A stretch of DNA of 64,000 bases from Adineta vaga (lineage: Eukaryota; Animalia; Rotifera): contig CP075497.1 in NCBI GenBank assembly GCA_021613535.1, positions 6,882,001 to 6,946,000 of the forward strand, given 5' to 3'. How positions within the stretch are numbered: position 1 is the stretch's first letter; each line of letters opens with the position of its first letter. This document shows, in pieces, positions 1 to 64,000 of the stretch. Under the pieces are notes generated by a model. The model had not been told where the DNA came from. It saw only the letters and a program-made list of their open reading frames with translations, and did no database searches. A program made the position numbers and the translations under genes.

Positions 1-360
1 TGTTGATAAATATTGATCAATCGCAGCAAAACAAGTTGCTGAAAATGTTATAAGTGTTAATGTATGGGCAACCAATGGTCTTAGTTTACACCAAACAACG
101 GACATTCGTGTTACATCTGTTAGAAATGCGACCTCTAGAAGACGAAATGGTAATGCTACAAGTAATAAACAACAATCAGTGATTGTTTGAGCAAGAAGAA
201 AAAAAACACATTGATTTCGTCGAAATACTTTATAACATGTAAGAACAAGAATATTAATAATATTTCCAATAACACCCAAGATTAAAATAAGAAAATAACC
301 ATAGATTGCAAATTCTTTTGCGATAAATAATATTGATGTTGCAATTTCTGATGAAGACAT
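1..360 (-). CDS. Rhodopsin-like GPCR, 5' part (runs off the window edge); paralog of 2591..3667
   Basis: Manual translation from ATG 360: MSSSEIATSILFIAKEFAIYGYFLILILGVIGNIINILVLTCYKVFRRNQCVFFL...VVWCKLRPL...CFAAIDQYLST; shares TM1 GN, WCK and AIDQYLST with the next gene. Confidence 0.85.
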   Translation of the reverse strand, partial: MSSSEIATSILFIAKEFAIYGYFLILILGVIGNIINILVLTCYKVFRRNQCVFFLLAQTITDCCLLLVALPFRLLEVAFLTDVTRMSVVWCKLRPLVAHTLTLITFSATCFAAIDQYLST

Positions 361-2590
361 TATGACAACAAATGTGATGTGAAATCTAATTAAATGAAAA
401 TTTAAAAAAAACAAGACAAGGAACTAGTAGAATATAGTTATTATTAGAATGTATGCACATAACTCGACACTCTTTTCTAGTCAGTTTGATATTTTTCTGT
501 TGATGATTTATGTTTTATTATCTTTAGAATAAATTAATTATGTTGAAACGATCCGCTTATGCAACTTATATACTCGTTAGCCGAGTTAGTTTTAATGACA
601 GAAGTTCAGTAGTTGGTATAATCGTTATGTCGTAAAGATGCTAATAAAAAACAAGAAGTGCAGTCATGTTGAAGTTTATCTATGCTATAATTAATGAAGA
701 AAATAAAACAATATGACGTTTTGATATTTAATTGAAAATGTTCATCGAATCGATATTATCAAACTTGAAATGGCAGTGAACTCATCTGTTACTGATAGGA
801 CTAGATGTTAATCTGGTGATTAAATATTTATGGTACTTATCTATCAAATCAGATATTTAAGATGATATTCTGGGAAACGAATCCTATCCCTCTAAATTTT
901 CAGGGGAGAAGCACTTACGTAGCTGAAAGATCTGTATCATTGTATCTAGAGGATATTATTAAAAAACGTACTAATTTTCTATTGTATTTTAAACGTTTTT
1001 TCAGCTAGTATTAAGAAATATATCTTTTTCAAGCGATTTTTCTTGGTGTCTCATCTTAAACAACATGACTATGATAAACTGTTATGCGATCTTTTCTTAT
1101 TAAAAAAACGAGACCGTTTCTATCTTCTTACATCTTAGTGATGGAAAACGTGGACTCGCACTTTGATATATCCAGTGATTGCGAGAAGGATTTGATCTGC
1201 AGGCTACAAAAGTGATGGTGCAGATGGTTTACTTTATCATAAAAGAAAATTAAAAAATGATGGAATTTATAAGAGAATCAGCAAAAAGAGCATTTTTATT
1301 TAAATAGTGAACAGAACTCTAAATAAGGGAGAAAAATATAATTTTAACATTTAATCACCTGGTTTAAGGCAAAAATATGTTCATATCCACATATAAATAG
1401 GTGTTAATAATTCATGGTGTATGCTATATCATTCTAGGCAGATGCAGTGTAGATTTTTGCAACTTGCACTTTTATGGAGCGCTTTCAGTTGTCCCTAAAA
1501 TATCTTGGCACAACAAAACATCTATTGGTGAACATCTCTACATTATGATCAACCTGTCACACTGAGCGAATTTCGCTGGTTTTGACTCCCTTTTATATGA
1601 TCCCGTCGAGATTCTGAAAATGAACGCTTTTCCGGTCTCGACTGTGTAAATGAACTTCTCTAATGTGAACGAGTTTATTCGGCGTCGACTATTCATTAAA
1701 CATTATCATGCACATAATCGTTTTTTTTAATAAGATCAAATAGAAAGAAATTTTTGCTCGTAAGAATATGACTTTATTCCTATTCATTAATTCTAGTCAT
1801 TTGTCATTGACGAAATATAATCATATCTTCACAATTATAATCAGTATGAAAGAGAAAATGAATGTAATTAATAAAGAAGAATATAATTTCTCATAGTGAA
1901 GTGGGACAGTAAATTTAAAGTATTTTTTTTAATTGTATCTATTGTCTCAAGCGAGAATATAGATACACATATTGTTCCAAAACTAATTTAAATGACGAGC
2001 CAGACCCCAAACCTTGAGATCTGATATAAACATACGAATATCGAATAAGTCAGTTTTTAATACTCTTATATATATATATAATATTTAAGCTTAATGATTC
2101 AATATTGATACTGCACGAAAAAGATTTTGTTTGGAAGCATTGCAGTTTTTCATAATTGCATAAGAATTCAATTCGTATGTGTATATTAGAGACATTTTAT
2201 ACGGTATTTTTGCAAATAATTGGATACATCAAAGAATATAACTGTAGTAATTTCGTAAATACAGAAATTCATAAAACCTTCCTCTCTACGACCACTTTAT
2301 TAACATCAACAAATCAGAAAATACGGTGAGTTGAAGAGGCTGTGATTCGTAGACAGATGAAATCAGTTTATTTATCCTTGCCTTCCACATCAAAAGTAAC
2401 GTATTGAGACATGCATCAAACAAGATACCTTCAGATGCGATAGTTCTACTTTTTAAGTAAATCTATTAGTCCATTGAATAGATCAAGAGGATACAGATTG
2501 TGAAAAGCCTTTTTTTGCATGTAGTTACCATTTAGTTACGAAGAGAGTTATAAATTTTGAGATAATACTTTCATAAAGTTTATAATTGTG

Positions 2591-3667
2591 TCAATCGATA
2601 TCCAAGTCTGTGCCATTATGAGTAGGTACTACTCGATTTTCACGATGAAACATTTGAGAACAGCAAATAATATGAAGTATTTTCTTGACCATAGTTTTTA
2701 TAAAGACACGTTTGACTTGTTGTCGAAAACGTTTTGAAACGGCTAGAAAAACATAGAAGGTACCCTGTAAGTAATAAATCACATATGAATATAGAATCAA
2801 AAATAAATGATAATAATGTACACTTACTGACAAATTTATATAGTATAAAGAATAAGTAATGGTCGATATCAATTGGTCAATAGCTAGACGGACAGTATCA
2901 TTGGGATTAATTGATCGATTCAATAGATAGATACGACTAAGAACGAAAGGTAGAGTCGTAGGAACTAAAAATGCGACTTTTGATAAAATTATTGTCGTTA
3001 ATTGTCGATCTAATCGTCGTCGAACTATTGGTATTTGACGTCGAATAATTCGGCGAACATTAAAATAAGCGAGTATTGCCGAAAGTGCCGATACTGTAAT
3101 TGGTAATATTCCACTGAGCACACAAAAATGAACATATGAATAATAACGTAAAAACCCATCATCATATATTCCACAACCAGATGACGGTTTGATTTCAAAA
3201 AAGATCAAAAATGGAATAGCATGTAAAGTCCAAATGCAGATAGCACAATAAACTAAACGATGAGCTAATTTCAAAGTACTTACTTGTCTTAACCAAGGAT
3301 TGTAATGAGTTGACAAATATTGATCAATAGCTGCAAAACATATCGATGAAAACGACATCAATGAAAATGCAGGTACAATTGCTTGTCGAATTTTACACCA
3401 TGCAAGTGATAATAGCATCACATCATAACCATAACCATATTCAGCAATACGTAATGGTAATACAATAATTATTAGAAAGAAATCAGCAATCGATAAAACA
3501 ATCAGATAGAATGCCAATTGATTTTGTCGGAAAACTTTTTCACCGTGAAAAACAATCATATTGCAAATGTTACCAATTATACCAAAGATTATAATGATGA
3601 TATATACTGAAATCGTGTATTTTTTAGATATAATAATAATTTGTTCGGCTACAGTTAATGATTCCAT
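2591..3667 (-). CDS. Rhodopsin-like (class A) orphan GPCR, 7TM; probable 63-nt intron at 2765..2827
   Basis: Seven hydrophobic segments, TM1 GN, TM2 D, WCK, DRY replaced by DQY; GTAAGT...TTACAG in-frame intron inside TM7. Confidence 0.9.
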   Translation of the reverse strand: MESLTVAEQIIIISKKYTISVYIIIIIFGIIGNICNMIVFHGEKVFRQNQLAFYLIVLSIADFFLIIIVLPLRIAEYGYGYDVMLLSLAWCKIRQAIVPAFSLMSFSSICFAAIDQYLSTHYNPWLRQVSTLKLAHRLVYCAICIWTLHAIPFLIFFEIKPSSGCGIYDDGFLRYYSYVHFCVLSGILPITVSALSAILAYFNVRRIIRRQIPIVRRRLDRQLTTIILSKVAFLVPTTLPFVLSRIYLLNRSINPNDTVRLAIDQLISTITYSLYYINLSVSVHYYHLFLILYSYVIYYLQGTFYVFLAVSKRFRQQVKRVFIKTMVKKILHIICCSQMFHRENRVVPTHNGTDLDID

Positions 3668-4420
3668 TTGTATTGTAAATATTTTAATATATGAAAAGTT
3701 TTATGAAACAAACAAACAAACGATCTATTTAGAGATCCAAATACAACATATGCAATAATCAAAGTAATTATAAAGAACTTGGATAAAAATCATGAAGATG
3801 AATATAGAAAATAATCTTTTCTCTTACAATCACTAGTGGGTGTGGACTTTGTTACTATCCGAAGATAGTTCTGCAGTCATCATTTACCTAATAGTATTTT
3901 TCTGCTTTTTACAAGAATCTGACAGGAATAAAAGAAGATATTTTAATAAGATCTCTCAATTCAGTATAAAAAGAACAGGATGTTTCCGTTCTTTTACATA
4001 TTAATCACAGTCTGATGATATATACGCAGCAACATCTAGATTTTTAATTATTCATCATCGACATTTTCTTCTTTGTCTCATCATATGATGATACTTCAAT
4101 TTTGAAATTTTACGTCAGTCGGTTTTTGTCAGTTTCTGATAGATGCTATAGAAAATGTTTAATTACAGCGTAAAAATTTTGTATTATCTCGACAAAGATA
4201 TATTTCATAAATGATTCAAATTCAAACATGAAAGTTTAACTAAGCGTTCAAAATAATAAATCTTTCTCTTATCTATATATGAATTCAAATATATTCTTTT
4301 AGTCAAAATTATTAGACTAAAAACATTGCTTTAATTGAAATATACTTTTATTATTAATCAAATTAAAAAACAGTACATCGATTATTATGTTGCATTGTAA
4401 GTTTTTTTTTTCTATACATA

Positions 4421-6409
4421 TCACGATGAAATGTGTATACGATTATCTTCATCACTGAATTCTACTTGTACTTTGCTGTTTAATACATTTAATAATTTGT
4501 ATTCATTAAACCATGAAAGAAATCGTTGTTGATCGACACATGAATTGGTGTCATGAAATGTAATATGCAGATCTAACAGATGTGCAAGTTTTCGAAGACA
4601 ATAGGTAAGAAAAATATAAATATTTTGAGTATCTTTTAATTCCAAATAAAGATAACGTATATTTGGAAAATACTTTGCCATTTGACGAAGAATATATGTT
4701 GGATTACAAGGAACATTTGCAGTACAATCAATTGTTAAACTTGTAATACGAGTTAAAACTGTTGAAATTTGAAGTAAACAATCCGATACTCGAAGACTTT
4801 GAACATTGGGTAGAAGATTTAATAATTTTGAAACTGAAAAGAAAAGAATAAAACGATCGTTTTGATGTTTTAAACATATTTACGAAAATTTATGGGATAA
4901 ATCAGATTGTATAGATAGATGCGTTTAATATTTGTAAGTATTGTTGATGGAAATAATTTTTGCAGATCAGTTAATATCGTATCTGCATCATGTGATCTTG
5001 AATCAGTTAATTCCGATGAAAATGATAATGATTTTAGATTTGTATAGATACGATTGGGTAAAACATTAGTCAATAATGAATTAGAATGTAAAGTAAAATG
5101 AAGTTCATAGACTTTTTTATAATCCATTTTTTTCTCTTCATTACATCTAAAAGAATTAACATGTAGTTGAATAAGATCCGATTTTTCTTACTTTAGATTC
5201 GAAGCATTGAAAATATCTTGTGTAGAATATGTTTGTACTCCATATAAATATGTACGTACACTATCTTTCGGAGTTGGTAATGTATATAACATGATATGTC
5301 GTTTGGATATGGATTCACTAAAGTATTCTATAACAACTGGCCATTGATGCCAGAAGAAAGTAGCGAATGATTGAATCATTTTCTCTAGATCGATTTGTGT
5401 ACGTATTGGTACATGAGTTTCATTGATAAATAAAGAGAATTGTTTTAATTCTGGAAGAGAATTAGTAATAACACATTCCCAATTTGTTCCATTTGAATAA
5501 TCTTCGATAAGAAGAGATGAAAAGGATAATTTGACAAGTTTAGGTAACTGTCGAAGAAGAATTTTGATTTCAAAAAAAGGTGTATGAGTAACATGTAATG
5601 TAAAATTTGTTAAGTATGGAATAGAATTAGTTAAACCATTGTATAAAGTATAATCAAAATTTTCTTCATTTAATGAAAATAGATTTGGTCGATTATAACA
5701 CATTATATTCAATGTTCGAATATTTGGTAAACGACGAAGTAATGGTCCTAAATGTTGCATATAACATCCATTTAATGTTAGATGAGTTATCGATATACTT
5801 GTATCTATGAACGAAAAAGATATGTACTCTAATTTACAAAAAAAGAAAGTTTGATTTACCGATATTATCATCGAAAATGATTGAATCATGTAGAGCAAGA
5901 TAGAGTCGTTTAAGTGTTTTTATTTGGAAAAGAATTTTTAATAATTTATCAGTATAATTAGCTGTTTGACGTGCTCGTCCAATGGAAGTTACATGAAGAT
6001 ATTCAAGATTATTTACATAATTTAAAACTTGATAAAGACTGCTCATAATTGGATCCCATAGAATTAAACATTTTAAACGATTGAAAATTTCTTTTCTTGT
6101 TTCAAATTTAACTTCTAAATCTTCTTGATTACTAACAAAATGATTCATACGTTTATATGTATCCGATAATCGTAAAGTATGAATCTGTTCCCGTGCATTA
6201 TATAATACTGATTGATAATAAACATCAAGTAAATATTTAGGTAACGCATTACCTAGATCAATATTCAGTAATTGATGATAGATCAATATATTTAAACGTT
6301 GATTTAAATTAAATAAAGAAATGAATAAATCTCGTGGACGACAATAGGTAAGTATATCAAGAAGAAGTTCATTGGGTAAATGTTCAAATTTTGATATTAT
6401 TTTTGTCAT
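4421..6409 (-). CDS. F-box-like / leucine-rich-repeat protein, multi-exon
   Basis: N-terminal FEHLPNELLLDILTY F-box-like motif followed by LxxLxL repeats over four collinear ORFs separated by short GT-AG introns. Confidence 0.75.
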
Positions 6410-7519
6410 GAAGGAGTTTCTATCTAAAATGAAATTACATAATATCTAATATTTAACATGTGAATTATTTCCATAGTTTACAATAAAAGCGAATTTTATA
6501 AGTCAGATTCAATTATCTTATTTTTGAAAAAAATATTCTCTCATAGTACTACTACTGATAACTATTTCTAATCCATATTTGAATCATTGACTCAACTTAT
6601 CCTTAGACTTAAATGACATACGATTCGCTTAAGTGTACTGGCAAGTTTAAGAATCTTTCGACTAATTAACTAAATCTATTATGCATTAATAAGATTTCTA
6701 AGTTTGAGGATCAATATCAATCGATATTATTAAAACTTTTCAGATATTTCATTGACAATCAATGATAGAAAATATATCATTCTATATGGAAGCCTTGAAA
6801 ATATTTGCGAATAACCGATATACAATATTGTATTACTTACGCTTGTTTGAATTTGTGAATAGCGAATAAAAGAAGTAATTGCATCCGAGTTTTAGCCAGT
6901 CCGTACTGAATATTGCATAATCGTACTGTTTGTTTCGAACATAGTGCAAATACTTAACTAAAATAAAGTAGTAATATTTATTCTAATTTCAAAATATCTT
7001 TTCTGTTGAGTATAATTTACAAATCTAACTGATCTTGTAATAGAAGAATTGTCAATGATTTTTATTTAATGACCTTGATTGACAAATACTCATGAATTTC
7101 TTCAAACGATACAGTTCACTAGAAGAAAAACGAACTGTTCCTGTTCCCATTTTTTTTTCTTGTTCTTCAATATTGATAGGTTACTTTTTCTGACGGCAAA
7201 AATTGTTTTATCCATTACACGAAAGAGGCCGTACGTTGTCATAAATAGTTCTTACACGTTTTAATGTAAAATATATGACACTTTTTTAAATAGATAAGTT
7301 GTATCCAGTATTCACATGTACTAACAATTAAAAAGATGTTCATTTGAACGAAAATAATAGGCTATTACCTTCACATCGATACGACTTCTCCTATGATTTA
7401 CAAATGGCAGCTTCATAGAGAATGTCTCTTCAGTATCAGCCACCATTCATATTATTTATTTTACAACAAAAAGCATCTGACATTTGAAACAAAACAAAAC
7501 AATTATTGTGAAAATTATA

Positions 7520-10500
7520 CTATAGGAAGTATGGGCAATCTGGTGCTAATTTCGAACTTAGCACAATCCGTTCACTTCGTATAGAACTCTCTACATCAGT
7601 ATTTTGATTCACCGGTAGTCTTGGTCCTGATGCAACAGATTCACTACAACAGAAAATAAATATTTCTTTTTCACAAAACAAAACTACTTACGTGTCCGAT
7701 TGATCGTCACTTTTTATATACAGAGTAGCACGAATGGCTAACAAATCAGCATATTTCACTGGTGCTGGAATCGACACTGACCGAGTACATCGAGCATATG
7801 TGTAACACAATGCATAAGTTAACATTTGCACTTCATTCGGTTTCAACTTATTATCATCATACAGTACATAATAATGTGTTGGTCGACTTGTACCCTAGGA
7901 AAGTATCAAATATGTCACGGTTGATAATCAAAACAAACCACTTACAAGTGCACCAAAATGACTGTTGAGATAGAAATCATATTTGGTCACATTAGTAATG
8001 TCATGTGAATCAACAACAGTACCAGCTGGAACGTTCTTTTCTGAATTAGTTGGAAATATTCTTGTATGATGTCGTTTGCTGACAACAATGTATGTGAGAT
8101 ATGGTCGATAAACAGGTGATAGTTCAATACAAGCTTCTCGTATTCCTGTGAGTTCGTATTCGAAAACTGAATCGAATTCACTTTCCGAGATACCATCACG
8201 ATAGAAGACAATTGCAGTCGGTGGATATCCACGATGTTGCACGTATTGTGTGATGAGAGATTTCATGATTTGTTTGAGATCGACAATGAGTTCTCGACTT
8301 TCTTCTCGTGTATCGGGTGGTCGATATTGTTGATAAACTTCTTTGAAATATCGATTAGGAATATCATCTGCTGATGCGACAACAGCAACGATAGATGGTT
8401 GAGTGATAGCACCAGGAGCAGCATGACTAAGATCGGCACCGACATACATGACACGATGACCTTTGGAGAAGAATCGTTCCACTGTAGAACTAGAAGAATC
8501 GTTTGTGTATTAGGACAATTGCTTATTTAGCTTTTAAGCATAGAAAGAAACGCTTACTGTATTTTAATCAAATGATTGATTCCATTAAGTTTTGTGTTTA
8601 TTTTCAATAAGATGTTATTCAGTGTCGAATAATCTATCCTTCCGATATTTTTATTATGACGACCTACGATAGTTTCAATACGTATCATTTGTGTAATTAT
8701 TCCAAAGCCAAATTCTAACTCACACTATGAAATAAATACAGAAATATTATAAACATCATCATCATTGTGCGTCTTACCAATTTCTTTATGCTGTTATAAA
8801 TCCATGTTCTTTCTATATTTTGATCAGGTAAAATGACGAGAAAAAAAGTACAATCAGTATTTGCTATCATCATATCCTTTAAGATACTGACAATTTTCTG
8901 GTTTGAGTTATTATCCGTTTTCTGCTCGATATATATAACAGGAGGTGTGCATTTGACACCTCGCTCTTCTGCTACCATACTTAATTGATCATAGAACTCT
9001 TTACAATCATCTTGATTCATATCTGACAAATTAATCATTGCCCAAATCTTAGGAAAATCTGCTGCTTTAAAAAACTTGGTAGTTTTCAAATCCCAATGAC
9101 CCGGATTTCGCATTCCTTTCGATGTCACTCGATAATTATCAGTATAGAGAATTTCTGGCATTGGCAACACACGCGCTGGTACTGTCAACATTTTCACGTC
9201 AACATTCAGCTTCCATGCAGCAACAAAGGGATCTTCTTCGAAACGTTGTTTTCCACGATCATGACGAATGATTTCGATCATTTTTCGATGTGAAGATGGT
9301 GAAATTGTTGAGCAACGACACATAAGAGCTCTTTGTTCGTCTGTAATTTTTTTTATTCGCACTGGTTCAACATCAACCAGTTCCATCGGTATGAATGATC
9401 CATTGCGCATCTCCAATGTAGGTAAGGATGGATATCTAAATTGTTTAATATCAACATTAAATTATCAAATTCACTTTCTGCTTATACGCACTTCAATGAC
9501 ACACAATATTCTTCTCTGTAATATTCTTCTATTGTGGTCAAGCGCTTATGAGACTTCCACTGGAACTGTTGGCTACATGCAGGTAAACCAAGTTTCACTA
9601 TTTCATAGATTATTGGTTTATCTGCATTTTGTGATCGAACACGCAAATCTATTATCGAACATTATTTCACGCATCTATTTAAAAATATTTCACTTACGTT
9701 TACAGTGCTTCAGAAGAAAATCAGCGTCATTTCGATAGTTTCGATTGTGCACATCGAGATATTGAAGAACATCGTCTCCATCTGCTTTTGAAGCGTTTCG
9801 TTGTTGACCATATTTTCGTTTTCCACTTGGACTATGCAACATCACTTCACAAACAAACTCTATAAACGGCTGTTTCTTCATGAACACTGTATGTTTTACT
9901 ACAACGACAAACAACAAAACTATCATCCTGTTCCACAATACATTCGTCATCTAGACACTCACCATCCAAGTTCATCAACAATTGATGTTTTCCTTTCGAA
10001 AACACTAGACATGAATAGAACCCACGCCACATTGCTTTTCCCAATCCAAGATCCCATTCACTTTGTCTTCCATCGGCACTCGATGCAAAAAACGATCGAT
10101 TGTAGATGAATGCTGCATTCGATGAACAGTACTCATGCAGTGCAATTGACAATACCTGTTTCACCTGTTGAAGATCTTCCATTCTGTCATTAGTCAACGA
10201 TGCTGGGTCGAAGAGTTCATTGAGATTTGCGATGAGTGAGAGATCGACAGGTGATCCGACTCGTTGAACGATCACTTTGTGTGGTTCTGGCGATTGGAAC
10301 GATTGAGACCACTGATGATTTGTGCAGGTGTCTAAATGTATGAACGTGAGAATAAGAGAGGGATGATGAATGATGTGTGTTACATTTTCATCGATTTCAG
10401 GTAGTAGTTGATCGAATGAGAGTACTGTGGATTGATTATCGAAGACAATTTTGTGTGGATCAATTTCTGGATGTTTTTGACAGAGCACATGAAGCCATGA

Positions 10501-11047
10501 GTTGTAGAAGAGACTAGAATGTAATGATAAGTAGAGATAGTAAGAAGCAAAAAGATGGCTGGTGTTACCGTCGTCGATCTCGATGAATTTCGAAATCTTT
10601 CTTGTTTCGAATCTGAATGTGATATTGATAGACGAGACCTTTTCGTGGAAACTGCAAGATGGGAAAATAATTGACGAAAACTCTGTATTGTTCTCCGAGA
10701 TCACCAAGTTGATCGGGTTTTGTTGGTCGCTGGTAAGTGTTGAATTGTTCTTTGGACAGCTCGGTGACAGTCCAAAATGGATCAGGTGGTGGATTAATTC
10801 GTTTGGTAAGAGTACCGCGACCGCGACCCCGACCAATTGGTATAGGATCTGGAGTTGTTTGTGTCGAACGGTCATCACTGGATGCTGTAGAAACACCTGA
10901 ATCTGATCGATTAGCAGTTTCTGAAGAAGGAATAGAAGAGAGTGATGATGTTCTGGGTGTAGGAGATATTGAGATAGATGCATAATCATTGTGATATTTA
11001 TTGGTTTGAGCTCGGCCTCGGCCACGTGGTCGGCTTGTTTCTGACAT
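7520..11047 (-). CDS. Argonaute, copy A (N-PAZ-MID-PIWI), multi-exon; apparent 1-nt deletion near 10288
   Basis: VFVNYFP, YQYHIQI, GFYSCL, YPSLPTL...FIPMELV (PAZ), [20 protein letters not shown] (MID), [40 protein letters not shown]-terminal PYFL*. Confidence 0.92.
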
Positions 11048-11608
11048 TATCTAAAAAAATAATAAATCAGTAAGCTTGAGAAAAGTATCTAGATCAAAAT
11101 ATTTATAGAGTCATTAGCTGGGTAATTTCTCACACGGGGAAAAGCAATTTGGAAGGAAAAATGAATCATCTATCGCTGATAGATTGTTTCGAAATTTTTT
11201 ATTCTTTGACGAAATGAATCAATAAATGGGATGTGATGTTAACAAGGCGTTTGTGACTGTATAGGTGCGAATCAGAATAAAGTGGAGAACTTATGTTTCT
11301 TAGAGTTCAATTATGATCTGAAATTATTGTATAATACAGAACTCTTATTTGCGTTTTAACGACTGTTTATAGACATCTGATTCTGGTCTACATTAATATG
11401 TTTTTCAATATCAAGACAGCTTGCTACCAATGTTTTCACTAAAATCAAGATTACATTTCCATGTCAAAGAAAAAAAAATCTGTTTTTATCAGCATTCTTT
11501 TTATATCAAATTCTCATTTTACAAAAAAAATTTGAAAAAGTCAAGAACTGTAGGTTGACAAGTATATAAAAACAAGAACATTCAAACAAAAAGAAAATAT
11601 AACGGTGT

Positions 11609-14600
11609 CTATAAAAAAAATGGACAATCCGGTGCTAGTTTCGAACTTAGCACAATCCGTTCACTTCGTATAGAACTCTCTACATCAGTATTTTGATTCA
11701 CCGGTAGTCTTGGTCCTGATGCAACAGATTCACTACAACAGAAAATAAATATTTCTTTTTCACAAAACAAAACTACTTACGTGTCCGATTGATCGTCACT
11801 TTTTATATACAGAGTAGCACGAATGGCTAACAAATCAGCATATTTCACTGGTGCTGGAATCGACACTGACCGAGTACATCGAGCATATGTGTAACACAAT
11901 GCATAAGTTAACATTTGCACTTCATTCGGTTTCAACTTATTATCATCATACAGTACATAATAATGTGTTGGTCGACTTGTACCCTAGGAAAGTATCAAAT
12001 ACGTCACGGTTGATAATCAAAACAAACCACTTACAAGTGCACCAAAATGACTGTTGAGATAGAAATCATATTTGGTCGCATTAGTAATGTCATGTGAATC
12101 AACAACAGTACCAGCTGGAACGTTCTTTTCTGAATTAGTTGGGAGTAGTTTTGTATGATGTCGTTTGCTGACAACAATGTATGTGAGATATGGTCGATAA
12201 ACAGGTGATAGTTCAATACAAGCTTCTCGTATTCCTGTGAGTTCGTATTCGAAAACTGAATCGAATTCACTTTCCGAGATACCATCACGATAGAAGACAA
12301 TTGCAGTCGGTGGATATCCACGATGTTGCACGTATTGTGTGATGAGAGATTTCATGATTTGTTTGAGATCGACAATGAGTTCTCGACTTTCTTTTCGTGT
12401 ATCAGGTGGTCGATGTTGTTGATAAACTTCTTTGAAATATCGATTAGGAATATCATCTGCTGATGCGACAACAGCAACGATAGATGGTTGAGTGATAGCA
12501 CCAGGAGCAGCATGACTGAGATCGGCACCGACATACATGACACGATGACCTTTAGAGAAGAATCGTTCGACCGTTGGACTGAAAACAAAAAACGTTAATA
12601 AACATAATGAGTTATTCGTGCAGGGGACATCTCAGTTTCTAATAAGTTTATTCTGATGCAAAACTCTTTATCTAAATAAAAAAAACTTCATTTTCTTATA
12701 ATTGATTTCTCCGTGAAATAACTCTTATTCATATTGAAAACATTGGATGCAGATGTACTAATAAAGCATACATTAAGTATTAAATGTATCTCCATCTCTA
12801 TATTAGTTGCAAAATCTTAATTTATACGATTCTGAATTCTGTGATCTGCATCGGAAATGGATTAGACTAGCAAGCTCATCAGAAAATGATTAATACTACT
12901 ACCAGTATGTATGCGTACATATGCCTCAAGCGACTTATGTGACAGATGCAATATTCGTTCTCTTAGGCAATACCTACTGTCCAAGGTATATTCGAAGATT
13001 CTTAGTCATATTAGATTAGTTGGTAAACTAGAACTTACTCCACTTTGAGAACACTATTGATCCCATCTAATTTTGTGTTAATTTTCAGTAAAATATTTCC
13101 CAATTTTGCATGATCCCACTTCTCACGGTTTTGTTTAGTTCCTTTGACAGCATTTCTTGGTTCAATCATCTGGGTAGCAACTCCAAATCCCATCTCTAGT
13201 TCACACTAGAAAAGCAAATAAAGAAATCAAACCGCAATGTTGTATTCTGTCAAAAATACTTACCAGTTTTTTCAAGTTCTTGTAAGCTTCTTTATTCTTG
13301 AATGAAGTTTTCGATGGTAGAATAACGACAAAAAACTTACAGTCGCTCTTTGCCTTCATGAAGTCATTTAATGTTTCCATTACTGTTTCAATTGAGTAAC
13401 GATCATCATTACTATTGAATTCTTGATAATCAGGCATATAACATTTCATCCCCCGTTTTTCTGCTATCATACTTAATTGATCATAGAACTCTTTACAATC
13501 ATCTTGATTCATATCTGACAAATTAATCATTGCCCAAACTCTCGGAAAGTCTGATGGTTTGTGAAAAGGAGTTAGTTTCAAATCCCATGTACCAATATCG
13601 CGCACACCTGTTGATGTCACTCGATAATCTTCTGTATAAACAATCTCTGGCATTGGCAACACACGCGCTGGTACTGTCAACATTTTCACGTCAACATCCA
13701 GATTCCATGCAGCAACAAAGGGATCTTCTTCGAAACGTTGTTTTCCACGATCATGACGAATGATTTCGATCATTTTTCGATGTGAAGATGGTGAAATTGT
13801 TGAGCAACGACACATAAGAGCTCTCTGTTCGTCTGTAATTTTTTTCATTCTCACTGGTTCAACATCAACCAGTTCCATCGGTATGAATGCTCCATTGCGC
13901 ATTTCCAGTGTTGGTAATGACGGATATCTAAAGTATAATTATATTGACGATTATTTCAAATATCAAGATCTATACTTACTTCATTGACACTCCGTATTGG
14001 TTTAGGTAGTATTCCTCTACTGTAATTGTTCGCTTTTCTGACTTTAACTTAAACGTTTGACTTGCTGGAGGTAAACCAAGTTTCACTATTTCATAGATTA
14101 TTGGTTTATCTGCATTTTGTGATCGAACACGCAAATCTATTATCGAACATTATTTCACGCATCTATTTAAAAATATTTCACTTACGTTTACAGTGTTTCA
14201 GAAGAAAATCAGCTTCATTTCGATAGTTTCGATTGTGCACATCGAGATATTGAAGAACATCGGCTCCGTCTGCTTTTGAAGCGTTTCGTTGTTGACCATA
14301 TTTTCGTTTTCCACTTGGACTATGCAACATCACTTCACAAACAAACTCTATAAACGGCTGTTTCTTCATGAACACTGTATGTTTTACTACAACGACAAAC
14401 AACAAAACTATCATCCTGTTCCACAATACATTCGTCATCTAGACACTCACCATCCAAGTTCATCAACAATTGATGTTTTCCTTTCGAAAACACTAGACAT
14501 GAATAGAACCCACGCCACATTGCTTTTCCCAATCCAAGATCCCATTCACTTTGTCTTCCATCGGCACTCGATGCAAAAAACGATCGATTGTAGATGAATG

Positions 14601-15596
14601 CTGCATTCGATGAACAGTACTCATGCAGTGCAATTGACAATACCTGTTTCACCTGTTGTAGATCTTCGATTCTGTCATTAGTCAACGATGCTGGATCGAA
14701 GAGTTCATTGAGATTTGCAATGAGTGAGAGATCGACAGGTGATCCGACTCGTTGAACGATCACTTTGTGTGGTTCATGTCGATTGGAACGATTGAGACCA
14801 CTGATGATTTGTGCAGGTGTCTAAATGTATGAACATGAGAATAAGAGAGGGATGATGCGTGATGTGTGTTACATTTTCATCGATCTCAGGTAGTAGTTGA
14901 TCGAATGAGAGTACTGTGGATTGATTATCGAAGACAATTTTGTGTGAATCAACTTCTGGATGTTTTTGACCGAGCACACGAAGCCATGAGTTGTAGAAGA
15001 GACTAGAATGTATTGATAAGTAGAGATAGAAAAAAGCAAAAAGATGGCTGGTGTTACCGTCGTCGATCTCGATGAATTTCGAAATCTTTCTTGTTTCGAA
15101 TCTGAATGTGATATTGATAGACGAGACCTTTTCGTGGAAACTGCAAGATGGGAAAATAGTTGACGAAAACTTTGTATTGTTCTCCGAGATCACCAAGTTG
15201 ATCGGGTTTTGTTGGTCGATCGTTAGTAGTGAATTGTTCTTTGGACAGCTCGGTGACAGTCCAACATGGACCGGGTGGTGGATTAATTCGTTTGATAAGT
15301 GTACCGCGACCTCGACCGGTTGAAACAGTTGACGAAGCTGTCGATGGTGAACCAAAATCGCTTGACCCAGGCGAAATGGCTGTGTTTGAGGTACTTGTAG
15401 CTGTTGTTGTTCTAGATGCTACAGTGGCTGTGTCATCAGTGATAGGAGTAAGAGATGATGAAGTAATTTCAACAGTAGTAGGCAATGATGAATCTTGAGT
15501 ATCTGGTGTAGGCGTAATTGATGGAGGTGATGGAGCAACTGTCTGAGTTGTTCTTGAACCACGTGCTCGACCTTTCGGTGGTTGTCCTGAAGCCAT
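11609..15596 (-). CDS. Argonaute, copy B (N-PAZ-MID-PIWI), multi-exon; no frame disruption noticed
   Basis: Same motif series and intron positions as copy A; ends PDCPFFL*; 460-nt intron at 12579..13038. Confidence 0.93.
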
Positions 15597-16245
15597 GAGT
15601 CGTTCTCAAAAAGCAAAAAATTATGAGGGTAATAACTATAAACATGCATTTATATAGTTTTGTTTGAAGTTTCTTCTTCGACTGGGAATATTTGAGATCG
15701 AGTTGAGACGAGATTGTCTGTTCTTTTTCTTTTGCTGTTTTCTGATAGGTTAATTATAGAACCCATCCGGTTTTTAGCTTATAGACGAAAGAGGCCGTCT
15801 AGTGACATTATCTTTTCAACACTAGTTTCACTTCTGTGTAAGATTAGTATTTTCTTTTCATGCATTTTATATTATTTTGTTCGAGAAATATATTATATTA
15901 CCAGTCATTAAAAATTTTTTTTGTAAAGTTAACAGTTTCCTTTTAAGAATTGTTATACAACTGTATAGAGAAACTTCTTGGTTTATTTTTAACGAACGGA
16001 ATGTTTAGAAATCGTTCTTTTGTGTGTCAATTTTTATTTTATTCGATATACCAATATATCATTCTGTATCACAGTGCAAAAGAAAACGCTTTCGAACATC
16101 TGAAAAGATCAGTTTTGAAAGGTGACAAAAAAAACAGCTAGAATAAAAAAAAATAAAGCTGTGATATAAATGAAAACAAATGAAATGCTCAGATCAATAG
16201 GAAAAAGAAAACAGAACTGTTTTTATTCTTAATGTTCCTCATTAG

Positions 16246-17782
16246 TTACTTATATACCGAATTGAATATATTGTTAAGCGAAGGAACAACACTTTTACGA
16301 CAATCACCAATATTTGTTTGATGCTTGGCAAGTACGCAGATACCATAATAATGAACGCATGCTGCAGCAACGACAAAAACATGGAAAATTTGATGACTTT
16401 GAAACTAAACGAAAGAATTCTCTGTATAATTAATCATGAAAACACGTCAAACTTCCTTACCCAGATATCAAAGTAACCAGGAGCCAATCGTTCAGGTATA
16501 CGTGCTAATGACAAAAGAATTTTAAAATGTACATTTATATCTAAAACTTACCAGCATAAAGAGATGCACCTGTAATATATAAAACAGCCATAACTACTAA
16601 CCATTGAGCTGCACCAGCTAAAATAGTTAAAGTATTTTTAGAAATTATTTTTTCTCGAACAGAATTCAAAAGCTTGTTATCAGATGTTATGCTCTGAACA
16701 AGAACAATGTAAAATTTTACATTTGAAATCTTTCTTACATACTTGTAAAAGCGTGTTTAAAACCAAATAATAAAGCATAATGACAAGTTGGAACGAAACC
16801 AAAAAGACCAAAAGCAATGAAAAGAACTAATAGATTAATATTAAAGAAAAAAGAACAGTAGAATTATTTGTTGATTCAAAATATAAAGAAAGCATACGTG
16901 CTCGATACGTTCGATATTCTGGTGCTGCAAATTTATCCCACATGGAAACAATAATACAACCTGTACCCAATGTAATAGTAATTAACAAATAAGCTACTTT
17001 TGTTCCAAACTCGCAATAAAATCCATAATAAATCCACGGAATAAATGATGAAATAATCAAAATTGATATTCCACAATAATCAAGTCTATAAAACACATAT
17101 AAAATTGTCGGTAATGAGATGAAAATTAAGTTCTAGACCTGCACTTACTTATTAAAAAGTTTCGAAACCTTTGGTGAGTGACAATAAACTGTATGATATA
17201 AAGTTGAAAATAATAAACAAACGATAGCGCCAAGAAAGAATGCACCAAATGTGATTTTCTTTTCAATATGAACTTCAGATGATGGACGTGTTGTGAAATA
17301 GATAGCAATGATAATAAAAAATAAAGTTCCCAGTAAATGTGTCCAGATATTCACTGTTTCTGTATGTAGACGAAAGATGGATGCAAAGCATTGTTTAAAA
17401 CTTGGCATTGGTGGACGATGTCCTGAGATGAGATACTCATTGTCAAGTAACCAATGTGGAAGATGACTATGATCGACAACATATTGTACAACAAGTTTAC
17501 CAACTTCTTTAGCTTGTTCAACACATTTTGTTGGCATTTCGAAAACTGTATCCATTAGTTCATCCTGGTCATCAGGTGAATCAGGTTGGGATGGATAAGA
17601 ATGACTTCGTTCATAGGTTGAGTGGGCATCATGATCACCAGTAGGTTCACTCTAAATATATAAATGATTAATTTCTTTTTCAAAATAATAAATCTTATTC
17701 ATACGAGAAGACGATCAGGTATTCGTCGTCGAATATCTGTCTCAGTTGAATCATGATCCTCATTTGCCGTTTTACTCTCCAT
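16246..17782 (-). CDS. Adiponectin receptor / PAQR family protein, copy 1
   Basis: LPHWLLDNEYLISGHRPP, HTETVNIWTHL, STLYHTVYCHS, LDYCGIS, RIPERLAPG, FQSHQIFHVFVV (PAQR Zn-binding His motifs). Confidence 0.92.
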
Positions 17783-18184
17783 AAATATATCCAAATAAAG
17801 CAGAATATTAAAAAAAAACGATTATCTAGAATAGATGGTAGATTGTTTGCTTTTTGAATTCTATTTGTGTTCTTATCAATTCTTTTTAATCCAAAAGAAA
17901 AGTATTAATAAACACAAGTGGAATGTATTTTTCTCGAAGAAATTAAAAATTTTCTTTCAAAGTACATTGAAACACATAATGAAAAAACCAGACATCTCGT
18001 GAAGAGTTGTTAGGGCATTGGTTGCCTATCAAAACTATGAAGGTAGAAAACAAGTTTTGGTATAAAAAGAAAAGGGAGAAGAGTATCTAGAAGAAGAAGA
18101 AAAACAAAAGAACATACAATGTGCAGCTCGTTTAAAACCATAAAATAGAAAAAGTAATACATTCTATCCCTTTTTTTTCCTTTC

Positions 18185-19958
18185 TTAACTTATCATTGCA
18201 GCTACTGGAGAAGTACTTGGATTTAATATATTTCGACAATCGCCAAAATAATTCGTTTGATTACGTGATAGTATACATATTCCATAATAATGAACACAAG
18301 CTGCAGCAACAACGAAAATATGAAATAGTTGATGACTTTGAAACTAATATTATACAAGAAGTTAGTTAGTTAGTAAATAAGAACTTACAAAAGATATTTA
18401 TACACTTACCCATATATCAAAAACGCCGGGTGCTAATCGTTCAGGAATTCGTGCTAGATGAAAAATAAATATATAGAAATAAATTTTATCATTATGTACA
18501 TTTATTTACCAGCATAGATACAAGCACCGGTGACGTAAAGTGCCGCAACTAATAGTAAATATTGAGTGGCACCGGCTAAAAAGTAAAGATATTATAATAA
18601 TTAAATTAAAATATGACACTATTGATTTTGAGTCAAGTAAAAGAAACTAGTCATCTTACCTGTAAAAGCATGTTCAACTCCAAATCGTATAATATAATGA
18701 CATGTAGGGATAAAACCAAATACACCAAATGTAATGAAGAGTACTATAGAAAAATGAAATATTTTCAATAAAGAAATGATTTTTTTTATAAAAAATTTAC
18801 AAGCACGATAGACTCGATAATCGGACGAAGAAAACCTATCCCACATTGATATAACCATACAGGCAATTCCTAATATTCCAATTAAGGTCAAATATGCTAC
18901 TTTTGTACCAAATTCACAATAGAACTGATAATAAAGTAGTGGAACAATTGATCCAATAATTAATATGGCTATTCCACAATAATCCAATCTAAATATTCAC
19001 AATACATTGCATTGAAATTATTTTTTATTTTCTCTTATCTTACTTGCTGAAAAATTTCGAAATTTTCGGTGAATGACAGTAAAGTGTATGATATAATGTT
19101 GAACATAATAAGCAGATAATAGCGCCAAGAAAAAATGCACCAAAAATGATTTTTTTCTCCATGTGTACTTCACTTGATGGACGCGTTGTGAAATAGATAG
19201 CAGTAATTACAAAAAATAAAGTTCCCAGTAAATGTGTCCAGATATTTACTGTTTCTGTATGTAGACGAAAGATGGATGCAAAGCATTGTTTAAAACTTGG
19301 CATTGGTGGACGATGTCCTGAGAGGAGATACTCATTGTCAAGTAACCAATGTGGAAGATGACTATGATCGACAACATATTGTACAACAAGTTTACCAACT
19401 TCTTTAGCTTGTTCAACACATTTTGTTGGAACTTCAAGAACTGTATCAATTAATTCATCAGTATTGTCTCGCAGGTCAGTATAAGATAGATGAAAAGGAC
19501 TTCGAAGACGAGTATCGCATTGTGCATCAATACAAAATGCTGGTTCACTCTGAAAATAAAAGATAGTTTTGAGAAAAAATATGTGATTCACTTCTGATTC
19601 ATCAAGAATAAAGAGTGGAAGAGAAAATCGAATAGAACTGGTTATTCATCATCTTATGTTAGGTCAAGAGAATAAGAAAAGCAAATAGAATATGTAATAG
19701 TGATTACTCATAAGGATAATGAATTAAACCATGATCGACTATAAGGAAAAAGATCATGCTACCATATTTCATCTTTTATTTCTGACAATCAAATTTGATA
19801 TGGTTTCGAGAAAGATTTATTCATTCAATTCTATGACTACATACTCGTGGTCGAGTTAATGTTCGTTTTCGAACTGTTTGTTCTGGTGAATCCTGATCAC
19901 TGACTGGAATTGTGTCTGAGAATAGTTCATCTTTCATTCTTTGATACGACGAATCCAT
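18185..19958 (-). CDS. Adiponectin receptor / PAQR family protein, copy 2
   Basis: Same PAQR motifs (ETVNIWTH, STLYHTLYCHS, LDYCGIA, RIPERLAPG, QSHQLFH); matching exon structure. Confidence 0.92.
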
Positions 19959-21235
19959 TTTTGTAAAATTATAATGTCAAAAACAAATCTGAAAAACTAA
20001 TATTTCATCAATAATACACATATGTCAAATTTGTAATTGATTCTAAAACCAATATTTAACGAAGCAAAAAAGAAACCATGAAGATTATGTTTCTATATAC
20101 ATAATTGTTTTGAATTAACATTTGGTTGAGACGAAAATGTTCAACCTACTATGTACAAAACAAATCAACTCTTTCTCTATTGTTTATAAAGTTCACATAC
20201 TTGGTATTTATGATAATCCTCGACCACATGATATTTTATCAGCATATGATATTATTGTAATGCTTCAGCTGACGATAGAGTTATGTTATTCAGATAAGTA
20301 GATAATGCTGGTTGATTATACTGCAAAGGAGAAACACATGTTTCATTACGAGTGACTGATTCGGAAGATAAAGAAAGTAATATAAATCCAGGGTTTACTA
20401 ATTTTAAAGTAAATGAAAGTGCATCATTTGTATTTCAGTGTATCAGTGAAACAAGGCTGATCGGACTACGAAGTCGGCTACAACAGATTAATGTTTTATA
20501 ACTTGAAAAATGTTGAGAAGATTATGTATATTGTGTTCATATAATTTCTTTGCTATACACTCAACTTCAATAATGATCTTTTAATTAAACACTCGAAGAT
20601 AAGAATTCTTTATTCTAAAATAAAACCATCATAATTGTGCACAATTTCATCTTTATTTTTATACCTAACAGAAAATGGAATTTAGAATTAACAAATAATT
20701 ATGAAATTCTGTCTAAGAATTCTCGAAAGAAATATCTCTACTATATGTCAGATTTATTCTATGACAGGAATGATTCATCACCACCTTTTTTTTGTCATTT
20801 GAAATTTGTATAGACATAATCTATTGCAAGTACTTACATCATTTCTATTTTGAGTTTCTCTTCTTGAGTAATCTTTCATTAAATATTTCCATAACAGGCA
20901 TGTACATGTTCGTATATACCAAGAAGAAAAATTCTTAAAATAGATTGTTCTAATTGTTGATAAATATCATCTAAATCGACAATGATTTATCTGAAAAATA
21001 ATAAATAATTTTCTTGATATCTGGCTTTTCGTATGAAGAAGCAGCAAATGAAAAGAAATGGCGAATCACACGTAAAAACAAATTAATATCAACAAAAAAG
21101 GAAAGAAAATAATCATCATCATCATCATCATCATAAATAAGAACAGACGAGTAGAATTGTTCGTTTTTTTTTCTTTTTTTAAATAAATATGTATACAGGA
21201 AAACGTTTGGAAGCACACAAAAACACAGGATTAAC

Positions 21236-25202
<3,967 letters not shown>

Positions 25203-25666
25203 TAGTTTGACTAGATCATCTAGAACACTGAAGAAAGAAAATTAATCAATGATTAACTCAAGTTGAAAAACAAAGTCGACAATAAATCATAAAACATAAT
25301 ACTATACCACCACATGACTTCGACATCATTGAAGGTACGGAGGGGAAAGATATTTTCTATTGGTTAATAAATCGAACCAATTATGACGAATGTTATTTGA
25401 TGGAAGGAAAGGAATTTGAAGAAGTTCGTTTTTTCGTTCTATTGATATGGTATATGGTATTGATATTTATTGAAAAAAAGCGTAACAAGAATATGAGAGT
25501 GAAGAATTAACGGTATTAATAGAAAACCATTTTCAAAAGATTACATTGACTAGAAATAAAAAAGAAAAGAACATGCTTATAAAAGATTGATTATATCACT
25601 GAAAGAAAAAGCAAATAATTGTATTTTATCGACGATATTCATACATATATATATTCTTTTTTCTAG

Positions 25667-27270
<1,604 letters not shown>

Positions 27271-27404
27271 GAATCCTTTTTCTTTTTATTTCACTGATGA
27301 TTAAACAAAACGAAACATTGGTGCTTGTTATCTGTATTTTTCTCTCTTTTTTGTCGTTTTAATTAACAAAGTGATATAGAAATAAAATAACGTCAATCAG
27401 AATA

Positions 27405-27707
27405 TTAACGTCGACCAAGTAAATTCCAATTTACTTCGCTGAAATTCATTGTTCCTAATGGAAAGAAATTCAGTGAACCAATTTCGAATGTCATCCAAGG
27501 AAAAGTAAAATCAGCTGGACAACTACTGCATTTATATTCACAACATGGATCATTTGGACTTTCTTCAAAACCACAGATGCAAAATGCAGGTTCAATTATA
27601 CATGCATTAGGAATACATGATGGAGATTTAATATTACGGCGAATTGGTGTTGTTGGTAATGATGATATAGTTGCGATAGAAAGAAAGATTAATAGTAGAT
27701 ACTTCAT
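27405..27707 (-). CDS. Small secreted 8-cysteine peptide precursor 1 (100 aa), ends GRR
   Basis: Hydrophobic signal peptide, C-x4-C-x6-C-x-C-x9-CC-x3-C-x2-C-P, intronless; paralog next door. Confidence 0.85.
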   Translation of the reverse strand: MKYLLLIFLSIATISSLPTTPIRRNIKSPSCIPNACIIEPAFCICGFEESPNDPCCEYKCSSCPADFTFPWMTFEIGSLNFFPLGTMNFSEVNWNLLGRR

Positions 27708-27866
27708 TTTAATTTTGAATTAACTTTGGTGCTTTGAAGAAGAAAACTAAGTCAGTTATATTTAAGAGAGAAACATCTGTTTATGATCACAGCGGATTAG
27801 CAAAATGAATAAGATTACTGATAAGACGAATCTTAAAATCATTCGATTTTATTAAAATAATATCAA

Positions 27867-28145
27867 TTATTTTCGACCAAACAATGGAATTTCTACTGAA
27901 AGAAAATTCAATGAATTCCAATCCGTATTAAGCCATGGTTTAACATTAAAATCCGGAGGACAAGGAGTACATGTAGCTTTACAACAACGATCTTCAGGAG
28001 TTTGTGTTACACCACAAAAACAGAATGATGTATCGCCAATACATGTATACGGTGGACATGATGCATCAGCATTAGGTGTTGGTGACGAAATAATAACATT
28101 GAAGAGAATTGAGATGAGTAGAAGACCCACAAATATTGCTTTCAT
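27867..28145 (-). CDS. Small secreted 8-cysteine peptide precursor 2 (92 aa from ATG 28145), ends GRK
   Basis: Signal peptide MKAIFVGLLLISILFNVIIS; same Cys spacing as precursor 1; shared PxDF, PW and SLNF motifs. Confidence 0.85.
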   Translation of the reverse strand: MKAIFVGLLLISILFNVIISSPTPNADASCPPYTCIGDTSFCFCGVTQTPEDRCCKATCTPCPPDFNVKPWLNTDWNSLNFLSVEIPLFGRK

Positions 28146-28334
28146 TTTCGACTGCACTGGATGTATATAATTGATAAATATTTGGTCTGTTTATGAAACA
28201 ATAAAAATAGGAATAAAACATTTGCTCGAATTCACATAGTCTTTATTTGAAGTATTTTGACAAAACAACACAACATCGCGTGATATTGAATCATAGAAGC
28301 AGAGACTTTGATAATGATAGATAAACTCAAACTA

Positions 28335-30325
28335 TCATTCGAACAACAAATTGTTTTGATTCTGTATATTCGTTTTGTATAAATGAGCATTTTTTCGAAA
28401 TGAATCAATCACATCGGATGAAAACAATTGTTGATTATCTTCAATGAATTTCCATACTGAACGATCAGCATTAATAATTATGAAACGATGTTTATAAAAT
28501 TCGACACGTGCACCAATATAAAAATCATTCAATCCATAATAAATCGAATGACTATCTGTTTATAAATCAGAATATAGTATGAAAGAATAGAGTGAAGAAA
28601 AGAATAAACCTGGCTTTGGTATACGACTTCGTTCAAAGAATTTTCTAGTTGAATATTCACGTCCATCAAATGATTTTTCATAAACAGAGATAAGATCATT
28701 GTCAAGTTGATAAACAATATTAAATTGTCGACAACGATCATTATCATACGAAGATTCCTAATGAAGATTAATCACTAAGAAATTTATCTCTCTCTATGCT
28801 TACCATGATTGCTTCATAACATAGCAAATGATTTTCATTTTGTTCAAATTTACTAGAGACTACGTGTAACGGTACTATTGGTGCTAAAGAAATCAATGGT
28901 TTGCAATCGAATTGACAAAATGTTCTTGTAAATGTATCACAATCGTATAGAAAAAAAGTACGATTAAAAATAGTAATTTGTTGACCAAGGATGAAATCTT
29001 TTGATGTTAAATAACATATTTTGTCTTGTTCACATTTATCAAGAAAAAGATTGACAAATGATCCTAAAAATACAAACTTTGACAAATGACTTTTTAATAT
29101 TATTCTTCGAAATTTATTCACTGATATTATACGAAGAATCTCTAGGAACTACTTGTCGATGAAGATAAATTGGTAATGGATCATAACCATTATTTCTATG
29201 ATGAATTTCTCGTATTTCAATCGTATTATCAATCAAATACAACTAAGAGTGATCATTTTTGTTTTGTTTCTCTCGTTCATGAGAAAAAGATTACTTACAA
29301 AAATGATAAATTTTCTTATCATATTACATTGTTGTCTTTGATCATCAAATACAGCATAAAATTTCAATACTTTTCCATCAATCATCTTACGTCTTGCTTC
29401 ATTACTATTTTGTTCTTTTTTCACACTACCATCGAGATCATATGAATTACTTCGTTGTTTTTCTATTTCATCCTTTTCGATCAACTTCAACATATACGGA
29501 TCGGTTGGTATTGGTTCAGAACATTTCACTTCGATACCTTCACTTTCCAACCATTCCTATATCATCTCTCATTTTCTATCTCAGAAATAACAAAAGTCAA
29601 GAAATTGTACTCGAGTAAATGCATCACAATCACATAAACGATAAATTATTCCATAGATTAATAAATTTTGCCTAAGATTCAAATCACGCCAATTGTATGG
29701 TTCATTTTGATCATTTTTACTAATACGATGACGACGAACTCGCATACCCTTTGTGAAAATCACTTACAAACTTCCAAAGAATTACTATATAATCTTCATA
29801 CTTGATTAAGTGCACTATTCTTATATGGTGTTTCATAAATAGCAATCGTATCATCTTCAAGATAATAATAGATAATCACTCGTCGTATACGATAGGATTC
29901 TAATGGACTTTCATAAATTATTTGTTTAAAATAACCATCAAATCGAAGTATCTATGATTAATCAATTCACTAGAATTTTCTTCCATTGAATTTTGTTGAA
30001 ATACTTTTTTATCATAGAATACCATTGCTGGTACAAATTTATATGATTCTTGTACACGTACTTTACCATAAATTAGTTCCGGTGGAAAATCAGTCAACAA
30101 TTCACGTTCATCTTCCGCCAATTGAATATCTTGTTTATATGTTTGACCGATTCCAAATCTTGGTAATCGAATTATTCGATGTCCATTTTTAAAGGAAAGC
30201 GTACGTGGAACTATAAAATTCGTTTGCTAAATCAAAATCTCATGCAAATGTAATCCGAATTTTCTATAACACATACTGATGCATCAGAGAAGCGATATCC
30301 AGGTAATAATGGTAAATCTTCCATT
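28335..30325 (-). CDS. EFHC1/RIB72-like DM10-domain ciliary protein, multi-exon
   Basis: MEDLPLLPGYRFSD start, YDKKILRFDGYF, YYYLEDDTIAIYE, YRLCDCDAFTR, KVLKFYAVFDD, FLYDCDTFTR, DFYIGARVEFYKHRF (three DM10 repeats). Confidence 0.85.
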
Positions 30326-30533
30326 TTAGATTAACGATTCACTGAAGAAACAACTAAAATATTGTTTTCAAAAAAGTTCTACGCGCCACAATTGATTCAA
30401 ACTCAATCTTATAGAAGTAATTTTATTCAAAAAGGACGTCGTTTATGTTTTAGACTTTACGAAAAAACGTCATATGAATGGTGACAATCGATGTAAACAT
30501 TCAATATACGATGATATGTGACAAGAGAGATAC

Positions 30534-30542
30534 AAAAAAAAA
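30534..30542 (-). terminator. RNA polymerase III oligo(T) terminator of tRNA-Pro
   Basis: Run of T on the minus strand a few nt downstream of the tRNA 3' end. Confidence 0.75.
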
Positions 30543-30547
30543 GAGAT

Positions 30548-30619
30548 GGGCCTGACCGGGGATCGAACCCGGAACCTCTCGCACCCAAAGCGAGAATCAT
30601 ACCACTAGACCATCAGGCC
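30548..30619 (-). tRNA. tRNA-Pro (anticodon UGG)
   Basis: GGCCTGATGGTCTAGTGGTATGATTCTCGCTTTGGGTGCGAGAGGTTCCGGGTTCGATCCCCGGTCAGGCCC: acceptor stem, A box, CTCGC/GCGAG anticodon stem, GTTCGA B box. Confidence 0.97.
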
Positions 30620-31727
30620 ACGTTACTAAACCGTTCGTACATTGCTTACAAGTTGAATATATACATTCATCTTGGATAAAATACGAAAGAAATATGCAAT
30701 GTTATTGATATGAAAATTTATTCAGAGAAATGTTTTTAAAAGCAGTAAACATTGAATAATTAATAGTTGAAATTTTTTTCTAGTTAAAAAAACAAAAACA
30801 CATTAATAAAGAGTGATTCACGATGAGAAAATATTGCGTAGTTGTCTGGCATGTTTTCAATCTATATTTCATTACCTTTTCAATATGATTGGCTTGATTA
30901 TTGTCAATATTTATGCTGACTTCACACTTAAATTTTTTCACAATAAATAAGACAAGCTTATCTTTGTATGCAAGTAGGATTGAAATCAATGGTAGATAAA
31001 ATTACGCTGAGAAAGTCTGTTTGTCAATGACAAAAATCAAGAAGATATATTCATTTTTAACTGTTGAAATTCGAATGAAATAGAATTGTATTGTGAAATT
31101 ATTTGTAAGCACACGATCTTTATTTTTATATTTGTTCTCATTTTTCTTTAGTCTTTTTACTCTATTCATCGTGTTTTTTCCTGCTATATACACATAAATA
31201 TTCTAGACGATGTTAACAGACGTATAAAGATAGAAAAAAAAAGAAACGTTCGAATAAACAAACATCGATGTACACACATTTTTATCCCTTCGCGACAGAT
31301 TCAATTCAAAATCATACATTATACAAAAAGTAAACTGAAGAAGATATAAGAAGATTTCCACTTGATATTTCCCGTAAATTTTCAAAATCCTTCTCACCTC
31401 AATCACGCACACGTATCTGCATTTTTTGATCGTCATACAAAGAAAAAGAAAAAGGAAAAGACACTAGACACGAATAAGAACAATAGAAATATACACGTAT
31501 AGCAAACGAGGAAAAAAAAGCTCCAAAAAATAATATTATATATATATATATATATATGTATATGGATATATAATGAGGAAGTATTATTTTAGTGAGAGAA
31601 AAAGATAATTTTTTCTAATATACAACACTAGATTAGAAAAGAAAAGAATCGGGTTTGAAAAAACATGAGAAGAAAGTCTAATCTAACTTTGGCATTGATT
31701 ATAAATGAATAAGACAAAAAATAGAAA

Positions 31728-32135
31728 TCATTTGACTTTGACAATACGTTGTTGAGAACTAAATAAATCACGTTTGTCGAATAATTGCGCATGTTGATCC
31801 ATAACATAAGAATCAAGATTCGAATCATCAACATTTGCTTTAACACCTGTTGATGGTAATGAATAAAGCACCTTCCATTTACGTTTTTTATTCTGTTTAA
31901 CACCAGATGATGGTTGACACATATTCGTTGGCTTATTGTTATGATTATTTTGTGCCAATGGTCGTTTCGATTGTGGAGACACTTTTGGAGATGGAATCAC
32001 TGGGACAGGAGGCTGCTGTTTGCCTTGTTCATCTTCGATGACGACAAAGTCCGATTCATCTTGATCATCAATAACAATCCATGAATCACTCATCTGTTTT
32101 GGTGATGATTTGAAAGGGACATTACCAGCAGCCAT
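31728..32135 (-). CDS. Small, probably disordered protein (135 aa) with two LIR-like motifs and a basic NLS-like patch
   Basis: ATG-initiated intronless ORF, more GC-rich than its flanks; SDSWIVI, ESDFVVI, KKRKWK. Confidence 0.7.
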   Translation of the reverse strand: MAAGNVPFKSSPKQMSDSWIVIDDQDESDFVVIEDEQGKQQPPVPVIPSPKVSPQSKRPLAQNNHNNKPTNMCQPSSGVKQNKKRKWKVLYSLPSTGVKANVDDSNLDSYVMDQHAQLFDKRDLFSSQQRIVKVK

Positions 32136-33173
32136 TAATAGGTATTAAAGATAAGTAAGAGAGAGAGAGAAAAGAATATAATCTAGAAACAAAAATAAAA
32201 CCCAATAGAATGTTATAAGTAATACATATGTTGTTTTCTTCTTTTCTTGTCCCATTGCCCTCTTTGCCTATTACTGTTTCTTGTCGTCAGAATATCGAGA
32301 TTCGTTTTGCCCTTTCAACGCACATATGACATCGACAATAACAAAACAACAACAACTTGTTTTTTAGACAATCGACCATTTTTTTCCTTCTCTGCTATAC
32401 TTCAAGAAAAAACGAGTAGCTCTTTTTTTCCTATAAAAAAAACGAGAATGCATACTAAGGACGCTATACTGTTTCTTTCTTTTTATCCTACATAGAGAAA
32501 AAAAACAAACCTATAGTGTCGACGATTAAGAAAGAAATGAACATAAAATGAAAGACATCAAGTGATAGTGACCATGACAATAGCACCTATTTACAGATTT
32601 TCTCGCTAACAATCATGCCGGTCGATCTGTTTGCATTGATTTCTCTCTCTCTCTTCGTCTTTCTCGATGCAGAGACAAGGGAGAAAAAATGCCTATCGAA
32701 TCCTACATTTTCTTCTCGATACGAACATACACACTTTGACAACTGCTGTGGCTGATGCTATTCTTGGCGATGTGGCAAATATGTCGAAGAAAAAAAGAAA
32801 GAAAGAAAGAAAAGAAAAAACGAGCAAAAGAGAAGGCGAAACTGACGGGTCGGCATGTGATCGTCATTATTGTATGTGTATGCATACGTCTTCTTTCTCT
32901 TTTTTTCTCTCTCCCTATATATATGTGTGTGTGTATAAGGATCATGCGAATGTGTTCGTCGTGCTCACTCACTAGGGTCCACGACGTCATAACGAACGGG
33001 CAAGAGAACAGACGCACGCATACTGGCAGCGCATGCACTCTTTGTGTGGTTACGAGTAACGAGAAGGGAAAAAAAAAGAGAACCCTGCGCACGAATGAAA
33101 TAATGTTTATTTAACAATGAAAGAGAGGACGGAAAAAAACGAAGAAAAAAAAAACGAGAAGATTAGAGTAGCT

Positions 33174-35151
33174 CTAGAGTTTCTCTTGTGAATAGTAAGC
33201 CATTGCATCTCGAGCACATTCAGGACCAATGTTGAACAGTGGATGTGTATTACGCTAAAAGAAAAGAAGATTATCATTTGTGGATTAATCCTTTTTACTT
33301 CTCTATACGTATTTCTTACTAGTCTGTTTTCATCACCTCCACATATGATTGATGTTTGATCTAGACCACTATCTTGAAATAAACTAAGTCCACTTAAGCA
33401 GTAACATGTATGATAAAGATCACTACCACTAAAAGACAAATGTTAACCTTTCAAATATTGAAAGGTGAATGAAAACTAATTTTACCGTCCATTAGGTTTT
33501 GGTCTGTCAGTAAAACCACCTACTTGATTTGCTTGACTACATAAGAGAACATATTCTTGAGCAGCAACTAAATCAAAAACGAAAGAAATAGGTACAAAAA
33601 GAAAATTTTTATGTCTTACTTGTATTAAAAAGTTGTTCATCAGATTGCTCGCTCACAGCTAAATATTTAAATTGGAATTTTTCTTTTACAAATACAAATC
33701 ATACGAACCTTGATTGCTTTTTATCGGTTGACGTCGTTGAATAGTCTGAATAAGTGGTAGCAAAGCACCAACCCAAAATGAATAACATCCATCGACAAGT
33801 TTATTTGTACGTCCTTGAAAGCCACCTTCAAATGTCATTTGTCGATTAACAGTCCATCTCTATTGCAAGAAAAATCATCAGATCTATCTTTATAGATATC
33901 TGTCAATCATTTGTTTATATTTTCATACAAGTAAACTTTCACGATCACATATCGATTCTCGATCAAGTAGTATAAGTGTCGCATAACCACAAAATGAATA
34001 TCCACCATGAGCTTCAGCACCAGGACAAGCACCAAAACCACCTTCATATGTTTGACAACTAAAAATTAAAGTGACTAATCAGTCGAGTATGTTTCTCAAA
34101 AAATAATTTCAGTTTTACCTTGCTACCCATTCAGCTGTATTCGCAAAAAGTTCATTTCGATCTTCTAATTGACATAAAGTTGCAACACTTGCAGCGCAAT
34201 AAGTCGCACTAAGATTATCAAATAAAAGATTAGACATATATCTATCAATGTGAATTTACCGAATATCAGATTCACCATCGAGATGAAGACTAAAACTACC
34301 ATTTATTGGATCACGAATTGTTTTTAACCATGCTGATAATTTTTTTCTAGAAAAATGACTATTTTCGAAAAACGACGATCAAAAAAAGAGAATTTTACCG
34401 ATTGATCACTTTATAAGCTCTTTCATTTCTTAATAAACATAGAGCATTAACAGCTGCATATGTTGGAGCTAAATGAGCTATTTGACCAGGACCACCTGAA
34501 AAGAATTAATCAATGTATACATTTAATCATCTCTTAAACAAATAATGATAAGTGTTTATCTAAGAAATTATATTCTTCGAATGTTATTTTATATTGATTA
34601 GATATTTAAAAAAAAATCTTTTCATACCGGTAAAGCCGCCATCGGGATGTTGACATCGATTTAAAAAATCAGAAATACTAAACATAATCATTCATATAAT
34701 GGCAATATTTTCAATGAAAACCTACTCATTGATCAATGGATCTGCTAATTGTTCGTCAAGTAAATATAAACTTTGTGTAATCCAATAGACAAGCCATGGT
34801 CGACTTGCATCGAGTGCCTATAAATGAATCGAATTTCATATTTTCTTTTTCTTCTATTCAATACTTGTTGATTCGTAGGTAAATGTTGAAGACTTTTCAG
34901 AAGATAAGTAACATGTTTATCTCGATGGAGAACAGGTCCTCTACAAATGAATAAAAAATATTCTTAAAAAAAGAAAATCGTTTTTTCGTATTTTACTTTA
35001 ATCCAAAACTGGATTGTTCCTTAAGAAAATTACGAAAAAGTATTTCTACTTCTTGTTCACATTCCGTTTGATCTCTCGTTGTTACTGTATCTTTATTACG
35101 AGTTCGATGTGTATCTTGAAAAAAACCTTTCTGATCGATACGAAGTGACAT
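33174..35151 (-). CDS. FNTB: Protein farnesyltransferase beta subunit, multi-exon
   Basis: [87 protein letters not shown]. Confidence 0.93.
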
Positions 35152-35277
35152 ATCTAAAATATGCTGAACTATGTTAGATGAAAGAAAGGTTAAAATTGCG
35201 TTCGATAATGCAGGTTTAAATAACTTAACGAAATAAATATTAGTATAAAAAACAAAATGGATATTGAATCAAATCGT

Positions 35278-36079
35278 TTAACCATCTTTTGAGCAAACTT
35301 TAAGACCTTTCTTTACTTGTGGTCGATCACCAATGACTTTTAACCATTTGTCAACATTCGGATAAGCATTATCATCTAATTTATCTTGATAATTTTTTGT
35401 AAAAAATTGTACCCATGGAAAAATTGCCATATCAGCTATTGTATAATCATTTCCACTAACATATGAACCAGTACTGCCAAGTTGTGTATCAAGTACTTTC
35501 AATAAACGTTTTGCTTCATCTAAATAACGTTTTTTTGCATATTCAATTTGTTCTTTTGCTGCTCTGTGAAAATGATTTGCTTGTCCAAACATTGGTCCAA
35601 CACCACCCATTTGCCACATAAGCCATTCAATTGTTTCATAACGTTGACGTGTACCTGTTGGAGCAAGAAATTTACCAGTTTTATCGGCAAGATAGATTAA
35701 AATAGCTCCACTTTCGAATAAAGTTAATGGTTGTTTATCATCGCCTGTTGGTTGTCGATCAACAAGAACAGGAATTTTCGAATTTGGATTCAATTTTTTA
35801 AACCAATCCTCTACAGAAAAAAAAGAGGGAGAATAATATTCTTAGATGAAATTAAATTTCTTTAATTGTTTTACCGTATTGAATATCTTTACTAATATCA
35901 ATCAAATGAGCATCATATTCAAGACCTAATTCTTCTAAAGCAATACCAATTTTTTGTCCATTAGGTGTTGCTAAGGAATATAGTTGAATAGGTTTATCTC
36001 CTGTTTGAAGACTTTGATTTGTTGCCATCGTTCTTCGACTTAGTGTTCGACAGAAATTCACTAAGAATAATCTATACAT
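35278..36079 (-). CDS. Glutathione S-transferase, YfcG/YghU (nu/Ure2p-like) type; intron 35811..35874; second in-frame ATG at 36028
   Basis: IQLYSLATPNGQK, LNPNSKIPVLVD, LFESGAILIYLADKTGKFL, WLMWQMGGVGPMFGQANHF, YTIADMAIFPW. Confidence 0.92.
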
Positions 36080-36128
36080 AAATAGGAAGCAAAAAAACTA
36101 AAAATAAATCAAATCATTATCGTTCTCT

Positions 36129-38886
36129 TTATTCATATGTTAAAATTAAAGGATCTAATTTTTGTTTAAATTCTTCAAAAGATGTTACAGGTAATTGACA
36201 TTGAAAATTTCTACAAAGAAAAATTCTTGTTTGTTCATTCGTTTTATCCATATATGATGTTAATTGTTTATTATATTGAAGAAGTTTATTATTTGATTTC
36301 GTTAAATTGATGATAATTTTATTTGGAAGATAAGATGTTTGAATATATCGATTGATTTCTTCTAGATTCGATGATTGAATAAGAATTTCATTTATACCTT
36401 GAGTATACATTTCATAACAACGAATCATTGTTGGCATAGTCATTGGTACTCGATTTAATTGATGAGAATAGGATTTAAATAATAATCGAAGACGATCATG
36501 AAATGATGAATCATCAAAATAATGACCAAGACGAAGAAGATTGAGAGATGAAATGGCATTGGGTGATGGTTCAGCTCCATCATGATCTAAAGAACAAGTT
36601 TCGATAATAAAAAGAAAAGAAATATTTATTGATATTCACAACCTTCAGAAAGACGTAAAATAATCGAAATATCTTTTCCATCTGTACTTAAATACCGATT
36701 TTTATTTGAATCCCAAAAGAATTCATCCTGTTGTTTTTGTAAATCATAAGCAAAGATTAATAATTCTTCATCAAAATTCGTTTCATATAAATCTATACAA
36801 GCTTGAATAACAAATGCATAATCATCTAAGAATCCATTCACTTTCGATTCTCTAGAAAATTTCAATAAACTATGAAGAAAACTGTTCTTCTAAATCTCTT
36901 ACGTATATTCAATTCGATGTGTCTTTTGATCGACATAACATGCACGTAGAAGTCGTTTGGTCGATGAATCAATTAAATAAGTACGAATGAAAGTAATGGC
37001 TTGTTCAGCAAGTTGAGTATAGTTTGATTCTTGCAATACACAAGCAGCTCGTGCTAAACCACTAACCATTAAACCATTCCATGATGCAAGAAATTTTTCA
37101 TCACGATGTGGTCGTGGACGATTTTCATTTCGATAAGCGAATAAAATATCGTGACATTCAGCTAAAATTTGTTTCAGTTCATTTGTATTGGCAAGTTTAA
37201 ATTTCTCGACTGTAGCTTGAAGGTTACCATCAGTAATTAAAACATTTTGATGTTTTAATTCGTCATGTGGATCCTTAAAAAGATTAGAAAAAAAATCTAT
37301 TGATGAAGTTCATTAGAGTAGTTCAATCTCACTTGCATAGGATCAACATTTCCATCTTTCTTACATTGATAATAATAACAAAAGATTTGTGCATTTTTTT
37401 CTGATAGTAATTTGTGTAATTCATCATAATTCCAGACGTAGAAAGCACCTACATTAGAAACAAAAAATAGAGTGATGAATGATTGAACGTTTTTCTTCTC
37501 TAACCTTCTTTTTTCTTCTTATCCGTTTTCATTGGTAACGAATCAGCATCTTCGGCACAATAGAAACCTCCATGTTGGCTATGACGTAAATCACGTTCAA
37601 CATATAAAATCAAATCTCGTAATGTTTGACCTATAAGTTCATTTTTCGTAATCTTCAATAGAAACAATTGATAAAAGTATTTTTTTCATTCAAGACTACC
37701 TTACAGCATATGTATCCGCTAAAGCAACAGCTATTTGTCCTTGATCATAGAGCATTTTTTCAAAATGAGGCACATGCCATCGATTATCAGTTGAATATCG
37801 ATGGAAACCTTTTCCTAATTGATCATTGATACCACCTATAAGTAGATTAATATGTGTTCTATGTTCATAACAGATATAAAAATTATACCTAGAGCCATTT
37901 TCTTTAATGTCAATTGTGTCATATCAAGCGCTAACTTAGCAATATCAACTTTTCCTTTTGACTGATGACATAATGCAGCATGTGTTAATAAAAAGTTAAA
38001 ATTAACTACAAATAATATTCTATTAATATAAGTAGGAAAATTTGATATTAAAGATACCTGGTTGTGGAAATTTTGGACTTGTACCAAATCCACCGTGATC
38101 ATCATCAAAATCATTAGCAAAATAAGCAAAACAAGTTTGTATACTTTTATTAGTAATTCCATCGGAAGTATTTTCTGTACTAACAGATTGCTTTTCCATT
38201 GCTGTCGTCAATTGTTGTACTGCATCTTTACTTCCATCAATAATATCATTTGATTTTGTTCTCCATGCTTCATTTAATTTAAGTAAAATTTCTTTAAAAC
38301 CTGGACGACCATATTGACGTTCACTTGTCGGTGGAAAATAAGTACCAGAAAAGAATGGTTGTAATTGTGGAGTAAGCCAAACGGATAATGGCCATCCGCC
38401 ACCACCTTGTGTTGCCTTTTTAAAAGAAAAATAACAAAATATGATTATGAACAAATTAGATGAAATGTTATCTACTTGAAGATATGTCATATATACTCGA
38501 TCCACATCTGGACGTTCTTCTCGATCAACTTTTATCGAGACAAAATGATCATTAAGTATCTTAGCAATTTCAGAATTTTCAAATGATTCATGTTCCATAA
38601 CATGACACCAATGGCAAGTACTATAACCAACTTAAAAAAGAATTTTATTAGTAGATAAATTCATAGTTTTAGTTTACTGGAAAGAAAAATTGGTTTATTC
38701 TCTTTGCGTGATTTTTCAAATGCTTCCTCACTCCATGGATACCTGAAAATGATAATATTGCATGGATAAAAAGTGAATGTTAAATTATTTTTACCAATTA
38801 ACTGGATTATGAGCATGTTGTTGAAGATATGGAGATTTTTCTTTAGCTAAATGATTAGCAAAACGTTGTTGCTCTTGTTGAGCCAT
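36129..38886 (-). CDS. SPATA20: SPATA20 / YyaL-type thioredoxin plus (alpha/alpha)6 protein, multi-exon
   Basis: [91 protein letters not shown]. Confidence 0.93.
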
Positions 38887-39459
38887 TCTTACAGCAAGAC
38901 GAAACACAGTAAAACTAAAAAGAAAAGAGTTCTTGTATAACTGTAATTGAATCATACTTTTGAGAACGCCAGAAATTGTACATTCACTTAATATTATTTC
39001 TTGGAAACTGAACGTCCTCAATTACCTATTGATATTATATACATGTATATATATACTTTTATCTGATTTCGTCTATTCTGCCATTTATTACTCGCGCAAA
39101 AGAGAAACCAATAAGAAACTTCATTTCTATATTTAATCTGTCTACTAGAGTCCTCTTTACACTATTTAGTCAATATTTTGTATTTGTATAGATATATTTT
39201 GTGGAAGATAAAAGAAACGTTGTATATTTTTCCACAAACATTCACACAATATAAATGTGTAACGTAGAGATATTCGAATAGACACCTTGCCTACAAGTGT
39301 ATATTTTCGATAATTAATAAAATAATTCAAAATAGATACACAATTGCAGTGAAATCAACAGAAGAAATACGTTCTTTGTATATCAATTTTATATTTTGTA
39401 GTGTTTTTAAGCTCGTTTATTATAATTCTTGTTACAATATGAATGAAATTGTCATTGAG

Positions 39460-39783
39460 TTAGTTGTGCACCCAAAAATCAATAACAGTTGCTTCGACCA
39501 TATGTGGTTTTAAAATTTCGACGAAATCTTTATGGTATGGATGTTCGAGATAAGTATCTCGATCTTGTTCATTGGTAAATGTCAATATAAAACAATGAGT
39601 ATAACCTCGATCAAGATTTTCTTTGCTAACATTTTTACCCCATTCGTATCCCTTGATTATCGTTAAAAGTTTCACCTTTGCTAATGTACGAAATTCATCT
39701 TCGAGGTAGGTGATATCGGCTGGCGGAGTATTTTCCTTGAATTTTAATAAAACAACATGACGAAGTTGTTTAGTTTCAGCCAT
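39460..39783 (-). CDS. Stress-responsive A/B barrel (Dabb) protein, intronless
   Basis: LRHVVLLKFKE...YEWGKNVSKENLDRGYTHCFILTF...RDTYLEHPYHKDF...VIDFW; ATG at 39783. Confidence 0.88.
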   Translation of the reverse strand: MAETKQLRHVVLLKFKENTPPADITYLEDEFRTLAKVKLLTIIKGYEWGKNVSKENLDRGYTHCFILTFTNEQDRDTYLEHPYHKDFVEILKPHMVEATVIDFWVHN

Positions 39784-42694
39784 AGGTAATAAAATATACG
39801 GTATGTGTTTGATAAACGTGAAGATAAAGAATAACACAAGAAAAATAGTGTAATGCAGCTATGAAAAAGTACAGTGACGTAGGCAAATAACAACCAACAA
39901 CCTAGCAAAGATTGCTTTTCATTCGCTTTTTTGTGATGGGTATGTTGTTTTTAATACGATCAAAGGATCAACGAAGAATAGCGACAACTGTCGTTAAATA
40001 TTCATAATTAAAATAGATTTTGGCAATACTTTCATTGTCATAGTTTATTACAACTAATGCTCATTTATTTTTTAATAAGGGTGAAGATGCAATAGATTTA
40101 TCGGAAACAAAATGTCCTTTTTTGTTTTCGATTAGTTGATTATTTATTACTTATCTGCTTGAAAAGTATTTATTTTTTGCCGATTTGTTCAAAGTAAAGA
40201 TATCTTCGTCTATCGCCAAAAGGACTATGCTAGAAAAATTCGCATAAAACGATTTAAGTTCAGATTTCTGTTCATGACGCATGTACTCAAATCTTGCATC
40301 AACAAAAACCCAACGCAATACATAGATCTCTAGGATCGAACGAAAGTCTCAGAAAAAGCGATGTTTCATATAGAAATGCTTCAGAAATGATCTGCAAAAT
40401 GGAAGCAAGACTGCAAAGTGAGAAATCATCGGATCTTTGCTGTCTTATTTGTGGCTTTATTGGATGGAAAGAACTGGAATGGTTTAGAAAATATCAGAAA
40501 AAAACAAAAAATCTTCCAAACCGGAATACTGCTTCTGTGAAATCACAAAATGCTACGGGACAGACCATGTCAGTAAGATTCTGATGACAAAGGAAATGAT
40601 GTTAATGTAGCATATCTCTCGCTAGCTAAATCTCTTACTCAAGTATCATTATTAAGAACTATTTGAATATATTTCTTTTACCTTGGTTTACATTTTTGAC
40701 GAAAACAAGAGAACACCAGTTTTTGACATGGAGATCAATCAGTGACGTAGTTGGTCAAGTTACATCATCGGATATATCAATCATTTCAAGTAAATATTCT
40801 ACATGGCCGTGATTTATTAACTGTTTATTTCTCCCAAATATATCAGGATTAACAGTAGAATAAAAATAACAAAGATGATCATATCAAAATAGTAAATTTA
40901 TAAAAGAAAATGGCAACGAACACACAAATGAACCCCTTGTGAAGTGAAGCAACATACCACTAGTCTTGGGGTCACAGTGTGTCACTGATGAGAGAGATAA
41001 ATGAAGTACACATTAAGAATAATCATTTAATCGATCAGAGAAACGAAGCGCCACATGAAACAATGTCAAAGAAGGAAAATAAGACAAATACAAAGAGAAA
41101 CGAAAGATGTAACATCACACGCCTTTTTTTAAACTCAAGAGAACAACAAGATACAAAGTGAATGGAAGGTTATGAATATAAGCAATATTTCTACATCAAT
41201 TTGAAAACTCGACTCTTATGGTGTTCTTTAGTGGAAGAATGTACTTACAGATAAACTATCTTAATTATTTTTCGTGAATGGTGAAGAAATTAAAAAGATC
41301 AAGAAATGTATGTATAGTCCGTCTCGCTAATCTTTCTGGAAATTTCCTATCACATCTCAAGTTCGTACTTCTATAGTATGTTAGCTCGTCAAACTAAATA
41401 TTAGACGACTAATCAACATTTCGGGAGACGTATGTACATAATGGCAAAACGAATGATTCGCCTACGGAAAAATTTCTTGCAAATCTTGTGAATCAAAATG
41501 TTGCACGTTTCTTTTCCTAATTTAGTTGCCCAGGACAATGATTTCCATCTCTGGAAACTTCTGATTATTTATTCGGTAAACCTTATCTAAGCAATGAGAG
41601 TGTTGAAATTAGGTGTAGAGTTTTTAACAGAATATGATCAAAAATTATTTGAAGTTAATCCATACAAATTAAATTTAAGATGTTCAATATTCAGAGATTT
41701 ACTTCATGATTTATCGTTAAATGAAGTCTTCATTCAATGCATACAAATGATTGGTGTACACCGATTAGAAGAAAAGGCTAGACTCTCGTACTTCCAAATA
41801 CGATGGAAATCTAGCTTTTTCATTAAGAATATTTTTAAAAAAAGCTGGAAACTAGAATAGTCTTTTTCAGATACGTTTCACAGGGAAAAGGAAAACCTCT
41901 CTCGAAAATCGAAAATCGAATGTTACATATTCAGTACTTTCGTTCTACTTGTGATTCTTGAAAAGATCTTATATCACATAATTCAATGCATAAAAGGAAG
42001 AAAAACGAGAGAAACTTATAAATACTATGCTATATCTCGGATCGCATCGATACTCCTGTCTGTATTAATTATATTTAGTTTTTTATATGGCTATGTGAAT
42101 AGGAAAATGAATAATATCGAATGATAAAAGAAAGTCAATTCGATTTTAAATACCCATATACTGTTTCTCTCATTGAAACTTATTCTATGAGGATGAAAAA
42201 AAAATGAATACATATGATTTATCTGCTATTGTATCTACGTTTCCATGTTTATCTTCTATCTGAATTTTAGACTTTATAAACTTTGATTCCTAAATGGTTG
42301 TTCTCACATCAATAACTGTTCGCATTATAATCTAGACGAATGAGTTCAACCTACAGAAAATATGATAGTCGGCTACTAAGCACTTTATATAAATAAATCG
42401 AATGCAATAGAAATTTCTCAAGTAATTCATTTATTTTTCATACAGAAAGAATAGAATTCATCAGTTACAATATATCTATGTATTGCGATAGTTAATGACG
42501 ATCTGTAACATAGGTATTATTGATATACGTGCGAACTTCTGTCGAGAATGAAAGATTTGAAATAATACTTTCTCTAATTCAGCTGTCATGAATATCTGAA
42601 ATCTGACTTTGTTGTAGTTGCTAATAAGATCGTATTCATTCCATTTTATTATCTCATCATTATCAAATTGTATACTTACTTTTCAGATATACCA

Positions 42695-43605
42695 ATGTCA
42701 CAATCATCTACATTTGTCATATTTGATCAAATAAATACTTATCTTAGTTTTCTTATTTTAACTGCTGGTCTTACAGGTAATATCTTAAACATCGTTATTT
42801 TTACTAGACATACATTATTTCGTCAAAATCCATGTGTCTTCTATCTTATCGTCGATTCCATTATTGGTAGCGCTAAATTATCGATAAAATTTACGCCTCG
42901 AATCGATATTACGTATTTAAATGTGATTTAACACAAGCTTCTTTATTTTGGTGTAAAGTTCATTCAATGATTGCTCAAACATGCACATTAATATCAATGG
43001 CGTCGATCTGTTTAGCTGTTATTGACCAATATTTCTCTACACACTATTCACCTTGTATGAAAAGAAAAATTACTTTGCGAAGCGTTTGAATTTTGACTGG
43101 TCTAAATCTATCAATTTGGCTTTTACATGGAATTCTATTTTTGTTATTTTTTGAAATTCCAACAACATTACGTTGTATACCAAATAATCACAGATTTTTC
43201 TCGTATTATAAATATTTTCATTTTCCAATATTGATTTGTTTTTTGCCAATGATTATTGGATTAACCTTTAGCATTCTAGCCTACCGAAATGTTCGTCGAA
43301 TCATTCAATGACAAATACCATATTTTCAACGATAATTAGATCAACAATTAACTGATATGGTTCTTGTTCGAACAATATTTCTAATCGGAGTAACAATACC
43401 TTTTACCATTTATCGTATCTATTCATTATTTGTTATTTATAAACAAAATAATTCTTCGCGTAAAGAAGTTGAAACTATTCTTTCCAATTGTTATAAATTT
43501 AATTTTTACAATGAATTTTTCATTAACAGTCACTTAAAATGTATCTACTGTAGGACAATCAATATGACAAATTGTTTTCTTTATGTTATTTATGTTAGTG
43601 AATAG
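42695..43605 (+). pseudogene. Degenerate GPCR of the same DQY family
   Basis: GLTGNILNIVIF, FRQNPCVFYL, WCKV, AVIDQYFST, LAYRNVRRII, LDQQLTDMVL spread over several frames, with a frameshift near 42910-42930 and in-frame TGA stops near 43088 and 43309. Confidence 0.85.
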
Positions 43606-44087
43606 AAGAAGGATTTGTAAAAATATGTAAGCTCTTCAAACAAAAAGTAATCTTTAACATTGTTACAACAATACGTGAAGTTACTTCTTTTGAAATTATA
43701 TATATAAATAGTCATTCTTCTAAATTATTTTCTTATCAAAATACCAGCTTGTTTTCAAAGGTATTTTGCTGCTATTCATATTGAAAAAATGTTTCTTGCG
43801 TTGAAGTAATTGGTAAAAAACATTAGAGAACTCTCATATCTTTATGTTTCAGTTTTATATTCTTGTTATCTATTATGATATCCATGATATTTTATCATAA
43901 AAATTACACTGTAACAAAAATGAAGCAATGTAGATTTTATCCATATATTCTTTTTCTTGTCTATGGGCATTTTCGATTCATAATGACTTGATATGTATTT
44001 TTTTGACGCATTTAATTATATTTCATATTTATTTTCGTTTATTTCTAGAGAGAAAGAGATAGATTTCTGTGTGTGTTAAAAATCTTA

Positions 44088-45345
44088 ATGTTATATGATA
44101 AGAATTTTTACTTAACTGCTTTCCTTCTTGTCATCTTTGCTTTATCAACTTGGCTTGATGTTAATGGTGTATGGGTTGAACTTCCTTTAATAGTAAATCA
44201 AGCACCGGAAGGATGGGCTTTACCATCCTATCTAACATTAGCAATTGCATTGAGTAATATTGGTCCATTGATTATTGTTCTCTTAAAACTTCGTTTTAAA
44301 AAACGTCTTGACGAACGAATATTTATTTATATAGAAATTATTGTTGGAATTATATCATGTGCTTTGATTGCTCAACATTGGAATACAACAAGTTATGTTG
44401 CTGGTCGACAACGTTCAGTTTTTTTTCTTACTTTAGTTTTTTTACTTGGTACATTAGATACCACATCAACTGTAACGTATGCTGATTATATGAAACGATA
44501 TCATGCGAAATTATTGAATGCATTATATCTTGGAGAGAGTTTAACATCATTAGTTCCGTCAATTTTAGCATCAATTCAAGGTGTAGGAGGTGAAGCAATA
44601 TGTCGAGCTAATTCGACTTATCCTGAATATTCTTCACCAAGATTTTCTGTTCAAGTTTATTTCTGGACATTTGTCGCAATTATTCTTCTTTCTCTAATTG
44701 CTTTTCTTTTTCTGGAATTTTCATCTGTTACCAAATTACAACGAAGATCTAATACTACAGAATTCTCCGAACAGACCGAATTTACTTCCGATACTGGAAC
44801 AACAATTAAATCACATGTCAAAAAAACATTACTATATTTTACTTCTTTTTGGATTTTTATCAAGTATCATTATCTATGGAATTTTACCTTCAATTGGAAC
44901 TTATGCTGTATTGCCATATTCTCAACGAGCTTATTATATCTCCAGTCTGATTTTACCCATTTCAAATCCTTTATCAGTATTAATCGGTATTTTCTTACGA
45001 AGTATATTGAATATTTTAACGTTAACAATTTTATTTCTATTTGCTACTTTTGCATCAATTTATGTCATTATTGTTGCTGCTTTAAGTCCATGTCCACCGT
45101 TACATGATTCGACGGGTGGTGCTATTTTAGTGATCGGTTGTTACTTTTTATCCTATCTACTCTTTTACTATATAAGATTAGTTCTTGGAAATCGAATTCG
45201 ACAAGAATATCCATATGAAAGTGGTTTGTTTTGGTTTGGTGCGTCAAGTCAATTTGGAAGTCTTATTGGTGCAATTCCAATGTATTTATTAATTAATGTT
45301 TATAATCTATTCCAAAGTCGAAATGTTTGTCAAACATATTGTTGA
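44088..45345 (+). CDS. SLC52-family riboflavin transporter; frame change between 44727 and 44830
   Basis: WLDVNGVWVELPLIVNQAPEGWALPSYL, LYLGESLTSLVPSILASIQGVG, PRFSVQVYF, YGILPSIGTYAVLPYS, ALSPCPPL, SQFGSLIGA. Confidence 0.88.
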
Positions 45346-45434
45346 AATGGAAGAATTTTCAAAAGTTTCATTTATATTAATAAATCCTACTAGAATCTGT
45401 TTAATGAAAGACATTCTATAGATACAAAAAACAA

Positions 45435-45873
45435 TTAGAATTTCTTTGTATGTTTAAAAGATTTTCGATCAAGCCACGGATCTGGTCGTGGAATACGAAC
45501 GGGTTTGAGAGGTTTATATTTATCTTTAATTTCACAATAAGGTTTATTTGCTGCTTTGGCAGCTTCAGTAAATGGAAAAAATGGTGCATCTAAATTATAA
45601 GAAGAAATGAAATTTTTTCGTCAACAACAGGTTTTACATACCAACGACAACTTCATCACCGTTAATGAGTTTTTCCCATAGAAAAACTTGACCTTTCTTT
45701 CGTCCTAATTGATTATGAATTCCTTTATTTGCCATACGTTTCATTACGTTCACTCGATGTTTTGATTCGTAAAGAAATGCAGTACGAACAGGTTGCATTG
45801 GTAACACATTAGGAAGAACATTTCGAATCGTATTTGTCAATAATGACGTTTTCAGTATAAATGAATTTATCAT
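45435..45873 (-). CDS. Probable mitochondrial ribosomal protein bL34m with C-terminal extension; intron 45590..45641
   Basis: Presequence-like N-terminus without acidic residues; KRMANKGIHNQLGRKKGQVFLWEKLINGDEVV matches the bL34 spacing KR-x4-G-x4-L-x4-G-x3-[IL]-x6-G without gaps (compared from memory, low identity). Confidence 0.6.
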
Positions 45874-45970
45874 TCTTCCAATCTGAAAATGATAACAGAA
45901 TAATAAACCTATGATTTTCGATTTTTCTATTGTATAACAAAACAGTTTATTTATTTTTTGTTCGTTTCAA

Positions 45971-46977
45971 CTAATAGATATACACGTGACCACGATTCTT
46001 CGACTCTACAATGCCATTCACTTTCATTAATTCTTCTGCAACTGTCATTAGTTTTGGTTCAAAGGTCACAGCTTTTAGATCAACATCGACCGGTCATCAG
46101 CGCCAGCTAAACAAAAAATTAATATAAAATAAAACAGCATTTTTGTTAATATGAATTTTTCTTACGTTTATAAGTCTTTTTCTTTGCAAAATCATATGTT
46201 TCTTCCGAAGCAGGTGATTTGGGAATGATACGACCAGATCGAGTAGAAACACGTACAAGTTCACCTTCAGCTGTATACCGCCATTCAATAGTACATGGTT
46301 TACTAAAATAATAATTTGAAATAAAACGGATAAAATTAGTCAAGAATTTTCTTACCCATCGTACGGATCTATTAGTTTGATTTGATATGGAGCAATTAAG
46401 GGTTTTTCTTTAACAGCGATTGAACTATCAGAAATTGCACCACCACTTATTCGTTGAATTTCCTATGATATAGATTGAGAAAACATTGTATTCACAAATA
46501 ATCATGATATTTATACTATATTAAGTCCAGCTACAAACACAGCATTTAATTCACGAATATAAGCGGTAACATTGCCTTGTTTGCCTTTGTCTTTACCAAC
46601 CATTACTTCTACCTATAGATACATATTTCATCTGATGTTATGAAGAAGAAACATACCACATCTCCGCGGAAGAAATCCCATGTTTTCAATGGTTCAATCA
46701 ATTGTGGACGTCGATGTCCATGTCTTGGATCATTCTTACGTTGAGCAAGATCTGTCCAAGGGGGATCGTGTGTATATATCCATGGATCATTATATTTTAT
46801 TGCTTTATGTGGTATAACATTCATATTTCCCTCTAAACAAAATCTAGTGAGATAAATTCTCTTCAATGAAATTAGATGATTACCAATGACTGTTCCATTA
46901 AATTTCACTCGTTCGACATATCGTTTTGGCATATGAAAATAATCACTCCATCGTAAGATCGGTGTCAAACGCACCAT
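45971..46977 (-). CDS. MRPL24: Mitochondrial ribosomal protein uL24m, multi-exon; apparent 1-nt deletion in the last exon
   Basis: [23 protein letters not shown] (KOW), [51 protein letters not shown]-terminal VYIY*. Confidence 0.92.
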
Positions 46978-47580
46978 TTCTTTTTTTTTAAATAATCTAA
47001 AACTAAAGTTTATCTCTCGAATGGCACTGTATTCAGTTATAGAGAAATTCTTTTCTAGTTCTTGTTGTTTGTTGCTTTTTTTTTAATAATCCATCTGTTT
47101 GTGCAAGCGAGAAAAAAGGAACAAAAAAACATATGGCTATGGTAATATACACAGTCGAAGAAGCAAAAAAACGGGAAAAAGAAAGAAACACCGAATGAAA
47201 GAAATATGTATACATAGATACGAGCGCACATCTTAGTTTTCTTTTATTTATGTGTGTGTATATGTCCATCATCATATTTGAACAATAATACGTCACGTCT
47301 CAAAAACCAACATAATCTTTCTCATCATCAGAATCATCAAAAGAAATACAAGAATAGTCGAAATCGTATGAGAAAGTCCTGTGGACAAGAATAAAAGCAG
47401 CACAATTATTGGGCTAGAGGGTTTTTTTTATAAGAGAAAAGAAAGAGACAGTTTACTTGAAAGACACATGTAAAAGAAAAAGAAAAAAAACCAAGAAAAA
47501 ACGTATATACAGGGCTAACCTAAATACACATACACACTCGCTCACATCATTTATATAGATATGTACATTTTAAAAAAAAC

Positions 47581-50500
47581 CTATCTTCGTCGATAGTAAA
47601 ATTTTGTAGGAATCACGACCGGGGTAGAAGAAAAATTATCGACATGCATCGAAGTCGATGTTGAACTCGTTGATGATTCAGTTGTAGATAAACGAGCTGG
47701 TTGATCATGACAGACAATATCGAGATAACGAGGATTTTGTTGAACATTTCGATTGAGATTATTTTCCAGGATAAATGGTGGTTGAGATAATGGAGATGGA
47801 GGTTGTACAGGTATTTGATGAAAAACCTTTTTCTTATGAGTTGAAGTCATAGGTGCATAGTAATAATTTTGCTTCAGATTCTGTTCATGATGATTTTGTC
47901 GAGACTAAAATAAAATATTTCAAACAAACATAGATTAAATTCGTTTTATGTTGTGTTAAAACGCAATTGATTGTCAGAAATGAATTACATGCTGGTTAGT
48001 TACCTTATGTTATCATTGAAACAATCGCAGTTTTTTTTGTATGCATAATGTGCGCATGTAGTAATATTGGTTGATCAAAACACAAAAAAAGAGTCAAATC
48101 CACACATAGTTATATGTATATTTACATAACACACACACAAGCGTCAGCGCGTGGCTGTCTGATTTCTTTTAAATATGGCATTTATATTTTGAAGCAAAGC
48201 GCACGCACACACACACAATCAGAGTTGCCCACTCTGAGTGTTATTGTTGTTGCTTTCGTTATTGTTTACCGAATATTGAATCTGGCTATGATGACGAGGA
48301 AAAACGGGTGGTTCAGATAAAGTTTTACAAAGAGAATGATGAGTAGATGGATTTGATGAAGATAAACTTGAATTAGTTGATGCTGATGACACTGATGATG
48401 GAGGACATTTAGCCAAAGGTGAAACCGAAATCTCAAATTAGAAAAAAAAAGGAATTTATTTATGAATTGAAAGTTTAATTATATGTTTATACATACCTGA
48501 GATTTCTGTCTTACAATCGATGGTAATAGTGTGGGTTGAGGAGAATCTGGTTCATTACCAGTAGGTGTCGGTGGTTTGAGAGGTGCTTGAAGCGGCGGCC
48601 ATTCAGATGAATCAAGAATATTTGGACGAAGTTGATGATAATGTTGATGATGATGATGATTTACTGATGATGATCTTTCGTTGCTATTATCATTAATAGA
48701 TTGATTATTAAATAAAAGTAATGGTAAAGACGATGAAAGTATAGATGTGTTTGTCGTTGTCAATGTATGTGGCATATTTGTATTCGTTATTAGTGCTGTT
48801 GGAATAGTTAATGGAAGACCAGCAGCTACAGCTGCTGCTTCCATATCACGAGCTACTTTTCTTTCACTTAAACGTCGAAATAAAGAATTGTTTTGTTGAT
48901 GTTTTTTATTTGAATTATTTGTTGAATTATTTCCATTACTATTATTCATATTAATACTGGAAGAATTACTTGTGGAATTTGTTCGATATTTTTGGCAATA
49001 AGGTTGATGATATGAATTACTCGTTTGAGTTTTTTTATTATCATAATAATGTGGTTGTTGATAGCGAATTTTTTGTTTTGAAGGTGAACGACGGCGTCCA
49101 CCAGTGCGTATTTGTGTTTCAGAACGAGGAATTGCTCGTATAGATAGTTTTTGTGAACCACTTAAAATTAATTTAACAACTTCAGGATGTAGAAGACCAG
49201 CAACGGGACGTTCATTAACATGAGTAATGACATCATTTGGTCGTAAACCTGCTTCTTCCGCTGGTCCTTCAACAGCAACAACAACATGTTGCGTTGTATA
49301 ATAATCGGTATTTCCATGAAAGACTTTAACAGCACGTAATGTAAATCCAAAGCTACGTGGGCCACGACGAATAATAATCGGTGGTCGAAGATTATTAGTT
49401 AATGAATGTACAGGTGAGATTGTTGATGATGAAAATGAATTCTGTTGATGTGCTTTCAGAGTTGTATCACGTTCGAGAGGAGACACAGCCATATTCTGTC
49501 GTTGTGTATGACGATAAGAACGATCATCCTAATCAATAGCAAAAGACTTACATAGAAATTAACGAGAAGAAAAACGATCTTACTGGATTATTGAACCAGA
49601 CTGGTGGTGGCGGTGATGAGGAAGAAGATGAAGATGAAAATGATTTGGATAATGAACGTGGAAAACTTCGTTGTTGCTGTTGTTGTTGTTGTTGATTATT
49701 ATATTTTATTGATTTATTTGTATTTGTTGTCGTTACTGATGCTGCTGCAGTTGTTGTTGTTGGAATAAATGAATTTATTTTTGTTGTTGATGCTGGAATC
49801 AATGCATTTGATGAAGCTGATTTTTTAAATTCATTCTCATTTACTATAGGTACAGTTGGTGTTGTTTGTGAAGATGTCGGTGATATATTTGATTTATTCG
49901 ATTGAACAAGATCTTGAGATTTAGAATTTGAAGGAATAGGAATATGGCTAACTGGTGTTGGTGATGTTGTTGATTGTTTGGGTTGTAGAGGGGATAGAAC
50001 ACGGGGTATTCGCACTTTCTTATGATGATGGTGATGATGTCGTGATTTACCTTTTTGTTGTTGATTATCATCACCACTATCATGAGCATTTTGTTGTTCA
50101 AGTAATTTGAGAGATGTTTTTCGCTGTTTATGATGTTTAGTTGTTGTTGTTGTTGTTGTTGTTGTTGAAGGTGTACTTGTTGTAATCGTATTGGTTTTCT
50201 TTTCATCGGTAGTTTTCGTTGTTGTTGCTGATGTAGAAGTTGGAATCGATGATGAAAGAGATGATGAAGAAGAAGAATTTTGTCTTGATAATGATATATT
50301 TGATAATAAAAGTTTATCCGATGGAGTATATATAGAAGGAGTCTTCTTAATTGATGCTGATGATTCAGATGAATTATCATCTGATGAGACAAGTAATGGT
50401 TCAAATATATCTGAACCAAATATTTGTTGAACAGGTGATGGTTCAACTAAAGAAAGAAAGAATGAATGAGAATGTATATAATGAGATATAATGATAAATT

Positions 50501-53500
50501 ACCTTTATCTCTTGTCTGAGACGGCATTGATTGAGACATAATCAGTGGTTGGAAGCCACTTGGGGAATTAATTCTTATCATACTATCGGGATGAAAGCAT
50601 TCAGAACATGAATTAGTTCTTGAAACATTTGCTGATGACATTTCCGATGCAGTTGTATTTGTTGTTGTTGAATCTTGATGTTGTTGGGTTTTATTGGAAT
50701 TTCGTTGTTTAGGATTGCCGGATAATTCAGATAAATATTTTAATGAAACCGATGAAAATGAAGCAAATAATATATCTGAATCATTATCAGGTAATGCGAC
50801 TTGTGTTTGCTTATTAGTTGTTGCTGATGATAAAATATCATCATCGGAATGTTGATAACGATCTTCTCTTGTATCGAAATAGGATGTATCATCTGGTGAT
50901 TCTAAGACTGGTACAAAATCAGCTTTTTCACGTAATAAACTATTCCAATTAATACATGCACAAAATCGATGTGTACGAATTTCATAAGCACCACCTAATG
51001 TACCTAAACGTTGAGATGGATCGTGTTCAAGTAATTGTTCAATTAAACTCTTCGCTTCAGGACAAAAAGCTTGTTCAGATGAATCAAAACATGTCGATGA
51101 AGATAAATCAAGAGTTGATTCATCCAAAATATCAGGCCATTCAATTTGTCCATTAATAACATTGACAAATAATTCATCCGGCGTATTACCTGTAAATGGT
51201 GGTATACCAACTAAAAATTCATATAAAATAATACCCATACTCCACCAATCGACAGGTTTACCATAACCTTTTCTTAGTATAACTTCAGGTGCTATATAGG
51301 AAGGTGTACCACAGATTTGTTTATCATTAAATGCTTTTGTCTCTTTATCAATATGCTTTTCATAGAAATTTGTTGTTAAAGACATTAAACCAATTTTTGA
51401 TAGACCAAAATCTGTTAATTTAATATGGCCAACAGCTGTTATAAGGAGATTATCTGGTTTGAGATCACGATGAATAATACCATAGGAATGAAGATATTCT
51501 ACAGCTAATGTTGTTTCAGCAAAATACATACGTGCTATATCAATATTTAATGGTCCACCAATATTTTTCAATAATGTAGCAACATCTCCACCTTCAACAT
51601 ATTCCATGACAAGACATAAATGTTTCTTTGTTTCAAATGTACATATCAAGGCAACAACAAATGGATTATCTGTAAATGTCATTATATCACGCTCAACAAA
51701 AGCTTGTTCAACTTGATTTCGTAAAATTAAATGGCTTTTCGAAATCTTTTTGACAGCATATCTTTCTTGACTTTGTCGATGTTTTACTAGATGAACAGCA
51801 CCATATGCACCATTGGATATCAATTTAATTACTTCAAAATCGTCTTCACATGGAGCTTTCGCTGATAAGGAATGTTCCATTAATGGAAACGTTGAATTTG
51901 GTGTAATAGTTAAATAATTTGAATCTGTTAATGATTCACTTTCACTTTCAGATAAACCAACATTTCCTTTACTATCAACTGAATCTTGTCGTTCTAAATC
52001 ACTCGAATCATTTACCTAAATAAACAATCTATTAGATGTTTTTCAATGAAATAAATGATTTCAATACCTGTAATGCATCAATAACATCGAGTGGATTTCG
52101 ATCTAAATTAAGTTTTGAACAAATATATTTCGGAATATCTTGTTTTATATTTCCATTGATTTTTGCTTGACATTCAACTTCATCTAATGTTCGTAAGAAA
52201 TCTTCCGGATCAAATTCTAAACATTCTAATAATCGTGCTGATCTCGCTGTTGTTAATAGAAGATGACGTACAACTGTTTGTAGATTTTCAATTGCTTGTG
52301 GACATTTTTCTTTTACATTCAATAATAATCGTTCAAGATTACTTGTCATTTCATTGAAATATGATGTTGTAATTAAATCTTCATGAGATTTTTCTAGACA
52401 ATCTTTAGCTAATTCAACAATTTGATTATGAATAAATCGAGCTGATCCATCTGAACAATAATCATATTTATCCACTGCCTTATAGGTATCAATAAAATTT
52501 TGTAAACGTTCTTCCATTTGTACTTTAGCAGTTGGATAACGTTCTTTATAAATATATGCCATTGTATTCATATCTTGAGCAGGCATAGTCATCATTTTAC
52601 ATGGTGATGATGAAATATTAGCATCAAGCATTGACATTGATAATGAACGGGATTCTAAACGCTGTAAACTTCCAAAGTAAAAATCATCATGTGGACTACC
52701 ATTCGATAAACTTCCTTCATTTGAATTAGGCAGATTTGTTTGTTGTTTACATGTACAAATATGTTGTTGTTGTTGCTGTTGCTGCTGCTGCTGTTGTTGA
52801 TTAGGATTTTGTTGTTGTTGTTGTTGATGAGAAGGATGATGATGTGGAAGACGTTCTGATGATGAATATTGTGAACTTTCATGTGAATGACATGTTATTG
52901 GTGTTGTTGTTCCGTAACCACTTGATGATGGAGCTGATGTTAATGACCAACGACGATTAGAATTATCATCAAGATTAACAATTGGTTTGAATGCACTTGA
53001 TGATGATGGATTGAATGTATTGGCTGTTTTATTTGCATCTTGTGTTTCAGATGTTGTTGTACATAATGTTTGTTGTTGAGGAGATAATTGTTTTCTTAAA
53101 GCATATTTTAAATTAATAAGATTTAAACCGGATAAATTCGAACGACGTGAACTTGGTCGACGTAATGGAAAGGGAAAATAATGTGGTTGTGTCTGTTGAT
53201 TTTGTAATGGTGTTAATTGAAGATTACTTGAATTAGAATTTGTCGTATGAGAATTATTTTGTTCACTTGTTGTTGCTGATGATGTACGAGGTGATGATTT
53301 AAGTGAAGGAGATATTTGATAGAAATAATTCATTTGTAAAGAATTTAAATTGGGTTCTGATTGTCCTAAACGTAAACGACGTAGACGTGATAGATTCGTT
53401 GTTTGTTGATTTTGTGAAAGAGTTTCAGGTGATTGTGAATTATTTGTTGACGTAAACATAACATTTGGACAATTGGATGATGTTGATAATAATTGTGCTT

Positions 53501-54365
53501 GTGATACCATCCAACTTCGACGACGAAGACGTTCTTCAACAAATTTCTTTGAACTTTGTTCACGATAACGAACTAAATGTTGACCAGAACCAGTTGATGA
53601 ACGTTTACGTGTTAATGGATATTGTTGATGATGTGATTGTTGAAGTGTGGTCACCGGTTCTGTTGTTTCATTTTCTTCAACACTTAATAGATTCGTATCA
53701 GCATTTTCATTTGATACGGATGTTGGTATTGATGATGCACCAGTTGAATCGACGTCTATAAAAAACATCATTAGAAATTAAAAATGTGCTTTAGAAAGAT
53801 TCAAAAATATGCATGAAAAGATGCAATCACGTAGGAATTTAACGAAGCTAAATAAAATTCCATTTATCGATTCTTTCCTTTTTTTGTAGGGAAAATGTAC
53901 TTCTATACATTCATGATTGTATTATTGTTCTTTTGATATAAATGATTACAAAGTAGAACAATCTAGCTCGATTAGAAGGAGTTTTCTATCTATAGAATAA
54001 AAATTGGCATGTACCAACACAGTTCGACTAACATTGGGTGTATACCACCCGATAAATGAATTACCTGATACAACAACAAATAATTTTTTCGATTTTTCAT
54101 TATTTTCATCTTGTTTTAATTTAGTATTGGTTTTTTGTTCGGTTGATATTGATTCATCAATTGTTGGTTCAAAGATAAGATCATTTGATGAATTTGTTAG
54201 AATTTGAGAATGACTAGGTGTTGTTTGTGATTTAGTTTTTCTTGTTATACTTGTTGCTATTTGTATTTCATCATCTTTAGTAAATGGTGTAATTGCTGTT
54301 GATGATGAACCTGTCAACGTTGATGTGGTTTTATGTTTAGATTTTTGGCTGAAGAATTTTCTCAT
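47581..54365 (-). CDS. MAST-family Ser/Thr kinase (DUF1908, AGC kinase, PDZ), multi-exon; first and last exons uncertain
   Basis: [110 protein letters not shown]. Confidence 0.95.
50140..50167. repeat. (TTG)n microsatellite, poly-Thr in the MAST frame
   Basis: Uninterrupted ttg run. Confidence 0.8.
52763..52828. repeat. (TTG/CTG)n tract encoding polyglutamine in MAST
   Basis: Encodes [21 protein letters not shown]. Confidence 0.85.
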
Positions 54366-57300
54366 AGTTGATTGCTATTGAGGACAAAAATATAGTAATA
54401 AGATTATTCGATGGATAACTCGTTGTCAACAAGAGAAATGTGAAAGAAACAGAAGAGAGATAAAAAATCGATTACGACATAGAAAGTAATGAATATTAGC
54501 GATGAGAAATTAGTTATTCTTAGTCATAGTTTGTTTTTCTAGCGACTATGATATAAACTATAGATGACAGGTAAGTAATGATGGCGTGTTCTCCGCTGTT
54601 TTTTGATTTTGCTTGACTAGATTGGTCGCCGGTTTTTGTTGCATTCTAGAAAATAGAAAAAATGTACTTTAATAACAATATGTAAAAATGAATATATAGA
54701 GAGAGAGAGAGCGAAAAAGATATAATAATAAACAAAAGAAAAGGTAGAAGTGATGATATATGAAAAGTAGTTTGCGAATCGTCATTGTGTTGACATCATC
54801 ATTGTATATTCATTTTTAACACGTCAGAGGACAGAAAAAATGAAAAGAAACCTTCATCATCATATCACAATGCACGATAATGATGAACACAGCTTCAAAT
54901 ATAATGATGCTGGATGTATACGTGTGAAAGAAAATTCTTCTTTTTTCTTACTTTCTTATTCGTTCGTTCACATTTACTTTTCTAGTAGTAAGTTGTTCTC
55001 CTTCACTTTCTTTCTTTCTTTCTTCCTCCCTCGTTATTCTTAAAGAAAAAAAAAATCAGCTGTCGTGATTTTGACTAACAATACATATATATATATATAT
55101 AGAGATATATACATATAGGGGCGAGGGAGTGAAGTAGATAAAGAACTGGTAGTAAGTGGAATGAATTTCTACTTGCTTATATGCTGTGTTCGTCTGAATG
55201 TTAGAATTCAACTACATAGGTCACTATAATAATCAAAATATGAACAAAAAAAACATAATATATGCGATTTCGTTTGATCTTCGTATAAAAGTGCACATTT
55301 AACCCTTGTTATCATGAAATATCTTTTTTTTCTTGACCTTTGTAGCAATAACGTGCGAAAGAGAAAGAAGAAAATGAAAGCATGATATACACCATGAAAA
55401 TATCGTGTCATAAAGGAAATAGTAAGCGATCAAATGAGAACGAAGAAGAGAATGAATAAGTAGGCAAACTACTTGAAAACGTATGAAGAATGGTATCGTA
55501 CAAATTTTTTTACCAAGAAAATCCTTGAAAAAGAAAATGGAATAAGAAAGTATTTGCAATAGTTGCTTACATATTGTAAAATTTCAGTTGAAAGATAAAG
55601 AACATGCAAGGTCAAGTAGTAACAACTTCATATAGAAAGAAAATGTAGACATATGATCGAAGCAAGTCAATCATATGGCTTAGATTGCATTCAATTCTCT
55701 TTCAATGAAGACTTTCTTTTTATCAACGGATATTTTATTACTATTTAGAACAAATCAACAATCGTAAAAGTTCTTTTCTATGGGAAAAGAAAAATTCATA
55801 TATATATATTTCTATTTACTAGAAATAATCAAATGTATACATGACATTCATGTATCGAACAAAGATTCAAGAAAAAGAAAACATGCTTGGGATTAGAACG
55901 AATCAATCAATCGCATACGTATAGATGTTTTATTGATAAAAGAAAAAAACAAGAGATCAAACGAAACTAGTCTTGCATCTCAAAATTGTTCAATTCCCTA
56001 AGGATTAAAGTCATACTATTCAAATAGAAATCAACTTTTGTTCATTAAAATTATAAAAAATGCAATATCGAAATTACCTTTGATGTCTCGTTTACTGATC
56101 ATGTATAACCAATTTTCTAATCCAATCGTACTAAAGAAGTAGATTATCGAGTAGTTTATACTATCTAATAACCTTCATTCATCAATGGAGTCCGTGATTT
56201 ATACATTACATTTCGATCTTTCCATGTATACATATATATATATATATGTATGAGCGCACATGACTTACGTTCTTGTCATCAAGATAATAATCATAAACCC
56301 TGCATACAATCCCTATTCAAGTTATTTCAAGTTAAAAATCTATTTTGCAGCTATTTAATGTAAATGATTAAAATCAATTTACGTTTTTTTTCTCTCTCTT
56401 TTCTATTCAGCTCAGTTACATGCTTGAAGACATATAATAGTATTTCTTACTCGTTTTAAGCAAAGATACTGTCACGGATAAGCGAAATAATCGTATGAAT
56501 AGATGAAGAACATCATTAAAAAAAGCAAAGACATCGACAAAGATGAAAAAAAAAGGTGTTCGATATCGAACGTCTGTCTAAAACAAGGACATATATGTTT
56601 TGTTTACTTGAGAATAGTCTTTCTAACATATTTGATTAGATATTAACTGTTTTTTTTCTCTTATGCATCGAAGATATTTGTTTATACATGATTATTAGTA
56701 TATACGATCGAATTCTTTCTCATCTTCGAACAAATTGAACAGTAATTGCTGACGTCATTCATATGCATTAGACGATTAAAATAGAACTGCTTAATGGAAA
56801 ATAGTAATAAATTTTCTTTCTTAACATCCGAAGAAAAAACATACGTGTTGATCAACTGACAGGCGTATCTATATACATACGCATACGAGTAAATACGACT
56901 GACAAGAGTTTTCTCTAACTATATATGTGTATGTCTTTCATCTTATCAAGTTTTTTTTTGCCCTCGTATTCTTCATCAAGAACAAAGTCGAATTAGAGAA
57001 GATATTTCTAGTCTACTTGTTGACTTCTACATCTTCCATACGTATGTGATATGAAAGTTTTCTGATTAACAGAAATATGAAGGTCTTTTCTATTGTAATG
57101 CAGAAAAATCGTCTGGCGGTTGATTGTTGATTTCGATTGAATCAACAAAGATAAAGATTAATTTATTACTTACTCATCCAATATAAAATTGAAGATGAAT
57201 AAATATCGATTATGTATATATTCTATAAAATCATATCTAAAATAGAAAAAAAATGACGTGTAGAAGATAATGTATATATAGATTATTCGAGGACGTTTTC

Positions 57301-58928
57301 TGCAAGAAAGAAGAGAATTATTATTACTATAATATACAGTATGATGTCGATGAGTCATCAGAATTTGTTTCTAATAAAGGACAAATGCCAATATTCGCGA
57401 GATAAACTTCCACTAAGAATGATGAAGAAAAATATCGAAAGATTATTACAAAAATGAGATAAATGAAAAATTTTCTAATCTTCTTTTATTAAAATAGAAA
57501 ACAAACAAAATCAAAACGATTGATGGCGCTATTTGTCTATCGACTCATTGCTTTGCACTCCATTTAACTTTGATGAGAAGGAAAATATTCAAAAACATTT
57601 CTATGTATGTTTGTCGCAAAATTAATCAAAACCAAATTGTATTGATAATTTGCATTGCAAGGTAAAAATAGAGTTAACTACGCAGATCGAAAATATTGTT
57701 TACTTGTCACTACAATCTATTGGAAATATATTACGAACTTATTTTAGAATAAATGAAAATATTTTGTTTGATTTTAGAAAAAAAAATCTCAAAGATAAAA
57801 TTATAAAAATTCTATTTTTATGAATATACAGAAGATATACATATGACTGACTGCTAGCGACAATGATTATCTTTGGTATGTAGAATGCATGTCAATCGTA
57901 GGATGTGAAAGAAATTTCATAGATATTTCGTTTGCCTACAAGAAATGACCACACCTACACTCTCAATAATCTTCATACAATCGCATAAAATGATTAGAAA
58001 ATCTTATATATATATACAAGTTTCTCGACTCATTGAAATGAATAAACACAACATGAAAATAGTTTAAGTTCATTTTCGCAATCACGTGAATATGTAACAA
58101 CAAAACATTGAAATAATACATTGTTAAATATCATATCAAAATCTGTTTTTCACACTCCCACATCATCGTTTCGTTGAATTGATGAAGTATCAACATATCT
58201 GATTAAGTACTTGGCGGTTTTTTCAACAAGTATCTATATATTATTTACATAATTCTCAAACGCCAGAAAATGTCAAGACGTATTTCAAAAGATATATTGA
58301 GTACACACATACTTCGAGGTAGATCTAATCTATCTATCTGTCTTTTTTTATAGCGATATATTATTATTGATCGTACCAGAAAACTGCTGTCAACCTCATT
58401 ATGAAATCATACGAATGTTCGACACTTATTAGTAGATGACATACCATTTGAAAGAGTTCGAATAGTACACAAATCATACTTGTTCTATAGTCTCCAAATA
58501 CTTACCGGCATCATTTAAATTGAAAGTTTAGAAAAGAAAACATTGATGAAACTCATATTGTTAGCAGTGTGACTAAACCTTCTACGCATTTTAGTTCGCT
58601 ATACAAAATTTGTAATTTATTTTGTGCTTAATTATCACCTATTGCATAAAAAATAACATATTTTTTTACATATTTCTTCCAGATAGTAAATATTGTTTTC
58701 GATATTGAAATGTCTGCACAATCGATAACAATGAAGGTTGTAAGAATGATTTATTAGTATGATGACTAATCAACAATGATGAAAAGATCTATATATGTAT
58801 TCTACACATCTTTACCAATCGTTTGGATTTTGATTTTTTGTTCGAATTATTAAATATTTCATATTACTATATTTACATAAATTTTAATAACGAATGAAAA
58901 CGAAAAAGAAAAGCACATTCTCACAATT

Positions 58929-61199
58929 TTATTGTAATGTAGTAAAAGCACGTACACGTCTTTCGTCTGTACTAAATTCATTATCAATCTGTAAAGATAA
59001 ATGTTTGTTTTGACGGTTAAGCATTGTTCTAGTTGTTTCACCATTTAATAAAACTTCGATGCTTTTTCTACCTCTCAATGATGATGACATACCATTCGAT
59101 GTCGATCGAAGCATATTTTCCGTTCTCAATGGACATGTCAGTTGTGTAAAACGTCGATTGGTTTTGTTCATTATACCCATTTTAAAGAAAAATCGACGAA
59201 CTTTCTGCATAAATATACTTCGAAACTTCTTTCCAGCTAAACAATAAAGAAAAAAATTGAAAATATGTGGTAAATCAGACAAAATATCTTGTATAACACT
59301 CGAATAGAATCCAAATTTATATAATGTTATATCATGATCAGTAATATCTGAACATAAACGTCCAACTAATAATTGTCTTGTATCATAAAATTTAACCAAT
59401 ACAAAGAAAAGTGTATTTGGAATATTACATATGATTAAGGATAATGTTACAGCTAAGAGCATACGTGTTACTTGTGCACTTGCACGTCGTTTAGCTGCTA
59501 GAACAAGATCTGTTGTTGTAGTTGATGAACTTGCTGAACTACGAAATCGAAAGGATGGAACTGATATACGAGAACTGTTGAGTTGAGGTTCAGTTTCACG
59601 TTTTGGACTGTCGTCCGATAATTTCGAGTCTGGTGAAATGTTTGAATCACGATGTAATATAACAGCTATGACAATATTTGTTACTGTAATTATACCTAAA
59701 AGGAAAGATTTCGTACAATAGTTATCAATCTATAATCACATAATTGACAATCACTTTCTTCGCACTGTTCGTGACAAACATGACTACTTTCATTCTAGGT
59801 CAAATTTAATTAGAATATTCTTTCTTTACTTACATTGTCATATCTTTTCTAATGACAAAACTAAGAACGAGATGAATGTTGTTAGTTTCAAGATTGACTG
59901 CTGACTTTAAAAGGATAATCTAACCTAGAGGAACTTCTAATAGAGATGTCGTAGAATGTTAATGATATTGCCTCGAGTTGGATCTTAAGATTTTTCTTCG
60001 AGCTATTCAATTCTATACGTGTAAATTGTGTCTATAGTATATAATAAATAGTATATAAAACTCATTAGATAGCTTGATCTAAATATAGTTACAATAGAAG
60101 AACTCTGTGATAATGTTTCCGTTTAATAAGGAAATAGAAACAGAAGTAATTAAAAAAAATTTCTTCAGTGTTAATTTAGTGTCTCATATACACGATGCTT
60201 AAACGCACAACACAAAATCAATTTCTATGTTTGAATAATCTTTCTCAATAGAATTAGAGTTTCCGTATTGTTAGAAATCGAATTGTGTTCTTTCGACAAA
60301 ATTCTTAAGCGTAGTTGAATTCATACTAAATATGAACATGTTTTTTTAATCTAGTATTTGAAACGACAATTCCCTGGAAACAATTTAATTATTCGATAGC
60401 ATTTTATTCAATTGTGAATCAAACTCGATTGTATTATAAGGATAATCTTATTGTTAATAATGATGATAGATCTGTTTTCTCTGAAAATTGATGCTGGATA
60501 TTTGACATGAAATACATACTCATTGGTAAAATTGATGCTGTAAGAAGATCTACAATAAATAAATCTTCGTGCAATCCACAATATTTACGACGATTTCTTG
60601 ATATTCGTATTCCTGATAGTCGTAGAAATGCCAGATTTGCCAAAAAAAGTATAAGAATTGCAAAACAACAAATATAACAAGCTCGTCGAATCGTGACCCA
60701 TATACCAGATTTCAATGGATAAGTCACAGCAAAAGCTTTATCTCTAGAATTAAAAAAAAAATCATCATTCGATCAATGATTCTAAATGATCATGAAAACC
60801 TTACAAGCTCATTAGTGCAATCGTCCACATCGAAACAGAAATACTCGTATTCATTAAAACATACAAAGCTTTACATACAGATGGAATTAAGAGGAAAATC
60901 TGATGGCCTTTTTCAATCGATTGATAATTGATTTCTGCACGAATATATTTTAATGTAATAGCTAAAATATCGAATACGGCGAGAAAACGTAAAAAAACAA
61001 TAGTCGTCGATTTATTCGATATACGTGGACGAGAAAGAACAAGAAGACATAGTGTATTAAATAAGATACCAGGAACGATTAATAAACGTAGATAAGTTGC
61101 ATTCAATAATTTAAAAACTAAATAACTTGGTGAATAGACACGTGTTTGTAATGAACACGACAAGAGTGTTAATGATGAGATATTAATCGTGGAATTCAT
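58929..61199 (-). CDS. Class A peptide-receptor-like GPCR, three exons
   Basis: PGILFNTLCLLVL, FLAVFD, CK, MSL|DKAFAVTYPLK, VTRMLLAVTLSLIICNIP, HIFNFFLYCLAGKKFR. Confidence 0.9.
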
Positions 61200-63352
61200 T
61201 GTTCTAAAAGAAAATATTCAGATTTCTTTACTGTTTTATATTTTGTTTCTAAAATATCTAATTATAAAAATAACGATAACAACTACCGGTATTTATATAT
61301 CAAGCAGAAGAAAATAATTAAAATAGAAAATCTTGTTCTTCTCGGAAAAATAAATTTTTCTTTTCTCTTCTTCTTCTTCTTCTTCTTCGTCGATATTAAA
61401 CTATGCATCCTATTGTTGTATAACTGATAAAACTATCGATTCTTTTGCTCGACTTCAAAAATCGATAGAATGGCAAAAAGAAAACAAATACCCATTCTCT
61501 ATACGTACCACGCATTGATGTTCGTTTTTTTTCCTTGTCTAATGCATAACATTAACAGTCTTGAATGTCTGTCGTCGAAATCTCTATCATGGCAGTATCT
61601 TTCTGACACTTTAAGTATATATAGGAAGGCCATCATCGTCATCAGTTTCGGTTTGATAATTATTTGATGTGTCATCCATCTTCTCTAATTATTCTAAATT
61701 ACAATAAATAACAAAAACGATAGCCTTCATGAACGATCCTCTATTGTACGTATCACTCTTCTCAGTACTCATTTCCTTCGTTAACAATATTTTTTTTCTC
61801 TGAAAAAGAAAACTAGAATCATTACTTCCGACTTCTCGACAACAAATAAACCATAGCTTACTTTCTGTTTAATTATTATTATACGAATAAATTAAGTAAG
61901 AAAGTACGTCAACAACATTATGAACATATGCGTTATTGACTCTTTTTTTATATACCTGTTTAGTCAAGCAGAACGATCGTCATTATGTATTCTAATACGA
62001 AAGATATGTATGTTTATATATGTCCTTTGTGTATTTAAATAAGAAAGATTCGTGCAAGTTCTATATGACATTATATTATCATGCAAATGAACACATCAAT
62101 TCATCAGTTTAGTAATCTTAGTAGTGATTTAAAAGCAGAAAATATTTTTCTCTTTCTTTCTTTCTTCTCTGACAAATGATATTTCATTGTATTTTTAATG
62201 AAAAAGAAGTGTTTTTTACTTAGAAGTATCAACTAGTAAATAACGAAAATAATACATACATATCTTATCTTTGAATGTAGGCGTTGTTGAGTTTTACTAC
62301 TTAACGTTTATTTTGATCATACTAATTTATCATCGATTTCATCTCAATAAAAATACTCTGATATGATTTATGAAAAATGTAAACGTGTCGCTTAGGTTTT
62401 CTTCGTACGGAAACATCATTCACTTTTCTATCGTTCTATCTGTTGCATTCATAGAAAAATGATTCTTTTCTCTATCAAATAAATAAACAAGACCACATCA
62501 ATGCATAAGGAGATGAAGACCCCCCACAGTTCGTCTCATTCATATTCAACAATACGATAAGAAAATTCAACTATATAAATTTATGTTCGTCAAGGTCAAC
62601 TGTTAACACCCTGAAAAAAAAAGTCTGTGCAACTTATTATAAATTAATCTTTCATACAATTTGACACAAGTCTATATGTTTTTTTCTGTCGTCTACAATC
62701 AATCGAAATGTTCGTATAAGTGGAAAATTCATTGATACGTTTTTTCTTCTTCTCATAACTCGAGGAAATCTTTTGATTGACATGTGTCTAGTTATCTATG
62801 GACTAGATTATTTTTTCTTCCGTTCATATTTCTTATTGTAATCAGTTGTTGTATAAGAGAAGAGATTTGAATGAAATAACAATGTCTTATATTGATGTAT
62901 TTCTTTGTTTATATGAACTCATTGATCAGAATTAATTTATTGGCAATTGCAAAAAAAGAAAAATCAAAATCAATCACTATAGAAATGAATTGCATGTTGT
63001 TGTTTTTTCTCTTTTATACGAACGGATACATGCAAAAAGAAATCAAAAAAAAGATTACCTGACTGTCAATGCATTATTCAAGAAAGTAATATTTACAAAT
63101 CAACGAATCAACAATAGTATTAATTGGAAGATGCCGAAGTTGTTTGACGATGAAGGATTTTATCAGAAATATAAAAATATAAAAATATTTTGAAAAGATC
63201 ATGAATATGAATTCAAAATGGAATCTTTTCGTAGAAAATTTCAATGTTTCCATACTTAGTCGAGTTTTTCATTCAAAACACAGTGTAATGAGAAAAAAGT
63301 TCATCTGACATTGTTGTTTCAATAGTTATGTTATGAAAGAACGAATGATCTT

Positions 63353-63631
63353 TCAATCATTACTAGACAAGAAATAATTCTTAGACAATCTAATAAACAG
63401 CATTTTGTAAAGATCTATTTTTGCATTAGCGTATGAGTAATGATTGGCATTTTCTCTTTGATAACGAATATAACTGTCATTACACCATAGCATGCGCTCC
63501 AGACAATGTGTAATTATAAGTCTTTGTTTTCGGATCAATTTGTATATAAGACATCTGTCAATGGAATTGTAATATTCAGTGTTATTTTCAGCCTTAACTC
63601 TGTAATAATATCTATAACTGAGATCAATCAT
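63353..63631 (-). pseudogene. Possible decayed fragment of an ADP-ribosyltransferase/TPR-associated family gene
   Basis: Weak resemblance from memory only (MIDL..RYY, W..DSY, IDLYKM.FI.L); no catalytic motifs seen. Confidence 0.2.
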
Positions 63632-64000
63632 CAGCTATTCTATCTGGCATAATAACTATGAGAAAACATAAATATTATCTATTGATTAGGTCAACTTAAC
63701 AGATGATACTATGAAAATGTTTATTTTCAAATAAGCTTTAGTTGTAAAATTAGATGTTATTTACCATCTTTACGCGATACAAGAAAGAAAAGAAATTGAA
63801 CTGAATAGTAGTAATTTTTAATTAGAAAGACTCTTACATCCTCTTTTTGATAATGATTGACAAAGACAAAGGATGTCATATTCATTTATCTAGCTGTCGA
63901 TCTAACTCTGACTATTCATATCTATATATATATGCATGCCAACGTTACCTAATTAAATTTGATATATTACAAGAAAACAATAACTAATGAAAATTATTAT

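What the first reader, a model, noticed from the sequence alone, without database searches (positions are those of the whole stretch)
7520..15596. Tandem Argonaute pair: shared scaffold and catalytic domain, diverged guide-binding modules
Seen: the copies alternate sharply between near-identical and strongly diverged blocks. Near-identical, introns and silent sites included: N/L1/start of PAZ (A ~9582-10800, B ~14070-15293), L2 (A ~9146-9410, B ~13648-13900) and PIWI to the C-terminus (A ~7550-8480, B ~11640-12570). Diverged: the PAZ core (A ~9437-9581 [29 protein letters not shown] vs B ~13931-14068 [29 protein letters not shown]), nearly all of MID (A ~8490-9145, B ~12580-13647), the N-terminal tail and both flanks. 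Known: PAZ binds the guide 3' end and MID the 5' end. Inference: an old duplication repeatedly homogenised by gene conversion except where guide specificity is set, giving two slicers with one catalytic core and different small-RNA inputs.
Basis: partly seen in the sequence, partly recalled or inferred. Interest (0 to 1): 0.88.

Follow-up and report, generated by a model that had tools for sequence, protein, structure and literature searches.

The report
Tandem Argonautes sharing all but guide-end loop
Two neighbouring Argonaute genes of the bdelloid rotifer Adineta vaga keep copying each other's sequence, except around a short loop next to the pocket that holds the first base of the small RNA; the same two loop types also occur in distant rotifer genera, which suggests two guide-RNA specificities kept on one shared protein body.

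Summary
Two minus-strand, 10-exon AGO-clade Argonaute genes lie in tandem: A at 7520-11047 and B at 11609-15596. They alternate between near-identical blocks and saturated blocks. N/L1, L2 and PIWI have dS 0.05-0.14, with introns 94-100% identical. The PAZ core and most of MID have dS above 2.

The window is Adineta vaga. B is exactly NCBI I4U23_029395 and A is I4U23_029394. Spliced RNA contigs show both copies are transcribed.

Eight syntenic tandem pairs from other bdelloids, including A. steineri, show the same concerted evolution. PIWI and N/L1/L2 trees pair the copies by locus (support 97-100), and a clade of upstream copies is rejected (AU p 2e-12 and 3e-5).

Among the six pairs that carry both loop types, the least homogenised spot is the end of exon 6 plus intron 6. 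This encodes the MID nucleotide-specificity loop just before the 5'-phosphate tyrosine. A 10-residue Lys-rich loop marks upstream copies and a 9-residue loop marks downstream copies. Both types occur in Adineta and Rotaria, and the 10-residue type forms one clade (92/97).

The PAZ-core divergence is specific to A. vaga. Copy A as assembled lacks one base at 10287/10288. Different guide loading is inferred, not shown.

The parts
11609..15596 (-). Copy B, the upstream gene: AGO-clade Argonaute, 10 exons, 3099-nt CDS, 1032 aa, intact. Exons: 15596-15058, 15002-14873, 14820-14451, 14386-14186, 14136-13980, 13927-13264, 13205-13039, 12578-12035, 11983-11781, 11732-11609.
   Evidence: All nine introns are GT..AG. 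All nine are supported by spliced contigs of run X12; intron 1 through a joint whose exon-2 side was placed on the identical A copy. The translation is identical to NCBI I4U23_029395 of Adineta vaga (P0227). Pfam finds ArgoN, L1, PAZ, L2 and Piwi. Best solved-structure match is human AGO3, E 4.8e-104.
7520..11047 (-). Copy A, the downstream gene: the same 10-exon structure, about 1010 aa. Exons: 11047-10569, 10513-10384, 10331-9963, 9898-9698, 9648-9492, 9435-8778, 8724-8558, 8489-7946, 7894-7692, 7643-7520.
   Evidence: Exon model, read with X at the one-base gap. Introns 1, 2, 4 and 5 are seen as joints, and the A-specific MID-to-PIWI splice appears as a loose end, in the RNA-like contigs of X12 and X19. 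It corresponds to NCBI I4U23_029394 (P0229), which was annotated by reading through introns 2 and 3.
10287..10288 (-). One-base gap in copy A exon 3, relative to B and to an A-like contig of DNA run X3. With the RNA-supported intron 2 removed, it gives a stop at codon 222.
   Evidence: Run X3 shows an 'A' inserted behind 10287 and T>C at 10285. The frame stays open if intron 2 is retained, or if an AG 20 nt downstream is used so that exon 3 starts at 10311. There is no RNA evidence for either route.
13285..13314 (-). Copy B nucleotide-specificity loop [10 protein letters not shown] (10 residues). It sits between the conserved ILP and the 5'-phosphate tyrosine (codon 13282-13284). This is the 'up type'.
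   Evidence: HMMER aligns [20 protein letters not shown] to human AGO3/AGO1 ILPGKTP-----VYAEVKR. K at loop positions 2 and 8 is invariant in the 6 upstream copies, in the other five named 10-residue loops and in 15 metagenomic exon ORFs.
8799..8825 (-). Copy A nucleotide-specificity loop DQNIERTWI (9 residues), before the tyrosine codon 8796-8798. This is the 'dn type', with the pattern [RK][TS]xIY.
   Evidence: In all 6 pairs the downstream copy has Ile before the Tyr, Thr or Ser three residues earlier, and lacks the extra residue.
8492..8965 (-). Diverged MID of A (exon 7, intron 6 and the 3' half of exon 6) plus the short intron 7 (8490-8557). The matching stretch in B is 12581-13457.
   Evidence: dS 2.7, dN 0.49, dN/dS 0.18. 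The Y-K-Q-K-K 5'-phosphate motifs are kept in both copies.
12579..13038 (-). Long intron 7 of B (460 nt) between MID and PIWI. A long intron at this position (370-610 nt) marks the upstream copy in 7 of 8 pairs.
   Evidence: Joint 12578->13039 in X12. tblastn coordinates. No Rfam match.
8966..9044 (-). 100%-identical island inside MID, encoding [23 protein letters not shown]. The matching stretch in B is 13458-13536.
   Evidence: no differences in 23 codons.
9146..9435 (-). Homogenised PAZ-end/L2 block. The matching stretch in B is 13638-13927.
   Evidence: dS 0.137.
9436..9581 (-). Diverged PAZ core plus intron 5. The matching stretch in B is 13928-14068. The divergence is specific to A. vaga, and B is the odd one out.
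   Evidence: dS 2.2; intron 5 is 65% identical.
9582..10828 (-). Homogenised N/L1/PAZ-start block including introns 1-4. The matching stretch in B is 14069-15317.
   Evidence: (dS 0.055).
7520..8491 (-). Homogenised PIWI/C-terminal block including introns 8 and 9. It ends exactly at the stop codon. The matching stretch in B is 11609-12580.
   Evidence: 97.7% over 972 nt; dS 0.061. DEDH positions aligned to human AGO3.
10829..11047 (-). Diverged, low-complexity, RG-containing N-terminal tail of A. The matching stretch in B is 15318-15596, 20 residues longer.
   Evidence: dS 1.25, dN 0.74.

Best explanation
The two genes are an ancient tandem duplicate of a bdelloid-specific AGO-clade Argonaute. 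The duplication predates the split of Adinetida and Philodinida.

The copies evolve in concert. Gene conversion, and sometimes unequal crossing-over, between the neighbours keeps overwriting N, L1, L2 and PIWI, introns and silent sites included. Both proteins therefore share one scaffold and one DEDH catalytic core.

One short island has resisted overwriting in every lineage that carries both loop types. It comprises the codons of the MID nucleotide-specificity loop just before the tyrosine that stacks on guide base 1 and binds its 5' phosphate, together with the adjoining intron 6. The upstream copy keeps a derived 10-residue loop with two invariant lysines. The downstream copy keeps the ancestral-looking 9-residue loop.

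The most likely reason is selection against convertants, because the two loops give the proteins different preferences for the 5' end of the guide. Bdelloids would then sort two small-RNA populations onto an otherwise identical effector.

Shown here: the mosaic, the concerted evolution, the age and position-linkage of the two loop types, transcription and splicing of both copies, and an intact ORF for B. Inferred: selection as the cause, and a difference in guide loading.
For: Mosaic with saturated and near-zero dS, including introns.

Synteny: the order PI3K - HlyIII - AGO - AGO - two genes - 7tm_1 is shared by the window and loci L001-L014.

Concerted evolution: in the PIWI and N/L1/L2 trees all 8 pairs group by locus (97-100). 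A clade of upstream copies is rejected, AU p 2.2e-12 and 3.2e-5.

Location of the island:
- The per-column profile over 6 pairs has its minimum at MID1 columns 112-125, the loop. Type-fixed columns there are the indel, K against T/S, and A/G/T against I.
- DNA windows around the loop and intron 6 are 40-70% identical in all 6 dimorphic pairs, and 50-60% in L003.
- In A. steineri and L003 the flanking windows are mostly 80-100% identical.
- R. magnacalcarata proteins are near-identical up to the loop.

Age and orthology of the loop types:
- In the loop-region tree the 11 copies with a 10-residue loop, from A. vaga, A. steineri, three Rotaria species and metagenomic loci, form one clade (92/97, found in 94% of bootstrap trees). 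The tree is rooted with the sister subfamily.
- Named proteins of both types exist in Adineta and Rotaria, which belong to different orders.
- Among 62 exon-level ORFs, 15 are the up type and 19 the dn type.
- The 10-residue loop sits in the upstream gene in 6 of 6 pairs that have it.

Function of the loop: it aligns to human AGO ILPGKTP-VY. That loop and tyrosine set the 5'-base preference (PMC5084781; PMC12908457, citing Frank et al. 2010 and 2012).

Both copies are likely working genes. Both MID pockets and DEDH are intact. dN/dS is 0.18 in the diverged MID. Both copy-specific MID sequences occur in spliced RNA contigs.
Against: No small-RNA or binding data exist for either protein, so a difference in specificity is untested.

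The island includes intron 6 and lies next to a long, non-homologous intron 7 in the upstream copy. Heterology alone could therefore hinder conversion there.

A tree of the whole MID still pairs the copies by locus. On the 83-column C-terminal half of MID, the AU test does not reject an A+B clade (p 0.23). The type signal therefore rests on about 45 columns.

The L003/L004 lineage has two 9-residue 'AY' loops and lacks the up type. Single-copy loci exist (L008, L011, L012), so the dimorphism is not indispensable everywhere.

Copy A is frameshifted in this assembly.
Confidence: 0.6

Rival explanations
1. Neutral barrier. The duplication is ancient and conversion is real, but the loop island persists only because it is too diverged to be converted. 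It combines a 3-nt indel, an unalignable intron 6 and a 370-610-nt insertion in intron 7 of the upstream copy. The two loops would be functionally equivalent.
For: The island covers non-coding intron 6 as well as the loop codons. Block borders in A. vaga coincide with heterologies: the intron 7 length difference, and the stop codon followed by unrelated 3' flanks. In A. vaga the diverged zone is far wider than the loop.
Against: Each loop type is conserved across orders. Lysines 2 and 8 are invariant in every 10-residue loop seen, and Ile-Tyr is invariant in the downstream copies of the six pairs. This is purifying selection within each type, not drift. In A. steineri, R. magnacalcarata and L003 the flanks are homogenised to within a few codons on both sides. 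Gap repair across about 120 nt of heterology would therefore have had many chances over a very long time.
Confidence: 0.22
2. Recent duplication plus cassette import. The pair would be young (dS about 0.05), and one copy later received its MID and PAZ core from a third, distant Argonaute paralogue by ectopic conversion.
For: It would explain saturated dS next to near-zero dS without any long-term escape from conversion. B's PAZ core is an outlier compared with every relative.
Against: No donor was found. The only other family member in A. vaga (I4U23_013631) is 33-51% identical in the PAZ core and MID. Both loop types, the position-linked long intron 7 and the synteny are shared with A. steineri and more distant bdelloids. 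A's MID tail (VGRH..IDYS) is shared with A. ricciae. The difference between the copies is therefore old and orthologous.
Confidence: 0.05
3. One working gene plus a decaying copy. Copy A would be a pseudogene in this strain because of the frameshift in exon 3, so the pair does not currently supply two effectors.
For: With the RNA-supported intron 2 removed, A stops at codon 222. The public annotation obtains an ORF only by retaining introns.
Against: There is only this one defect in 3 kb. An A-like contig carrying the extra base exists in DNA run X3. A-specific MID and PAZ sequences occur in spliced RNA contigs. Two in-frame splice alternatives exist. A consensus indel in a region where short-read polishing is confounded by the near-identical paralogue is also plausible, though that is inference.
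Confidence: 0.15

Closest known systems
Arabidopsis AGO1/AGO2/AGO5 and human AGO2 MID nucleotide-specificity loops (Frank et al. 2010 and 2012, as summarised in PMC12908457 and PMC5084781)
   Same: It is the same structural element: a loop directly before the tyrosine that stacks on guide base 1. Paralogous AGOs carry different loops, and those loops sort small RNAs by their 5' nucleotide.
   Different: Here the loops are 9-10 residues between LP and Y, against 5 in human AGO. Their preference is unknown. The two paralogues are otherwise kept near-identical by conversion, whereas the plant AGOs have diverged throughout.
Concerted evolution of tandem duplicates with islands held apart by selection; from my own knowledge, primate red/green opsins, RHD/RHCE, and the models of Innan and Teshima
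   Same: Neighbouring paralogues are homogenised, introns included. Short segments that carry the functional difference stay distinct and are orthologous across species.
   Different: I found no described case for Argonautes. It occurs here in an asexual lineage where conversion is already thought to be pervasive. The protected segment is a single loop of about 15 codons.
Bdelloid Argonaute expansion and the 'BDAGO' clades (Nowell et al. 2021, PMC7943196)
   Same: It concerns the same organisms and the same gene family. These genes have only bdelloid relatives at high score.
   Different: That paper counts the copies and places them on trees. It contains no occurrence of the word 'tandem'. I did not search its two occurrences of 'gene conversion' or look for 'MID'. 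I could not map this pair onto BDAGO I or II.
C. elegans WAGO secondary Argonautes that bind RdRP products (PMC12908457)
   Same: Both are lineage-specific AGO expansions in animals that have many RdRP genes. A. vaga lacks the ping-pong signature, and RdRPs have been proposed to compensate (PMC12256650).
   Different: WAGOs have an altered HKQK pocket and most lack slicer residues. Both copies here keep the canonical Y-K-Q-K pocket and DEDH.

Membership tests
Eukaryotic Argonaute, AGO clade | N - L1 - PAZ - L2 - MID - PIWI domain order | tested here: met
   Pfam finds ArgoN, ArgoL1, PAZ, ArgoL2 and Piwi in both proteins; ArgoMid scores below its cut-off, in A only. The full-length alignment to human AGO3 covers residues 134-992.
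Eukaryotic Argonaute, AGO clade | Closer to AGO than to PIWI proteins | tested here: met
   Human AGO1-4 score E 1e-99 to 5e-104. PIWI-clade chains score about 1e-29 to 1e-33.
Slicer-competent Argonaute | DEDH catalytic tetrad | tested here: met
   [22 protein letters not shown] and NSHFGALGTSRP align to the human AGO3 stretches GADVTH, RQEIIQDL, FYRDGVSE and CSHAGIQGTSRP; that these hold the catalytic D, E, D and H is from my knowledge of human AGO2. The motifs are identical in A and B. Cleavage itself was not tested.
Argonaute binding 5'-monophosphate guides | Y-K-Q-K(-K) 5'-phosphate pocket in MID | tested here: met
   B has AYKNLKK, ATQMI and LLKINTKL. A has IYNSIKK, ITQMI and LLKINTKL.
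AGO paralogue sets sorted by 5' nucleotide (plant-type sorting) | Paralogues carry distinct nucleotide-specificity loops | tested here: met
   The loops are 10 and 9 residues long, with type-fixed residues in 6 pairs.
AGO paralogue sets sorted by 5' nucleotide (plant-type sorting) | Paralogues load small RNAs with different 5' ends | not testable with these tools
   It needs immunoprecipitation with small-RNA sequencing, or nucleotide-binding assays on the MID domains.
Concerted evolution by gene conversion with a protected island | Paralogues within a genome are more alike than orthologues, silent sites and introns included | tested here: met
   dS is 0.05-0.14 and introns are 94-100% identical. 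All 8 pairs group by locus, and orthology by position is rejected.
Concerted evolution by gene conversion with a protected island | The island groups by paralogue type across species | tested here: met
   The loop-region tree places the up type in one clade, 92/97. Diagnostic columns are listed. The support rests on about 45 columns.
Concerted evolution by gene conversion with a protected island | The island is kept by selection on a functional difference | tested here: inconclusive
   Within-type conservation across orders, and flanks homogenised up to the loop, favour selection. The neutral heterology barrier is not excluded.
BDAGO bdelloid-specific clades (Nowell et al. 2021) | Placement in the BDAGO I or II clade of that paper's tree | tested here: inconclusive
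   Only bdelloid proteins score highly. The next full-length representative is 38% identical over L2 and MID. The paper's tree was not available for mapping.

The most novel reading that the evidence does not exclude
Bdelloids would run a 5'-end sorting system on a shared, co-evolving Argonaute chassis. The derived loop with two invariant lysines would adapt the upstream copy to a distinct guide class. That class could be products of the greatly expanded RdRPs, with a particular 5' base or extra 5' phosphates. The downstream copy would keep the ancestral preference. Conversion against selection would then act as a natural loop-swap experiment, marking the specificity determinant to within about 15 codons.
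Probability: 0.25. Interest if true: 0.8.

Novelty: new variant of a known kind. Interest (0 to 1): 0.62.

Why it matters
Bdelloid rotifers have unusually many Argonaute and RdRP genes, and nobody knows what the lineage-specific ones do. This pair offers a direct handle on that question.

Nature has kept two proteins identical except for the loop that reads the first base of the guide. The two loop types have been held apart since before the bdelloid orders separated. This gives a precise, testable prediction: the two proteins load different small-RNA 5' ends, and swapping about 10 residues should swap the preference.

It also gives a clean example of selection opposing gene conversion in an asexual animal, where conversion is thought to shape the whole genome. 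For annotation, it shows that the public model of I4U23_029394 retains two introns to bridge a one-base gap.

Tried and rejected
1. I first read copy B as frameshifted at 14776. That was wrong: the RNA contigs revealed a 52-nt intron I had missed. With it B is intact, and A carries the one-base gap.
2. A tree of the whole MID did not separate upstream from downstream copies. The C-terminal half of MID separated them only weakly, and the AU test was not decisive. Only the loop region gave a supported up-type clade.
3. I looked for an up/down signature in the PAZ core, MID start and N-terminal region across species and found none.
4. I looked for a donor paralogue for the diverged cassettes. The only other A. 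vaga family member is 33-51% identical there.
5. GC-biased conversion: GC3 is no higher in the homogenised blocks.
6. Structured RNA in the long intron or elsewhere in the locus: no Rfam match.
7. The neighbouring HlyIII duplicates are 78% identical with no mosaic, so the homogenisation is not a regional property.
8. The status of the one-base gap in A could not be settled.
9. No structure was predicted. The sequence alignment to human AGO1/3 already places the loop, and a model without a bound nucleotide would not show base preference.
Searches were done exon by exon by reference, or with stored public protein ids (P0063, P0227, P0229). Joined reading frames were built only inside scripts, from window.fa. 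The A/B protein alignment made from them was printed. A was read with X at the gap.


Full report
**What is there**

The window is AT-rich (about 30% GC). I confirmed this: my exon model of copy B translates to exactly the NCBI protein I4U23_029395 of Adineta vaga (P0227, 1032 aa). Copy A corresponds to the adjacent I4U23_029394 (P0229).

Both genes lie on the minus strand. B is upstream at 11609-15596 and A is downstream at 7520-11047. Pfam finds ArgoN, L1, PAZ, L2, (Mid) and Piwi. The best solved relatives are human AGO1-4, at E about 1e-104, against about 1e-33 for PIWI proteins. The DEDH motifs and the Y-K-Q-K-K 5'-phosphate pocket are present in both copies.

**Gene models and expression**

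I laid Logan contigs of two DNA runs and two RNA-like runs on 9300-15299. This gave spliced joints with GT..AG ends on the minus strand for all nine introns of B; the intron 1 joint had its exon-2 side placed on the identical A copy. With it B is an intact 10-exon, 3099-nt ORF.

A has the same structure but lacks one base between 10287 and 10288, which gives a stop at codon 222. DNA run X3 holds an A-like contig with the extra base. The defect is therefore either an allele or a consensus error. Retaining intron 2, or using an AG 20 nt downstream, would also keep the frame, but I saw no RNA evidence for either. The public model of A retains introns 2 and 3.

Copy-specific MID sequences of both genes occur in spliced contigs of run X12. 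Both genes are therefore transcribed and processed.

**The observation**

| Block | dS | dN |
|---|---|---|
| N/L1/PAZ start | 0.055 | - |
| L2 | 0.137 | - |
| PIWI | 0.061 | - |
| 23-codon island inside MID | 0 | 0 |
| PAZ core | 2.2 | 0.34 |
| Rest of MID | 2.7 | 0.49 |
| N-terminal tail | 1.25 | - |

These are Nei-Gojobori estimates.

Introns 1-4, 8 and 9 are 94-100% identical. Introns 5 and 6 are 58-65% identical. Intron 7 is 68 nt in A and 460 nt in B.

Shuffling shows the clustering is far beyond chance:
- The longest run of identical codons is 113, against a maximum of 66 in 10,000 shuffles.
- The Fisher test on synonymous differences gives p 1e-44.

In two independent short-read DNA data sets the contigs end at the block borders and continue into both the A-type and the B-type sequence. 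Their depth is about double in the shared blocks. This argues against a collapsed or chimeric assembly.

**Relatives**

An exon-level search with B's exon 6 found 62 exon-sized ORFs in metagenome and genome assemblies. Fetching their contigs gave syntenic loci with the order PI3K - HlyIII - AGO - AGO - two genes - 7tm_1, the same order as in the window.

Tandem pairs occur in L001, L002, L003, L004, L005 (also seen as L006 and L007) and L010. They also occur in Adineta steineri (L014). Single copies occur in L008, L011 and an A. steineri haplotype, L012. L012 looks like the product of an unequal crossover, because it joins the upstream gene to the downstream gene's 3' flank.

A search with a Rotaria family member returned named full-length proteins from A. 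vaga, A. steineri, A. ricciae and five Rotaria species, and a partial one from Didymodactylos. The family is isolated. Only 7 representatives of 1.8 billion proteins score below 1e-30 with the L2-MID exon.

**Concerted evolution**

Within every pair, N, L1, L2 and PIWI are 90-100% identical, while orthologues are 50-85% identical. Maximum-likelihood trees of PIWI and of N/L1/L2 join the two copies of each of the 8 loci with 97-100 support. Forcing the upstream copies into one clade costs 483 and 863 log-likelihood units (AU p 2.2e-12 and 3.2e-5).

Yet the duplication is shared, not repeated in each lineage:
- The gene order is the same.
- The upstream copy has a long MID-PIWI intron in 7 of 8 pairs.
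- The copies carry position-linked loop types, described next.

**The island that escapes**

I averaged within-pair identity over the six pairs that carry both loop types. It falls to a minimum at the last 14 codons of exon 6. At the DNA level, the four 30-nt windows over these codons and intron 6 are 40-70% identical in all six pairs. L003 shows 50-60% there too, and in A. steineri and L003 the neighbouring windows are mostly 80-100% identical.

HMMER aligns this stretch of B ([19 protein letters not shown]) to human AGO1/3 ILP-GKTP-V-Y-AEVKR. It is therefore the nucleotide-specificity loop, which directly precedes the tyrosine that stacks on guide base 1 and binds the 5' phosphate. In human and plant AGOs this loop sets the 5'-base preference (PMC5084781; PMC12908457). 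The numbering 523-527 for the human AGO2 loop is from my memory of Frank et al. 2010.

The two loop types differ as follows.

| Feature | Upstream copies | Downstream copies |
|---|---|---|
| Loop length | 10 residues | 9 residues |
| Fixed residues | Lys at positions 2 and 8; a small residue before Tyr; Lys or Arg after it | Thr or Ser three residues before Tyr; Ile directly before it |

These states are fixed in all six pairs. They recur in named proteins of Adineta and Rotaria, which belong to different orders. They also recur in 15 and 19 of the metagenomic exon ORFs.

A tree of the 44 loop-region columns, rooted with the sister subfamily, puts all 11 ten-residue copies in one clade (92/97, found in 94% of bootstrap trees). 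The sister subfamily has a 9-residue ..R.xIY loop, so the downstream type looks ancestral.

**What is not general**

The wide MID divergence and the PAZ-core divergence of A. vaga are lineage-specific. The PAZ core is 90-97% identical within the L001 and L002 pairs and has no type signature. B is the outlier. From my memory of the human AGO2 PAZ, the residues lining the 3'-end pocket are unchanged. A's odd MID tail is shared with A. ricciae, so it is old within that lineage.

The L003/L004 lineage lacks the 10-residue type, though L003 is still diverged at this spot.

**Mechanism and rivals**

The shown facts fit recurrent conversion between ancient neighbours, with convertants of the loop removed by selection. 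Four points favour selection:
- each loop type is conserved across orders;
- the flanks are homogenised right up to the loop in several species;
- dN/dS is 0.18 in the diverged MID;
- both pockets are intact.

The main rival is a neutral heterology barrier, made of the indel, the diverged intron 6 and the long intron 7. I cannot exclude it, and I give it about 0.2.

Import of cassettes from a third paralogue is unlikely. No donor exists in A. vaga, and the types are orthologous across species.

I found no sign of GC-biased conversion, no Rfam RNA in the locus, and no similar homogenisation of the neighbouring HlyIII duplicates.

**Novelty**

The Argonaute expansion of bdelloids is known (PMC7943196), and both genes are annotated as hypothetical proteins. 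I found no paper describing tandem concerted evolution of Argonautes or a protected specificity loop.

The principle of conversion opposed by selection at the sites that differ in function is known from other gene families; this is from my own knowledge. I therefore rate this a new variant of a known kind.

**Method note**

Joined spliced sequences were built only inside scripts, to check reading frames and count substitutions. The A/B protein alignment made from them was printed. Searches used exons by reference or stored public protein ids.

Noticed in passing
L012:9000-16000 compared with L014:4300-16500: One Adineta steineri assembly carries a single Argonaute at this locus: the upstream-type gene joined to the 3' flank of the downstream gene. 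Another assembly carries the tandem pair. This looks like copy-number variation by unequal crossing-over within the homogenised PIWI block. Single-copy loci also occur in L008 and L011.
   Followed up: partly
window 10311-10383 (copy A, intron 2 and the start of exon 3): The one-base gap in A is exactly compensated in frame by either of two routes: retaining the 52-nt intron 2, or using an AG 20 nt downstream of the normal acceptor. The public model I4U23_029394 uses intron retention and also reads through intron 3. No RNA evidence was seen for either route.
   Followed up: partly
window 12579-13038, and the same intron in L001-L005 and L014: The upstream copy has a 370-610-nt intron between MID and PIWI in 7 of 8 pairs, where the downstream copy has 55-90 nt. 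The sequence is poorly conserved, has no Rfam match, and is spliced out as one piece in run X12. I saw no sign of one here.
   Followed up: partly
L003:14451-15108, L004:9547-9982, L014:11347-12444: In three loci the downstream copy has a long intron (430-1100 nt) between the L1/PAZ-start exon and the PAZ-core exon. This intron is short in the upstream copy and in A. vaga.
   Followed up: no
window 16884-17573 and 18784-19474: Two HlyIII (PAQR-like) genes lie in tandem just upstream of the Argonaute pair, and they are also duplicated in A. steineri and Rotaria. In A. vaga they are 78% identical over 835 nt with no mosaic, unlike the Argonautes next door.
   Followed up: partly
window 13538-13634: Run X12 shows a 95-nt 'skip' with non-canonical CT..CT ends at the edge of the identical MID island. 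It is most likely a contig that switches between the A and B copies, not a real splice.
   Followed up: no
window 8558-8724 (copy A exon 7) compared with A. ricciae P0228: The downstream copies of A. vaga and A. ricciae share an unusual MID segment (VGRH..N.G[RK]IDYS) where every other family member has NA.IGTK..KWDYAKL. This includes loss of a conserved Trp.
   Followed up: no
window 11935-12479 (copy B PIWI): At about ten places none of the four runs' contigs showed the window's B-specific letters; all showed the A state. This may be bubble-popping in the contig assembly, or it may mean the two PIWI blocks are even more alike in those samples.
   Followed up: no
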